A stretch of DNA of 46,584 bases. Source: a virus (taxonomy: Duplodnaviria > Caudoviricetes). The notes below the pieces were generated by a model, which worked only from the letters and a program-made list of their open reading frames with translations, ran no database searches and was not told the DNA's origin. The translations under genes and the position numbers were made by a program. The stretch is from positions 1 to 46,584 of IMG/VR virus record IMGVR_UViG_3300012940_000038. One strand, 5' to 3'. This document shows positions 1 through 46,584 of the stretch, piece by piece; the stretch's first letter is position 1; every line of letters starts with the position of its first letter.

Positions 1-212
1 CTGCCATGCATTTTTGCATAGCTCCCAGCGCCTTCGAGGGGGTGGGGGGCAAAATTTGGGCCGGGCCTGGTCGCGGTAGACATCCCCACTATACAAATTC
101 ATGATTTCCAACTATCATATTTTTGCTGTGCGAAGCACTATCATACCGGAGCGAAGGGGCTTGACTTTGCGGACCGGCGGGTAGAGAGTGGTTGGCGAGA
201 ATGGAGAGAATC

Positions 213-443
213 ATGCCCATGAATGATAACGAAGCCAAGGAAATGATGCAGCGTTGCATTAGCGAAATTGAAAGTCTGCGGAGGGAACGCGATCGGCTAC
301 AACCACATGCGGAAGCTTATCTCACGATTCAACAGATCATGTCCTATCTGCCTCAGCGTGCCCAAGGATACGGTGAGGATTTGGTATGGCGGTTGAAGAA
401 GCGCATTGAGGAATTGGAAAAGGCCAATGTCAATCCGACTTGA
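213..443 (+). CDS. hypothetical protein (coiled coil)
   Basis: ORF with GGAGAG upstream. Start uncertain (192/201/213/219). Overlaps the next gene. Confidence 0.6.
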   Translation: MPMNDNEAKEMMQRCISEIESLRRERDRLQPHAEAYLTIQQIMSYLPQRAQGYGEDLVWRLKKRIEELEKANVNPT

Positions 444-825
444 CGAATTCGAGGAAGTCACGCCGATTCTCCGGGCCGGGGTCTACGCCTTGGTCAAGGC
501 CGGGGTGGTGATCTATGTCGGGAAGTCGAAGTCGCTTTACCAGCGAATCTACGCCCATCGGACGACAGCGAATGCCAAGGCCCGAGGGAAGTCCATCCCT
601 TCCTGGCTCCCGGCGAAGGGCTTCGTCTTTGACCAAGTCTTCGTCCGTACCTGCACTGTTGATGAGCTCGACAAGCTCGAAGCGGAAATGATCAACCTCT
701 ACAAGCCTCGATATAACGAATCTCTCAAGCGCGCCGGGAAGGTCACCGCCGAGGTGAAGATCAAGATCGGCAATGCTATCATCCCACTCAATGCCAAGGG
801 CGACAAGATCGAACGTCGGATTTAA
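427..825 (+). CDS. GIY-YIG family endonuclease
   Basis: Motifs GVYAL...IYVGKS..LYQRI..H and LEAEMINLYKPRYN. ATG at 427 preferred over the track start at 406. Confidence 0.8.
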   Translation: MSIRLDEFEEVTPILRAGVYALVKAGVVIYVGKSKSLYQRIYAHRTTANAKARGKSIPSWLPAKGFVFDQVFVRTCTVDELDKLEAEMINLYKPRYNESLKRAGKVTAEVKIKIGNAIIPLNAKGDKIERRI

Positions 826-827
826 CC

Positions 828-1409
828 ATGCCTATCCCGCGCCAGAAAATCGCGCCGAAACGTGAAGTCCTCTCTATCCGCCCCATCCAAAGGGAGGACC
901 TCCCGCGTCTGCTCAAGCCCCGAGACAAGTCGGCTTCGATTCCGCACAAGCTCCGCGAATCACACCACACGATCGCTCGGCTCCTGGCGACCGGCATCGA
1001 TTACATGCGCGTGGCCGCACTCACGGGCTACTCCTACAACCGTGTTTCACAACTGGCATCCGCTCCAGCGATGCAGGAACTGATCGCTAAGTATCGCGAC
1101 TCAGTTGACCAAACATGGATCGAATCCCTCGACTCCTACTACGAACTCGCCACACGCAACATGCTCAAGGCCGAGCGAATGCTCGCCGACAAGCTTGAAG
1201 ATGCCGAGGAGGCCAACGAGCCGTTGCCGGTCCGTGACCTAATCTCAATCTCTCGCGATGCAGCCGACCGCTTTGGCTACGGCAAGCGCACAACCCAGAC
1301 GAACGTCAACATCGACTTCGCTGCCGAGCTTGAGAAGCGCATCGCCAGGCGTGAAGGCAAGGTTGTTGAACTAAACCCGAATCCGACCTCCATCAGGAGG
1401 ATCGGATGA
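828..1409 (+). CDS. putative terminase small subunit
   Basis: Directly upstream of TerL, with an HTH-like segment (YMRVAALTGYSYNRVSQL) and a helical body. Positional inference. Confidence 0.55.
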   Translation: MPIPRQKIAPKREVLSIRPIQREDLPRLLKPRDKSASIPHKLRESHHTIARLLATGIDYMRVAALTGYSYNRVSQLASAPAMQELIAKYRDSVDQTWIESLDSYYELATRNMLKAERMLADKLEDAEEANEPLPVRDLISISRDAADRFGYGKRTTQTNVNIDFAAELEKRIARREGKVVELNPNPTSIRRIG

Positions 1410-1412
1410 CTA

Positions 1413-1470
1413 GGGGCACTCGCTGTGATTCCTGTGTAGGGCGTGCACGGTTGAGTCCGGCGGGTGTCCC
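1413..1470 (+). promoter_or_regulatory. long G-U-rich RNA hairpin in the TerS-TerL spacer
   Basis: GGGGCACTCGCTG pairs with CGGCGGGTGTCCC, with inner stems GATTC/GAGTC and CTGTGTA/TGCACGG. Pairing needs G-U pairs on the + strand. Confidence 0.55.
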
Positions 1471-1491
1471 GAAATCATCCGGAGCGATCCA

Positions 1492-3006
1492 TTGAGCGAA
1501 AACCAAGACCCGATCCTCTTGGAATGGTTGGCGTCCTGCACGAAGGACCCGATCAAATTCGCCTATGAAGCATTCCCTTGGGGCGAACCTGGGACCGTCC
1601 TTGAGGACGAATCCTTGGATGAGTGGCAACTCAAAATCCTGGGCATGCTCCGGGATGGCATCATCACTCTCGATGAAGCCGTTCAAATCGCCGTCGCCTC
1701 TGGCCACGGTGTCGGCAAATCCGCCCTGGTCGCCATCATCATCCTCTGGGCATTCTCAACCGCCCCTGACACTCGTGGCGTTGTCACAGCCAACACCGAG
1801 ACTCAGCTTAAGACCAAGACCTGGGCCGAACTCGGCAAGTGGTTTAACCTCTTCATCGCCAAAGACCACTTCACCCTAACCGCCACGGCGCTCATGTCTC
1901 GCGACCCAACTCGCGAACGCACATGGCGTATCGACATGATCCCGTGGTCCGAAAAGAACCCGGCCGCCTTCGCCGGCCTCCATAACAAAGGCAAACGCCT
2001 TCTCCTCATCATGGACGAGGCGTCCGAAATTCCGGACATCATTCATGAGGTCGCAGAAGGCGCCATGACCGACGCCGACACTGAGATCATCTGGCTAATG
2101 TTCGGTAACCCGACCCGCAACACCGGTCGGTTCAAAGAAGCCTTCCCTGGCGGCAAGTTCGCCAAGTTCTGGCAGACCTTCCAACTCGATTCGCGTACAG
2201 TCCGCATCACCAATAAGCGGCGCCTCAACGCCTGGATTGAGGCCTACGGCGAGGACTCAGACTTCGCCCGTATCCGTGTTAAGGGTGAATTCCCTCGCCA
2301 CGGCTTTATGGAATTCTTCTCGGCCGCCGACATCGATGCGGCCATGACCCGTGAAGTCACCGTCTCTAGGAACGATCCGCTGGCGATCGGCGTTGACGTC
2401 GCCCGCTTTGGCCACGCCAATTCTGTCATCTTCCCGCGTAAGGGCCGTGATGCCCGGACCCTGGTTCGTGAAGTCTACAACGGTCTCTCGACAATCGAAC
2501 TCGCCAACAAGGTCTTCAACTTCAACAACAACTACCGGCCGGATGGCATCTTCATCGACGGTGGCGGCGTGGGCGGTGGCGTGGTCGACAACGTCCGCAA
2601 CCAGCGACTCCATTGCTACGAAGTCCAATTCGGTGGCAAGGACGATGTTGGCGGATCGCCTTGGGGCATCACCGGTGAGCGTTATGCCAACAAGCGTGCA
2701 GCCATGTACGGCGCGGCTCGGGAGTGGATCAAAACCGGAGCCTTGCCGAACGACCCAGAACTCAAGACTGCTCTGCTCGCCATCCGCTACACCTTCAACA
2801 CCAAAGACGAAATCCTTCTGGTCCCCAAGGACGACATTCTCGAGGACAACCCAGGCATCATCATCGACGATGTCGATGCCTTCGTCCTCACCTTCGCGTA
2901 CCCTGTAGCCCCATCAGTTGACGCTGGTGGTCCCCACAAACAATTTGAGAAGGTGGAAGCTGAGTACGAATACGACCCCTTCTCACAGGAAAGGATGTCT
3001 GCATAA
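1492..3006 (+). CDS. terL: terminase large subunit
   Basis: Walker A (ASGHGVGKS), Walker B (LLIMDEAS), GNPTR motif and RNase H-like nuclease motifs (IGVDVARFG, DDVDAF). TTG start with GGAG RBS. Confidence 0.95.
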   Translation: MSENQDPILLEWLASCTKDPIKFAYEAFPWGEPGTVLEDESLDEWQLKILGMLRDGIITLDEAVQIAVASGHGVGKSALVAIIILWAFSTAPDTRGVVTANTETQLKTKTWAELGKWFNLFIAKDHFTLTATALMSRDPTRERTWRIDMIPWSEKNPAAFAGLHNKGKRLLLIMDEASEIPDIIHEVAEGAMTDADTEIIWLMFGNPTRNTGRFKEAFPGGKFAKFWQTFQLDSRTVRITNKRRLNAWIEAYGEDSDFARIRVKGEFPRHGFMEFFSAADIDAAMTREVTVSRNDPLAIGVDVARFGHANSVIFPRKGRDARTLVREVYNGLSTIELANKVFNFNNNYRPDGIFIDGGGVGGGVVDNVRNQRLHCYEVQFGGKDDVGGSPWGITGERYANKRAAMYGAAREWIKTGALPNDPELKTALLAIRYTFNTKDEILLVPKDDILEDNPGIIIDDVDAFVLTFAYPVAPSVDAGGPHKQFEKVEAEYEYDPFSQERMSA

Positions 3007-3287
3007 TGGCTGGTCCCGCAAAAACTGTTCAAAGCTTTGTGTCACATATGACCGCACCACTGACTAAGCAATTTCAGCGTGCGTTCACGCCGCCCGGTCT
3101 TGGCGGTCCGCCTCAGCCGGATACTCCCCCGCCGCCTCCGCAGGCCGGCCCGATGCAGGAGCCGACTGGACGCAGCAACACTGAGCGACTCGCCAAGTCC
3201 CAACTCTCCTTCTTGACCGCGGCCTCTAAAGCCGCTGCGGCCCTGGGCTCTGGTGCTTCGTCCGGCAAATCTCTCTTGGGTCAGTGA
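3006..3287 (+). CDS. small proline-rich virion-associated protein
   Basis: Coupled ORF between TerL and portal. The KSLLGQ ending is typical of pre-portal proteins in this phage type. Confidence 0.6.
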   Translation: MAGPAKTVQSFVSHMTAPLTKQFQRAFTPPGLGGPPQPDTPPPPPQAGPMQEPTGRSNTERLAKSQLSFLTAASKAAAALGSGASSGKSLLGQ

Positions 3288-3580
3288 TGCAAGTCCCCGG
3301 CACCAAACCCGAATTTGAAATGCCTGGGCCGCCTCCGCCCAAGATCGAACCTGTCTACATCGCTATGGCGGCGGCCCAAATGCATGCCGAAGGTAGGTGG
3401 CCTGAAAATGTTGCCTTCCATGATTCTCTACTTCGCTTTGGCAGGCCAAATGTGAAGCCTGGGGTGGCAACCAAAGATCGCCTTAAAGGCATCACAGACG
3501 ACATCACCAAGAAGCGAATGCAAGGCTCTGGCGTTGACGAGAACCTTCCGATCGCCAGGACAACCGAGGCAAATATCTAA
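3284..3580 (+). CDS. hypothetical protein
   Basis: Coupled to both neighbours by start/stop overlaps. Confidence 0.6.
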   Translation: MMQVPGTKPEFEMPGPPPPKIEPVYIAMAAAQMHAEGRWPENVAFHDSLLRFGRPNVKPGVATKDRLKGITDDITKKRMQGSGVDENLPIARTTEANI

Positions 3581-5343
3581 TGTCCAACCGTCTCCCTGCA
3601 GGCGTTAGCGCCACCGACTACCGCTGGTACACCTTCGCCACAGGCCGACTTCTTGGTATGCGGGTGAACCGCTATTCGTGGTGGACCCACTGGCGCGAAC
3701 TCGCCGACTTCTTCCTTCCTCGGCGTTATAAATGGATCATTACGCCGAACCAGATGTCGCGTGGTTCGCCAATCAACCAGCACATCATCGACGATACCGG
3801 TACCTTCTCGGCCCGCAATCTCGCGGCCGGCCTTTTGTCGGGCAAGTCCTCACCGCTTCGGCCGTGGTTCAAGCTCCGCATCGGGCGCCAGACCTCCGCA
3901 GAGACCAACCCGGTCTCGCTGTGGCTTAAGGCCTGTGAAGAAATCCTCTACGCCATCTTCCACGAATCGAACTTCTACAATTCGATGGCGCAGTTCTACT
4001 ACGACCTTGTCATCTTTGGCACGGCCGTGATCATCATTTACGAAGACTTCGACAACGTCATCAATTGCTACAACCCCTGCGCTGGTGAGTACTACATCGA
4101 CATCGACGGCAAGTACCGTCCGTGTATCATGTATCGTGAATTCACCATGACGGTCGCAGCGGTCGTTGACGAGTTCGGTATCGACAACGTCTCGGCAAAC
4201 GTCAAACAACTCTACCAAACTCCAAACACCACCGGCTCGTCAGGCTCGAACCTGACCCGTGAAATCATTGTGGCTCACGCCATCGAGCCCAATGATGACG
4301 ACCGTGACTTCGGTATCCCAAAGGAATTCAAGTTCCGCGAATGCTATTGGGAATGGGGCGGCAGTGCCTCTCCGCAATCCGGTTCGCAGATGCCTCCGGC
4401 CTTCCTCCGCAAGCGCGGGTTCTATGAACAACCCCAAGCCACCGTTCGTTGGGACCTAGTCTCAAACGATCCCTACGGTCGATCGCCTGCGATGGATGCT
4501 CTTGGCGACCAGAAGCAACTCCAACTGGAAACCAAGCGCAAGGCGCAGGCCATTGACAAGATGGTCAACCCTCCGCTGGTCGCGGACATCCAACTCAAGA
4601 ACCAACCCGCGTCCCTGCTTCCTGGTGGCGTGACCTACGTCACTGGCTTTGCCTCAACCGGCAAGGCCGCAATCGGCACCATCTATGACACCAAGTTCCC
4701 GGTGGCCGAGATTACTCAGGACCTGGAGGAAGTCCGCAACCGAATCAACCGTGCGTTCTTCATTGATCTGTTCCAGACGATCTCTCAATACGAAACGCGG
4801 TCCAACATCACCGCAACCGAAATCGACGCTCGTCGGGCGGAATCAATGATAATGCTCGGGCCGGTTCTGGAACGTATCGACAACGAAGGGCTCAAGGTCA
4901 TCCTGGAGCGCGTCTTCAACATTGCCTCGCGCGCCCGCATCTTGCCCCCGCCGCCGCCTGAAATCGCCGGTATGAATATCGATGTTGAGTTCGTTTCCAT
5001 GCTGGCCCAGGCTCAATCGGCAGCAGCCGCAGGAAGCATCGAACGCGTACTCGGCATCGCCGGTAACCTTGCGGGCGTTGATCCTTCGGTTATGGACAAC
5101 GTTAACGTTGACAAGGCTATTGACATTTACAGTACGCTACTGAACAATGATCCTCGAATAATGCGCAGTCCGGAAGAAGTTGCGATGATCCGTCAACAGC
5201 GTCAAGAGCAACAGCAGCAGGCGGCTATGGCTGAGCAAGCCGAGGTCGCTTCGAAGCTGGCTACTGGCGCTAAGACGCTGTCTGAGACTCCGACCGGTGG
5301 CGGCCAGAATGCGTTGGCCGCCCTGATGGGAGGCGGCCCGTGA
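3580..5343 (+). CDS. portal (head-to-tail connector) protein
   Basis: 587 aa with DLVIFGTA, YGRSPAMDALGD, TATEI..R..E...LGPVLER and a Gln-rich tail, as in T7/BPP-1-type portals. Confidence 0.92.
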   Translation: MSNRLPAGVSATDYRWYTFATGRLLGMRVNRYSWWTHWRELADFFLPRRYKWIITPNQMSRGSPINQHIIDDTGTFSARNLAAGLLSGKSSPLRPWFKLRIGRQTSAETNPVSLWLKACEEILYAIFHESNFYNSMAQFYYDLVIFGTAVIIIYEDFDNVINCYNPCAGEYYIDIDGKYRPCIMYREFTMTVAAVVDEFGIDNVSANVKQLYQTPNTTGSSGSNLTREIIVAHAIEPNDDDRDFGIPKEFKFRECYWEWGGSASPQSGSQMPPAFLRKRGFYEQPQATVRWDLVSNDPYGRSPAMDALGDQKQLQLETKRKAQAIDKMVNPPLVADIQLKNQPASLLPGGVTYVTGFASTGKAAIGTIYDTKFPVAEITQDLEEVRNRINRAFFIDLFQTISQYETRSNITATEIDARRAESMIMLGPVLERIDNEGLKVILERVFNIASRARILPPPPPEIAGMNIDVEFVSMLAQAQSAAAAGSIERVLGIAGNLAGVDPSVMDNVNVDKAIDIYSTLLNNDPRIMRSPEEVAMIRQQRQEQQQQAAMAEQAEVASKLATGAKTLSETPTGGGQNALAALMGGGP

Positions 5344-5765
5344 CCCTGAATGCCGCAGATCGCAAGTCAATTCGGGCGGCTGAAAAAGCTGCGGCCCTGG
5401 CGGAACGCAATCGAGGTGAGGTTCTCATTTCCCTGATGGCCACTAACAATGGCCGGAAGTTCGTCTGGGACTGGCTTGAATCCCTTCACATCTTTGGGAC
5501 CCCTGTCGACCCTGACACGCACCGAACTTACTTCCTGCTCGGCGAACAAAACGCCGGGAAACGCCTTCTGGATTCCATACTTCAATGGTGTCCAGATCAA
5601 TTCATCCAAGCCATGAGAGAAGCAAATGAGCGAAGAACAAGCAGCCCCGGCGCCGGCCCAGCCGGCCTCCCTGACGACCGAACCGCCGCAGCCGAATACG
5701 ATGGAGGCGAGGACGCCGGACGGGACCTTGAAGGACCAGAGTCAACCTACGGAACAGAAGACTGA
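5340..5765 (+). CDS. Bbp19-like protein
   Basis: Follows the portal, with a GRKFVWDWLE...TYFLLGEQNAG signature. The C-terminus overlaps the scaffold gene by 140 nt. Confidence 0.7.
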   Translation: MTLNAADRKSIRAAEKAAALAERNRGEVLISLMATNNGRKFVWDWLESLHIFGTPVDPDTHRTYFLLGEQNAGKRLLDSILQWCPDQFIQAMREANERRTSSPGAGPAGLPDDRTAAAEYDGGEDAGRDLEGPESTYGTED

Positions 5766-6321
5766 GCCGCCGGTTGATCCCAAGACAGAAGAGAAGACCG
5801 AGGAAAAGCCTGCGGTCCCCGAGAAGTATGAATTCAAAGCGCCTGAGGGCCTGGAGCTTGACCCTAAGGCTATCGAGGCCGTCACTCCGATCTTTAAGGA
5901 ACTTGGTCTCACTCAGGAACAAGCTCAGAAGCTTGTCGACTTCCAACTCGCCCGCGATAAGGCCGTGATGGATGCAGGCCAGGAAGCCTTCAACGAAGTC
6001 AACAATGGTTGGCGTAAGGAAGTGATTGCCGACAAGGAACTCGGCAACGGCAAGGACGGCCTCGCCCCGGCTGTGTCTCAGGCCGTCGCCAATGCCATCA
6101 ATTCCATGCCCAATGCGGATGCCTTCCGCAACGTCCTCGATCTCACGGGTGTTGGCAACAACCCCGAATTCATCCGCGGTATGTATGCCATCGCAAAGAA
6201 CCTTGGCGAGGGCAAACACATCGTCGGTCGTGGCCCTGCTGAACCAGGGCAACAGAAGCCTGGAACCGCCCGCACGGCGGCCCAGTCCATCTACCCGAAC
6301 CTCCCTTCCGCAGCAAACTAG
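5626..6321 (+). CDS. capsid scaffolding protein
   Basis: Acidic Pro-rich N-terminus, PEKYEFKAPEG, LGLTQEQAQKL, GNNPEFIR and AAQSIYP. Immediately upstream of the major capsid gene. Confidence 0.82.
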   Translation: MSEEQAAPAPAQPASLTTEPPQPNTMEARTPDGTLKDQSQPTEQKTEPPVDPKTEEKTEEKPAVPEKYEFKAPEGLELDPKAIEAVTPIFKELGLTQEQAQKLVDFQLARDKAVMDAGQEAFNEVNNGWRKEVIADKELGNGKDGLAPAVSQAVANAINSMPNADAFRNVLDLTGVGNNPEFIRGMYAIAKNLGEGKHIVGRGPAEPGQQKPGTARTAAQSIYPNLPSAAN

Positions 6322-6398
6322 CCCCAGAGGGGTTGAACAGCTAGGCTCAGATAGGATGCAGCGAAGCCACCCGAACCATAAACAATCCGGAGCAAACC

Positions 6399-7442
6399 AT
6401 GTCTACCGTTGGTAGTCTGGCCCTGACCTATGCTGACTGGGCCAAGCGAATGGAAGAAGGCTACAAAGTCTCGGCCATCATCGAGCTTTTGTCGCAAACG
6501 AATGAAATCCTTGACGACATGTTGGTCGTCCAGGGCAACCTCCCGACTGGTCACAAGACCACAGTCCGCACTGGCCTTCCCCAGGCGACTTGGCGCTTGC
6601 TGAACCAGGGCGTCCCGAACGCGAAGTCGACCACGGCACAGATCGTCGATACCTGCGGTAATCTCGAGACCTATTCGGTCATCGATAAGGACATCGCCGA
6701 TCTGAACGGCAACACTGCCGAGTTCCGTCTCTCCGAGACGCGTGCCTTCCTCGAAGGTATGTCTCAGCAGGTTGCGTCGACCTTGATCTACGGCAACCAG
6801 TCTGTGAACCCCGAACGGTTCACCGGCTTTGCCCCCCGCTACTCGACGACCAACACGGCCAATTCGCAGACCGCGAATAACGTGATCTCGGCGGGTGGTA
6901 CCTCCAACACGAACACCTCGATCTGGGGCGTCGTTTGGGGTTCCGACACGTGGCATGCTACCTTCCCCATGGGGAAGATCACCGGCCTCCAGCATCGTGA
7001 CATGGGCGAGTGGCCCGTTCAGGATTCGGCCGGTAACACCTATCAGGCCTACCGCGATCACTACAAGTGGGAGATCGGTCTGGTCGGCCGTGACTGGCGT
7101 TACTGCTTCCGCATCCCGAACATCGATGTCACCCAGCTGACCGGCGTCAGCGCTGCGAACCTGATCAATCTGATCGTTCGTGGCCTGTACAAGCTGCCGA
7201 CGGCGCCGGTTTCTGCGACTGCGATCCAGACATCGGATACTCCGGCGGTGCGCGCTGACATGGGCCGTACGGTTCTGTACTGCAACCGTGTCATCCGCAC
7301 CTACCTCGATCTCCAGGCGATGAACAAGACCAACGTCTTGCTGCGCCTCGAAGAGTTCGATGGCAAGGTCATCACGACCTTCCGTGGTATCCCGGTTCGC
7401 ACCGTGGATGCGATCCTCAACAACGAAGCCCAGGTCCAGTAA
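6399..7442 (+). CDS. major capsid protein (BPP-1/epsilon15 type)
   Basis: 347 aa with IIELLSQTNEILDDM, RTGLPQATWR, PERFTGFAPRY and FRGIPVRTVDAILNNE. Strong codon bias. Confidence 0.93.
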   Translation: MSTVGSLALTYADWAKRMEEGYKVSAIIELLSQTNEILDDMLVVQGNLPTGHKTTVRTGLPQATWRLLNQGVPNAKSTTAQIVDTCGNLETYSVIDKDIADLNGNTAEFRLSETRAFLEGMSQQVASTLIYGNQSVNPERFTGFAPRYSTTNTANSQTANNVISAGGTSNTNTSIWGVVWGSDTWHATFPMGKITGLQHRDMGEWPVQDSAGNTYQAYRDHYKWEIGLVGRDWRYCFRIPNIDVTQLTGVSAANLINLIVRGLYKLPTAPVSATAIQTSDTPAVRADMGRTVLYCNRVIRTYLDLQAMNKTNVLLRLEEFDGKVITTFRGIPVRTVDAILNNEAQVQ

Positions 7443-7452
7443 GGAGCCTACA

Positions 7453-8010
7453 ATGATTCTCGATGGCCTGCTTCAATTCTGCGGCACTTCGAATGGTGCC
7501 ACTGGTGGCATCACCTCTGGTGCCAATACGGATGCTCCGACGACCGGCACTCAGGTGGCGTCGAACATCCTCGACCTCGGCATCACCAATGGCATTCCGA
7601 CTTCGGCCAATGGTGGTGGTGCTCGCGACATGGGTATCGGCGATGACCCGATGCTCAAGCTCCTGGTTCAGGTAACCACAGCCTTTGCTGACGGTACCTC
7701 GCTCCAGGTGATCCTGTCTGGCGCGCCTGACAATGGCTCTGGCGCCCCGGGCGCCTACACTACGATGTACACTTCGGAAGCGGTCCTTGAAGCATCGCTT
7801 ATCCCTGGTGCTTACATCGCCAACGTCGATGTCCCTCGTACTGTCCCGGGGCAGCCGCTGCCGCGCTTTCTGCGTCTGCAGTTTGTCACGGTCGGCACCC
7901 ACACTGCGGGCACTGTACAGGGTACTATCGTCCTGGATCGTTTCGACCAGATCGTCGGCACGACTGGGGCGCTGTCCGGCTATCCCGCCGGCATCAACGT
8001 CGCCAATTAA
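7453..8010 (+). CDS. capsid cement/decoration protein (Bbp16-like)
   Basis: Follows the capsid gene, with AAGGAG RBS, MILD start and SNILDLG...RDMGIG...PRFLRL pattern. Confidence 0.78.
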   Translation: MILDGLLQFCGTSNGATGGITSGANTDAPTTGTQVASNILDLGITNGIPTSANGGGARDMGIGDDPMLKLLVQVTTAFADGTSLQVILSGAPDNGSGAPGAYTTMYTSEAVLEASLIPGAYIANVDVPRTVPGQPLPRFLRLQFVTVGTHTAGTVQGTIVLDRFDQIVGTTGALSGYPAGINVAN

Positions 8011-8020
8011 GGAGGGACAG

Positions 8021-8647
8021 ATGCGATTCCGCACCCTCTTTATCGCTAGCGTGGTGGCAGTAGTCTCCGGACTACTCGCTGCCCACGCGCAGGTGCCGGG
8101 AGTGAATTCGACCCTCCAGTCGATCTTCACCCTGGCTTACGAAGTCTCGACATCGAAGCCGACCTATTCAGCTTCGTATATCGTGACTCCTTCGGGCGCA
8201 ATGAATGACATCTGCGTCCTCACAGGTTCGGCAACGAAGACTATTCGTGTCCGACGAATCTGGTTGAACGGCTACACTGCCACGGCCATGACCGATCCGG
8301 TTTCGGTTGTGAAACGCAGCAGTGTATCGACCAACGGTACGGGTGTTACAGTCACTCCTGTATCGTATAACTCACAGAACGCGGCTGGTACTGCTGTAGC
8401 CGAGTTCTACACTGCCTCGCCGACGAATGGGACTGCGGTGGGCGTCCTTCTGGACGTTTATCAGGGCTTCACGACTTCGACCAGTGGTACCGAGGAACCA
8501 AACCACACGTTTGAGTTTGGTCGCCTTGGGTCTCCGGTCTTCCTGCGTGGAGCTTCGCAGTCGATCGCGGTCAATCTCTCTGGCCTGACGTACACAGGCG
8601 CATCGTTCGCCTGCGGCTTTGAATGGACTGAGGATAACGACTCGTGA
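8021..8647 (+). CDS. secreted Ser/Thr-rich beta-strand protein with Sec signal peptide
   Basis: AAGGAGG RBS. N-terminus MRFRTLFIASVVAVVSGLLAAHA|QVP has a basic n-region, hydrophobic core and AxA site. Two Cys and a C-terminal Ser. Confidence 0.8.
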   Translation: MRFRTLFIASVVAVVSGLLAAHAQVPGVNSTLQSIFTLAYEVSTSKPTYSASYIVTPSGAMNDICVLTGSATKTIRVRRIWLNGYTATAMTDPVSVVKRSSVSTNGTGVTVTPVSYNSQNAAGTAVAEFYTASPTNGTAVGVLLDVYQGFTTSTSGTEEPNHTFEFGRLGSPVFLRGASQSIAVNLSGLTYTGASFACGFEWTEDNDS

Positions 8648-9486
8648 TGCCAATCACCACCGCCGGTATCAGTTTTGTTGTCTACGCATTGACCTCCCTT
8701 GCGTGGGCACCCGCCATAAACTGGCTGGCGGTGGTGAACCTTTTTGGAATGATCGTCGCATACTTGGCTGGGGTTTGGCTCTCAAATCCTCGCCAGGTAT
8801 GGACGTTCTTTTTGTGGATAGGTCTGGCCTTTGCAATTGACTATATCCTATCCCCGGATGTGAACCCTAATTATGCAGGTGCCTTCTTCGCTCTGGCACT
8901 AGCTGTTGCGCTGATAGAACTTCCGCTGATGGCGATACCTTACGCAGCCGCATTGCTTTATACGCAATCTCGTGGTGCGATTATCGCTGGAGCATCAGCC
9001 ATCATCATTCGCTACGCCTTTTGCTATCCGCTAGCCTGTCTCTTCATTGCCGTTGGCGCTCTTATCGCTGTGATGGAACAGAAAGTCCTTGGTGGTTCAA
9101 TGTATCAGCGGATTGGTGTATGGCAAGATACCCTGTCTCATCTAACCTTATTCGGCCATGGCCTTGGAAGCTTCCAGGCGGTCTATGAAACCTTTCCTGT
9201 CAAGACCAACATGGCAATGGCGCTTGCGCCGCACGCCTATAACGACTATCTCGAGGTTCTATTCCAATTCGGGATTGGTGGAATCTTCGGTCTGATCTTC
9301 GTCATGCTGATCATGGTTGAAGGCACTGGCCCTCGAGTGGTCCCAGTTACATTCTTGATCCTGGGCCTCACTTACTTCCCCCTATCAATCCCTGTCGTGG
9401 CGCAGGTCTTCACCTTCGCTCTAGGCACTCTCTCACAATCACTTCACGCCAACTATAGGAGCTTCAAATGGCGCGCTGGAGACTGA
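8644..9486 (+). CDS. O-antigen ligase / O-oligosaccharyltransferase (Wzy_C)-like multi-pass membrane protein
   Basis: Many hydrophobic segments plus NPNYAG, TQSRGA, YQRIGVW, LFGHGLGSF and HAYNDYLEVLFQFGIGG. Confidence 0.8.
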   Translation: MMPITTAGISFVVYALTSLAWAPAINWLAVVNLFGMIVAYLAGVWLSNPRQVWTFFLWIGLAFAIDYILSPDVNPNYAGAFFALALAVALIELPLMAIPYAAALLYTQSRGAIIAGASAIIIRYAFCYPLACLFIAVGALIAVMEQKVLGGSMYQRIGVWQDTLSHLTLFGHGLGSFQAVYETFPVKTNMAMALAPHAYNDYLEVLFQFGIGGIFGLIFVMLIMVEGTGPRVVPVTFLILGLTYFPLSIPVVAQVFTFALGTLSQSLHANYRSFKWRAGD

Positions 9487-9971
9487 CTGCCCCTCACTAC
9501 CTCATGGTGCAAGGGACCAACTGGGAATATAAGGAAGTCGATCGCAAGACGGGCCGACCGCAGACGGTTCGATTCCCTGTCCCGACTCTGCTCGACCCGA
9601 ACGATGTTTCCTATTGGACCCATCGCGAAGGTCCGGACTTCGGCATGATCATCGTGTCGAATGGCAACAAATCCGATCCGGCCGACATCATCTTTGTTGG
9701 CGATCCGACGCCGGATATGGTTCCCTTGGACGATGAAGCCAAGGAAATCTCTGCAAGTTTTGCGGAGAAGTGGAACCTCCCGGTCAACTTGCCTGACAAC
9801 TACAGCGAAGTTATTCTGGACACTCTCCAGAAAGAACTCGACGACGTTCGTACCAAGTCGCAGACTGTGCAGCTTGAAGGCATGGCCGAAATGCTCGGGG
9901 CCATGACTCAGATGATGCAACAGAACCAGGCCATCATTGCGGCCCTTACCAAATCGGAGACTCGACGCTAA
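9468..9971 (+). CDS. hypothetical protein
   Basis: 167 aa, AGGAG RBS, phage-like codon usage, helical C-terminus. Confidence 0.75.
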   Translation: MARWRLTAPHYLMVQGTNWEYKEVDRKTGRPQTVRFPVPTLLDPNDVSYWTHREGPDFGMIIVSNGNKSDPADIIFVGDPTPDMVPLDDEAKEISASFAEKWNLPVNLPDNYSEVILDTLQKELDDVRTKSQTVQLEGMAEMLGAMTQMMQQNQAIIAALTKSETRR

Positions 9972-10105
9972 TGCCCAGCAAGACACCGAAGCAGAAACGA
10001 ACGATGGCGGCTGCCGCCCACAATCCGAAGTTCGCCAAGAAGGTTGGCATCCCCCAGAAGGTTGCCAAGGAATTCAACCGCGCGGACAAGCGGAAGGGTA
10101 AGTGA
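9971..10105 (+). CDS. small basic protein (44 aa, MPSKTPKQKRTMAAAAHNPKFAKKVGIPQKVAKEFNRADKRKGK)
   Basis: Not in the ORF track. Fills the gap exactly, with TAATG and GTGA overlaps. Confidence 0.75.
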   Translation: MPSKTPKQKRTMAAAAHNPKFAKKVGIPQKVAKEFNRADKRKGK

Positions 10106-10488
10106 TGACTGAGGAGGATCACAAGCTTGATCCTTCTCTGTCCGAGAAGGACCTCCTTTTCCGGATCGCCCGCGAACTCACTACCATTCGCCAACAGATG
10201 TCGAAGGTCCTGTTTGCGATTAGCGAGGCGGAATCGGAGGTCCCGGAGAAGATGCGCCGGTTCATTATGTACATGCATGATATGCATGACGTGAAGAACC
10301 TCTACGACGAGCACGGCCTCGAAGTCCCTGCACATGTGCTCCGCGAAGTCGAACGGTGTGACGACCGTCTGCGCCAGCTTCTCACAGGCCTTCACACAGA
10401 CGGTGGTGCCTTCGAAAAAGTCCGGCGAGAAATGGCCAACGATCCGCTTAATCGTTGGGACCACACTCGCCTCCTTCCGAAAGGATAA
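10102..10488 (+). CDS. hypothetical protein
   Basis: Coupled helical ORF of 128 aa. Confidence 0.7.
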   Translation: MMTEEDHKLDPSLSEKDLLFRIARELTTIRQQMSKVLFAISEAESEVPEKMRRFIMYMHDMHDVKNLYDEHGLEVPAHVLREVERCDDRLRQLLTGLHTDGGAFEKVRREMANDPLNRWDHTRLLPKG

Positions 10489-10491
10489 CAC

Positions 10492-10854
10492 ATGGCTATT
10501 ATCTCCGGGGTAGGTTCTTCCCCATCCGTAGGCCCTACCTCCGGAGGTAAGGTCTACGCCTTCAATGCCCTTGATGCGGTGACGCCGGTGCAGGTTGCTC
10601 CGGCGAATCCTAATCGGCGCAAGATCACCTTCCACAATCCCGGCTCAGTTGATGTACTGATCTTTCCGCAGTATCAGCAGACCACCGGGTCGAACACTCC
10701 GCTGAATGTCACGACCTCGGCTCGTGGCGGCTCATTCCTTCTCTATGCGAATGGCGCCGATCGCACGATCGAAGGTGAATGCCAGGGCGCATGGTTTGCC
10801 TTGGCCGTCTCCGCAACCGGTAACCCTCTAACCGTGATGGATTCCAACTCATGA
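10492..10854 (+). CDS. small beta-rich putative virion protein
   Basis: AAGGA RBS, NPNRRKITFHNPG motif, no signal peptide. Coupled to the tailspike-like gene. Confidence 0.65.
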   Translation: MAIISGVGSSPSVGPTSGGKVYAFNALDAVTPVQVAPANPNRRKITFHNPGSVDVLIFPQYQQTTGSNTPLNVTTSARGGSFLLYANGADRTIEGECQGAWFALAVSATGNPLTVMDSNS

Positions 10855-12905
10855 AGCTTCGTTGTGATGGCATTACCTCCCTTATTCTGGGTGGCATTCT
10901 CTACTTCGGCTGCTTGCTGCCGGCAGATGCCCAGAACCCAACGTGTCCGACGAGGCCTCCGGGAGATAGCACTAATGCCTGCGCCAGTACGGCCTTTGTG
11001 CATTCGGCGTTGCCGGGTCAAATCCCGCTGACGCAATATCACTTTCTAATTGGTGATGCTTCAAACAAAGCTGCGGATACTGCCCTCGGTGGCGATTGCA
11101 CCTATACATCTTCCTATGGGATCGTCTGCACCAAGACGAATAACGTCCCCTTCGGGCCGTTCGCTACAGGCACTGACTCAGCCAATCTTACCAACCTAGG
11201 TGCGGACCTTTCGGCCTCTGGCGGCCTGCACGTAGGTGCCTTCACTGGCGACGTGTCCAAGTCGGCAGGATCGCTGGCAACCACCGTTACGGCGGTTCAG
11301 GGCAAGGCTTATCAGAACACGACCTATTCCAACGGCCAAGTTCCTACGTGGAATAGTGCAAATAATCGATTCCAACCTGGCTCTGGTGGGGGTGGTGGTG
11401 TATTCCCTGTATCGAATTATGGGTCTGTCTGTGATTACCGAGCCGCCAGCGATGGTGCAATGGCATCTGGGTCATCGACACTCACTACCTCAACCGGCCA
11501 GTTCCTCAGCACTGACGTTGGTAAGTACATTGCTGTCCAAGGCGCAGGCACGGCAGGTGCTACTCTATTTACGACCATTGCGGGGTATACGAACTCCAAC
11601 ACAGTAACACTGACCAACCCGAATGCGTCTGGCGGTGCTATTTCAGGCAAGTTCATTGAGTTCGGTACCGACGATACCGCGGCATTCCAGGCGGCTATTA
11701 ATGCCGCCATAACGAATAGCGGCGGCACAGTACAGATGCCGATGGGCTCTTGCTTCGTTACTCGACTGAACCTCGCTGGAATTTCTCTCTCAATCAATCT
11801 GCAGGGGTTTGGTGTCAATGGCACCAGAATTTTCCCCTTGCACAATTCCAGCTATGGAACCTCTAATGGTCATGTGATTGACCTCACTGGTTCTGCCTTT
11901 GTGAAGCTGAGCAACTTCCAGCTTGGCGCTTACTATACGTTGGCTCAACCTACGACCGGCATCTTTATGGCCCAGGTGGCTAGCAACGTATCGAACAGGA
12001 TTGAATTCTACCGACTGTATATCTCTGGTCAATACTCTGTGGCCACGCTGTATGATTACGGTGTGCCGTCGTCTGTGGCATGGGCGTCAGACTTCTACAA
12101 CTATACCCAAGGTGCCGGCTCGCATACGGTGATGTACTACACCGCCAATAATGCGGCCTCACTCACCTCCAGCTTTGCTACAGTCACATCTGGCACATTC
12201 TCTACCGGCGATTGGTCATTCTTCAAATGCGAGTTCCATAGGTTCGCTGGAGTGGGTGCAGCGTCGTCTGTGATCATCACAGAGGGCGTTCAGCTGCTTG
12301 GCTTCTATGGTGGTGTCATTTCCGGCGGTGCCAGCAGCTATGTACAATTCAACGGCACAAATGAGAATGTCCTATTCTCCAACATCGTATTCGAAACCGA
12401 GAGCGAACCCGTTGTTCCTGCTAATGCATATGCCATCAACGGTTCCCTTCGTGGATTGTATGCTCCACAGAGCTATTACATTCTCAGCGGGCAAATGTTT
12501 GGTGGCTCTGGAGCCCTGTCGGCTCTGATCAACAACACCCCATATCTGGCCAACTCTGGGTCAGCTATCAATCCAGGCACAACGTATGTTGGAACGGGTA
12601 TAGCTGATACTGTGGCTGCATCTAACGTCGCGTCGTTGATGACGGACACAGGTGTTGTTGCCAATATGCGGGCTACCACTTCGGCCTCGCCTGGTAGCGG
12701 GCAGTCTTATACGATTACGCTGCAGATAAACGGTGTTGACACAGGCATTACTTGTTCGATGTCAAATGCCGTTAACAGCTGCTCTGACACGACTCACTTT
12801 GCTAACGTACCTGCAGGTGCAAGTATCAACTTCAAGATCGTGTCGAGCGGTGGGGCTAACGTAACTAGGCTAGCTGCTTCTGTCTCTTTCACCCCCTTCA
12901 ACTAA
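10851..12905 (+). CDS. tailspike/depolymerase-like beta-helix protein with N-terminal signal peptide
   Basis: GTDDTAAFQAAINAA...GGTVQMPMG pectate-lyase-3-like beta-helix cap in a G/S/T-rich body. N-terminus MKLRCDGITSLILGGILYFGCLLPADA|Q. Confidence 0.75.
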   Translation: MKLRCDGITSLILGGILYFGCLLPADAQNPTCPTRPPGDSTNACASTAFVHSALPGQIPLTQYHFLIGDASNKAADTALGGDCTYTSSYGIVCTKTNNVPFGPFATGTDSANLTNLGADLSASGGLHVGAFTGDVSKSAGSLATTVTAVQGKAYQNTTYSNGQVPTWNSANNRFQPGSGGGGGVFPVSNYGSVCDYRAASDGAMASGSSTLTTSTGQFLSTDVGKYIAVQGAGTAGATLFTTIAGYTNSNTVTLTNPNASGGAISGKFIEFGTDDTAAFQAAINAAITNSGGTVQMPMGSCFVTRLNLAGISLSINLQGFGVNGTRIFPLHNSSYGTSNGHVIDLTGSAFVKLSNFQLGAYYTLAQPTTGIFMAQVASNVSNRIEFYRLYISGQYSVATLYDYGVPSSVAWASDFYNYTQGAGSHTVMYYTANNAASLTSSFATVTSGTFSTGDWSFFKCEFHRFAGVGAASSVIITEGVQLLGFYGGVISGGASSYVQFNGTNENVLFSNIVFETESEPVVPANAYAINGSLRGLYAPQSYYILSGQMFGGSGALSALINNTPYLANSGSAINPGTTYVGTGIADTVAASNVASLMTDTGVVANMRATTSASPGSGQSYTITLQINGVDTGITCSMSNAVNSCSDTTHFANVPAGASINFKIVSSGGANVTRLAASVSFTPFN

Positions 12906-12915
12906 GGAACGGAGC

Positions 12916-13143
12916 ATGAAACAAGGTAAAGCAACTCATTCGGGGACGGGTTCTACCAAAGTGGAACCCAAAGGCCACGCAGTCCCTCCGGCCTATGCGG
13001 CCTCGCTGGGATCGATGCGCGGCAATCACAGTGAGCGTGGAACCACCAAGCTCCAGACCATCCCAATGTACGAGGGCCGTGGTCTGCAAGCGCCGATGAA
13101 GTCCACCACCATTCACAACAAAGGCAGCCAAGGAAAGCACTAA
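12916..13143 (+). CDS. small basic protein ending HNKGSQGKH
   Basis: AAGGA/GGAG RBS, coupled to the next ORF. Confidence 0.7.
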   Translation: MKQGKATHSGTGSTKVEPKGHAVPPAYAASLGSMRGNHSERGTTKLQTIPMYEGRGLQAPMKSTTIHNKGSQGKH

Positions 13144-13409
13144 TGGAACTCTCAAAGGTCTACCTCCTGTTCGAAATCCTGCGTGAGGCGCGCGGGTATC
13201 CGAACCTCGGCAACATCGCCCGTGAGGCTCAGAAGCAGCTTCAAACGATCAATGACAATGTGGGTGCTCCGGCCGAGTCGCCGATGGATGCAGTGAACAA
13301 GGCTCAGTTCGTCGAGGAGCCGAAGTCCATCCCATCGGCTCAGTTCGAGCCGGAACCGACTGCGTTGGAGAACATCGTCGAACAAGAACCGATTGAGCGG
13401 AGGCTCTAA
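13143..13409 (+). CDS. hypothetical protein
   Basis: TAATG overlaps at both ends. Confidence 0.65.
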   Translation: MELSKVYLLFEILREARGYPNLGNIAREAQKQLQTINDNVGAPAESPMDAVNKAQFVEEPKSIPSAQFEPEPTALENIVEQEPIERRL

Positions 13410-13597
13410 TGGCGAAAGACATTCTCTCGCACTACGGACGCGATTCGACCAATCCGCAGTCTCCTCGGGCCACTTGTGGCGGAGTTAAGGAAGCCAAGCC
13501 GCTTCCCTACTCCCCGCCGAAGGGTCCGACGAACCAGATGCGCCAGGGCCCTGGCCTTGGCGGGACTGTTCACCCTAAGGGATCGCAGGGGAAGTAA
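13409..13597 (+). CDS. small basic protein ending HPKGSQGK
   Basis: GGAGG RBS, abuts tail tubular protein A. Confidence 0.7.
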   Translation: MAKDILSHYGRDSTNPQSPRATCGGVKEAKPLPYSPPKGPTNQMRQGPGLGGTVHPKGSQGK

Positions 13598-14686
13598 ATG
13601 ACCACCAACGTTGATGTTGTCAATCGTGCGCTACAGGTGATTGGCACGCGAACCACTGTCACAACGCTTGAGCTTGCGAACAACACAACGAACGAGGCCA
13701 TTCAAGCGAACCTTATCTTGGAGAAGTACCGCGACCAGCTTCTCCGCATGGCTCCCTGGAACTGCGGCATTCGGTATACCAATCTCTGGTATATCACCTC
13801 GGTTCCGGGGACGCCTGAGAACACATCGCCAGCAACGAATCTGTGGACCCCCGGCCAGCCTGCCCCGCCTTGGGCCTACGAATACTTCTACCCAACTGAC
13901 TGTCTTCGTATGTGCTGGCTTATCCCGTCGACGCAAACGGGCTTTGCTAACGGCGTTCCCATTACCACCGCTGTCACTGGCGGCGCCCCCGTATTCTGGC
14001 AGGGCCAGCCGGTTAAGTACAAGGTCTCGACTGATACATTCCGTCAGGCCACAACCCACACGCTTGTTTCTGGTGGCAGTGGCTATCAAGTCGGTGAGAT
14101 CGTTACGCTTGGTGGCAAGCCGTCTATTCAGGGCGAAGTCCCGGCCGGGCTTGTGCAAATTCAAGTCTTGACTGTCGATGGCACCGGCTCAATTCTGACC
14201 TACTCCTTGTATACATCGGATGTCATCGGCAAGACCGGATTCTTCTTCGCCGTCCCGACCTATCCGTTGGATCAGGTTTACACCACCGGCTTCGGCACCG
14301 GCGCCCAGCTGTCTGTCACAGGTGTTGATCTCAACACCTTCGCCTATCGCACGATCTTGACGAACGAAGAATACGCTACCTGCGCCTATGTCCGCCGGGT
14401 CACCGATCCTAATGCGATGGATGACGATTTTATCGAAGCCTGGGCCACAGTACTTGCTAGCGGATTGGCAATCGCCCTCACTGGCGATAAGCCTCTGGCG
14501 AACATGGCTGTTGGCTTAGCAAATAAGAAGATCGAACTCGCCCGGCAGCAGGATGGGAATGAAGGGCTTACTGTTAATGACGTAACTCCTGACTTCATCC
14601 GCATCCGTGGCATTGCCTGGACTGAATACTACAACAACGGTCCCTGGTCTGGCTTTGACTGGGGTGGTCTCTGGAGCAGCTACTAA
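13598..14686 (+). CDS. tail tubular protein A / adaptor (gp11-like) with inserted beta module
   Basis: VDVVNRALQVIG, LLRMAPWNC, WAYEYFYPTDCLR and DDDFIEA...LA..LAIALTG. Confidence 0.8.
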   Translation: MTTNVDVVNRALQVIGTRTTVTTLELANNTTNEAIQANLILEKYRDQLLRMAPWNCGIRYTNLWYITSVPGTPENTSPATNLWTPGQPAPPWAYEYFYPTDCLRMCWLIPSTQTGFANGVPITTAVTGGAPVFWQGQPVKYKVSTDTFRQATTHTLVSGGSGYQVGEIVTLGGKPSIQGEVPAGLVQIQVLTVDGTGSILTYSLYTSDVIGKTGFFFAVPTYPLDQVYTTGFGTGAQLSVTGVDLNTFAYRTILTNEEYATCAYVRRVTDPNAMDDDFIEAWATVLASGLAIALTGDKPLANMAVGLANKKIELARQQDGNEGLTVNDVTPDFIRIRGIAWTEYYNNGPWSGFDWGGLWSSY

Positions 14687-17488
14687 ATGGCCCAACCTAT
14701 TATCCAATCCTCCTTTAACTCGGGCGAATGGTCTCCCAACCTCTACGCCCGGGTTGATATCGAGAAGTTTCATTCTGGTGCAGCCCTGCTCCGGAATTTC
14801 TTCGTCGACTATCGTGGTGGGGCTAGCACACGGACCGGAACGAAGTACTGCCTACGTGGGTACAAGGATTCCACAGCCATTCGGCTCATCCCTTTCCAGG
14901 CGACCTTCTCGCTGGGCTATGTTCTTGAATTCGGTGACCAGTACATTCGATTCTATCGAAACGGCGAGCCTGTCCTGGAAAGCGGCCTGACGATCACCGG
15001 GATCAGCAACACCAATCCTTGTATTGTGACGGTTGCGAATACTTACAGTGGTAGCGGCGTCGATTGGGTTTATATCAGTGGCGTCAATGGTATGACCCAG
15101 ATCAATGGGAAGTACTTCAAAGTCCAGGTTGCTACCAGTGGTAACATCACCCTCTACGATCTGTTCGGCAATCCTGTCGACGCAACGGGTTGGGGAACGT
15201 ACACAGGTGGTGGCACGACGCAGCGCATCTACACCTTGGCGTCGCCCTACGCTGCCGCGGACTTGTCGATCGTCAAGTACGCACAGAACGTGGTCGATCT
15301 GATCCTCTGCCATCCGAACTATCAGCCCTATGTTCTCACCTACTCTGGGCCAACAAGTTGGTCACTGTCCCCTATTGTATTCGGAACGTCACTCAATCCA
15401 CCTTCGCCTGTCTTTGCGTCTTCAACATTCGCACCGGGTTCGACTTACTACAGCTACGTCGTAACCTCTGTAGATGTTAACGGACAGGAAAGTGCTCCAT
15501 CTACACCTGTAGCTTTGAATGGTCTGCAAAACATTGCTTTGGTAGCAGGCACAATTAGTATCTACTGGAATGGTGTTCCAGGCGCTGCCAGTTATAATGT
15601 CTACCGAACAAATACTACTCAGTACAATCCGGTTCCGGCGGGTGTGCCTTATGGATTCATCGGCACAACTACGTCGACTATTATGACTGACACTAACATC
15701 GCGCCAAACTTCGAAATATCCCCTCCGGTTGTTAGAAACCCATTTCTTACCGGCTCTGGCGTTCAGTCCGTTACTGTTACTAGTCCCGGTGCTTACACAA
15801 CCGCGCCGACTGTGACCTTTAGTCCTCCAGGCGGCACAGGTACCTTAGCAACTGGCTTCCCGGTTCTGACGGGTGATACAATAACCCTTGTCAATGGTGG
15901 GTCCGGTTATGTCGTCGATGATTTGGTCGTCTTGTCGAACACAATCATCATTCAAGTTCTGACAGTATCATCCGGCACCATTCTTACATTCGCTGTTATC
16001 AACAAAGGTACAGCATCGACTCTACCTGCCAATCCGGTTAATCAGGTTTCGACATCTGGGGCAGGCACAGGCGCTAGTTTCAACATTTCCTGGGGTGTGA
16101 ATTCTATCACTATCACAGACCCGGGGTCTGAATATGCGTCTCCTCCATCTGTAACCTTCTCTGCGGGCACGGCAGCAGGCACGGCAGTGTTGGGTCCTAC
16201 TGGAAATGGTAATCCTTCCGTGCCCGCCTTTTTCCAGCAGCGCTTGGTATTGGCAGCGCCGAACTCGTCTCCGCAGACACTCTATATGTCTCAGCCAGGG
16301 CATTACTATAACTTCAATGTCAGTTCGCCATCCCGGGACGATGATGCTATCACAGCGCAGATTGTCTCTGGGCAGTTGAACACGATTAAGGCAATGATCC
16401 AGCAACCGGCTGGATTGATCGTCCTCACAGACGGTTCGTCCTGGCTCGTCAACGGCGGTTCGTTCGGTTCGCCTGTGACGCCGTCGACGATCGTTGCCAA
16501 CGCACAGTCGTTCAACGGAACAAATGACATCCCGCCGATCGTGGTCGTCTTCGACATGCTCTACGTTCAATCGAAGGGCTCAGTCGTTCGTGACTCACTA
16601 TACAACTTCTATGCCAACGTCTACACCGGCACAGACATCACCATTATCCCGTCCCATCTGTTCTTCGGCTACCAACTCGTTGAATGGACCTGGGCCGAAG
16701 AACCCTTCAAGCTCGTCTACGCAGTTCGCAATGATGGGACCATGCTGACCCTGACCTTCATGAAGGAACAGGAGTTTGTTGCCTGGACACACTCCGATAC
16801 CGATGGTGCTTTTCAGTCAGTGGCCTCTACGATTGAACCAGCCGCTCAGGGTCCGGTGAACGCTGTGTACACGGTGGTCTCTCGTGTTATCAACGGTGTA
16901 ACGGTGAAGTACATCGAACGGTTTGCGGAACGGTATATGCCCAATGGTGTTGCCGATGCTTGGACCGTTGACTGTGGGCTCCAGTATGTTGGCGCTCCGG
17001 CGACTTCATTCTCGGGCGGTGAACACCTCGTCGGCAAAACCTGTACGGGCCTTGCGGATGGCAAAGTCATCACTCCCTTTGTGATGCCTGCCTCTGGTAC
17101 CTTCACACTCCCTACGGCTGCATCGAAGGTGACGATTGGCATCGGCTACACCTGCCAACTCCAGACCCTTCCGCTTGATACCGGCAATCCGACGATCCAG
17201 TCGAAGATGAAGAAAATCTCGGTAGCCAATATCCGCGTTGCCGAAACCCTGGGTCTTAAGACGGGTACGACCTTCTCGAACCTTGTGCCGATGAAGGACC
17301 TCGTCATCGGCAACGTCGGATCAATGACGAATACACTGGTTACCAACCTCGTTACCGGTGATGCACAGACGGTTCTTGATCCAAAGTGGCAAGAGATCGG
17401 TCAGTTCTGTATTCAACAGGACCAGCCGTTCCCCGCGACAATTCTGGGTTTGATGCCCGAACTCACAGTTGGAGATACGCCAAAATGA
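14687..17488 (+). CDS. tail tubular protein B / nozzle (gp12-like) with inserted accessory domains
   Basis: QSSFNSGEWSPNLYARVD, RLIPFQ...LEFGDQYIRFY, PSVPAFFQQRLVLA and EQEFVAWTH. Confidence 0.88.
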   Translation: MAQPIIQSSFNSGEWSPNLYARVDIEKFHSGAALLRNFFVDYRGGASTRTGTKYCLRGYKDSTAIRLIPFQATFSLGYVLEFGDQYIRFYRNGEPVLESGLTITGISNTNPCIVTVANTYSGSGVDWVYISGVNGMTQINGKYFKVQVATSGNITLYDLFGNPVDATGWGTYTGGGTTQRIYTLASPYAAADLSIVKYAQNVVDLILCHPNYQPYVLTYSGPTSWSLSPIVFGTSLNPPSPVFASSTFAPGSTYYSYVVTSVDVNGQESAPSTPVALNGLQNIALVAGTISIYWNGVPGAASYNVYRTNTTQYNPVPAGVPYGFIGTTTSTIMTDTNIAPNFEISPPVVRNPFLTGSGVQSVTVTSPGAYTTAPTVTFSPPGGTGTLATGFPVLTGDTITLVNGGSGYVVDDLVVLSNTIIIQVLTVSSGTILTFAVINKGTASTLPANPVNQVSTSGAGTGASFNISWGVNSITITDPGSEYASPPSVTFSAGTAAGTAVLGPTGNGNPSVPAFFQQRLVLAAPNSSPQTLYMSQPGHYYNFNVSSPSRDDDAITAQIVSGQLNTIKAMIQQPAGLIVLTDGSSWLVNGGSFGSPVTPSTIVANAQSFNGTNDIPPIVVVFDMLYVQSKGSVVRDSLYNFYANVYTGTDITIIPSHLFFGYQLVEWTWAEEPFKLVYAVRNDGTMLTLTFMKEQEFVAWTHSDTDGAFQSVASTIEPAAQGPVNAVYTVVSRVINGVTVKYIERFAERYMPNGVADAWTVDCGLQYVGAPATSFSGGEHLVGKTCTGLADGKVITPFVMPASGTFTLPTAASKVTIGIGYTCQLQTLPLDTGNPTIQSKMKKISVANIRVAETLGLKTGTTFSNLVPMKDLVIGNVGSMTNTLVTNLVTGDAQTVLDPKWQEIGQFCIQQDQPFPATILGLMPELTVGDTPK

Positions 17489-17904
17489 CGAAGATAGAAA
17501 AGGTCTCGCGAGAAGAAATTGAACGCTTGATTTCTTCTGGAGAATGGGGGACGCTAGACGATACTCAAAGGGCCCGTCTTGCATCTTCTCTCAGTGCTAC
17601 CACAAAGTTCTGGGTCGGCCTCGTGAATAACGATCTCATCTGTGCCTTCGGGATTGCGACGCCGACGCTGATCTCCAACCGTGCGTACTTCTGGGTCTGG
17701 ACGACTGAAAAGCTGAAAGACCATCTGTTCATCTTCACCCGTCGTTCGCAGATAGTTGTGAAGACCTTGCTTGAGGAAGTCGACGCGTTGTACGGCTATT
17801 GCGACACTTCTATCCCTGGCAGCCAACGTTGGCTCAAATGGCTGGGTGCGGAGTTCGAGGAGCCAGAAGGCGAAATGATTCCATTTGAGATTCGGAGGGC
17901 CTAA
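17485..17904 (+). CDS. acetyltransferase-like internal virion protein A (gp13-like)
   Basis: Follows the nozzle gene, with an SQRWLKWLGAEF motif. ATGA overlap gives start 17485. Confidence 0.65.
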   Translation: MTKIEKVSREEIERLISSGEWGTLDDTQRARLASSLSATTKFWVGLVNNDLICAFGIATPTLISNRAYFWVWTTEKLKDHLFIFTRRSQIVVKTLLEEVDALYGYCDTSIPGSQRWLKWLGAEFEEPEGEMIPFEIRRA

Positions 17905-18497
17905 TGGCCGCGTTGCCAGCAATTGCGATTGGTACCTCTGTTGCCGGCGGTCTTGTTAGCGCCTTTGGTCGAGCGCAGCAGGGCCAAGCCGAAGCCAACA
18001 TGTACAACTACCGCGCCGGACTTGCGGATATTAATGCCAGGATTGCGGCTCAGAATGCTGAGTATGCAATGAACTCTGGGCAGATGGAAGCTGCTCGGCG
18101 GGGCATGAAGACCGGTCAACAGGTAGGTGCGACTAGGGCCAAGTTTGGCGCCTCCAACATCGCCGTAGGTGAAGGCTCTGCAGCAGACGTTGAGGGTTCG
18201 ATCAAACAGATTGGCGCAATCGACAATGCGACGATCTTGAACAACGCCGCTCGGGTGGCCTACGGCTATCAGGTCACCGAGCAACAAGAGAAGACCCAGG
18301 CATCTATGTATCGGTCTGCGGCTGAGGACACGAAGAAGGCCGCAAAGATCGGTGTGATTGGCAGCCTTCTTTCCACAGCTGGTTCGGTCGCTGGTAAATG
18401 GTCCCAGTATTCTCAGACCTTCGGTTCTGGCTCCAGCGGATCATCCGGTTCCGACTTTGATCCCACATACTCTAACTACGGATTTGGGTATACCTGA
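17904..18497 (+). CDS. internal virion/ejection protein (gp14-like)
   Basis: Ala/Gly/Gln-rich with hydrophobic termini. Position in the operon. Confidence 0.75.
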   Translation: MAALPAIAIGTSVAGGLVSAFGRAQQGQAEANMYNYRAGLADINARIAAQNAEYAMNSGQMEAARRGMKTGQQVGATRAKFGASNIAVGEGSAADVEGSIKQIGAIDNATILNNAARVAYGYQVTEQQEKTQASMYRSAAEDTKKAAKIGVIGSLLSTAGSVAGKWSQYSQTFGSGSSGSSGSDFDPTYSNYGFGYT

Positions 18498-20236
18498 TGC
18501 CACAAGTTCCCTACACAGGTGTTCCTGAGGAAAGCCCGACTAAGCAAGGTGTGCCTGGGTTTCAGCTAGCAACTCCGGGCGCTGCCTTTGGCGGTTCCTC
18601 TGCCGCAGCCACTGAACGACTTGGTGGCGAAATGCGTCAGGTCGGGGATGAACTGTTCGCCCGCGCCATCGCGATGAAGCAGCTGGATAACGAAGCCACT
18701 GCCCGCGACGCTGACGTTCAGTACATGATCGAATCCGGCAAGCTCCATGCCGAGTTCTCTTCTCTGGAAGGTCAGGCAGCCGTTGCGGCCTACCCGAAAT
18801 ACGCGCGTGATCTCCAGGAACTCCAGAAGAAGATTCGCAACGGGCTGGACAATGACCAAGCCCGGAAGATGTTCGATTCGTATTCCAAGAATACGATGGG
18901 GCGAGCGATCTTCAATGGCGCCGGTCGCGCTGCGTCTGAGAATCGTCAGTGGAATCTTAACTCAGCAAAGGCACAGGTAGAGCTTGATCTTCAAGCATTG
19001 GAAGACGATCCTAACAATGAGGCTCTGTTCCAAGACAAGCTTACACGTATCAGGACCAGCACCCGTCAGCAAGCAGCAATCCAAGGTGCGCCGGAAGGGC
19101 CTATCGCGGATGCCGCGGAAAAGACCGCTGTTAGTAAAGCCTGGGCTTCAAGACTGATTGGTATGTCGCGGACTGATCCGATCAAGGCGACGGAGCAGTT
19201 GGCGAAGGCCAAGAAGTTCTTGAATGAAAACGACTACCTCCGGGTGGATCAAACTGTTCGGTCCTCGGCACGTGCCGTTGGTGCCGCTAACATCGCCAAC
19301 GATGTCTGGCTTGGTGGCCAAGAGTCGCCAACCGCTCCGGCGAAGTCGTTGAAGGAAATGGAGGCTGAGGCCGAAGCTAAGGCAAAGAAGCTCTTTCCTG
19401 AGGACCCGATTGCGGCTCAACATGCTGTCACAACGCTTCGCGGAAAGTACAACCAGGCGAAGTATGCGGAGAAGCAGGAGCAGCAAGAGAACTTGAGCAT
19501 CGTCAATGACGCCATCCTTCAGGGGGTCAAGGATGAACAACAGCTTCGTGCCAACCCCAAGGTAGCAGCGGCGATCGATGCCTTGCCAGAGAAGGAACGT
19601 CTGGCTCTGCCTGGCCGCATCAATCGGTACAACGAATCCCGGAACAAGGCCGCGAACGAAGAAGCTTACACGACCCTCCGCGGAATGGCGAACAACGACG
19701 TTGAGCAGTTCCTCAACCAAGACTTCACCGACGAGAAGTGGAAGCTCAACCAGAGTCAAATCCGCAATCTCAATGACATCCGGGCGAGGATCGCTAAGCA
19801 AGCCAGTTCTGATCCGCGAGTGAATAAGGCTCAAGGGCTGATCCGTGGCAGCTACGCCGCGCAGCTTGAGGCCCTTGGTATCTACCGCCGAACCGAAACA
19901 AATAAAGATGACTACGATCATTACACTGGTGCGTTGCAGGCTGCGCTGGATGATTATCTTGAGGCAAATAAGAAACCAGCGGATGACAAGACCATCCTGA
20001 ATGAGATCGCGCCTAAGGTCTTGCAGCAACGGACTGAGCCGGCTTGGTTCGGTTTGACCACGCGCCAGACGCCGTTCTTCAAACAAGATGTTCCGGAAGG
20101 CTTTGCGGCAGCGGCCAGGGCGTCGGCAGCCAGGAATGGCGAAGCCGTGCCGACGGACGCGCAAATCTATCAGTCCTATCTCCGCTTCCAGTGGAAGAAG
20201 CTTCAATCAGGCCCCACACCCCCGACATCTAAATGA
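18497..20236 (+). CDS. internal virion/ejection protein (gp15-like)
   Basis: 579 aa, helical, MPQVPY start. Position in the operon. Confidence 0.7.
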   Translation: MPQVPYTGVPEESPTKQGVPGFQLATPGAAFGGSSAAATERLGGEMRQVGDELFARAIAMKQLDNEATARDADVQYMIESGKLHAEFSSLEGQAAVAAYPKYARDLQELQKKIRNGLDNDQARKMFDSYSKNTMGRAIFNGAGRAASENRQWNLNSAKAQVELDLQALEDDPNNEALFQDKLTRIRTSTRQQAAIQGAPEGPIADAAEKTAVSKAWASRLIGMSRTDPIKATEQLAKAKKFLNENDYLRVDQTVRSSARAVGAANIANDVWLGGQESPTAPAKSLKEMEAEAEAKAKKLFPEDPIAAQHAVTTLRGKYNQAKYAEKQEQQENLSIVNDAILQGVKDEQQLRANPKVAAAIDALPEKERLALPGRINRYNESRNKAANEEAYTTLRGMANNDVEQFLNQDFTDEKWKLNQSQIRNLNDIRARIAKQASSDPRVNKAQGLIRGSYAAQLEALGIYRRTETNKDDYDHYTGALQAALDDYLEANKKPADDKTILNEIAPKVLQQRTEPAWFGLTTRQTPFFKQDVPEGFAAAARASAARNGEAVPTDAQIYQSYLRFQWKKLQSGPTPPTSK

Positions 20237-23200
20237 CCTCTGAATACGAACAATTCTTCGAAGTAGATCGTGCACAGGCGGCTTCTACGGCCGTCTTTGC
20301 TTTAAACGATAAGCCTGACGAGGCCGCTCGAGCTCAGGAACTGGGCGACGTTACTGGCGTCAATCCTGCGCTTATCTATCCCAATGTGAAGCAGTTTGAG
20401 GACCAGCAAAAGGCCCTCGTCACAAAAAGATTGTTCGACCAAAACAGGTTCCTGCGGGAATACGTCTCCAATGATCCCTTGGCGGCCAAGGTGTCTAACG
20501 ACGATTGGGGACAGTTGGACGTTGTCACCGAGGCGGTGCAGAAGCACAATAAGGAATCGATCCTTGTAAATGCCCTACGTGGATTTGCTGAGGGCTTTGG
20601 TGAGGGCGGCCTCGGGGCTACCTGGATCAAGCCTGAGGACATGGAGAAGGCGCCTCTAGCAGCTTCGGCATGGTCGGTTCTGGGTGCACCGATCGAAGGC
20701 TTCTTCCGCTTTGGCTCTGGCGCAATCACCGGTATTGCACGGGCAGCCGAGGCAGCGGCGGTGAAGGCTGGGTTGAGCCCTGATGACGCTAAGACCCAGG
20801 CGGACAACTTCATCCATGCCGCAGGCGATCCTGGCTTGTGGGCGTCCCTTGGGCCTGTGCTTCACACCGTTGGCCAGCCATTCATGATGGCAGCGCACAA
20901 TGCTGCGTTGCGTGAGGCCGCTAAGATCGAACCATTCACCAGGGACGGTCGCATTCCGCCTCCTGGGATTTCGCCAATCACCGACGCGTTGCATGTAGCC
21001 CAGGCCGAATCGGATGCCGCGACCCTACAGGCGGCCCTAAAGGAATCCGTTGCCTCCGCTACGCGTGAACGGTCCCCTGAGTCGTTCAAGCGATTCATGG
21101 ACCACGTTGTTGGGGATACTGAGATCGGCATCACCCCTGATGCTGTCCGCCGGTTGTATGGCGAGAAGATGCCAGAAGCCGGCGATAACATCCTCGGCTG
21201 GGTTCCGGACATTCAACAGAAGCTGGAAATCGCCGAGGCAACCGGCACTGATATTCGGGTTCCTCTTGCGGATTGGCTTGCCAAAGTCGATCCGACGGTC
21301 GCTAAGGAACTGGAGAATGATGTCCGGGCAAGGCCCAATGGCCTAACGTTAGAAGAGGCAAAGACATTTCCAACCGAAGATTTTGGCAATAAGACTGGGT
21401 TCTCCAAATCGGAACTAAAAGAACTACTTGATGCAGAGGACGCCCAACTCGTCAATATGTGGAATGAAGTACAGGAGGCCAAGGATAAGGCCCTTCCTGA
21501 AGGAACTATGTATACGAAGCAACTGCAAGCCTACGCCAAGCAGTTGGATGAACTTGGCGTTCTTAATCTTTCCTCTGAGGCTGAAGTAAGACAGGCTCTT
21601 TTGGACAGGCGTCTTCGTGGTGAGACTGTTCAGGCAACCGGTGGCGAGATTATTGATCTCGCTCCGAATGTGGCTGATGAATTAGTGACCTCTGTTCGCG
21701 AGGCCACGGGTGTCGAGCGAGTATTGACTGAACAAAGGATTCAGGAGAAGCAACTCGAACTCCCTGTTGAAGGCACCACCCGTCTCGAGGACCGTGACAT
21801 CTTCGAGAAGGCCTCGGCTATTGGCATGACTGTTGATCAATATCAACGGTATCAGGCATTGATTGAAAAGCGTGCAGCTGAGGATTTGCAGGCCCAGACC
21901 AAGCGGCTTATGGCAGCCGAGAGGCGTCGCCAGACTGCGGATTGGAAAGCCAAGCTTGCGGATATCCGTGGCGAGGTTACCAAGGAAATCGAGGCCCTGC
22001 CTGAGTTCGAGATTGATGCCGCTCTGCGGAATGGTGAGTTCAAGCTCCGCGAAGAATTCCTCACCGAAGAGCAGAAGGCCCTGCTGCCGAAGAATTGGGT
22101 AGCCGCCAGAGGCATCCACCCCGACGACCTTGCGCAACTCTATGGCGTTGAAACCGGCGCCGAGGCTGTGGCCCAACTCGCCAACATGGTGGAACAGCGG
22201 AAGGCCTCCGGTCTGCGTCCGATCGAATTCACCCGTGAGGTCATTCGCCGAGAAGCCGAACGGCGGATGGAAGAGCGGTATGGGAAGCTTGAGGAGAAGA
22301 TCATTGAGGAAGTGAAGGATCAAATCCTCACCCAAACCCAACTTGATCTTCTGCACGAGGAAACTCTGGCTGCGGCTACCCGCGCCGGGACCGAGCTTCC
22401 TATTTCCAAGGAACAAATCCTGGATGGTGTGCGAGACGCGGTCAATCGCACGACCATGAAGGAGATCAGTTCCGACCGCTTCATGGCAGATGCTGGGCGG
22501 GCCGGTAAGAAGGCTGAAATGGCCCTTCTCAAGGGCGATGCGGCTGAGGCGTTCCGCCAGAAGCAGCGCCAGTATTTGGCTGTTGCCATGGCTGCCGAGG
22601 CTCGCCTCTTGGAAAAGGATATGGCCGCCCTGGATAAGACGGCGAAGCCTTACGAAGCTCGGGATATGGGTCCGAAGGTTGACCCGGCCGGGCGGTTCTA
22701 TATCCAAGGTCTGCTCCAGCAAGCTGGCTATAAGGTCAAGCTCCTGCCTGAGGAGATCACCAAGGAGATCGAGGCCTATGGCCATGGGTCCCTTGCGGAC
22801 TTTGCGGCCTATAAGCAGGGATATGGTTGGGAACCGGCGGTTGCGGATTGGCTTCTGGAAAAGGGCGCTAAGCCGATTAAGGAAATGACGGCCGAGGAAT
22901 TTCGTGGCTTCAAGGATGCCATCGACTCCCTGAACTTCATTGCTAGGGAGGAACAGAAGATCGAAATCGCTGGCGCTAAGCAGGACTTTGCGGACTACAA
23001 GCGCAGTGTTATTAATAACTTGAAGGAACGCCCGGTAAGGCCGATCGAGGAACTTGAGAAGGGCGGTAAATGGCTCTATCGCCTCGACGCCCCTATGACG
23101 CGCATGGAAGAGATCGTCAAGGACATCGACCTTCGAAAGGACCTTGGGCCGCTTTACCAAGGCCTGATCGTTCCGTTCGAGCAGTCCAAGGCCAAGTCCT

Positions 23201-25035
23201 ATCAGATGCTTAAGGACCTCGCTGCGCAGTTTAATAAGATCGATGGCTTTGATAAAAAATGGCAGCGCTCATTGGACGTCGCCATCCCCAATGACTTCGT
23301 CTTCGATACCTACAATCAGTCGATGTTCCGGCTCACCCGCTGGAACATGATTAAGATGATGCTCAATTGGGGCAACGAATCAAACCGTGGGAAGCTTGTG
23401 GATGGCATCGCGGATGCTGCCTTTGGTGGCCGGGCTACGCCTGATCAGGCTCAGTTCATCCGGTCCAAGATCGAACGGCTCTTTAACCAACACGCCACAA
23501 AGGAAGACTGGACCTTTGTGCAGAAGGTCTGGGACATCTTCGAAGGCTACCGTGGCGAGGTTGAGACTCTTGAACGGAATATGGGCGGCCGGGTTCCTAA
23601 GTGGATTTCCGGCTCTGAGATTGAGACGCCACATGGGAAGTTCAAAGGTGGGTATTTCCCACTGATGCCGGACTTCAATCGAAACCCGAAGCTCCGATTG
23701 GAAGATGCGCCTGAAACTTCTGGGCCGCTGGGGAAGGACTACTTCCGGGCAACCACGAATCAGAACCACCTTATCGCGCGTAAGGGTGCCCGATACTTTG
23801 TGGACATCACCAACGGACCGGAACAGCTTGTCGGCCGGATGCAGCAGATTATCCACGATCTGTCCTTCCGGGACTTCGTGAAGCAGGCTGGTAAGATCAT
23901 CTACGATCCGGAGATCAGACATGCAATTAAGAAACACTACGGGCCGGAATATCTTGGTCAGATGGAACCTTGGTTGAAACGCGTTGCGAATATGGCAACA
24001 ATCAACGAGGCTGAGCTTCAATGGTTCAATGACATCCTCGGCAAGGCCCGTTTGAACCTAATCGCTGCCGCACTGCCGCTGAACTACTCGGTTATGCTCT
24101 CTCCCTCTCTCGGCACCTTGAACCCTGCGGCGATGTTCCGGTTCAACTCCAATCGTACTGCGAACATGAAGATGGTGATGGAGAATTCGAAGGAAATCCC
24201 GAACCTCCTTTACACCCTGGATCGTGACATCAACAACGCCTTACGGACTCAGCTTGGTAAGCAAGGCTGGACCTCGTTCCAGCTTCATGCCATGGAGACG
24301 ATGTTCAAGCCCTTGATCTGGATTGAACAACAGTTCCGTATGGTGACCTTCTATGACGAATTCACCAAGCAGAAGGCCAAGGGCCTGACAGACTTTGAAG
24401 CAGCCACCCTTGCCGACTCCCTTGTGCGTGAGCGTCATAGCGTCAGCCACACCGGCGATCTTCCGGCGATCCTTGCGTCGAAGAATGAGTTCGTGAAGAT
24501 GTCGACTGTCTTCATGGGATACTTCTCGACACAGCGGAATTGGATGAGGCAGGTTCCTGAACTGGCCCGCCAAGGGGAGTACTCTCAGGTCGCCAAGGTT
24601 CTTTGGGGCACCATGGGCATTGCCACGCTCTACAACGCCGCCCTGTTCACCAAGCGCAAGGAGAATGAAGGCTTCTTCCATTGGATGGGTCGGGCGGTTC
24701 TGTCGACCCCTCTGCAGATGGTTCCCTTTATCCGCGATGCCTGGAACTATGCCAGCGAAGGCTTCCAACCAACCTCGCCTGTGGCGGGCCTCATCACCTC
24801 GGTTTATGAAGTCGGCATGGACGGCTACACTGCTTTGAAAGGGAAGACCGTTAAGAAGCCTGCGAAACATATCCTCAATGCCGCTGGTCAGGTCCTCGGC
24901 CTTCCCGGTGCAATGCAGATCGGGCGCACTGGCGAGTTTATCCATGACGTTATCACCAAGGAACAACGGCCTCGTGACATCGTCGAATGGATGCGCGGCA
25001 TTGCAACCGGTGAAGCAAAGAGACAAAAGAGGTAA
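20233..25035 (+). CDS. large internal virion/ejection protein (gp16-like)
   Basis: 1600 aa helical protein with a GGYFPL motif and C-terminal hydrophobic stretches. Last gene before lysis. Confidence 0.75.
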   Translation: MTSEYEQFFEVDRAQAASTAVFALNDKPDEAARAQELGDVTGVNPALIYPNVKQFEDQQKALVTKRLFDQNRFLREYVSNDPLAAKVSNDDWGQLDVVTEAVQKHNKESILVNALRGFAEGFGEGGLGATWIKPEDMEKAPLAASAWSVLGAPIEGFFRFGSGAITGIARAAEAAAVKAGLSPDDAKTQADNFIHAAGDPGLWASLGPVLHTVGQPFMMAAHNAALREAAKIEPFTRDGRIPPPGISPITDALHVAQAESDAATLQAALKESVASATRERSPESFKRFMDHVVGDTEIGITPDAVRRLYGEKMPEAGDNILGWVPDIQQKLEIAEATGTDIRVPLADWLAKVDPTVAKELENDVRARPNGLTLEEAKTFPTEDFGNKTGFSKSELKELLDAEDAQLVNMWNEVQEAKDKALPEGTMYTKQLQAYAKQLDELGVLNLSSEAEVRQALLDRRLRGETVQATGGEIIDLAPNVADELVTSVREATGVERVLTEQRIQEKQLELPVEGTTRLEDRDIFEKASAIGMTVDQYQRYQALIEKRAAEDLQAQTKRLMAAERRRQTADWKAKLADIRGEVTKEIEALPEFEIDAALRNGEFKLREEFLTEEQKALLPKNWVAARGIHPDDLAQLYGVETGAEAVAQLANMVEQRKASGLRPIEFTREVIRREAERRMEERYGKLEEKIIEEVKDQILTQTQLDLLHEETLAAATRAGTELPISKEQILDGVRDAVNRTTMKEISSDRFMADAGRAGKKAEMALLKGDAAEAFRQKQRQYLAVAMAAEARLLEKDMAALDKTAKPYEARDMGPKVDPAGRFYIQGLLQQAGYKVKLLPEEITKEIEAYGHGSLADFAAYKQGYGWEPAVADWLLEKGAKPIKEMTAEEFRGFKDAIDSLNFIAREEQKIEIAGAKQDFADYKRSVINNLKERPVRPIEELEKGGKWLYRLDAPMTRMEEIVKDIDLRKDLGPLYQGLIVPFEQSKAKSYQMLKDLAAQFNKIDGFDKKWQRSLDVAIPNDFVFDTYNQSMFRLTRWNMIKMMLNWGNESNRGKLVDGIADAAFGGRATPDQAQFIRSKIERLFNQHATKEDWTFVQKVWDIFEGYRGEVETLERNMGGRVPKWISGSEIETPHGKFKGGYFPLMPDFNRNPKLRLEDAPETSGPLGKDYFRATTNQNHLIARKGARYFVDITNGPEQLVGRMQQIIHDLSFRDFVKQAGKIIYDPEIRHAIKKHYGPEYLGQMEPWLKRVANMATINEAELQWFNDILGKARLNLIAAALPLNYSVMLSPSLGTLNPAAMFRFNSNRTANMKMVMENSKEIPNLLYTLDRDINNALRTQLGKQGWTSFQLHAMETMFKPLIWIEQQFRMVTFYDEFTKQKAKGLTDFEAATLADSLVRERHSVSHTGDLPAILASKNEFVKMSTVFMGYFSTQRNWMRQVPELARQGEYSQVAKVLWGTMGIATLYNAALFTKRKENEGFFHWMGRAVLSTPLQMVPFIRDAWNYASEGFQPTSPVAGLITSVYEVGMDGYTALKGKTVKKPAKHILNAAGQVLGLPGAMQIGRTGEFIHDVITKEQRPRDIVEWMRGIATGEAKRQKR

Positions 25036-25037
25036 AC

Positions 25038-25670
25038 ATGAACTGGCGTTTAGCGGAAAGCCTTATCGTCCTTCGCAGGCAGCTTGATGAACGGTGGCCC
25101 AAACGCGATCGGGCCAGTGACGGGTCTATTGGCGACCAATCTCATGCGGCCAGGAAGTCGGATCACAACCCTGACAAGGATGGCGTCGTGACGGCGATCG
25201 ACATTGACCGTGACATCGCGCCTGGGGTCAACTCCCGGATGCTCGCAGAGGCCCTTGTGGCGTCTCGGGATCAGCGGATCAAATACATCATTTCCAACGC
25301 CCAGATTATCTCAGGCCCAGGTGGGCCGAGCCCTTGGGTATGGCGCCCTTACACAGGAGTGAATGCCCACAAGGAGCACATGCACATTTCGGTGAGGGAA
25401 GATCGCCGGGATGACAAGTCCCTGTGGCGGATTGTCATCAGCCCGACGGAACAGCTTCCGCTTCCTCTGGGGACACGCCCCACGATCCAGCTTGGATCGG
25501 CCGGAAGTGACGTCGAATTCCTCCAGCGGGTGCTCGGGAACCTCCGAGTTGACGGGGACTTTGGTCCTAAGACCAAGGCCGCTGTGGTGGAGTACCAACA
25601 GTCTGTGGGGCTTAAGCCTGATGGAATTGTTGGCTCGATGACTTGGAAAGCTCTCACAAAGGAGAAGTAG
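25038..25670 (+). CDS. endolysin (zinc-peptidase-like domain plus C-terminal peptidoglycan-binding domain)
   Basis: SDHNPD...AIDID...HKEHMHIS, followed by LGSAGSDVEFLQ...DGDFGPKT...DGIVGSMTW (PG_binding_1 pattern). Confidence 0.85.
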   Translation: MNWRLAESLIVLRRQLDERWPKRDRASDGSIGDQSHAARKSDHNPDKDGVVTAIDIDRDIAPGVNSRMLAEALVASRDQRIKYIISNAQIISGPGGPSPWVWRPYTGVNAHKEHMHISVREDRRDDKSLWRIVISPTEQLPLPLGTRPTIQLGSAGSDVEFLQRVLGNLRVDGDFGPKTKAAVVEYQQSVGLKPDGIVGSMTWKALTKEK

Positions 25671-25892
25671 ATGAATAAGAGTCAGGTCTCTGGTATCAGC
25701 GAACGGCTTGTGTACGGTGTGGCGGTTGCCATCGCTGGCCTTGGCGTTAAGTGGGGCTGGTACGACAATGAAATGGCCGCCTATGTTGCGGGCGGTTTGG
25801 TTGCTGCGGCTGGTGGTATCTGGGCATGGTGGATCAACCGTCCGCAGGCGCTGATGAAGGCCGCTATCGATTCCCAAACGAAGGACGCGTAG
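25671..25892 (+). CDS. putative holin
   Basis: 73 aa with two hydrophobic helices, directly after the endolysin. Confidence 0.65.
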   Translation: MNKSQVSGISERLVYGVAVAIAGLGVKWGWYDNEMAAYVAGGLVAAAGGIWAWWINRPQALMKAAIDSQTKDA

Positions 25893-25893
25893 A

Positions 25894-26292
25894 ATGAGGA
25901 AGCTGCTCTTTGTCGTAACTCTGTCCCTAGGTCTGACAGCCTGCCAGACCTTGGACAACATTTCAACAGCGGTAACAATCGCCACCTCTGGCGTCGCCAA
26001 TCCGGTGACCAAGAACGATTTGTATGCGTTTGAGAATTCCCTGATCGTCGCCTTTGCTGGTTTGAAGGCGTACCGTCAGGCCTGTCTCGCCGAGGCTGTA
26101 GACAAGAATTGTAAGGCCAACATCCGGGCCATGCAGGTCTACACCCGGCAAATCCCGCCCCTGCTGACGCAGTTGCGGAACTTCGTGAAGAACAATGATC
26201 AAGTCAATGCGGCGGTGATGTTCGCTCAGGTGAAACAGCTTTACACCAACTTCAAGAACATCGCTCTGGCAAACGGAGTGGCTGTACAATGA
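25894..26292 (+). CDS. lipoprotein in lysis cassette (spanin candidate)
   Basis: MRKLLFVVTLSLGLTA|C lipobox. Confidence 0.65.
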   Translation: MRKLLFVVTLSLGLTACQTLDNISTAVTIATSGVANPVTKNDLYAFENSLIVAFAGLKAYRQACLAEAVDKNCKANIRAMQVYTRQIPPLLTQLRNFVKNNDQVNAAVMFAQVKQLYTNFKNIALANGVAVQ

Positions 26293-26498
26293 ATGTCGTT
26301 GGGGTACTACAAATCATCGCCAAAGGCATTTCCATTGCGGAGGCCTTATACAAGGCTGGCATGGAAGCTGAACCTGCCTTCGAAGCCTTGAAGAACCTGA
26401 TCACCGGTGCCCAGGAAGGCAACGTGACAGACGCACAGCTGGAGGATACCGAAGCCCTTCTTGACCAAATGATCGAAGACTTCAACCTCGACATCTAG
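26289..26498 (+). CDS. small amphipathic/acidic protein
   Basis: ATGA overlap with the lipoprotein gene. Confidence 0.65.
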   Translation: MNVVGVLQIIAKGISIAEALYKAGMEAEPAFEALKNLITGAQEGNVTDAQLEDTEALLDQMIEDFNLDI

Positions 26499-26505
26499 GT
26501 CCATC

Positions 26506-26778
26506 ATGACCGAAATTACCCAACTCATCCTTGCCATCATTGGGGCAATTCTCGTCTGGACCACGTCGATTATTGGAGGGATGGTTTGGTTGACGGGTAG
26601 GTTTCGAATGTTGGAGGCTTCGATCCACCGCGAATCAAACAAGAATCGCCAGATGTTTGAGGCTCAGTTGCATCTTCACTCCTCAAGGATTCAACGTCTG
26701 GAGATCAAAGCGTTTGGGTTTACGGCAACAAATGGCGGGGCGAGTATCCCGGATGATGGAGAGTCATTCCCCGGGTAA
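26506..26778 (+). CDS. single-pass membrane protein
   Basis: N-terminal TM helix followed by a short coiled coil. Overlaps the convergent gene by 15 nt. Confidence 0.6.
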   Translation: MTEITQLILAIIGAILVWTTSIIGGMVWLTGRFRMLEASIHRESNKNRQMFEAQLHLHSSRIQRLEIKAFGFTATNGGASIPDDGESFPG

Positions 26779-27966
26779 CCCTGCCTCAAAATAACGAATA
26801 CCCTTTACATTCCTTATGGAGCGGATCATACCAGACCGCTCCATAATTTCTATCACCCTCATCACAGACATCGCCGGAACAAGTTGTCGAGCCCGCTGAA
26901 CCAAGAGCGGCTCAGGCACACCATTGCCTTTGTTCATCACGAGACAGTAGTGGACAATCTCGTCCATGGCCTTCGAATCCGCACCCGACACACCGGCCTT
27001 GAAGATTTCACCCATGTCGGCTTCGGCCCCAAGAAGCCAGCCCATGGCGCGGTTGAAATCGTCTTTAGTCAGGAGGAGTGTGTTTGACCGATCCACGCAA
27101 CTAACCATGGACAGTTTGAACAGATGGGTGAGTCGGCGGGTATTGTAATGGAGAAGCTTGGGATGGGTTGGTAGCGGAGGTTGACCAAGTTTTCGCCAGT
27201 TGTTAATCGCGTCTTTGTAATCTTGAGTGACTTGGAAGGGGCCACTAAGACCTGATATAATTCGTAGGTCATGCAGCATCGGTTCGGGCAACCCCCGCTT
27301 TTCATGGGAAAAGATGTCGGTGATAATTCGTTCATCGGAGAACACCATGATAACACGGGATGTGAGCCCTTGGTCCCAAGCATTCTCAGGCATAAACTTG
27401 AGAAGGTTGGACGGGGTCGTGCCTGTGAGGATGGAAAGCTGGGGATGCTTGATCTTAATCTTCAAATCCCCGCCGCGCCGGCGTTGGGCATAGGGGATCA
27501 CAACGTCATAGAAGGTCGTCAGATTGCCGACCATTTCGTCGTCATACTTATGCATGAACGCCGAGAGTTCGTCGGCACAGATCATCATGGAATTGTATTC
27601 AAGTGGTGGATCAGGGAGGCGGATAATGGACCGTTTAGCTTCCACAAGTGCATCAACGAGGGATGCTGCGGACATGGAAGTAGGACTAAAGTGGAAGTCG
27701 GGTACCTCGCGGAGAAACGCCGAAGCTGCGTTGATAGTCCGTGTTTTGCCGACCCCCGGATGGCCGACAAGGAATACGTATAGATTAGGATAAAGTGGGG
27801 CAGACGTTTGCAGCCACACCTTTTGTTCCAGTGCCGCGGCGATGGTTGTGATCGCCGCCCACCGGCGGAATTGTTCTGCACTTTCGAGATTGTCTGCATG
27901 TTTGATAAATGCCTCCACCCATCCATCTTTGCATTTACGTTCACCGAAGCCGTTGACGCCTGTCAT
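26764..27966 (-). CDS. DUF3987-type P-loop ATPase (putative replicative helicase)
   Basis: YPNLYVFLVGHPGVGKT (Walker A), ICADELSAF (Walker B), LSILTGTTP and GLTSRVI. Confidence 0.75.
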   Translation of the reverse strand: MTGVNGFGERKCKDGWVEAFIKHADNLESAEQFRRWAAITTIAAALEQKVWLQTSAPLYPNLYVFLVGHPGVGKTRTINAASAFLREVPDFHFSPTSMSAASLVDALVEAKRSIIRLPDPPLEYNSMMICADELSAFMHKYDDEMVGNLTTFYDVVIPYAQRRRGGDLKIKIKHPQLSILTGTTPSNLLKFMPENAWDQGLTSRVIMVFSDERIITDIFSHEKRGLPEPMLHDLRIISGLSGPFQVTQDYKDAINNWRKLGQPPLPTHPKLLHYNTRRLTHLFKLSMVSCVDRSNTLLLTKDDFNRAMGWLLGAEADMGEIFKAGVSGADSKAMDEIVHYCLVMNKGNGVPEPLLVQRARQLVPAMSVMRVIEIMERSGMIRSIRNVKGIRYFEAGLPGE

Positions 27967-27978
27967 TGTTCCCCCGAA

Positions 27979-29463
27979 TTACTTCCGTTTGCGATCGAGG
28001 AAGTGGACCGGCGGGGTCCGCTTTCGATCATCGTGTCCTTTGTAGTCTTTCAGGCCATCAGGATTGTTGGGGCCGAAGTCTCCCCTGTTCCATCCGACCT
28101 TAGCGTCGTATGGGATTTTCATTGTGCGGCCGTTTTTGAGGGGGATTTCTTCTGTGAGTTGTGCTTGGAGTTTGGGGACGATTTCGTCTTCGAGTTCTTC
28201 GGGGTACATGAAGGTCAGGGCGTCGTGGTCTTGCAGCATGATAAGAGCGGTGCGCTCTCGCCAGATACGAAGCATGGCACGGTTGACGATATCCGCAAGG
28301 CTGCTTTGTGGATCGTAGGCGATCGCCTCGCGGAGGGTGGCCTCGTCATTCCGACGGCCCCAGAACTGGCGCTTTCTTCCCATAAGGGAGACTAAGGTTC
28401 CAACTCGCCGGAGTTGGTTATCCACCCATTCATGCCAGCCCATATGAGCCGGAAAGGCTCGGAAGTATTTGGGCTGGAAGTCTTCAACTACGGCGACTGG
28501 AAGTTTGGTCTGTGAGGATAGAGTTCCAGGTTTACCACCATAGTTAGAGCCGTGTCCGAGCTTCTTACACATGAAACGGTAAGAATAGTGTCGGTAGTAA
28601 GGTTGCTCTGCGATATCTTTATCCCGCTTGAGATCATTTGTCCAGGGCAGATTTGGCCAGCATATTTTTGCAACTGCTGTATGAACGTCTCCGGAGTCAA
28701 CGGCGTCGAGGTACTTTCCGTCTCCGAAGAGATTCCATTCGATGGCTCCGACGATGTAGGACTCTCCGGACTTGGCGTCGAACTTGGCGAACTTGTAACC
28801 GGGATCAGATATAAAGATTGACCGGAGTGACTCCTCAACATTTTGAAGATTCCCACCTGTTCCAAATTCAGAAAAGGAAGAAGAGAACCTCCCTGTAGAT
28901 GTACCAGCGATGTTGTATGAAGTTCGTATCCGTCCATCTGAATCAATCCCTGTCTTGAGGACCCCGATCTTCTTACCGAGGTCGCGCATGGCGATGATGT
29001 GGCGAACGATCTGCCTTGCGATAAGATAGTTCTCCATCTTCTCTAAGGCGTCACGGTTTACGGTAGGCTTGCCGCCCTTGAGAATTGGCGTGATCTTAAG
29101 GCGATCGTAGAACAGAACCTGGAGGTCGGTATTAGACCGCCAGTTGAACCCGGCCATTCCAACGCCTTCGAGAACGATGCGTTCCAGTTGGCTCTCGAGG
29201 AGTTCGATCTTTTCGTAGAACTCGTCAATGACTTCCGCCTTGCGGGCATGGTCAATGAGGATACCACGTAGGCCCATTTCTAGAACAGGGCCTTGAAGGG
29301 CGCGGGAGAAGTCATAAGTCGGGCCGGTGTAGCCATCGATTTGGTTGCGGATGTCGTTGAATATCTCAAGCGTGACACAGCAATCCAGGCCGTTGTAAAC
29401 CCACTCACGATCCATTTCGGACACGGAGTCGGGGCGCTCAAGGTGGGTACGGATGATTTTCAC
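27979..29463 (-). CDS. polA: family A DNA polymerase, polymerase subunit (carries only ExoIII)
   Basis: TSTGRFSS, NLQNV, motif A (FDAKSGESY), motif B (RFMCKKLGHGSNYG) and motif C (LQDHDAL). GTG start at 29463 overlaps the upstream stop. Confidence 0.92.
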   Translation of the reverse strand: MKIIRTHLERPDSVSEMDREWVYNGLDCCVTLEIFNDIRNQIDGYTGPTYDFSRALQGPVLEMGLRGILIDHARKAEVIDEFYEKIELLESQLERIVLEGVGMAGFNWRSNTDLQVLFYDRLKITPILKGGKPTVNRDALEKMENYLIARQIVRHIIAMRDLGKKIGVLKTGIDSDGRIRTSYNIAGTSTGRFSSSFSEFGTGGNLQNVEESLRSIFISDPGYKFAKFDAKSGESYIVGAIEWNLFGDGKYLDAVDSGDVHTAVAKICWPNLPWTNDLKRDKDIAEQPYYRHYSYRFMCKKLGHGSNYGGKPGTLSSQTKLPVAVVEDFQPKYFRAFPAHMGWHEWVDNQLRRVGTLVSLMGRKRQFWGRRNDEATLREAIAYDPQSSLADIVNRAMLRIWRERTALIMLQDHDALTFMYPEELEDEIVPKLQAQLTEEIPLKNGRTMKIPYDAKVGWNRGDFGPNNPDGLKDYKGHDDRKRTPPVHFLDRKRK

Positions 29464-29828
29464 TGATAGACATCCTTGACACACCGGAATGAAGCCCTCA
29501 TATTGGTGACTTCAGGGGTGCAATACAGCCTGTTGATCTTTCCGCAGGAAGGACACTTCCACTGACCTTCGCCCCTCTTCCAGTAATCCCCGTCGGTGCA
29601 GCCACTGGGGCTGACGTACCAATGAGTTTGGATGTACTCCAGAGTGTTGATGGGGAACCATTTGTTACAACCCTTACCGGTTGCCGTTTGATCCACACAC
29701 TGTACGAGGGTTTCGCCGGTCGCTTTCTTGGCTGCCTCTTCATGCCTCTTGATAATCTCTTCGGCAGCCTTAACTTCCTTAAGAGTGGGTCCTTTTACCT
29801 TGGCACGCTTAAACGGAATGCTGTTCAT
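29460..29828 (-). CDS. Cys-rich putative zinc-binding protein between the polymerase halves
   Basis: C-x9-C and WKCPSCG. Coupled on both sides by ATGA/GTGA overlaps. Confidence 0.7.
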   Translation of the reverse strand: MNSIPFKRAKVKGPTLKEVKAAEEIIKRHEEAAKKATGETLVQCVDQTATGKGCNKWFPINTLEYIQTHWYVSPSGCTDGDYWKRGEGQWKCPSCGKINRLYCTPEVTNMRASFRCVKDVYQ

Positions 29829-30931
29829 TCGTCCCTCTTAATCGTTTTCGTCCCACGGCGTTCAGTCTTCCAGGCGCTTTCGTCGGAGTAGATCGAACCC
29901 AAGTAGCCGAGGCCCTTCAAACTTTCTGGTTGAAGCGCGTGGTGTAGAAGCATGGTGTCTTCGGCTGCTCCACGAACTCCAATTCCGACAGAGCGCATGA
30001 GGAAGGCGATGTCATAGAGTCCGTTTTGGAAGAGCTTAGGGATTTCTCGATCGACAAGAACTCGTCTAATAACTTTCCAAACACTGAGTTCAGTTTGGTG
30101 ATCTCTCCAGTAACTTCCATCTTTTGCTCGAGAGTCATAGAAAGGTATAACGAGCGCATTTTGTGGGGATGGCGAGAAACCGATGCATGTAATCTGGTTG
30201 CCAGCCGTTTCAATGTCAACAGAAAGAAGGCAATCTCGACTGATGTATTTGGCACAGAATTCCTCCACATCCTCTAGGGTTGGCTCGATCCAAATCTCAC
30301 GTTCGGGTCGGCGGATTTCAGGGAAGTGACACTCACGGCTGGCCTTAACGAAGTCGGCTACCGTGGTCGGACGAAGTTCCCATTGGCGAAGGACGGCAGC
30401 CGGGTGGTATGTTGGAAGAACCTTAAATCCAGCAGCACAATGAGTGGATAGCCGGGTAGTTCCTCGAACGCGAGATATTCCCGTGGCCCCGCAGAGCGCC
30501 CATAGAGCGGCGTTGCCCATGGCGATAACCAAGTTCGGGTCCACTTCGATGAGTTCGTCACCAAGCCTGTCGAGTTCTGGGGCGTATTCTTCTTGGACAT
30601 ATCCAGGTCCTTTGGTGGAAAGCTTTGGGTACCCAGGAAGGGCGGTTCCCTTCGGCCCGCAAAAGGCTTCGATCCTGTTCCCTTGTGGATGGCGATTGAA
30701 GACGTTGGTCCGGTAGAATTCAGGGTGAAGGCGCCAGACCATTTCGATTTGGTTCGGGTCGGACGTTGACCAGAACCGGGAGATATAGCTTTGGTCTTCG
30801 GAGGTTAGAGTGAGGAGACCGGAGTCGTTAAGCATTCGCAGAAGTTCGATGCCACTGGCGCCAACGAATGAGGATTTGATACGTTCTTCGTTGGCACCAA
30901 GGGCTTCGCCGAGGAGGACGATTGGTTTCAT
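29825..30931 (-). CDS. uracil-DNA glycosylase (family 4-like) fused to partial 3'-5' exonuclease
   Basis: UDG motifs LLGEALGANE..FVGASG and PTYHPAAVLR. Exonuclease motifs SVDIET (ExoI), FQNGLYDI (ExoII) and EDTMLLHH. Confidence 0.85.
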   Translation of the reverse strand: MKPIVLLGEALGANEERIKSSFVGASGIELLRMLNDSGLLTLTSEDQSYISRFWSTSDPNQIEMVWRLHPEFYRTNVFNRHPQGNRIEAFCGPKGTALPGYPKLSTKGPGYVQEEYAPELDRLGDELIEVDPNLVIAMGNAALWALCGATGISRVRGTTRLSTHCAAGFKVLPTYHPAAVLRQWELRPTTVADFVKASRECHFPEIRRPEREIWIEPTLEDVEEFCAKYISRDCLLSVDIETAGNQITCIGFSPSPQNALVIPFYDSRAKDGSYWRDHQTELSVWKVIRRVLVDREIPKLFQNGLYDIAFLMRSVGIGVRGAAEDTMLLHHALQPESLKGLGYLGSIYSDESAWKTERRGTKTIKRDE

Positions 30932-31101
30932 GGGACCTCTAATGCATCAATAGCATTAAATAGTGCGATGTCCAATTCCGCGTTATTGTGGAATACTTCC
31001 ACGCTAAGGGTCTCACTTTTACCTGAATCATTCAGACCCATTTCAGTTATTCGAATGTCGCCATCTGGTTCTTTGGTTATTACGATCTGCAACAGCTTCA
31101 T
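30928..31101 (-). CDS. hypothetical protein (57 aa)
   Basis: GGAGG RBS before ATG at 31101. ATGA overlap with the UDG-exonuclease gene. Confidence 0.6.
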   Translation of the reverse strand: MKLLQIVITKEPDGDIRITEMGLNDSGKSETLSVEVFHNNAELDIALFNAIDALEVP

Positions 31102-31114
31102 TCTTTCCTCCAGG

Positions 31115-31150
31115 TAAAAGAAGCCTCCCCGGACCGAAGCCCGGGGAGGT
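31115..31150 (-). terminator. Rho-independent terminator
   Basis: CCTCCCCGG-GCTTCGGT-CCGGGGAGG followed by CTTCTTTT on the - strand. Confidence 0.8.
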
Positions 31151-31159
31151 ACGCGGGAC

Positions 31160-31633
31160 TTACTCGGCGGCCGAGGTACCACCGATCGTGGCGAACACTG
31201 ACGTACCGTCCTGCGACGGCTCGTGCTTGATATAGATGTTCACCGAACGGCCGGTCGAGGTCTCGATCATTTCGCGCAGAGACTGATCGCTGCTGTCCAC
31301 GTCGAAGCCGCAGTCACGCAGGAACTCCTTGAGGCGCCAAGCGGAGTTCTCAGTGAGGTAGAACGTGTTGCGCATGACGATGTCCTGCAGAGACTTCGTG
31401 GTGCCATCCGGCATCGTGAGGACCGTCTCAAGTTCCTCCTGGTCCACGTCGTCACCGGCCGAAATGATCTTGTGGGTGAACTCGACGAAGGGCGTCTGCT
31501 TCTTCGCGGACTTATCCTGGCGGGGCATGCCCTGGAGGACAGTCAGGTAGGTGCCGGTCGGAAGCGGTTTCGGCTTGTCGATCTCAGCCGGGGCGCGATC
31601 AAGGATGTCGGAGAAGTTGGTCTGGGTGTTCAT
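31160..31633 (-). CDS. DUF669-like single-stranded DNA-binding protein
   Basis: KPLPTGTY, FYLTENSAWRLKEFL and IKHE. Next to the Sak4-like ATPase, with strong codon bias. Confidence 0.65.
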   Translation of the reverse strand: MNTQTNFSDILDRAPAEIDKPKPLPTGTYLTVLQGMPRQDKSAKKQTPFVEFTHKIISAGDDVDQEELETVLTMPDGTTKSLQDIVMRNTFYLTENSAWRLKEFLRDCGFDVDSSDQSLREMIETSTGRSVNIYIKHEPSQDGTSVFATIGGTSAAE

Positions 31634-31636
31634 GTG

Positions 31637-32461
31637 TTAAGCTCGTTTGAGTTGCGTGTTGGGTTTGATTTCAGTCTGCTTGAGGGCCTTGAACAGGTCC
31701 GCAAGACCGGTTTCTACCGGAAGCGAGTCCGGGATATGTGACGGTGTCGCGAGGTCAATGGTTGTGTCTGATTTTAGCTGGAGGCTCCTCTTGTTGTTGA
31801 CGTTCTTGTAGCGGATGTAAGTCGGGAAGTACTGCGGGATTTTGGGCGACAGCTTCTGACCTACACCCTGAGGGAAAATCTTACGTGTCCCGTCGGGCAT
31901 GTCCATGTAGGTTCCATGGGCAATAACGATTACATTAGTATTAAACGCCGCAGATGTCAATCCTGCTAGGACAGATTCCACAGCGTCCTGAGCCGAGCCA
32001 TAGATGGCACGTCCATCGGCCTTTGGGCCGGCCATTGCGGCGCACCAGTCGTAAGCGGCATCGCACAGGCGAGAGAGGGAGTCGATGACGACAACGGAGT
32101 CCTCGCCCCATTCGGAGGGTTTGCCGAGATCGATCTCCTCGCCTTCGTCTTTGTACTTCCAGCGATCGAGCATCTTGATGGCGTCGGTGAATGCCTTCGG
32201 CGCCCCGTCAATGATCGGTCCGCCGTCGGTCATCTTCCGCTTATCCCGAAGGGTGCGGGCATCGACGCTGTCGATCTTGTCCGGACAGACCTCACGGATT
32301 TTGGCGACGAGATTGTCCAAGAGGTTGTCCATGTCAAGGATGCGGAGCTTGTACCCAGCGTCAACGAGTGAGACAAGGGACGTGGTCTTGCCGACCTTGG
32401 CATCGCCGAGGGCGAGGAGCTTGATGATGGATGTGGATCGGTGCTTGGAAAGGGATGGCAT
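31637..32461 (-). CDS. AAA_24 / Sak4-like ATPase
   Basis: GDAKVGKTT, VVIDSLS and NVIVIAH. Confidence 0.8.
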   Translation of the reverse strand: MPSLSKHRSTSIIKLLALGDAKVGKTTSLVSLVDAGYKLRILDMDNLLDNLVAKIREVCPDKIDSVDARTLRDKRKMTDGGPIIDGAPKAFTDAIKMLDRWKYKDEGEEIDLGKPSEWGEDSVVVIDSLSRLCDAAYDWCAAMAGPKADGRAIYGSAQDAVESVLAGLTSAAFNTNVIVIAHGTYMDMPDGTRKIFPQGVGQKLSPKIPQYFPTYIRYKNVNNKRSLQLKSDTTIDLATPSHIPDSLPVETGLADLFKALKQTEIKPNTQLKRA

Positions 32462-32616
32462 TAGGCATCCTTAGGCATGAGTAGTTCATCAATCATAGCT
32501 TTGTAGGCCATGACCAGATCATAACTATCCAATTGATAGTCAACCTCTCGCAAGGCTCTGTCGATCATGGCTTGAGTAGGTTCGCGAATACTCTTAAGCA
32601 ATTCTTCACGGGTCAT
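32461..32616 (-). CDS. hypothetical protein (51 aa, MTREELLKSIREPTQAMID...)
   Basis: Not in the track. Fills the gap, with overlaps at both ends. Confidence 0.6.
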   Translation of the reverse strand: MTREELLKSIREPTQAMIDRALREVDYQLDSYDLVMAYKAMIDELLMPKDA

Positions 32617-32858
32617 GTTGCGCCGTCCTTCTCGAAGGTTATCTTGACCTGATCACCAACGTTGAACTCTGGCTTCTCTGCGCCTACGTAGATCGCTTCG
32701 AACGACCCGCCCAGGTAGAGGAACCAACCAAGGGAGCGTTGGCGGAAGACTGCCTCCTTGCCAACGCCAACAATCCACTCTTGCGTAAAGCGTTCGTCGA
32801 CTCCACGAACAACTGAATGAGTGACGTATCTCACCCGCGGCTTTTCAGAGGTAGACAT
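32613..32858 (-). CDS. hypothetical protein
   Basis: ORF in the operon. Confidence 0.6.
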   Translation of the reverse strand: MSTSEKPRVRYVTHSVVRGVDERFTQEWIVGVGKEAVFRQRSLGWFLYLGGSFEAIYVGAEKPEFNVGDQVKITFEKDGAT

Positions 32859-33193
32859 TTTATATTCCTATAATGACTGATGGGCTTGCATTTTCCGTGT
32901 GGAGGCTGCCAAATTCCATTTTCAATCTGATCGAATAAGTTATCTTGATAGGTACCTGTTATTAGATGATCAGGATTTACACAAAGCTTTTCATTACATG
33001 TATGCCTCACAACATGGTTTGGGTGTATTTCACCCTTTACTTGTGTGTACACATATCTGTGTACAAGCCAATAAACAGGGCCGCGTTTTAATTTTCCATA
33101 TCCGCTGTTTACTGTTGCTCCTGTCCACATCCAACATCCATTGTCCAAGATTTTAACACGAGTTTTCAACCACGTGAGCGTAAAGGGTTCCAC
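32831..33193 (-). CDS. HNH endonuclease
   Basis: GCWMWTGA...GYG...VHRYVY...VRHTCNEKLCVNPDHL...N. AT-rich relative to its flanks. Confidence 0.88.
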   Translation of the reverse strand: MEPFTLTWLKTRVKILDNGCWMWTGATVNSGYGKLKRGPVYWLVHRYVYTQVKGEIHPNHVVRHTCNEKLCVNPDHLITGTYQDNLFDQIENGIWQPPHGKCKPISHYRNIKCLPLKSRG

Positions 33194-34161
33194 TTTTCCT
33201 CCGGAGGCAGTTTGATGAACTTAGAGCGAAGCAGATTGTCGCGGACCTGCGGAGATCGCGAGCAGACTTCCCGGAAACGGCAGCCACCGAACTTGTCGCA
33301 GGCGGTGTCGTTCATGGGGAAGTAGTTGTCGATGGCATAGCGTTCCTGGAGGCTGAGCCAATACCGAAGGTCGGCAAGCCATTCCTCAAGTTGATCTGGC
33401 GTACGGAAGGTTATTCCGCGAACGAAGTTGTTGGGCTTCTCGAGCAGGACCTGAGCAGCGTCGATGATGACCCCGCGGACCGGCGCATCGAGGATGATCT
33501 TGGCGGCCAGGGAATAGAGGGTCATCTGGTTGTGTGGCTGGTATTGGTCGAAATAGTAAGAGCCCGGTGTTGTGGTCGTGGTCTTGCGATCCATGACGTA
33601 GAGGTCATCGTCAAGGGAGACCACACGGTCGAGGTGGCCGCAGAGAAGGTAGGGTTGGGGCGTTAGTCCTGGCTCTGGAAGAATCTCAAACCCCTGAGAA
33701 AATCCTGCACTCGGCCCCCAATCAAGCTCGAACCGGAAGCTAAGTTCGACGGCTGGGGCGCCATCATCCTTGATGTACGTCTGGGCCTTGTCTTGAATGT
33801 AGTGATCCAGGTAGTCGATGACCAGCGCCAGGAGTGTTCGGCGGTTCTTGTACTTCCCGGCCTTGGTGGTTGTGTCAACCTCCCATCCATAGGTACGGAC
33901 TAGGAGTTCGTAGACGACTTCACGAATGGCATCCAGCCGCTCTGTACCTGCCGCGATCTTGCGGTCGTAGTCTTCCAGGGCTTTGTGGAACTCAATACCG
34001 AACCGAAGGTGGACCGACTCGTCAGACGAAGACCAACCCTCGATCATGATGTACTGATAGAGGCGTGGGCATGTCTTGATGTATCCAAGGGACGTCGAGT
34101 CCCAGGCGAACTGGATGTTGGTGCCGGGGATGAATGGGGATGGGGCGTGAGTGTCGGTCAT
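33166..34161 (-). CDS. PD-(D/E)XK Cas4/RecB-like exonuclease
   Basis: KTCPRLY, FGIEFH, GHLDRV...VMDRKTT, QMTLY and terminal C..FGGC.FREVC. Confidence 0.85.
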   Translation of the reverse strand: MTDTHAPSPFIPGTNIQFAWDSTSLGYIKTCPRLYQYIMIEGWSSSDESVHLRFGIEFHKALEDYDRKIAAGTERLDAIREVVYELLVRTYGWEVDTTTKAGKYKNRRTLLALVIDYLDHYIQDKAQTYIKDDGAPAVELSFRFELDWGPSAGFSQGFEILPEPGLTPQPYLLCGHLDRVVSLDDDLYVMDRKTTTTTPGSYYFDQYQPHNQMTLYSLAAKIILDAPVRGVIIDAAQVLLEKPNNFVRGITFRTPDQLEEWLADLRYWLSLQERYAIDNYFPMNDTACDKFGGCRFREVCSRSPQVRDNLLRSKFIKLPPEEKWNPLRSRG

Positions 34162-34397
34162 CGCCGGAAGCTCCCTGAGGTTGTTGGCGCGGCCTTGGGC
34201 TTCGAGTTCATCAACTCCTCGAGGTTAATCTTCGGCTTGGCCTCGGTCATTGCGGCGCCACGCTTGGGCTTGCTGGGTGCCTCAATCAGATTGGCCCGGC
34301 GGTTCCGGTGATAGGCAATGATGGCGTCGAGTGCTCCGTCGATCTTGGAGAGTTCGAGCGGATCAAGGTCCATCAGAATGTCGATGTCATTGGCCAT
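34158..34397 (-). CDS. hypothetical protein
   Basis: Coupled ORF. Confidence 0.65.
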   Translation of the reverse strand: MANDIDILMDLDPLELSKIDGALDAIIAYHRNRRANLIEAPSKPKRGAAMTEAKPKINLEELMNSKPKAAPTTSGSFRR

Positions 34398-34581
34398 CGT
34401 TGTCCCTCATCATTTGTTCCAGGGTCTTCTTGTGCTTCTTATATTCCTTGCAGTCATCACGGACCATTCGGCGAAGGTGTTCGGTCCAACCGTGGCCGTA
34501 ACGCTGACGCATTAGTTCGACGTCGGACTTAAAGAGCACAGCGGTTACGCGAACTGTGGGTTCGGGGAGTGGGGCGGTCAT
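34387..34581 (-). CDS. hypothetical protein (possible ribbon-helix-helix)
   Basis: Beta strand (VRVTAVL) followed by two helices. Coupled. Confidence 0.55.
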   Translation of the reverse strand: MTAPLPEPTVRVTAVLFKSDVELMRQRYGHGWTEHLRRMVRDDCKEYKKHKKTLEQMMRDNDGQ

Positions 34582-34808
34582 GTGAAGTCACTCATGTCTG
34601 TTGCCTTACGCACGATCCAGAGTTCGTTCGGAGCATCGCCAGGACGTGCGATCATAAAGGCGTCAAGGGACTGATCGCCAGATTTCTTACGGGCCTCATA
34701 CAAGACGTTTTCAATCTGGCGCTTGTCCTTGGGATCAAGTTCGAGAATGACACCGATCTCTTCCTTCTTGGCTCGGTGCCAAATCGCGAGAGCGGTTTCG
34801 TAGTTCAT
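34578..34808 (-). CDS. hypothetical protein
   Basis: Coupled ORF. Confidence 0.65.
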   Translation of the reverse strand: MNYETALAIWHRAKKEEIGVILELDPKDKRQIENVLYEARKKSGDQSLDAFMIARPGDAPNELWIVRKATDMSDFT

Positions 34809-35104
34809 AGCTCAGCAACCTTCTCCTCCTGAGCGGCCTCTTGCTCCTTGGGCCGGTAAGCAGTTGTCAGGTACGTCTCCGCCTCATAGCACGTAACTTC
34901 TGCCTCGTACTCCCAAGGAGATTCGTCCTGCATTTCAGTGGCACCACGAGAGTAGAATGTGATCCACAGTTTGCCTTCATGATTGAAGACGAGTTCGTAT
35001 TGGAGGGACCAACGAGTAGAACTGATGATTTTGTTGGACACTATGTCTTTGGAATCGTATAAAAGGTCCAACATCCACTTTCTTGGTTGTATCATTTTTA
35101 TCAT
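34805..35104 (-). CDS. hypothetical protein
   Basis: Coupled ORF with SRGATEMQDESPWEY. Confidence 0.65.
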   Translation of the reverse strand: MIKMIQPRKWMLDLLYDSKDIVSNKIISSTRWSLQYELVFNHEGKLWITFYSRGATEMQDESPWEYEAEVTCYEAETYLTTAYRPKEQEAAQEEKVAEL

Positions 35105-35565
35105 CGCCGAAAGCCCTTAGGTTGGCCTGGAAAAATTTCTTCTTCCTCAACTTTCATATCGTTGAAAGCATCCAGCATATCGTCCTCGGACGGAGGCGCT
35201 GCCGGCGGCTTTGTGGGGAGGGTTTGCAAAGAAAGTTCGAGCTTCTCGCCAGTGGATAGGGATTCAATCTTCCCAGGAATGACGGCGGTCTGTTCAATGT
35301 ACAGCCACCACTCACCTTCGATCCGCCGAGGTTCGCGGATGGTGAGCCGGTCGTATGCCGAGGCATTGTGGAGAGGGCTTTCCTTTGGATAGGACTCAGC
35401 ATTTTGCCGGCGGTCAATGACCCTGGCCTGATGACAGCGCATCCGGAAATGGGTGGCGCTCTTTTGATCTTCGAACCGAATACGCGCACCAGCCGGGTCG
35501 TCAAGGGCGGCCTGCAGTACCTGGATGCAGTCCTCATAAGAAAGTGGGGAGTTAGAGAGTGCCAT
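35101..35565 (-). CDS. hypothetical protein
   Basis: 154 aa coupled ORF. Confidence 0.65.
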   Translation of the reverse strand: MALSNSPLSYEDCIQVLQAALDDPAGARIRFEDQKSATHFRMRCHQARVIDRRQNAESYPKESPLHNASAYDRLTIREPRRIEGEWWLYIEQTAVIPGKIESLSTGEKLELSLQTLPTKPPAAPPSEDDMLDAFNDMKVEEEEIFPGQPKGFRR

Positions 35566-35770
35566 GTTTTGGTTCCAGTTGTTTGGTCGGGCAGCGGTTA
35601 CATGCCCAGGCGTAATGAGGTGCGATGTTGATGTAGTCTATTCGTCGCCAACCATGTTGGTAGAGAATACTGCGGAGGGTATTCGGGCGCTTGGCTTTGA
35701 TCTTGCTATGCGTTCCGCAGACATCACAGACACCTTCGTATACACCTGTAGACAGTAACTCTATGCCCAC
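35552..35770 (-). CDS. small zinc-finger protein
   Basis: CDVC...CNRC. Confidence 0.6.
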   Translation of the reverse strand: MGIELLSTGVYEGVCDVCGTHSKIKAKRPNTLRSILYQHGWRRIDYINIAPHYAWACNRCPTKQLEPKHGTL

Positions 35771-37206
35771 CTAATGTTCTCCGACTCGATGTAGTACAGT
35801 CGCTCCTGTGCCCGAGTCTCGATAACGTATTGAAGGTTCATATCCTGTTCGTTATCGCGACACAGTTGCGGATCAAGGAAGTAAACGGTCGGGAATTCAA
35901 GGCCCTTGGCCTTATGCCCGGTCATCAGTTTGATTGAACCCTGCTGAGCGAACAGGTGTTCGGCGTATTGGATAGCTTGGCCCAAGCTTGAGCCGTGATG
36001 GGCAAAGACCCGCATACAGGCGGCGAGATCGTGGGCCGTGGTAGAACCACGATCGACCTTCTGTGCCTCCCAATCGGTGATAGCGGAGAGGACTGACTTT
36101 TGGTCCATGGACATGTCACCAAGGCGCTTCATTTGCCCGATGAGCTTGGGGCCAATGTCAGACCCAGCAACAGAAACACTACGCCCGCTGCTAAGTAGCT
36201 GCATTGCGCATCGGAAAAGAGGGGCGTTATTGCGGCAAATAATAGTAGCGTCAGGCCTAATAGCAGTGCTATCCAACTCCTTAAGGACTTCCACATGGCC
36301 GCCTTCCTTCATCCATTTGAAATGCGGCACCCGCCATCGAGCGTTTTCGACGATGGCCCTGGGGCACCGGAAGCTGACGGACAAGTCCAGTTCCTTCATG
36401 CCGAACCGCTTGACCGCCTCTGCCATGCCGCCTTGCTTAGCTCCCCGAAAACCGTAAATGTTTTGCCATGGATCACCAACGCCAATGATCCGATGACGGA
36501 CGAGCTTGTCGAGCAGCGCATGGTTGACGGGATTAAGGTCTTGGTATTCATCGACCGCGACAAGGGGAAATTGTGGGTATGTTCCTCCAAACAGTGCGGG
36601 CATGTATACTTGATCGTTAAAGTCAATTGATCCTTTGTACGCCGCTTGGATGGACCGGAAGAGGACGAGGTCGATAAGATCGGCGGTGAGATCGTCCGGC
36701 GCTTCGTCGAGGGTTGCGGCAAGATCAGATGCTGTTGCGAGGCGCCGAGCGTTAGGGAATTTTCCGTCAGGGACATAGCCAATGGCTTTAGCAGATGCGA
36801 CTCCGGCGAGGACGTTCCAGTAGACTTCCCACATTGCGTCTCGCGCTTGCTTGTCCTTCGTTTCATCGATGATCCCCTTGAAGATGTCGTTGCACTTCTT
36901 GGAATTCAGCGTAAGGTTCTCACGCGTTGAGGAGGCCCAGATACGGTGGCCCAGGGAGTTGAAGGTACGCACGGACGTTGTGGATTGCATGCGACTGTCG
37001 GCGTTGGTCGCACGGGCTTTGTATTCGATATCGCTGACGATCTTCTTGTTGAAGGCGAGGTAGAGGATCGGCTTGGTCTTGACGGCGCGTTCAATTAGGC
37101 GCAGCGTGGTGGATTTGCCACAACCGGCGAGAGCGTTGAGCATAAGGTTTTGGTCTGTACCCTGGGCGTGGGACAGGATGATTTGCTGTTCATCGGTTGG
37201 GTTCAT
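35761..37206 (-). CDS. UvrD/Rep-like superfamily 1 helicase
   Basis: ALAGCGKST, YLAFN, VDEYQD, VGDPWQNIYGFRGA, SFRCP, TGHKAKGLEF and YVIETRA. Confidence 0.92.
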   Translation of the reverse strand: MNPTDEQQIILSHAQGTDQNLMLNALAGCGKSTTLRLIERAVKTKPILYLAFNKKIVSDIEYKARATNADSRMQSTTSVRTFNSLGHRIWASSTRENLTLNSKKCNDIFKGIIDETKDKQARDAMWEVYWNVLAGVASAKAIGYVPDGKFPNARRLATASDLAATLDEAPDDLTADLIDLVLFRSIQAAYKGSIDFNDQVYMPALFGGTYPQFPLVAVDEYQDLNPVNHALLDKLVRHRIIGVGDPWQNIYGFRGAKQGGMAEAVKRFGMKELDLSVSFRCPRAIVENARWRVPHFKWMKEGGHVEVLKELDSTAIRPDATIICRNNAPLFRCAMQLLSSGRSVSVAGSDIGPKLIGQMKRLGDMSMDQKSVLSAITDWEAQKVDRGSTTAHDLAACMRVFAHHGSSLGQAIQYAEHLFAQQGSIKLMTGHKAKGLEFPTVYFLDPQLCRDNEQDMNLQYVIETRAQERLYYIESENIRWA

Positions 37207-37216
37207 TGGGCGCGTC

Positions 37217-37450
37217 TCAATTCATAAGCTTGTTGTTGAGGTTCTCGATTTCCCACAGACCATTGCCAACGATCTTGACGAAGGATTCGAAGGAGGCACC
37301 TTCCTTCTTGGTCTGCGTATGCAGATACCAGAGGGCGCAAATGAGTGTAGTGGCCATTGCCGCTGAGTTGTTGTCGTTCAACGTAGCCAGGATGCCGATG
37401 ATCGTGTCGACCTTAGCGTGTTCTGATGCTTTGATGTCTTCGATTGTCAT
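37217..37450 (-). CDS. hypothetical protein
   Basis: AAGGA RBS. ATG at 37450 overlaps the upstream stop. Confidence 0.55.
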   Translation of the reverse strand: MTIEDIKASEHAKVDTIIGILATLNDNNSAAMATTLICALWYLHTQTKKEGASFESFVKIVGNGLWEIENLNNKLMN

Positions 37451-37701
37451 TGCTGGGTTTCCTTTTTGGAGGGCGTGAAGGAAATGTTCAAGGTGACTTG
37501 GGTCAGTTGCAGTTCGGGGACGGTCTTGAGTTCGCAGGAAATGAACATCGTTTCCTTGTGGCGATTGATCCATTCCAGGTGGGAAAGGACCGCCTCTCGT
37601 TGGGCTGGCGTGGTGCCCGGAAAGAGGAACTCGATTAAGACCTTGCGGACAAGGTCTAGGATTGGCGCTTTGTCACGGCGGGAAGACAGTGCAAGAGGCA
37701 T
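37447..37701 (-). CDS. hypothetical protein
   Basis: First ORF downstream of the promoter at 37726-37754. Confidence 0.55.
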   Translation of the reverse strand: MPLALSSRRDKAPILDLVRKVLIEFLFPGTTPAQREAVLSHLEWINRHKETMFISCELKTVPELQLTQVTLNISFTPSKKETQQ

Positions 37702-37725
37702 TCGTTAAAGCCCTGATTATACCTG

Positions 37726-37754
37726 ATTATATCAGAGGTTATTGGCGATGTCAA
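37726..37754 (-). promoter_or_regulatory. sigma70 promoter
   Basis: Exact TTGACA-N17-TATAAT, with a second TATAAT 10 bp downstream from a tandem CCTGATTATA repeat. Confidence 0.85.
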
Positions 37755-37923
37755 GCGCCTTGATCTTCCTAAGGACTTCTTGTGGCGATTCCCGAACGGT
37801 GACTTCGTTTTTGTTGTCGAAAGTTATCAGAGTTTCCTTGTCAGCAAGAAAAAGGATTGACGTGATCAGTTTGGGGTTCACCCATATTTCTCTATCGATG
37901 AAGTGAAGGGTCAGCCTAATCAT
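37732..37923 (-). CDS. FlbD/SwrD-like small protein
   Basis: MIRLT...IWVNPKLI...TLITF...VRESPQEV pattern. Confidence 0.6.
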   Translation of the reverse strand: MIRLTLHFIDREIWVNPKLITSILFLADKETLITFDNKNEVTVRESPQEVLRKIKALDIANNL

Positions 37924-38165
37924 CGAATCCTCCCTTGCGCCAGCTTATTGATCTGATGAATGACGCGAAGGAGTAGCTCCCCAACGCAAATCCATCCGTC
38001 CGCGACGGCGTTGTCTTTGGCGGGGTTGCGGGCGCTTGAGGCTTGGGCCCGAACGAGGTGGGCGCAGACGTAGGCCTGATCCCGGGCTTGATTGAGGAGG
38101 TCGACGAGCTTTGAGTAAGCGAGGGCGAGGGTAACGTTCCCGCCTTCGGTTTCGTATTTTGACAT
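37920..38165 (-). CDS. hypothetical protein
   Basis: Coupled ORF. Confidence 0.6.
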   Translation of the reverse strand: MSKYETEGGNVTLALAYSKLVDLLNQARDQAYVCAHLVRAQASSARNPAKDNAVADGWICVGELLLRVIHQINKLAQGRIR

Positions 38166-38323
38166 TAGAAGTAATCCTTTTCATCATAGCGATGAGCGCG
38201 ATTGCGGTGAATGCGCATCTTGGACGATCTGTCCTTCTGTAAGGCGCGCGTTCTCTTGGTGTATTTGGCTTCCTTCATAGTACGACGAAAGGTAGCTCGG
38301 CGGACTTGGCGGGATTCAGTCAT
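38165..38323 (-). CDS. small Arg-rich protein
   Basis: GAGGA RBS before ATG at 38323. Confidence 0.5.
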   Translation of the reverse strand: MTESRQVRRATFRRTMKEAKYTKRTRALQKDRSSKMRIHRNRAHRYDEKDYF

Positions 38324-38621
38324 TGGCGATCCTCTTCTGTTCGGGGTTCGGGGTATAGGTGTCAATCAGTTCCTTGCGGACGATCTCACCAATTCGCTTG
38401 GACTCCATAACCTTGCGGGCGATCATTTCCTCATACAGCTTCTGGAAGTGCGGAAGCTTGCCGTTCCAGTCGATCCGCTGCGCCATGTTCCAGATTTCTT
38501 GGTCCATGTCACGAATGGTACGGACGAGGTATTCGACTTGGTTGCGGAGGGCTCGATTGGCTTCTTCGAGTTCTGCCAATCGAGGGTCGGGGGTATTTGA
38601 TTTGAGTTTAAAGAATCTCAT
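38316..38621 (-). CDS. hypothetical coiled-coil protein
   Basis: Coupled ORF. Confidence 0.6.
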   Translation of the reverse strand: MRFFKLKSNTPDPRLAELEEANRALRNQVEYLVRTIRDMDQEIWNMAQRIDWNGKLPHFQKLYEEMIARKVMESKRIGEIVRKELIDTYTPNPEQKRIAND

Positions 38622-38959
38622 CGGCGTGTGACCTTATCTTTGACGGCGCTGAGGCCAAGGGCGGCCAACAAGGACATGCCTTGTTCGATGTCTTTGGCGC
38701 TGGGAACCTTCTCGGCAGCTTTCTCGATCTTCCGTTCTTGGGCGGCGGTGACCTGATAATGGTCCGGAAGATCGTCTGGCATCGGACCTAGGTCTGGGAT
38801 AGACAGTTCCATTGACCAGTAGGGATATGCCCGGTGCCCTGAGGTTGGAATAATCCAACCCTGCTCGTCGCCAATTTGCAGGCGATGAGCGGTATCGAAC
38901 GCTAGCTCACCACGTACTTTGTGAGCGATCAGGAATAGTGTGGGCGACTCGGTTCCCAT
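38618..38959 (-). CDS. hypothetical protein
   Basis: FLIAHKVRGE...WIIPTSGHRAYPYW. Coupled. Confidence 0.65.
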   Translation of the reverse strand: MGTESPTLFLIAHKVRGELAFDTAHRLQIGDEQGWIIPTSGHRAYPYWSMELSIPDLGPMPDDLPDHYQVTAAQERKIEKAAEKVPSAKDIEQGMSLLAALGLSAVKDKVTRR

Positions 38960-39311
38960 TGGGGTCTACTACCACAAAGCCACGCAAAGAACGGCGATGT
39001 CGACGAGTACGATGGCCACCAGAATTAGGGTCATAGGCCATAACAGTGCCGTCAGAGAATACGTCTTCGATATAGAAGACATGGCCTCTTCGTACAGCAA
39101 CTGTTCCTGCCACAGGCGACGAGACACGAGGAAATTTGAACCAAGCTCGGGCTTGCCAAAGGGACCGGATTGGTTGGCCGAAGACTTTGACAGCGACTCC
39201 GCAGCCACAGAAGGCTCGTTTAGGGCACCCTGATGGGTGGGGCAGGATTTCAGCAGCATTTGCGGACCCAAGGAGGAAGGCCGAAGCGAGGGCGGCATAC
39301 AGAACACGCAT
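38907..39311 (-). CDS. secreted CHAP-like cysteine amidase/peptidase
   Basis: Signal peptide MRVLYAALASAFLLGSANA|A, then FCGC...ARAW...AVRRGHV...YDPNSG, the Cys/His layout of CHAP domains. Confidence 0.65.
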   Translation of the reverse strand: MRVLYAALASAFLLGSANAAEILPHPSGCPKRAFCGCGVAVKVFGQPIRSLWQARAWFKFPRVSSPVAGTVAVRRGHVFYIEDVFSDGTVMAYDPNSGGHRTRRHRRSLRGFVVVDPNGNRVAHTIPDRSQSTW

Positions 39312-39372
39312 TTAGGATCACCTTGAATTGACAAAGACCCTTTAAGGTGCCTGAGGAGGGAGGATTTGTCAA

Positions 39373-39645
39373 TCATTTTAAGATTCCTAATGCGTCTCCG
39401 TAGGAGCTATGGGTGCTAACTAGTCTTCCTCTGCTTCGGACTTCCCAACGGCCTTCGGCCTCGTTCCACATAATCCATTCCTTAACAGGTTCCATGGTCG
39501 TTGTGTCGATAATTTTATACCAATCGTCTTTAAGGGCTACGGCAGCGTCTACTGCTTCCGCCAGAGTGTCGTAGTTGCCAGCAAGGTCGCTCCAGCCACC
39601 GGCGGGGTAGTAGGAGGACCCCGCAAAGAGGAGGTAGCGTTTCAT
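39373..39645 (-). CDS. hypothetical protein
   Basis: GAGGA RBS, MKRYLLFAG..YYPAGGW.D. Confidence 0.65.
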   Translation of the reverse strand: MKRYLLFAGSSYYPAGGWSDLAGNYDTLAEAVDAAVALKDDWYKIIDTTTMEPVKEWIMWNEAEGRWEVRSRGRLVSTHSSYGDALGILK

Positions 39646-39648
39646 CGG

Positions 39649-39852
39649 CTAGTCCTCGCAATAGTCTGCGTATGATCGATAGACCGTGGTGTTTCCTACA
39701 GTCCACTTGGGCGGCGGATTGCCTTCACCTTGCCACGCGAACTTAGGATTGTATCTGGCATCGTAGCAATAGATGCAGATTTGCTGAGATTTTGGGTATT
39801 TGCATTCATTTGGCGAAGGGCAGCCTTGGGTGCAGTACCATTGGACGGTCAT
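39649..39852 (-). CDS. small Cys-rich protein
   Basis: Coupled ORF. Confidence 0.55.
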   Translation of the reverse strand: MTVQWYCTQGCPSPNECKYPKSQQICIYCYDARYNPKFAWQGEGNPPPKWTVGNTTVYRSYADYCED

Positions 39853-40145
39853 TTCAACATCCTCCGTACGATCGCAGCAGCGGCGTTACGGGCTTCCTCA
39901 GACACCTCGACCTTGATGCGTTTAATCTTCGGATGATCGGCGATGACTTCGGCCTTGGGCGTCAGGGTTGGCGCGGGGTGCTCGATCATAATGTTCAGGG
40001 CCTTGGCGATATTCTCCATCGTGCAGGCCATGGCGATGATGTAGGGAGGGCCATCCTTGACGGGATATTCGATGAAGAGCCGGCCGTTGGCGGTCCAGCA
40101 GATGGCGGCGGTAGGTGGGCGGGCGGAGATGGCGGTGGTGGTCAT
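39849..40145 (-). CDS. hypothetical protein
   Basis: Coupled ORF. Confidence 0.6.
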   Translation of the reverse strand: MTTTAISARPPTAAICWTANGRLFIEYPVKDGPPYIIAMACTMENIAKALNIMIEHPAPTLTPKAEVIADHPKIKRIKVEVSEEARNAAAAIVRRMLK

Positions 40146-40354
40146 TGAGGTGCCCTCTTATTCCAAGCCTCAATTGCTTCTTTGCGGGTGTTAAACTCAG
40201 TGAGGCTCTGATATCCATAGCACAAAGCTTCAAACTCACTGTCACAACCCACAGAGAACATTACTCCGTCTCCTACTGAACTACCCTGAGGGCATTCTTC
40301 GATTGAGGCAGGACTTCCACAGAAAGGGCAAGGCTTTATTTCAGGAAGAAGCAT
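40142..40354 (-). CDS. Lar-like (restriction alleviation) zinc-ribbon protein
   Basis: IKPCPFCG...C...C...EAIEAWNKR. Confidence 0.7.
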   Translation of the reverse strand: MLLPEIKPCPFCGSPASIEECPQGSSVGDGVMFSVGCDSEFEALCYGYQSLTEFNTRKEAIEAWNKRAPQ

Positions 40355-40355
40355 C

Positions 40356-40832
40356 TCAACCTCCAGTCAGCTTGAGCCACTCCGGCTCTTTGGTGGGCCA
40401 TACGTAATTGATCTCCGGCGCTTCGCTCCAGCCGAACTGGCCGTAGTGTTCAGGTGCCTTGGCGAGCAACGCCGCGCGGTGGGAAGCGTGGAAGTCTTCG
40501 CGGCCGAACCAAACTGGGTAGCGGGAGTCATCCCAGTCTGGGCAATCGGCGAGGTAGTCTTCGAAGGCTTTGGCGCATGAGTCGCGATAGCCGAGTTCGG
40601 TCCAGATTTGGCAAGCCCAAAGGCCGTAGGAGGCGAGGGCTTGGGGATAGGGTTTCCACATCCTCGTGGCCGGGTGGTTGGCCCAACCGTCGGGGGTGCG
40701 GCCAAGGATGCAGTAGAGGATTTGCATTGCCTCAACCCGCTGCTTACCAAGCCGGCGGTAGTCGAGGCAACGCAGGGAGTCCTCGAAGTCAGGGTATGGG
40801 AGAAATGTCTGCACGGAGTTTGAATAGTCCAT
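40356..40832 (-). CDS. pyrimidine-dimer DNA glycosylase-like protein (MSMEG_6728 type)
   Basis: QTFLPY.DF...LDYRRLGKQRVEA.QI, NHPA..MW, FHASHR..LL.K and YVWP. Start 40832 or GTG at 40814. Confidence 0.8.
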   Translation of the reverse strand: MDYSNSVQTFLPYPDFEDSLRCLDYRRLGKQRVEAMQILYCILGRTPDGWANHPATRMWKPYPQALASYGLWACQIWTELGYRDSCAKAFEDYLADCPDWDDSRYPVWFGREDFHASHRAALLAKAPEHYGQFGWSEAPEINYVWPTKEPEWLKLTGG

Positions 40833-41194
40833 CAGGAGACGACTTTGGAAATGTGGATATCGTCGAACTTGTCGCTGTGTTCGCGATGGTTGTTCGGGTT
40901 CTGGAGGCGGGCCAGGACGTCGTAGCTTGTGGTCAGGTCTTCGACGGGGCGGAACATCCTGGAGTATATACCACGCATATACCAAGCAGTTTGAGGCTGA
41001 GGGTATTCGACGAAGTCTAGGAGAATGAGTCCCGGAAACAATGAAAGTTCCGGGACATCAATCCAAGAGATTGTAATGACTTCATTTAAAGGTGGGAGCT
41101 TAGCCAGTCCATCGCTACGAATGCCGGAGGCAGGACCCTTGACGCGAGTTACTTTCTGGCCAACATACGCTGTTCTTTCCCAACTCATTTTCAT
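40832..41194 (-). CDS. hypothetical protein
   Basis: Coupled ORF. Confidence 0.6.
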   Translation of the reverse strand: MKMSWERTAYVGQKVTRVKGPASGIRSDGLAKLPPLNEVITISWIDVPELSLFPGLILLDFVEYPQPQTAWYMRGIYSRMFRPVEDLTTSYDVLARLQNPNNHREHSDKFDDIHISKVVS

Positions 41195-41364
41195 TCTCCC
41201 AATTCGTACCGGCGGTAGCTGCCTACGAGGTCATAGTCGGAACTGTCAACGGGAAGATCGATGAGCTTGACGGCGAAGTATTCCTTGGTGAGAGCAAAGC
41301 AAGAATGTTCGCACCTAGGGCTGTTGCAGGGGCGCTTATCGGTGAGGGCGGGGCATTCGCGCAT
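41191..41364 (-). CDS. small Cys-rich protein (57 aa, MRECPALTDKRPCNSPRCEHSC...)
   Basis: Not in the track. GAGGA RBS, first ORF after the promoter, ATGA overlap. Confidence 0.55.
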   Translation of the reverse strand: MRECPALTDKRPCNSPRCEHSCFALTKEYFAVKLIDLPVDSSDYDLVGSYRRYELGE

Positions 41365-41397
41365 AGGTCGTTCCTCTTTTTCCCATTTTACATTATC

Positions 41398-41425
41398 ATT
41401 ATACCATATCCTAAGAAAATGTCAA
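41398..41425 (-). promoter_or_regulatory. sigma70 promoter with extended -10
   Basis: TTGACA-N16-TATAAT with TGn before the -10 box. Confidence 0.85.
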
Positions 41426-41449
41426 GCCCTTATTTTCCCTCAATATACT

Positions 41450-41482
41450 AGAAAGCCCCCTAGGCGAAGTGCCTAGGGGGCT
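41450..41482 (-). terminator. Rho-independent terminator
   Basis: 12 bp stem AGCCCCCTAGGC/GCCTAGGGGGCT followed by TTCT on the - strand. Confidence 0.75.
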
Positions 41483-41514
41483 GCTTATCTTGTAGTCCGT
41501 GGATGGAATGTGGG

Positions 41515-41757
41515 TCAGGACGCATCACCTCCTTTCAGGTAGATGCCGACGCAATGCTCGCCATCGTCGGCTTGGCCTTCGAGGTAGAAGGCCAAGTGAT
41601 GATCGTCAAGTACGTAGGGTCCCATGGCGTAGGCATAGACGGTGTATTCCTTATCTACCGTCAGGTTGTCAAAGCCGTCGTCAGGGATGACCACATCCCC
41701 AGCTTTCAGCTGCGAGAGCTTGGCGTACGGCCTTCCATCGACGTCGTGTGTGGACAT
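41515..41757 (-). CDS. hypothetical protein
   Basis: GGAG RBS. Lies between two terminators. Confidence 0.6.
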   Translation of the reverse strand: MSTHDVDGRPYAKLSQLKAGDVVIPDDGFDNLTVDKEYTVYAYAMGPYVLDDHHLAFYLEGQADDGEHCVGIYLKGGDAS

Positions 41758-41768
41758 GGTGTTTCTCC

Positions 41769-41802
41769 AAAGAAAAAGCCCGGTAGGGGATACCTACCGG
41801 GC
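41769..41802 (-). terminator. Rho-independent terminator
   Basis: GCCCGGTAGG/CCTACCGGGC stem followed by TTTTTCTTT on the - strand. Confidence 0.85.
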
Positions 41803-41813
41803 CGTTGTGAGGG

Positions 41814-42557
41814 TTAGAACTCGTTACGCTTGTATCCCCACAGACCTGTTTCTGTGTTCAGAGTGTAGGAATACCCAGGCTGCCATTCACTCACCCACTC
41901 CGCAGGAGGGGCTTCGGACTGCATAGCCGGCTCAGGAGCCGAAGGTTCAGCAGATACTTCCGACGCAGGCTCGTTCTTGGTGATGAACTGGGGAAGGTCC
42001 ACAGGTTCCGGTGCAGGGTTGAGAGCCGGATAATCCACCGGCTCCGGCACAGGTTCCGGCTCCGGATCGGGGGCCAGAAGGTTGAGCGTGTCTTGCAGGC
42101 GCTTACGACTTTCTTCCGCCCGGGACTTCCAGATAGTCACTTGATCTTCGGCTGCCAGGAGGCGCATTCCGTAGTCGTCCCGTTCCTTGCGAGTGGCGAC
42201 CAGTTCTTCCTTGGTTGCCTCGAGTTCGTTGCGAAGCTGGTCAAGTTCGATCTTGTCTTTCTCGACCACGCCTTCCAGTTCGTGGATCCGGTCCAGTGCC
42301 TGACTGGCTTCCTGATGCCAAATGTCCCGATCAATCCGGGCCTCGCCAAGAAGCTGGTCAAGTTGATTGGCGTGAAGAGACTTGGTTTCGAGTTCCTGGC
42401 GGAGCTTGTCCACCTGCGCTTGAAGGTCGCTGATGACCTTCGGATATTCTGAGGCGTCCACGATTGCCTTTGCCGCACGCTGGAAGATTGCGGAAAGACC
42501 CATAGCATCCTCCATAGTCGACGGGGTAACCTGATTACCCATGTTGCCGTCTGACAT
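41814..42557 (-). CDS. coiled-coil protein with Pro/Glu-rich tail
   Basis: AGGAG RBS and long heptad repeats. Confidence 0.75.
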   Translation of the reverse strand: MSDGNMGNQVTPSTMEDAMGLSAIFQRAAKAIVDASEYPKVISDLQAQVDKLRQELETKSLHANQLDQLLGEARIDRDIWHQEASQALDRIHELEGVVEKDKIELDQLRNELEATKEELVATRKERDDYGMRLLAAEDQVTIWKSRAEESRKRLQDTLNLLAPDPEPEPVPEPVDYPALNPAPEPVDLPQFITKNEPASEVSAEPSAPEPAMQSEAPPAEWVSEWQPGYSYTLNTETGLWGYKRNEF

Positions 42558-42569
42558 AGTTTACTCCTG

Positions 42570-42864
42570 TTTAAGGTTTGCGAGAAGTAAGACCCTCTAA
42601 GTCAAACCCGCTGGCATGTCTCAGCGTAGCGAACCTAGGATTGTTCCGTAGGTGTGGTAGCTACACGTCTGCGCGTGGTCCTTGAGTAAGACTTAGAGGG
42701 GACGTGGGACCCTGAACCTACGTTATTCGTCAGGGGGACGGGACGAAGCGTTGTTCATTGCTCCCACGTTTGCCCCTACTGGGGGCGCCTTCGCCGGGGT
42801 ATCCTGCACATGTGGCCACAAGGCTTTGCGCATTGCTACGCCCGGTTGGACCTACTGGGTCCGG
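42570..42864 (-). ncRNA. candidate structured non-coding RNA
   Basis: About 300 nt intergenic region almost fully covered by nested stems, including two CAGUA-loop hairpins and a GCAA tetraloop. Family not recognised. Confidence 0.5.
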
Positions 42865-43482
42865 TTAGCTAGCGACGGGCTGTTCAGCGCCCTTCCGCTT
42901 CTTCGGAATACCAGCCTGCTTGGCAGAAAGCTGGGATTTCTTCTTGGCCTTCTCTTCCTCGGCCTTGGCGACCAGCTTCGGACTCTCCGAAATGATCGAC
43001 GTGATGTCGAGGGCGATGGGCGTCTTCTCGCGTTCCTTGAGGTTGGTCTCAGCTTGGGCGATGATCTCCTTACCCTGCTCTGTCTCAAGCAACGCGTTTG
43101 CAGCCTTGGTGATCTCCGACGCTTCATAGTGGCTGACCTTGCCGCCAGCCGCCTTGATGGCGTCCTTGACCATGGCCTTGGCGATGCGACGCGCTTCCGT
43201 CATCACCGCGCCGGAAGCCTTCTTGGCCTTACCACCCGTCAGCTTGATCTTGCCCTCGTAGACCATTTCAAGCTGCTTGGCGGCGACGGCCATCGCTTCG
43301 GCTTTCAGTTCCTCAGCGTTCGGGTACGCTGCCGCAGTGACCTTGGAGGCACCACGGTTCAGCAGGACCTTGAAGCCTTGGATAAGAGCTTCCTTGTACA
43401 CGTCGTCCGGCACCTTGGCCAGATCGACATTGAGGGTGCTCTTGCCTTTGGTGATGGCGATATCGAGACTTTCAATAGCCAT
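42865..43482 (-). CDS. Lys/Ala-rich putative DNA-binding protein
   Basis: AAAGGAG RBS before ATG at 43482, strong codon bias, basic composition. Confidence 0.75.
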   Translation of the reverse strand: MAIESLDIAITKGKSTLNVDLAKVPDDVYKEALIQGFKVLLNRGASKVTAAAYPNAEELKAEAMAVAAKQLEMVYEGKIKLTGGKAKKASGAVMTEARRIAKAMVKDAIKAAGGKVSHYEASEITKAANALLETEQGKEIIAQAETNLKEREKTPIALDITSIISESPKLVAKAEEEKAKKKSQLSAKQAGIPKKRKGAEQPVAS

Positions 43483-43656
43483 GACTTCTCCTTTCACGGC
43501 TCTTAGATGCGGCACCATTGCCGCGAGTTGGACGAAGCGAACCTTGCTAGATTGCTGTGGTCACAGGGGTATGCTGGGCAGTGACCCCTACACACCGGCA
43601 AGCTGTCGTCGTCAATTGTGCGGGATTGCACAGCGAATAGGGAGGGAAGTGGGCGT

Positions 43657-43803
43657 TTAGCGAGTGTATTTGATGATGACGAAGAGGAGTTCTCGCCAAT
43701 CAGGACCGCGTTCGAGGATAGATTGAAGCTCAGAGATTTCCTCGACCTCGTATTCTTCGACACGGCCGGATTTCAGCCTCACGCGTACGTGCCAGCGTTT
43801 CAT
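43657..43803 (-). CDS. hypothetical protein (48 aa, MKRWHVRVRLKSGRVEEY...)
   Basis: Not in the track. GGAGG RBS and TAATG overlap. Confidence 0.55.
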   Translation of the reverse strand: MKRWHVRVRLKSGRVEEYEVEEISELQSILERGPDWRELLFVIIKYTR

Positions 43804-44018
43804 TACCGCCTCCATCCGTCAGACGGAAGTCCAGATGCAAAGGGCATCCGTTTGACGATCTTGGCTGCCACAGGTTTGGCTTCCCACGGCTTAGGGCGAA
43901 CATGGCGTTTGTATTCGCCCTTGGTGATGTATTCCCAGCCATAGGAGGCTAGGCGCTTGGCTTCAGTTTCGGTGACCCGACATATCTCGCCGGACACCGG
44001 GTTACGGAGACACTTCAT
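43803..44018 (-). CDS. hypothetical basic protein
   Basis: AAGGAG RBS before ATG at 44018. Confidence 0.55.
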   Translation of the reverse strand: MKCLRNPVSGEICRVTETEAKRLASYGWEYITKGEYKRHVRPKPWEAKPVAAKIVKRMPFASGLPSDGWRR

Positions 44019-44352
44019 CAGTCTCTCCTTGAAGATAAGCCAAGGCATCTTCTTCTGTCTTGAACATAAACCAATCGTTGTATTCATTCAGTTGGTCAAT
44101 GTTCATGTCTTTCAAAGAGCCTTTGTAGATGGCTTCTTCACGGTTGTAGGTCTTGTATTCGTAGTAACGATATTCCAGGGTCTTACCGACGTGACGGATA
44201 CGACTGTATTCTACTCCCGTATGACCAGTAAGAACAATGCGTCTGAGAGCACTGCCATTGTACGTTTTGCTCGCACAATAGACAACTGTCCCCCCTGGCA
44301 TATCGAGGATTTCGTCGCTACTACGAATAGCTCCCTTAGGATAGTCACTCAT
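44002..44352 (-). CDS. hypothetical protein
   Basis: AAGGAGG RBS before ATG at 44352. Confidence 0.6.
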   Translation of the reverse strand: MSDYPKGAIRSSDEILDMPGGTVVYCASKTYNGSALRRIVLTGHTGVEYSRIRHVGKTLEYRYYEYKTYNREEAIYKGSLKDMNIDQLNEYNDWFMFKTEEDALAYLQGETDEVSP

Positions 44353-44563
44353 CGAACACCTCCTTGCACTCCCATGAAGCAATCATAGCGTTACTTGTGG
44401 TATGGGCAACATGGGGGCCATCGTGGCCAATGTCGCGAGTGCAGCCGAACCCATTGCATTGGTGATAACACCAATGCGACGAGGTACCCTCAAGGATAAA
44501 CCCCAGGTCCCCATCGCGTAGCATAGGTTTGTATGTGGTGAAGTTGGTGACACGTTCGCTCAT
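44345..44563 (-). CDS. hypothetical His/Cys-containing protein
   Basis: GGAGG RBS and a CTRDIGHDGPH motif. Confidence 0.55.
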   Translation of the reverse strand: MSERVTNFTTYKPMLRDGDLGFILEGTSSHWCYHQCNGFGCTRDIGHDGPHVAHTTSNAMIASWECKEVFDE

Positions 44564-44742
44564 GGGTTCCTCCGCTCTGCCACGATGTTGCAGACCCGGC
44601 CGGACCAATGGGCAGTGGTACCGTCTCGCATCTTGGTAGATGCAGATTGGTACGTCGTGTTGGTGTGGTTGCGCTCTTTGTGAAGGTACTTGTAGGGAGT
44701 TTTCCCATATTTGAGATATGGGCTTTTACCTTTCTCAGGCAT
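44560..44742 (-). CDS. hypothetical protein
   Basis: GGAGG RBS and ATGA overlap. Confidence 0.5.
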   Translation of the reverse strand: MPEKGKSPYLKYGKTPYKYLHKERNHTNTTYQSASTKMRDGTTAHWSGRVCNIVAERRNP

Positions 44743-44971
44743 GATAGCCTCCAGGCTAGGGTTGATCCCTCCCTATCGGCTATGCAATCCGCAAGCTATG
44801 CCTATGCCGGCTATAGCCTTTGTTCGATTGTCAAAGAACCCAACCCGGATGCCGTGGCCCGACCGATTGCACAGGGCATAGCTCGACCCTGCACCGATAA
44901 GCTTAGCACATGCTGCGGTGCAGCACAACCTATTTGTTTGCATACCAGCTATGCGTCTGGCGCATAGCTCT

Positions 44972-44987
44972 TGGCACGATTCTTGCA
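44972..44987 (+). promoter_or_regulatory. sigma54 (-24/-12) promoter consensus
   Basis: TGGCAC-GATTC-TTGCA in a non-coding region. Confidence 0.6.
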
Positions 44988-45200
44988 TGGTAATTTTATT
45001 GTGTTCGCGTTACGATGTTTTGGGTTTGTTCTGTTTCACCTTAGCAAGCCCACAGGTGCGTTTTGGCCCCGTCCGGCTATAGGGGTAGCCAGCGGCCGCG
45101 CCAGCCGCATGGGCGAGCTCGGCTAGGCGATTGCGGGGCATGCCAGGGCCGGGGGTAGGGTCGCCTAGGGAGGGGTCGTGAATTCAGGTCCGCAAATGCA

Positions 45201-45229
45201 AATGGCCCGGCTTGTGAGGCCGGGCCATT
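45201..45229 (-). terminator. terminator-like hairpin
   Basis: AATGGCCCGGC/GCCGGGCCATT stem just downstream of the ORF at 45249-45428. Confidence 0.6.
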
Positions 45230-45248
45230 CAGAGGGCAGGTCGTGAAT

Positions 45249-45428
45249 TCAGTCCGCTGAAGTCAGAACGAACTCGAAGCGGGCTATCTCATTATTCTTG
45301 CGCCCTGTGTGATTATCACGCATCATGCCTTTGATATACTCTGCCGCCTGTTCGTGTGTCCACGGGCCTTGTGAGAATTTGTCTTTATGCCCGCCTTTCC
45401 AGAGTATTGTGGCGGTTATGTTCCACAT
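45249..45428 (-). CDS. hypothetical protein (59 aa, MWNITATILWKGGHKD...)
   Basis: Not in the track. Open frame directly after 45434-45712. Confidence 0.5.
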   Translation of the reverse strand: MWNITATILWKGGHKDKFSQGPWTHEQAAEYIKGMMRDNHTGRKNNEIARFEFVLTSAD

Positions 45429-45433
45429 CAGTC

Positions 45434-45712
45434 TCAGGTCCCCTTGATGAAGCTCATCAGATCGGGCTTGTCCGGGGTGGCCTTGGCCTTGGCATCGCCC
45501 ACCGCGATGGAGAGCTTGCCGAAGTTGTACCCGAACTTGATCTCTTTCCCCTCGCCAGGGTTAGGCAGGCCAGAGCGAGCGATCTGCTCGAAGGCGTCCT
45601 TGCAGGCCTTTGCCATGCGATAGGCCTCCTTGTACTTCGCATACGCGGCTTGCGCATCGGGCAGCAGCATTTCAGGGTTGATTTCCAGCCACTTCAATTC
45701 AGTCTTAGCCAT
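45434..45712 (-). CDS. hypothetical protein
   Basis: AAGGGAG RBS and IKFGYNFGKLSIAV. Confidence 0.7.
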   Translation of the reverse strand: MAKTELKWLEINPEMLLPDAQAAYAKYKEAYRMAKACKDAFEQIARSGLPNPGEGKEIKFGYNFGKLSIAVGDAKAKATPDKPDLMSFIKGT

Positions 45713-45794
45713 ATCAGTCTCCCTTGGGTTGGGCCTTGGCCCGTCGGCTTGATTGCCGATCTAACCTATCACAGCGGATAGGCTAGGGCTGCAA

Positions 45795-45980
45795 TCACAG
45801 CAAGCAATCCGCAGTACCCGGAACAATCCACAGACATTCACTGCCGCTAAGCATGTAATCCAATTCATTCAGTTCCCGCACATCATCAGCCGCGATTAGA
45901 TACGCCGCATCATGGTTGCCTGCGGCAGGATTGCCGTATTGTTCGGGCCTTGCGGGGCAGCTCATGTAAACGACAAACAT
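45795..45980 (-). CDS. hypothetical protein
   Basis: GGAGG RBS before ATG at 45980. Confidence 0.5.
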   Translation of the reverse strand: MFVVYMSCPARPEQYGNPAAGNHDAAYLIAADDVRELNELDYMLSGSECLWIVPGTADCLL

Positions 45981-46106
45981 TAAGACCTCCATTTGTTGAT
46001 GCCACCTATCAGCACCTACATTGTGGCAAGATTAAGGCATTTGTGACCTAATCCCGCATACCAGCCATGCATCGCAGTCATAGCCCGCATTTCGCTTCAC
46101 TCCGGG

Positions 46107-46370
46107 CCTGAATATCCCCTCAATCTCCCCTCAATCCGTCCTCAATTACCCCTGATAGCCTCATCCAGCCAACCTGCCTTCCGTGTCCCTCTATGCCTCT
46201 GTCCTTCTGAAATATATATAGAGAGAGGAGAGAGACAGACAGACAGAGACAGACAGACAGGGACAGGGAGGGAGAGACACCCAGGGAGGGACGGACGGAC
46301 GAGAGTTTGGGAATAAGGCTATCAGGGTTGTTTGAGGGGACATTGAGGGGTAATTGAGGGGAGCTTCAGG
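46107..46370. repeat. inverted arrays of 11-bp-period repeats around an AT core (putative replication origin)
   Basis: CCCCTCAAT-like units at 46116, 46127, 46138 and 46149, with inverted copies at about 46320, 46331, 46342 and 46353. AATATATATA core and GACA microsatellite between the arms. Confidence 0.75.
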
Positions 46371-46380
46371 CAGCTGCAAT

Positions 46381-46416
46381 AGAAAAGGGCAGGCAAGCCC
46401 TCGCCTGCCTGCCCTT
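46381..46416 (-). terminator. Rho-independent terminator
   Basis: AAGGGCAGGCA/TGCCTGCCCTT stem followed by TTCT on the - strand. Confidence 0.65.
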
Positions 46417-46426
46417 CGCCTGTTTG

Positions 46427-46555
46427 CTACCAAGTGATGTGCAGAATGTTCGCCACGTTGACGACGATGGCCAGGAACAGCCCGCCACAGACGACCATGC
46501 CGATGCTGATCCACTCGATGGCCTTGGCTACCTTATCGCTTCCATACCGATCCAT
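46427..46555 (-). CDS. small single-pass membrane protein (42 aa)
   Basis: Not in the track. GGAGG RBS and a hydrophobic helix (WISIGMVVCGGLFLAIVVNVANIL). Confidence 0.55.
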   Translation of the reverse strand: MDRYGSDKVAKAIEWISIGMVVCGGLFLAIVVNVANILHITW

Positions 46556-46584
46556 TGTTCCCTCCTACGGATGACCAGCCAATC

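Follow-up and report, generated by a model that had tools for sequence, protein, structure and literature searches.

The window, a stretch of 46,584 nucleotides representing a 46.6-kb virus record (96% complete), carries within its capsid operon a gene pair for a predicted exported jelly-roll protein and a short membrane protein with the fold of the O-antigen ligase WaaL. New here are a ligase lineage in which Tyr replaces the catalytic His and which is tied to one subfamily of the exported partner, predicted export without a ligase across the phage clade, and the refutation of the model in which the partner is modified at a terminal Ser.

The gene set of the window includes terminase, a BPP-1-type portal, tail tubular and internal virion genes and an endolysin; the opposite strand carries a replication arm with DNA polymerase A. 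Based on sequence homology, the virus is a BPP-1-like podophage. Its closest named capsid relatives share at most 54% identity with the window capsid, and neither protein of the pair matched any record among 50,697 GenBank phage records. Integrases of the tyrosine (PF00589) and serine recombinase (PF00239) families were absent from the window and 10 relatives, each 90% complete or more, and this search gave positive controls in 14/14 and 12/14 genomes; judged by these two families in the 11 genomes, the temperate character of phages with a serotype-converting Wzy is not seen. Downstream of the endolysin (25671-26498) lie genes for a 73-aa hydrophobic, a 132-aa lipobox-like and a 69-aa protein, which have no Pfam match and are a possible non-canonical holin/spanin set. 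The presence of the lipobox-like gene (25894-26292), which follows the endolysin, suggests a diderm host. The DNA polymerase A is split over two genes (27979-30931), the upstream one encoding a UDG-like domain fused to a 3'-5' exonuclease. Three conserved genes for small basic proteins without a known family (9971-10105, 12916-13143 and 13409-13597; 44, 75 and 62 aa) are kept ahead of the tail genes clade-wide, and two of them share a similar GSQG-K tail. The features of the capsid operon and the slot behind it are the following.

6399..7442, + strand, major capsid protein, GP7/BPP-1-type (Pfam PF20911, E 1e-128; phrog_212)
7453..8010, + strand, Bbp16-type cement protein without signal peptide (Pfam PF21190, E 1.7e-8)
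8010..8015, + strand, Shine-Dalgarno AGGAGG for the exported-protein gene (sequence)
8021..8647, + strand, 208-aa single jelly-roll protein, predicted exported, ligase-linked subfamily, Cys65/Cys198
8021..8089, + strand, predicted Sec/SPase I signal peptide, AHA/Q (script counts over 120 homologs)
8102..8152, + strand, N-terminal helix, residues 28-44, ligase-linked subfamily only (structure model; sequence pattern)
8630..8649, + strand, coupling junction, GAGGA within Glu-Asp codons and TGA over GTG/ATG
8644..9486, + strand, WaaL/Wzy_C-fold membrane protein, 280 aa (Pfam matches of the family, fold search, alignment)
Codon 8971, + strand, Arg110, equivalent to CmWaaL Arg191 (alignment to 7TPG)
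Codon 9109, + strand, Arg156, equivalent to CmWaaL Arg265 (alignment to 7TPG)
Codon 9238, + strand, Tyr199, equivalent to CmWaaL His313 (alignment to 7TPG)
9468..9971, + strand, 167-aa conserved core gene at the end of the slot, overlapping the 3' end of the ligase gene (no Pfam or PHROG match)
10851..12905, + strand, 684-aa fibre/spike-like late protein with signal peptide and 11 Cys (phrog_32881, E 9e-14, N-terminus)

The cement protein has 2613 homologs and the 208-aa protein 147. The ATG at 8021 is placed ten bases 3' of the cement stop, and the strong ribosome-binding site claimed for this gene in the initial annotation is present as AGGAGG at 8010-8015. No promoter- or terminator-like match was found on the + strand from the cement gene to the exported-protein gene. 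The 167-aa gene lies downstream in most long loci, ligase present or not, and the 684-aa fibre-like protein carries after its signal a two-Cys motif common to the signal-bearing fibre genes of many relatives.

The product of 8021-8647 had been described as a Ser/Thr-rich, two-Cys protein ending EDNDS, and this is correct: it has 208 residues, 25.5% Ser+Thr, Cys65 and Cys198, and the terminus as given. Ser+Thr content is equal in family members with and without a ligase (23.4% versus 23.2%). A basic n-region, a hydrophobic core and small residues at -3 and -1, the marks of a Sec/SPase I signal, were recognised by script. Over 120 homologs, the signal region is 18-28 residues long, the -1 residue is Ala or Gly in 120/120, the n-region is basic in 119/120, acidic residues are lacking, and Gln at +1 after the predicted cleavage site is invariant; the proposed Sec signal is thus upheld as a predicted, cleavable-type signal conserved throughout. 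Cleavage presumably takes place, and Cys65 and Cys198 may form a disulfide. The predicted structure is a jelly roll, the fold of cement and decoration proteins, and resembles cement and turret proteins; no pilin Pfam family was found in the protein. The protein may be located on the virion. The exported family consists of two subfamilies, with 22 ligase-linked members, most of them retrieved using patterns of their own subfamily, and 24 ligase-less ones. The ligase-linked members have the N-terminal helix with Ser30, Thr31, Ser43 and Thr44 and mostly Cys65/Cys198, while the ligase-less members lack the helix pattern and have their Cys pair elsewhere. The four conserved helix residues are candidate acceptor sites. 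At L027:123-806 the exported gene is in two pieces and at L124:8065-8202 a 45-aa remnant was found, representing assembly error or decay.

The membrane protein encoded by 8644-9486 matched no Pfam family by itself, even at E 10, whereas 28/32 aligned family members matched Wzy_C (PF04932) at E<=0.01, and the proposed O-antigen-ligase assignment by HMM therefore holds for the relatives but not for the window protein alone. The sole PDB match of the family profile was the WaaL of C. metallidurans (7TPG, E 9.6e-8). An AF2 model (pLDDT 93.9) had 7TPG as its top Foldseek match (TM 0.62), followed by FtsW/RodA, and structure matches in the Atlas were Wzy_C proteins (TM 0.79-0.85); structure prediction thus bears out the suspected ligase fold, a WaaL-like multi-helix GT-C fold. 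Homologs comprised 13 close matches and, with the profile, 763 representatives at E<=1e-30. Both ORFs of the pair are real genes, their homologs standing in the same order in relatives. An alignment of 161 homologs was constructed from the best 150 of 8677 profile matches, the remaining close matches and six locus proteins. The Wzy_C-type motifs reported earlier are all present (SRGA, RIGVW, GHGLGSF, HAYNDYL...GIGG), but the His of the HxxN motif is not the catalytic one, as the catalytic column is occupied by Tyr199; the motif His is His197, two residues upstream.

In CmWaaL, Arg191 and Arg265 bind Und-PP at its phosphates, and His313 is the proposed activator of the acceptor, as described in PMC10920833. 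The window protein keeps both Und-PP-binding arginines of WaaL (GT121) and lacks the catalytic His313. Of the 161 homologs, 82 have Tyr in this column and 79 have His, with median lengths of 292 and 372 aa respectively, and Tyr was found in all ligase-linked loci that reach the catalytic motif (22/22). Mean column identity among the 82 Tyr-type sequences is 34%, at which level Arg156 (82/82), Arg110 (81/82), Asp201 (82/82), His197 (76/82), the invariant Pro246 and the near-invariant Asn76 are held, a pattern that fits retained donor binding. On a FastTree tree, the Tyr group requires two changes and is nearly a single group, so a single origin may still apply. Judging from alignment and tree, the Tyr-type proteins are a distinct, shortened ligase lineage. 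Since TfpM requires its His according to the available text of PMC9829042, activity of the Tyr-type is not to be assumed; since relatives among the GT-C enzymes have Asp or Glu at this position, as PMC10920833 describes, neither is its loss. If the protein is active, catalysis would fall to the neighbouring His197 or to the invariant Asp201/Tyr199, and Und-PP-glycan would be the donor. At L009:6992-8892, a Tyr-type and a His-type ligase gene form a tandem, and several signal-peptide genes come after it.

The reading that we favour, plausible though somewhat short of probable, is that a dedicated Tyr-type enzyme attaches host glycan, in the periplasm, to internal Ser/Thr residues of a decoration protein. 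The jelly-roll protein would be exported via Sec and oxidised; the adjacent WaaL-fold enzyme would bind host-made Und-PP glycan and move it to an internal Ser/Thr, probably in the subfamily-specific N-terminal arm; and the glycosylated product would bind capsids as a decoration once lysis opens the inner membrane. The glycan is taken to be that of the host since, as had been claimed, no glycosyltransferase family was found among the 62 ORFs scanned in the window. Support for this reading comes from the fold and the conserved active-site residues of the enzyme, the linkage, the specificity for one subfamily, the jelly-roll partner in the slot directly after the cement gene with its strong ribosome-binding site, and the absence of an integrase from the window and 10 relatives. 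A substrate gene lies near several O-OTases, according to the portion of PMC12645811 available.

A rather doubtful alternative is a Tyr-type protein without transferase function that still binds Und-PP or Und-PP-glycan, either as membrane anchor or chaperone of its partner or for late sequestration of the carrier lipid, in which case reduced O-antigen ligation would keep progeny from sticking to debris. The replacement of the catalytic His by Tyr in 82/161 aligned homologs, in nearly one tree group, and the shortening (median 292 versus 372 aa) are consistent with this, the tandem genes of L009 suggest different jobs for the two types, and the extra helix of the partner could act in docking. 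Against it, His197, Asp201, Asn76 and both Args are near-invariant, the Asp or Glu in related GT-C families (in the account of PMC10920833) indicates that the catalytic base can differ, and a fixed partner would not be required if the protein did no more than sequester the lipid.

Linkage of the pair was determined in 30 loci, which remained from 43 loci plus L044 after removal of one-contig duplicates, the window's own contig and five loci cut before the partner stop. The ligase gene is 3' of the exported gene in 27/30, which confirms the linkage in relatives for which a check had been proposed; of the exceptions, L017 and L022 break off within 100 nt, and the 1 kb downstream in L042 contains no ligase. 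Gene order is held in 27/28 loci with more than 200 nt downstream, at a mean identity of about 38-48%. Insertions between the two genes (an HNH-like gene in L004 and L032, an 81-aa gene in L019) leave the linkage intact.

As a control, loci were chosen by capsid: the best 80 of 595 IMG/VR capsid matches, of which 75 had the cement gene and 63 were distinct, 43 of these showing the slot as far as the 167-aa gene. The 43 slots contained the exported protein family with ligase (4), the family alone (18), the ligase alone (2) or neither (19). Cement is followed first by a gene whose N-terminus a simple script rule scores as signal-like in 41/43, and a ligase is present in 6/43. Wzy_C was not found anywhere in 11 ligase-less records (nine at least 90% complete; L028 outside the set), while two positive records were detected. 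Predicted export is thus the trait shared throughout the clade, with the ligase as an accessory, most of the signal-bearing slot genes occurring without one. Of the 80 loci selected by capsid, 5/5 with the ligase-linked partner subfamily have a Tyr-type ligase and those with the other subfamily have none; a Tyr-type ligase without a ligase-linked partner was not seen among the 80. The slot between cement and tail genes (L049-L124) is hypervariable, with 1-6 signal-peptide genes in 23 records.

On a capsid tree of 54 rows including 14 pair-bearing phages, the pair requires 8 changes, at least 3 of them forced by strong branches, against 12.6 in shuffles; judging from this tree, the pair is clustered, yet its two genes were acquired or lost together on several occasions. 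The correlation of distances between the partners is weak (r 0.27, p 0.07, n 14), compared with 0.54 (p 0.0015) for cement versus the 167-aa gene. One pair-bearing phage of the clade, L044, is carried by a 36-kb scaffold within a Terriglobia MAG, either as a prophage or through mis-binning. Other gene orders, with a Wzy_C-like gene near signal-peptide genes and also close to terminase or internal virion-like genes, were seen at L047:8309-13973 (His-type) and L048:2-1439.

It is unlikely that the enzyme is a ligase or polymerase of cell-surface O-antigen or another glycan for receptor masking or exclusion, in the manner of serotype-converting phages, the exported protein being an envelope protein or decoy and not a substrate. 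The Wzy_C family cannot tell ligases from OTases, and the nearest named capsid relatives include phiV10-like phages, which we take to be serotype converters. Wzy_C genes are also carried by the phages D3, phi297, PP9W and VarioGold, as described in PMC9658991; according to this source, however, the VarioGold gene is moron-like, lies opposite the late genes and belongs to a temperate phage. Here the gene overlaps its neighbour inside the capsid operon, no integrase was found in the 11 genomes, and strict pairing with a single partner subfamily would be unexpected.

Quite improbable is that the two genes hitch-hike in a recombining cassette with independent functions, the targets of the enzyme being other exported phage proteins, for instance the 684-aa fibre. 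The hypervariable slot, the weak co-divergence of the pair and the ligase-less L042 point this way; on the other side, the order of the pair is held in all but one of the 28 loci while other cassette genes turn over, and the Tyr-type ligase never occurs without its ligase-linked partner in the capsid-chosen loci.

The overlap of the two genes was found as claimed, the stop TGA (8645-8647) overlapping both the GTG at 8644 and the ATG at 8647 of the 280/279-aa ORF, and the terminal Ser codon in the window provides the G of the GTG start. In relatives, the codons past WT often read GAGGA, and the extra 2-4 residues bridge to the overlapping start. This spacing accounts for the tail of the partner, which, as read from the junctions, is beyond WTE a spacer that separates a GAGGA Shine-Dalgarno from the overlapping ligase start. 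Glu is the last residue in 14 of the 27 ligase-linked partners, Pro and Asp in 5 each, and Thr, Asn and Ser in one each, and of the 120 homologs listed, 70 end in ...WTEE, 28 in Ser (window protein included) and 31 in Ser/Thr. The predicted conservation of a terminal Ser in related phages is therefore contradicted, with Ser in 1/27 and Thr in 1/27. TfpO and TfpM depend on a terminal Ser/Thr of the substrate, according to the available text of PMC9829042, which the partners lack, and the TfpO-type model fails; the analogy with TfpO and its pilin drawn in the initial annotation falls with it, as 2/27 partners end in Ser/Thr, the tail is a spacer and the catalytic His is Tyr. The TfpO/TfpM class was rejected, a terminal Ser/Thr, a type IV pilin substrate and an enzyme of 420-470 aa with His all being absent. 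Despite the Ser end of the window protein and others (28/120) and the tfpO/tfpM-like layout with the substrate upstream, glycosylation of the upstream protein at its C-terminal Ser by a TfpO-like enzyme is very improbable, given one Ser and one Thr in the 27 partners, a tail set by the start signals, the missing His and a size far under that of TfpO.

His-type ligases of this clade, with an intact HN motif, were found at L057:8562-10114, L064:2062-3566, L099:9069-10618 and L082:4653-6256. Upstream of them stands another exported family, about 140-155 aa in length, which ends in Cys-x-Ser-x-Ser in 3/4 of these loci and was found without a ligase too. This family with its His-type ligase is a better fit to a TfpO-like terminal-Ser model than the window pair.

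Assembly of tailed-phage virions is taken to be cytoplasmic. Should the slot proteins end on virions, the route of assembly would be an undescribed one; a signal-bearing gene follows cement in 41/43 relatives, and the capsid matches of the clade in IMG/VR number 595. Should glycan transfer by the Tyr-type enzyme be real, this would be an O-OTase of 280 aa whose catalytic arrangement is new and which has an acceptor tag of its own, useful to the study of GT-C mechanism and to glycoengineering, and the phage would wear host glycan; if inactive, it would be a conserved pseudo-ligase. Our wider picture is a tentative one: in a large lytic podophage clade the virion may be built partly outside the cytoplasm, with Sec-exported, periplasm-oxidised decoration and fibre proteins loaded at lysis, and one lineage may have added a minimal oligosaccharyltransferase with Tyr for His for one decoration protein, coating its virions in host glycan. 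If extracytoplasmic assembly and a Tyr oligosaccharyltransferase were both true, this would be the first phage O-OTase and the smallest known, together with a new route of virion assembly; virion loading combined with glycan transfer would be categorically new.

In comparison with known systems, the pair resembles PglS/ComP or TfpO/PilA in placing a WaaL-fold GT-C enzyme next to an exported protein, but departs from WaaL, TfpO/TfpM and PglL/PglS in a defining feature of each. The literature searched, with most subscription journals outside its coverage, contained neither a phage O-OTase nor virion proteins exported by Sec. Like WaaL of GT121 (C. metallidurans, PDB 7TPG/7TPJ), the window protein has the GT-C fold, the Arg191/Arg265 columns and a periplasmic loop with GxG and x-X10-G spacing (Tyr199...Gly210); unlike WaaL, it has 280 aa instead of 413 and Tyr for His313, and its gene lies in a phage capsid operon, overlapping that of an exported protein. 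With TfpO/PilO and TfpM, as described in PMC9829042, it shares a Wzy_C-type enzyme directly 3' of a secreted two-Cys protein. Compared with the systems of that account, the partner here has a jelly-roll fold and an SPase I-type signal and is no type IV pilin, the enzyme has 280 aa against 420-470, the terminal Ser/Thr is not conserved, and the His required in TfpM is absent, column equivalence to TfpM His286 being presumed. PglS/ComP and PglL, in the accounts of PMC9829042 and PMC12645811, have an internal Ser/Thr acceptor as proposed here, and PglS has a dedicated neighbour. PglL/PglS (520-600 aa) differ in that PglL_A and Wzy_C_2 were found in 0/32 members of the present family, in that the window enzyme is about half their size, and in that the candidate sites are in a helix, not a disordered region. 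The phages D3, phi297 and PP9W of Pseudomonas and VarioGold of Variovorax (VG_p25) also encode a Wzy_C protein, according to PMC9658991. VG_p25 likewise adjoins a signal-peptide gene but, in the same account, has 411 aa and is moron-like, opposite the late genes of a temperate phage. The head module of BPP-1 has scaffold/protease, MCP, Bbp16 cement and tail tubular genes in identical order; between its cement and tail genes lies one 68-aa gene, in contrast to the cassette of signal-peptide genes in the window clade. In mycobacteriophages, virion glycosylation reportedly (Freeman et al., in 2023) relies on cytoplasmic glycosyltransferases that use nucleotide sugars and modify proteins of capsid and tail; this resembles the present proposal in being phage-encoded glycosylation of virion proteins, whereas an en-bloc periplasmic enzyme and exported proteins are proposed here.
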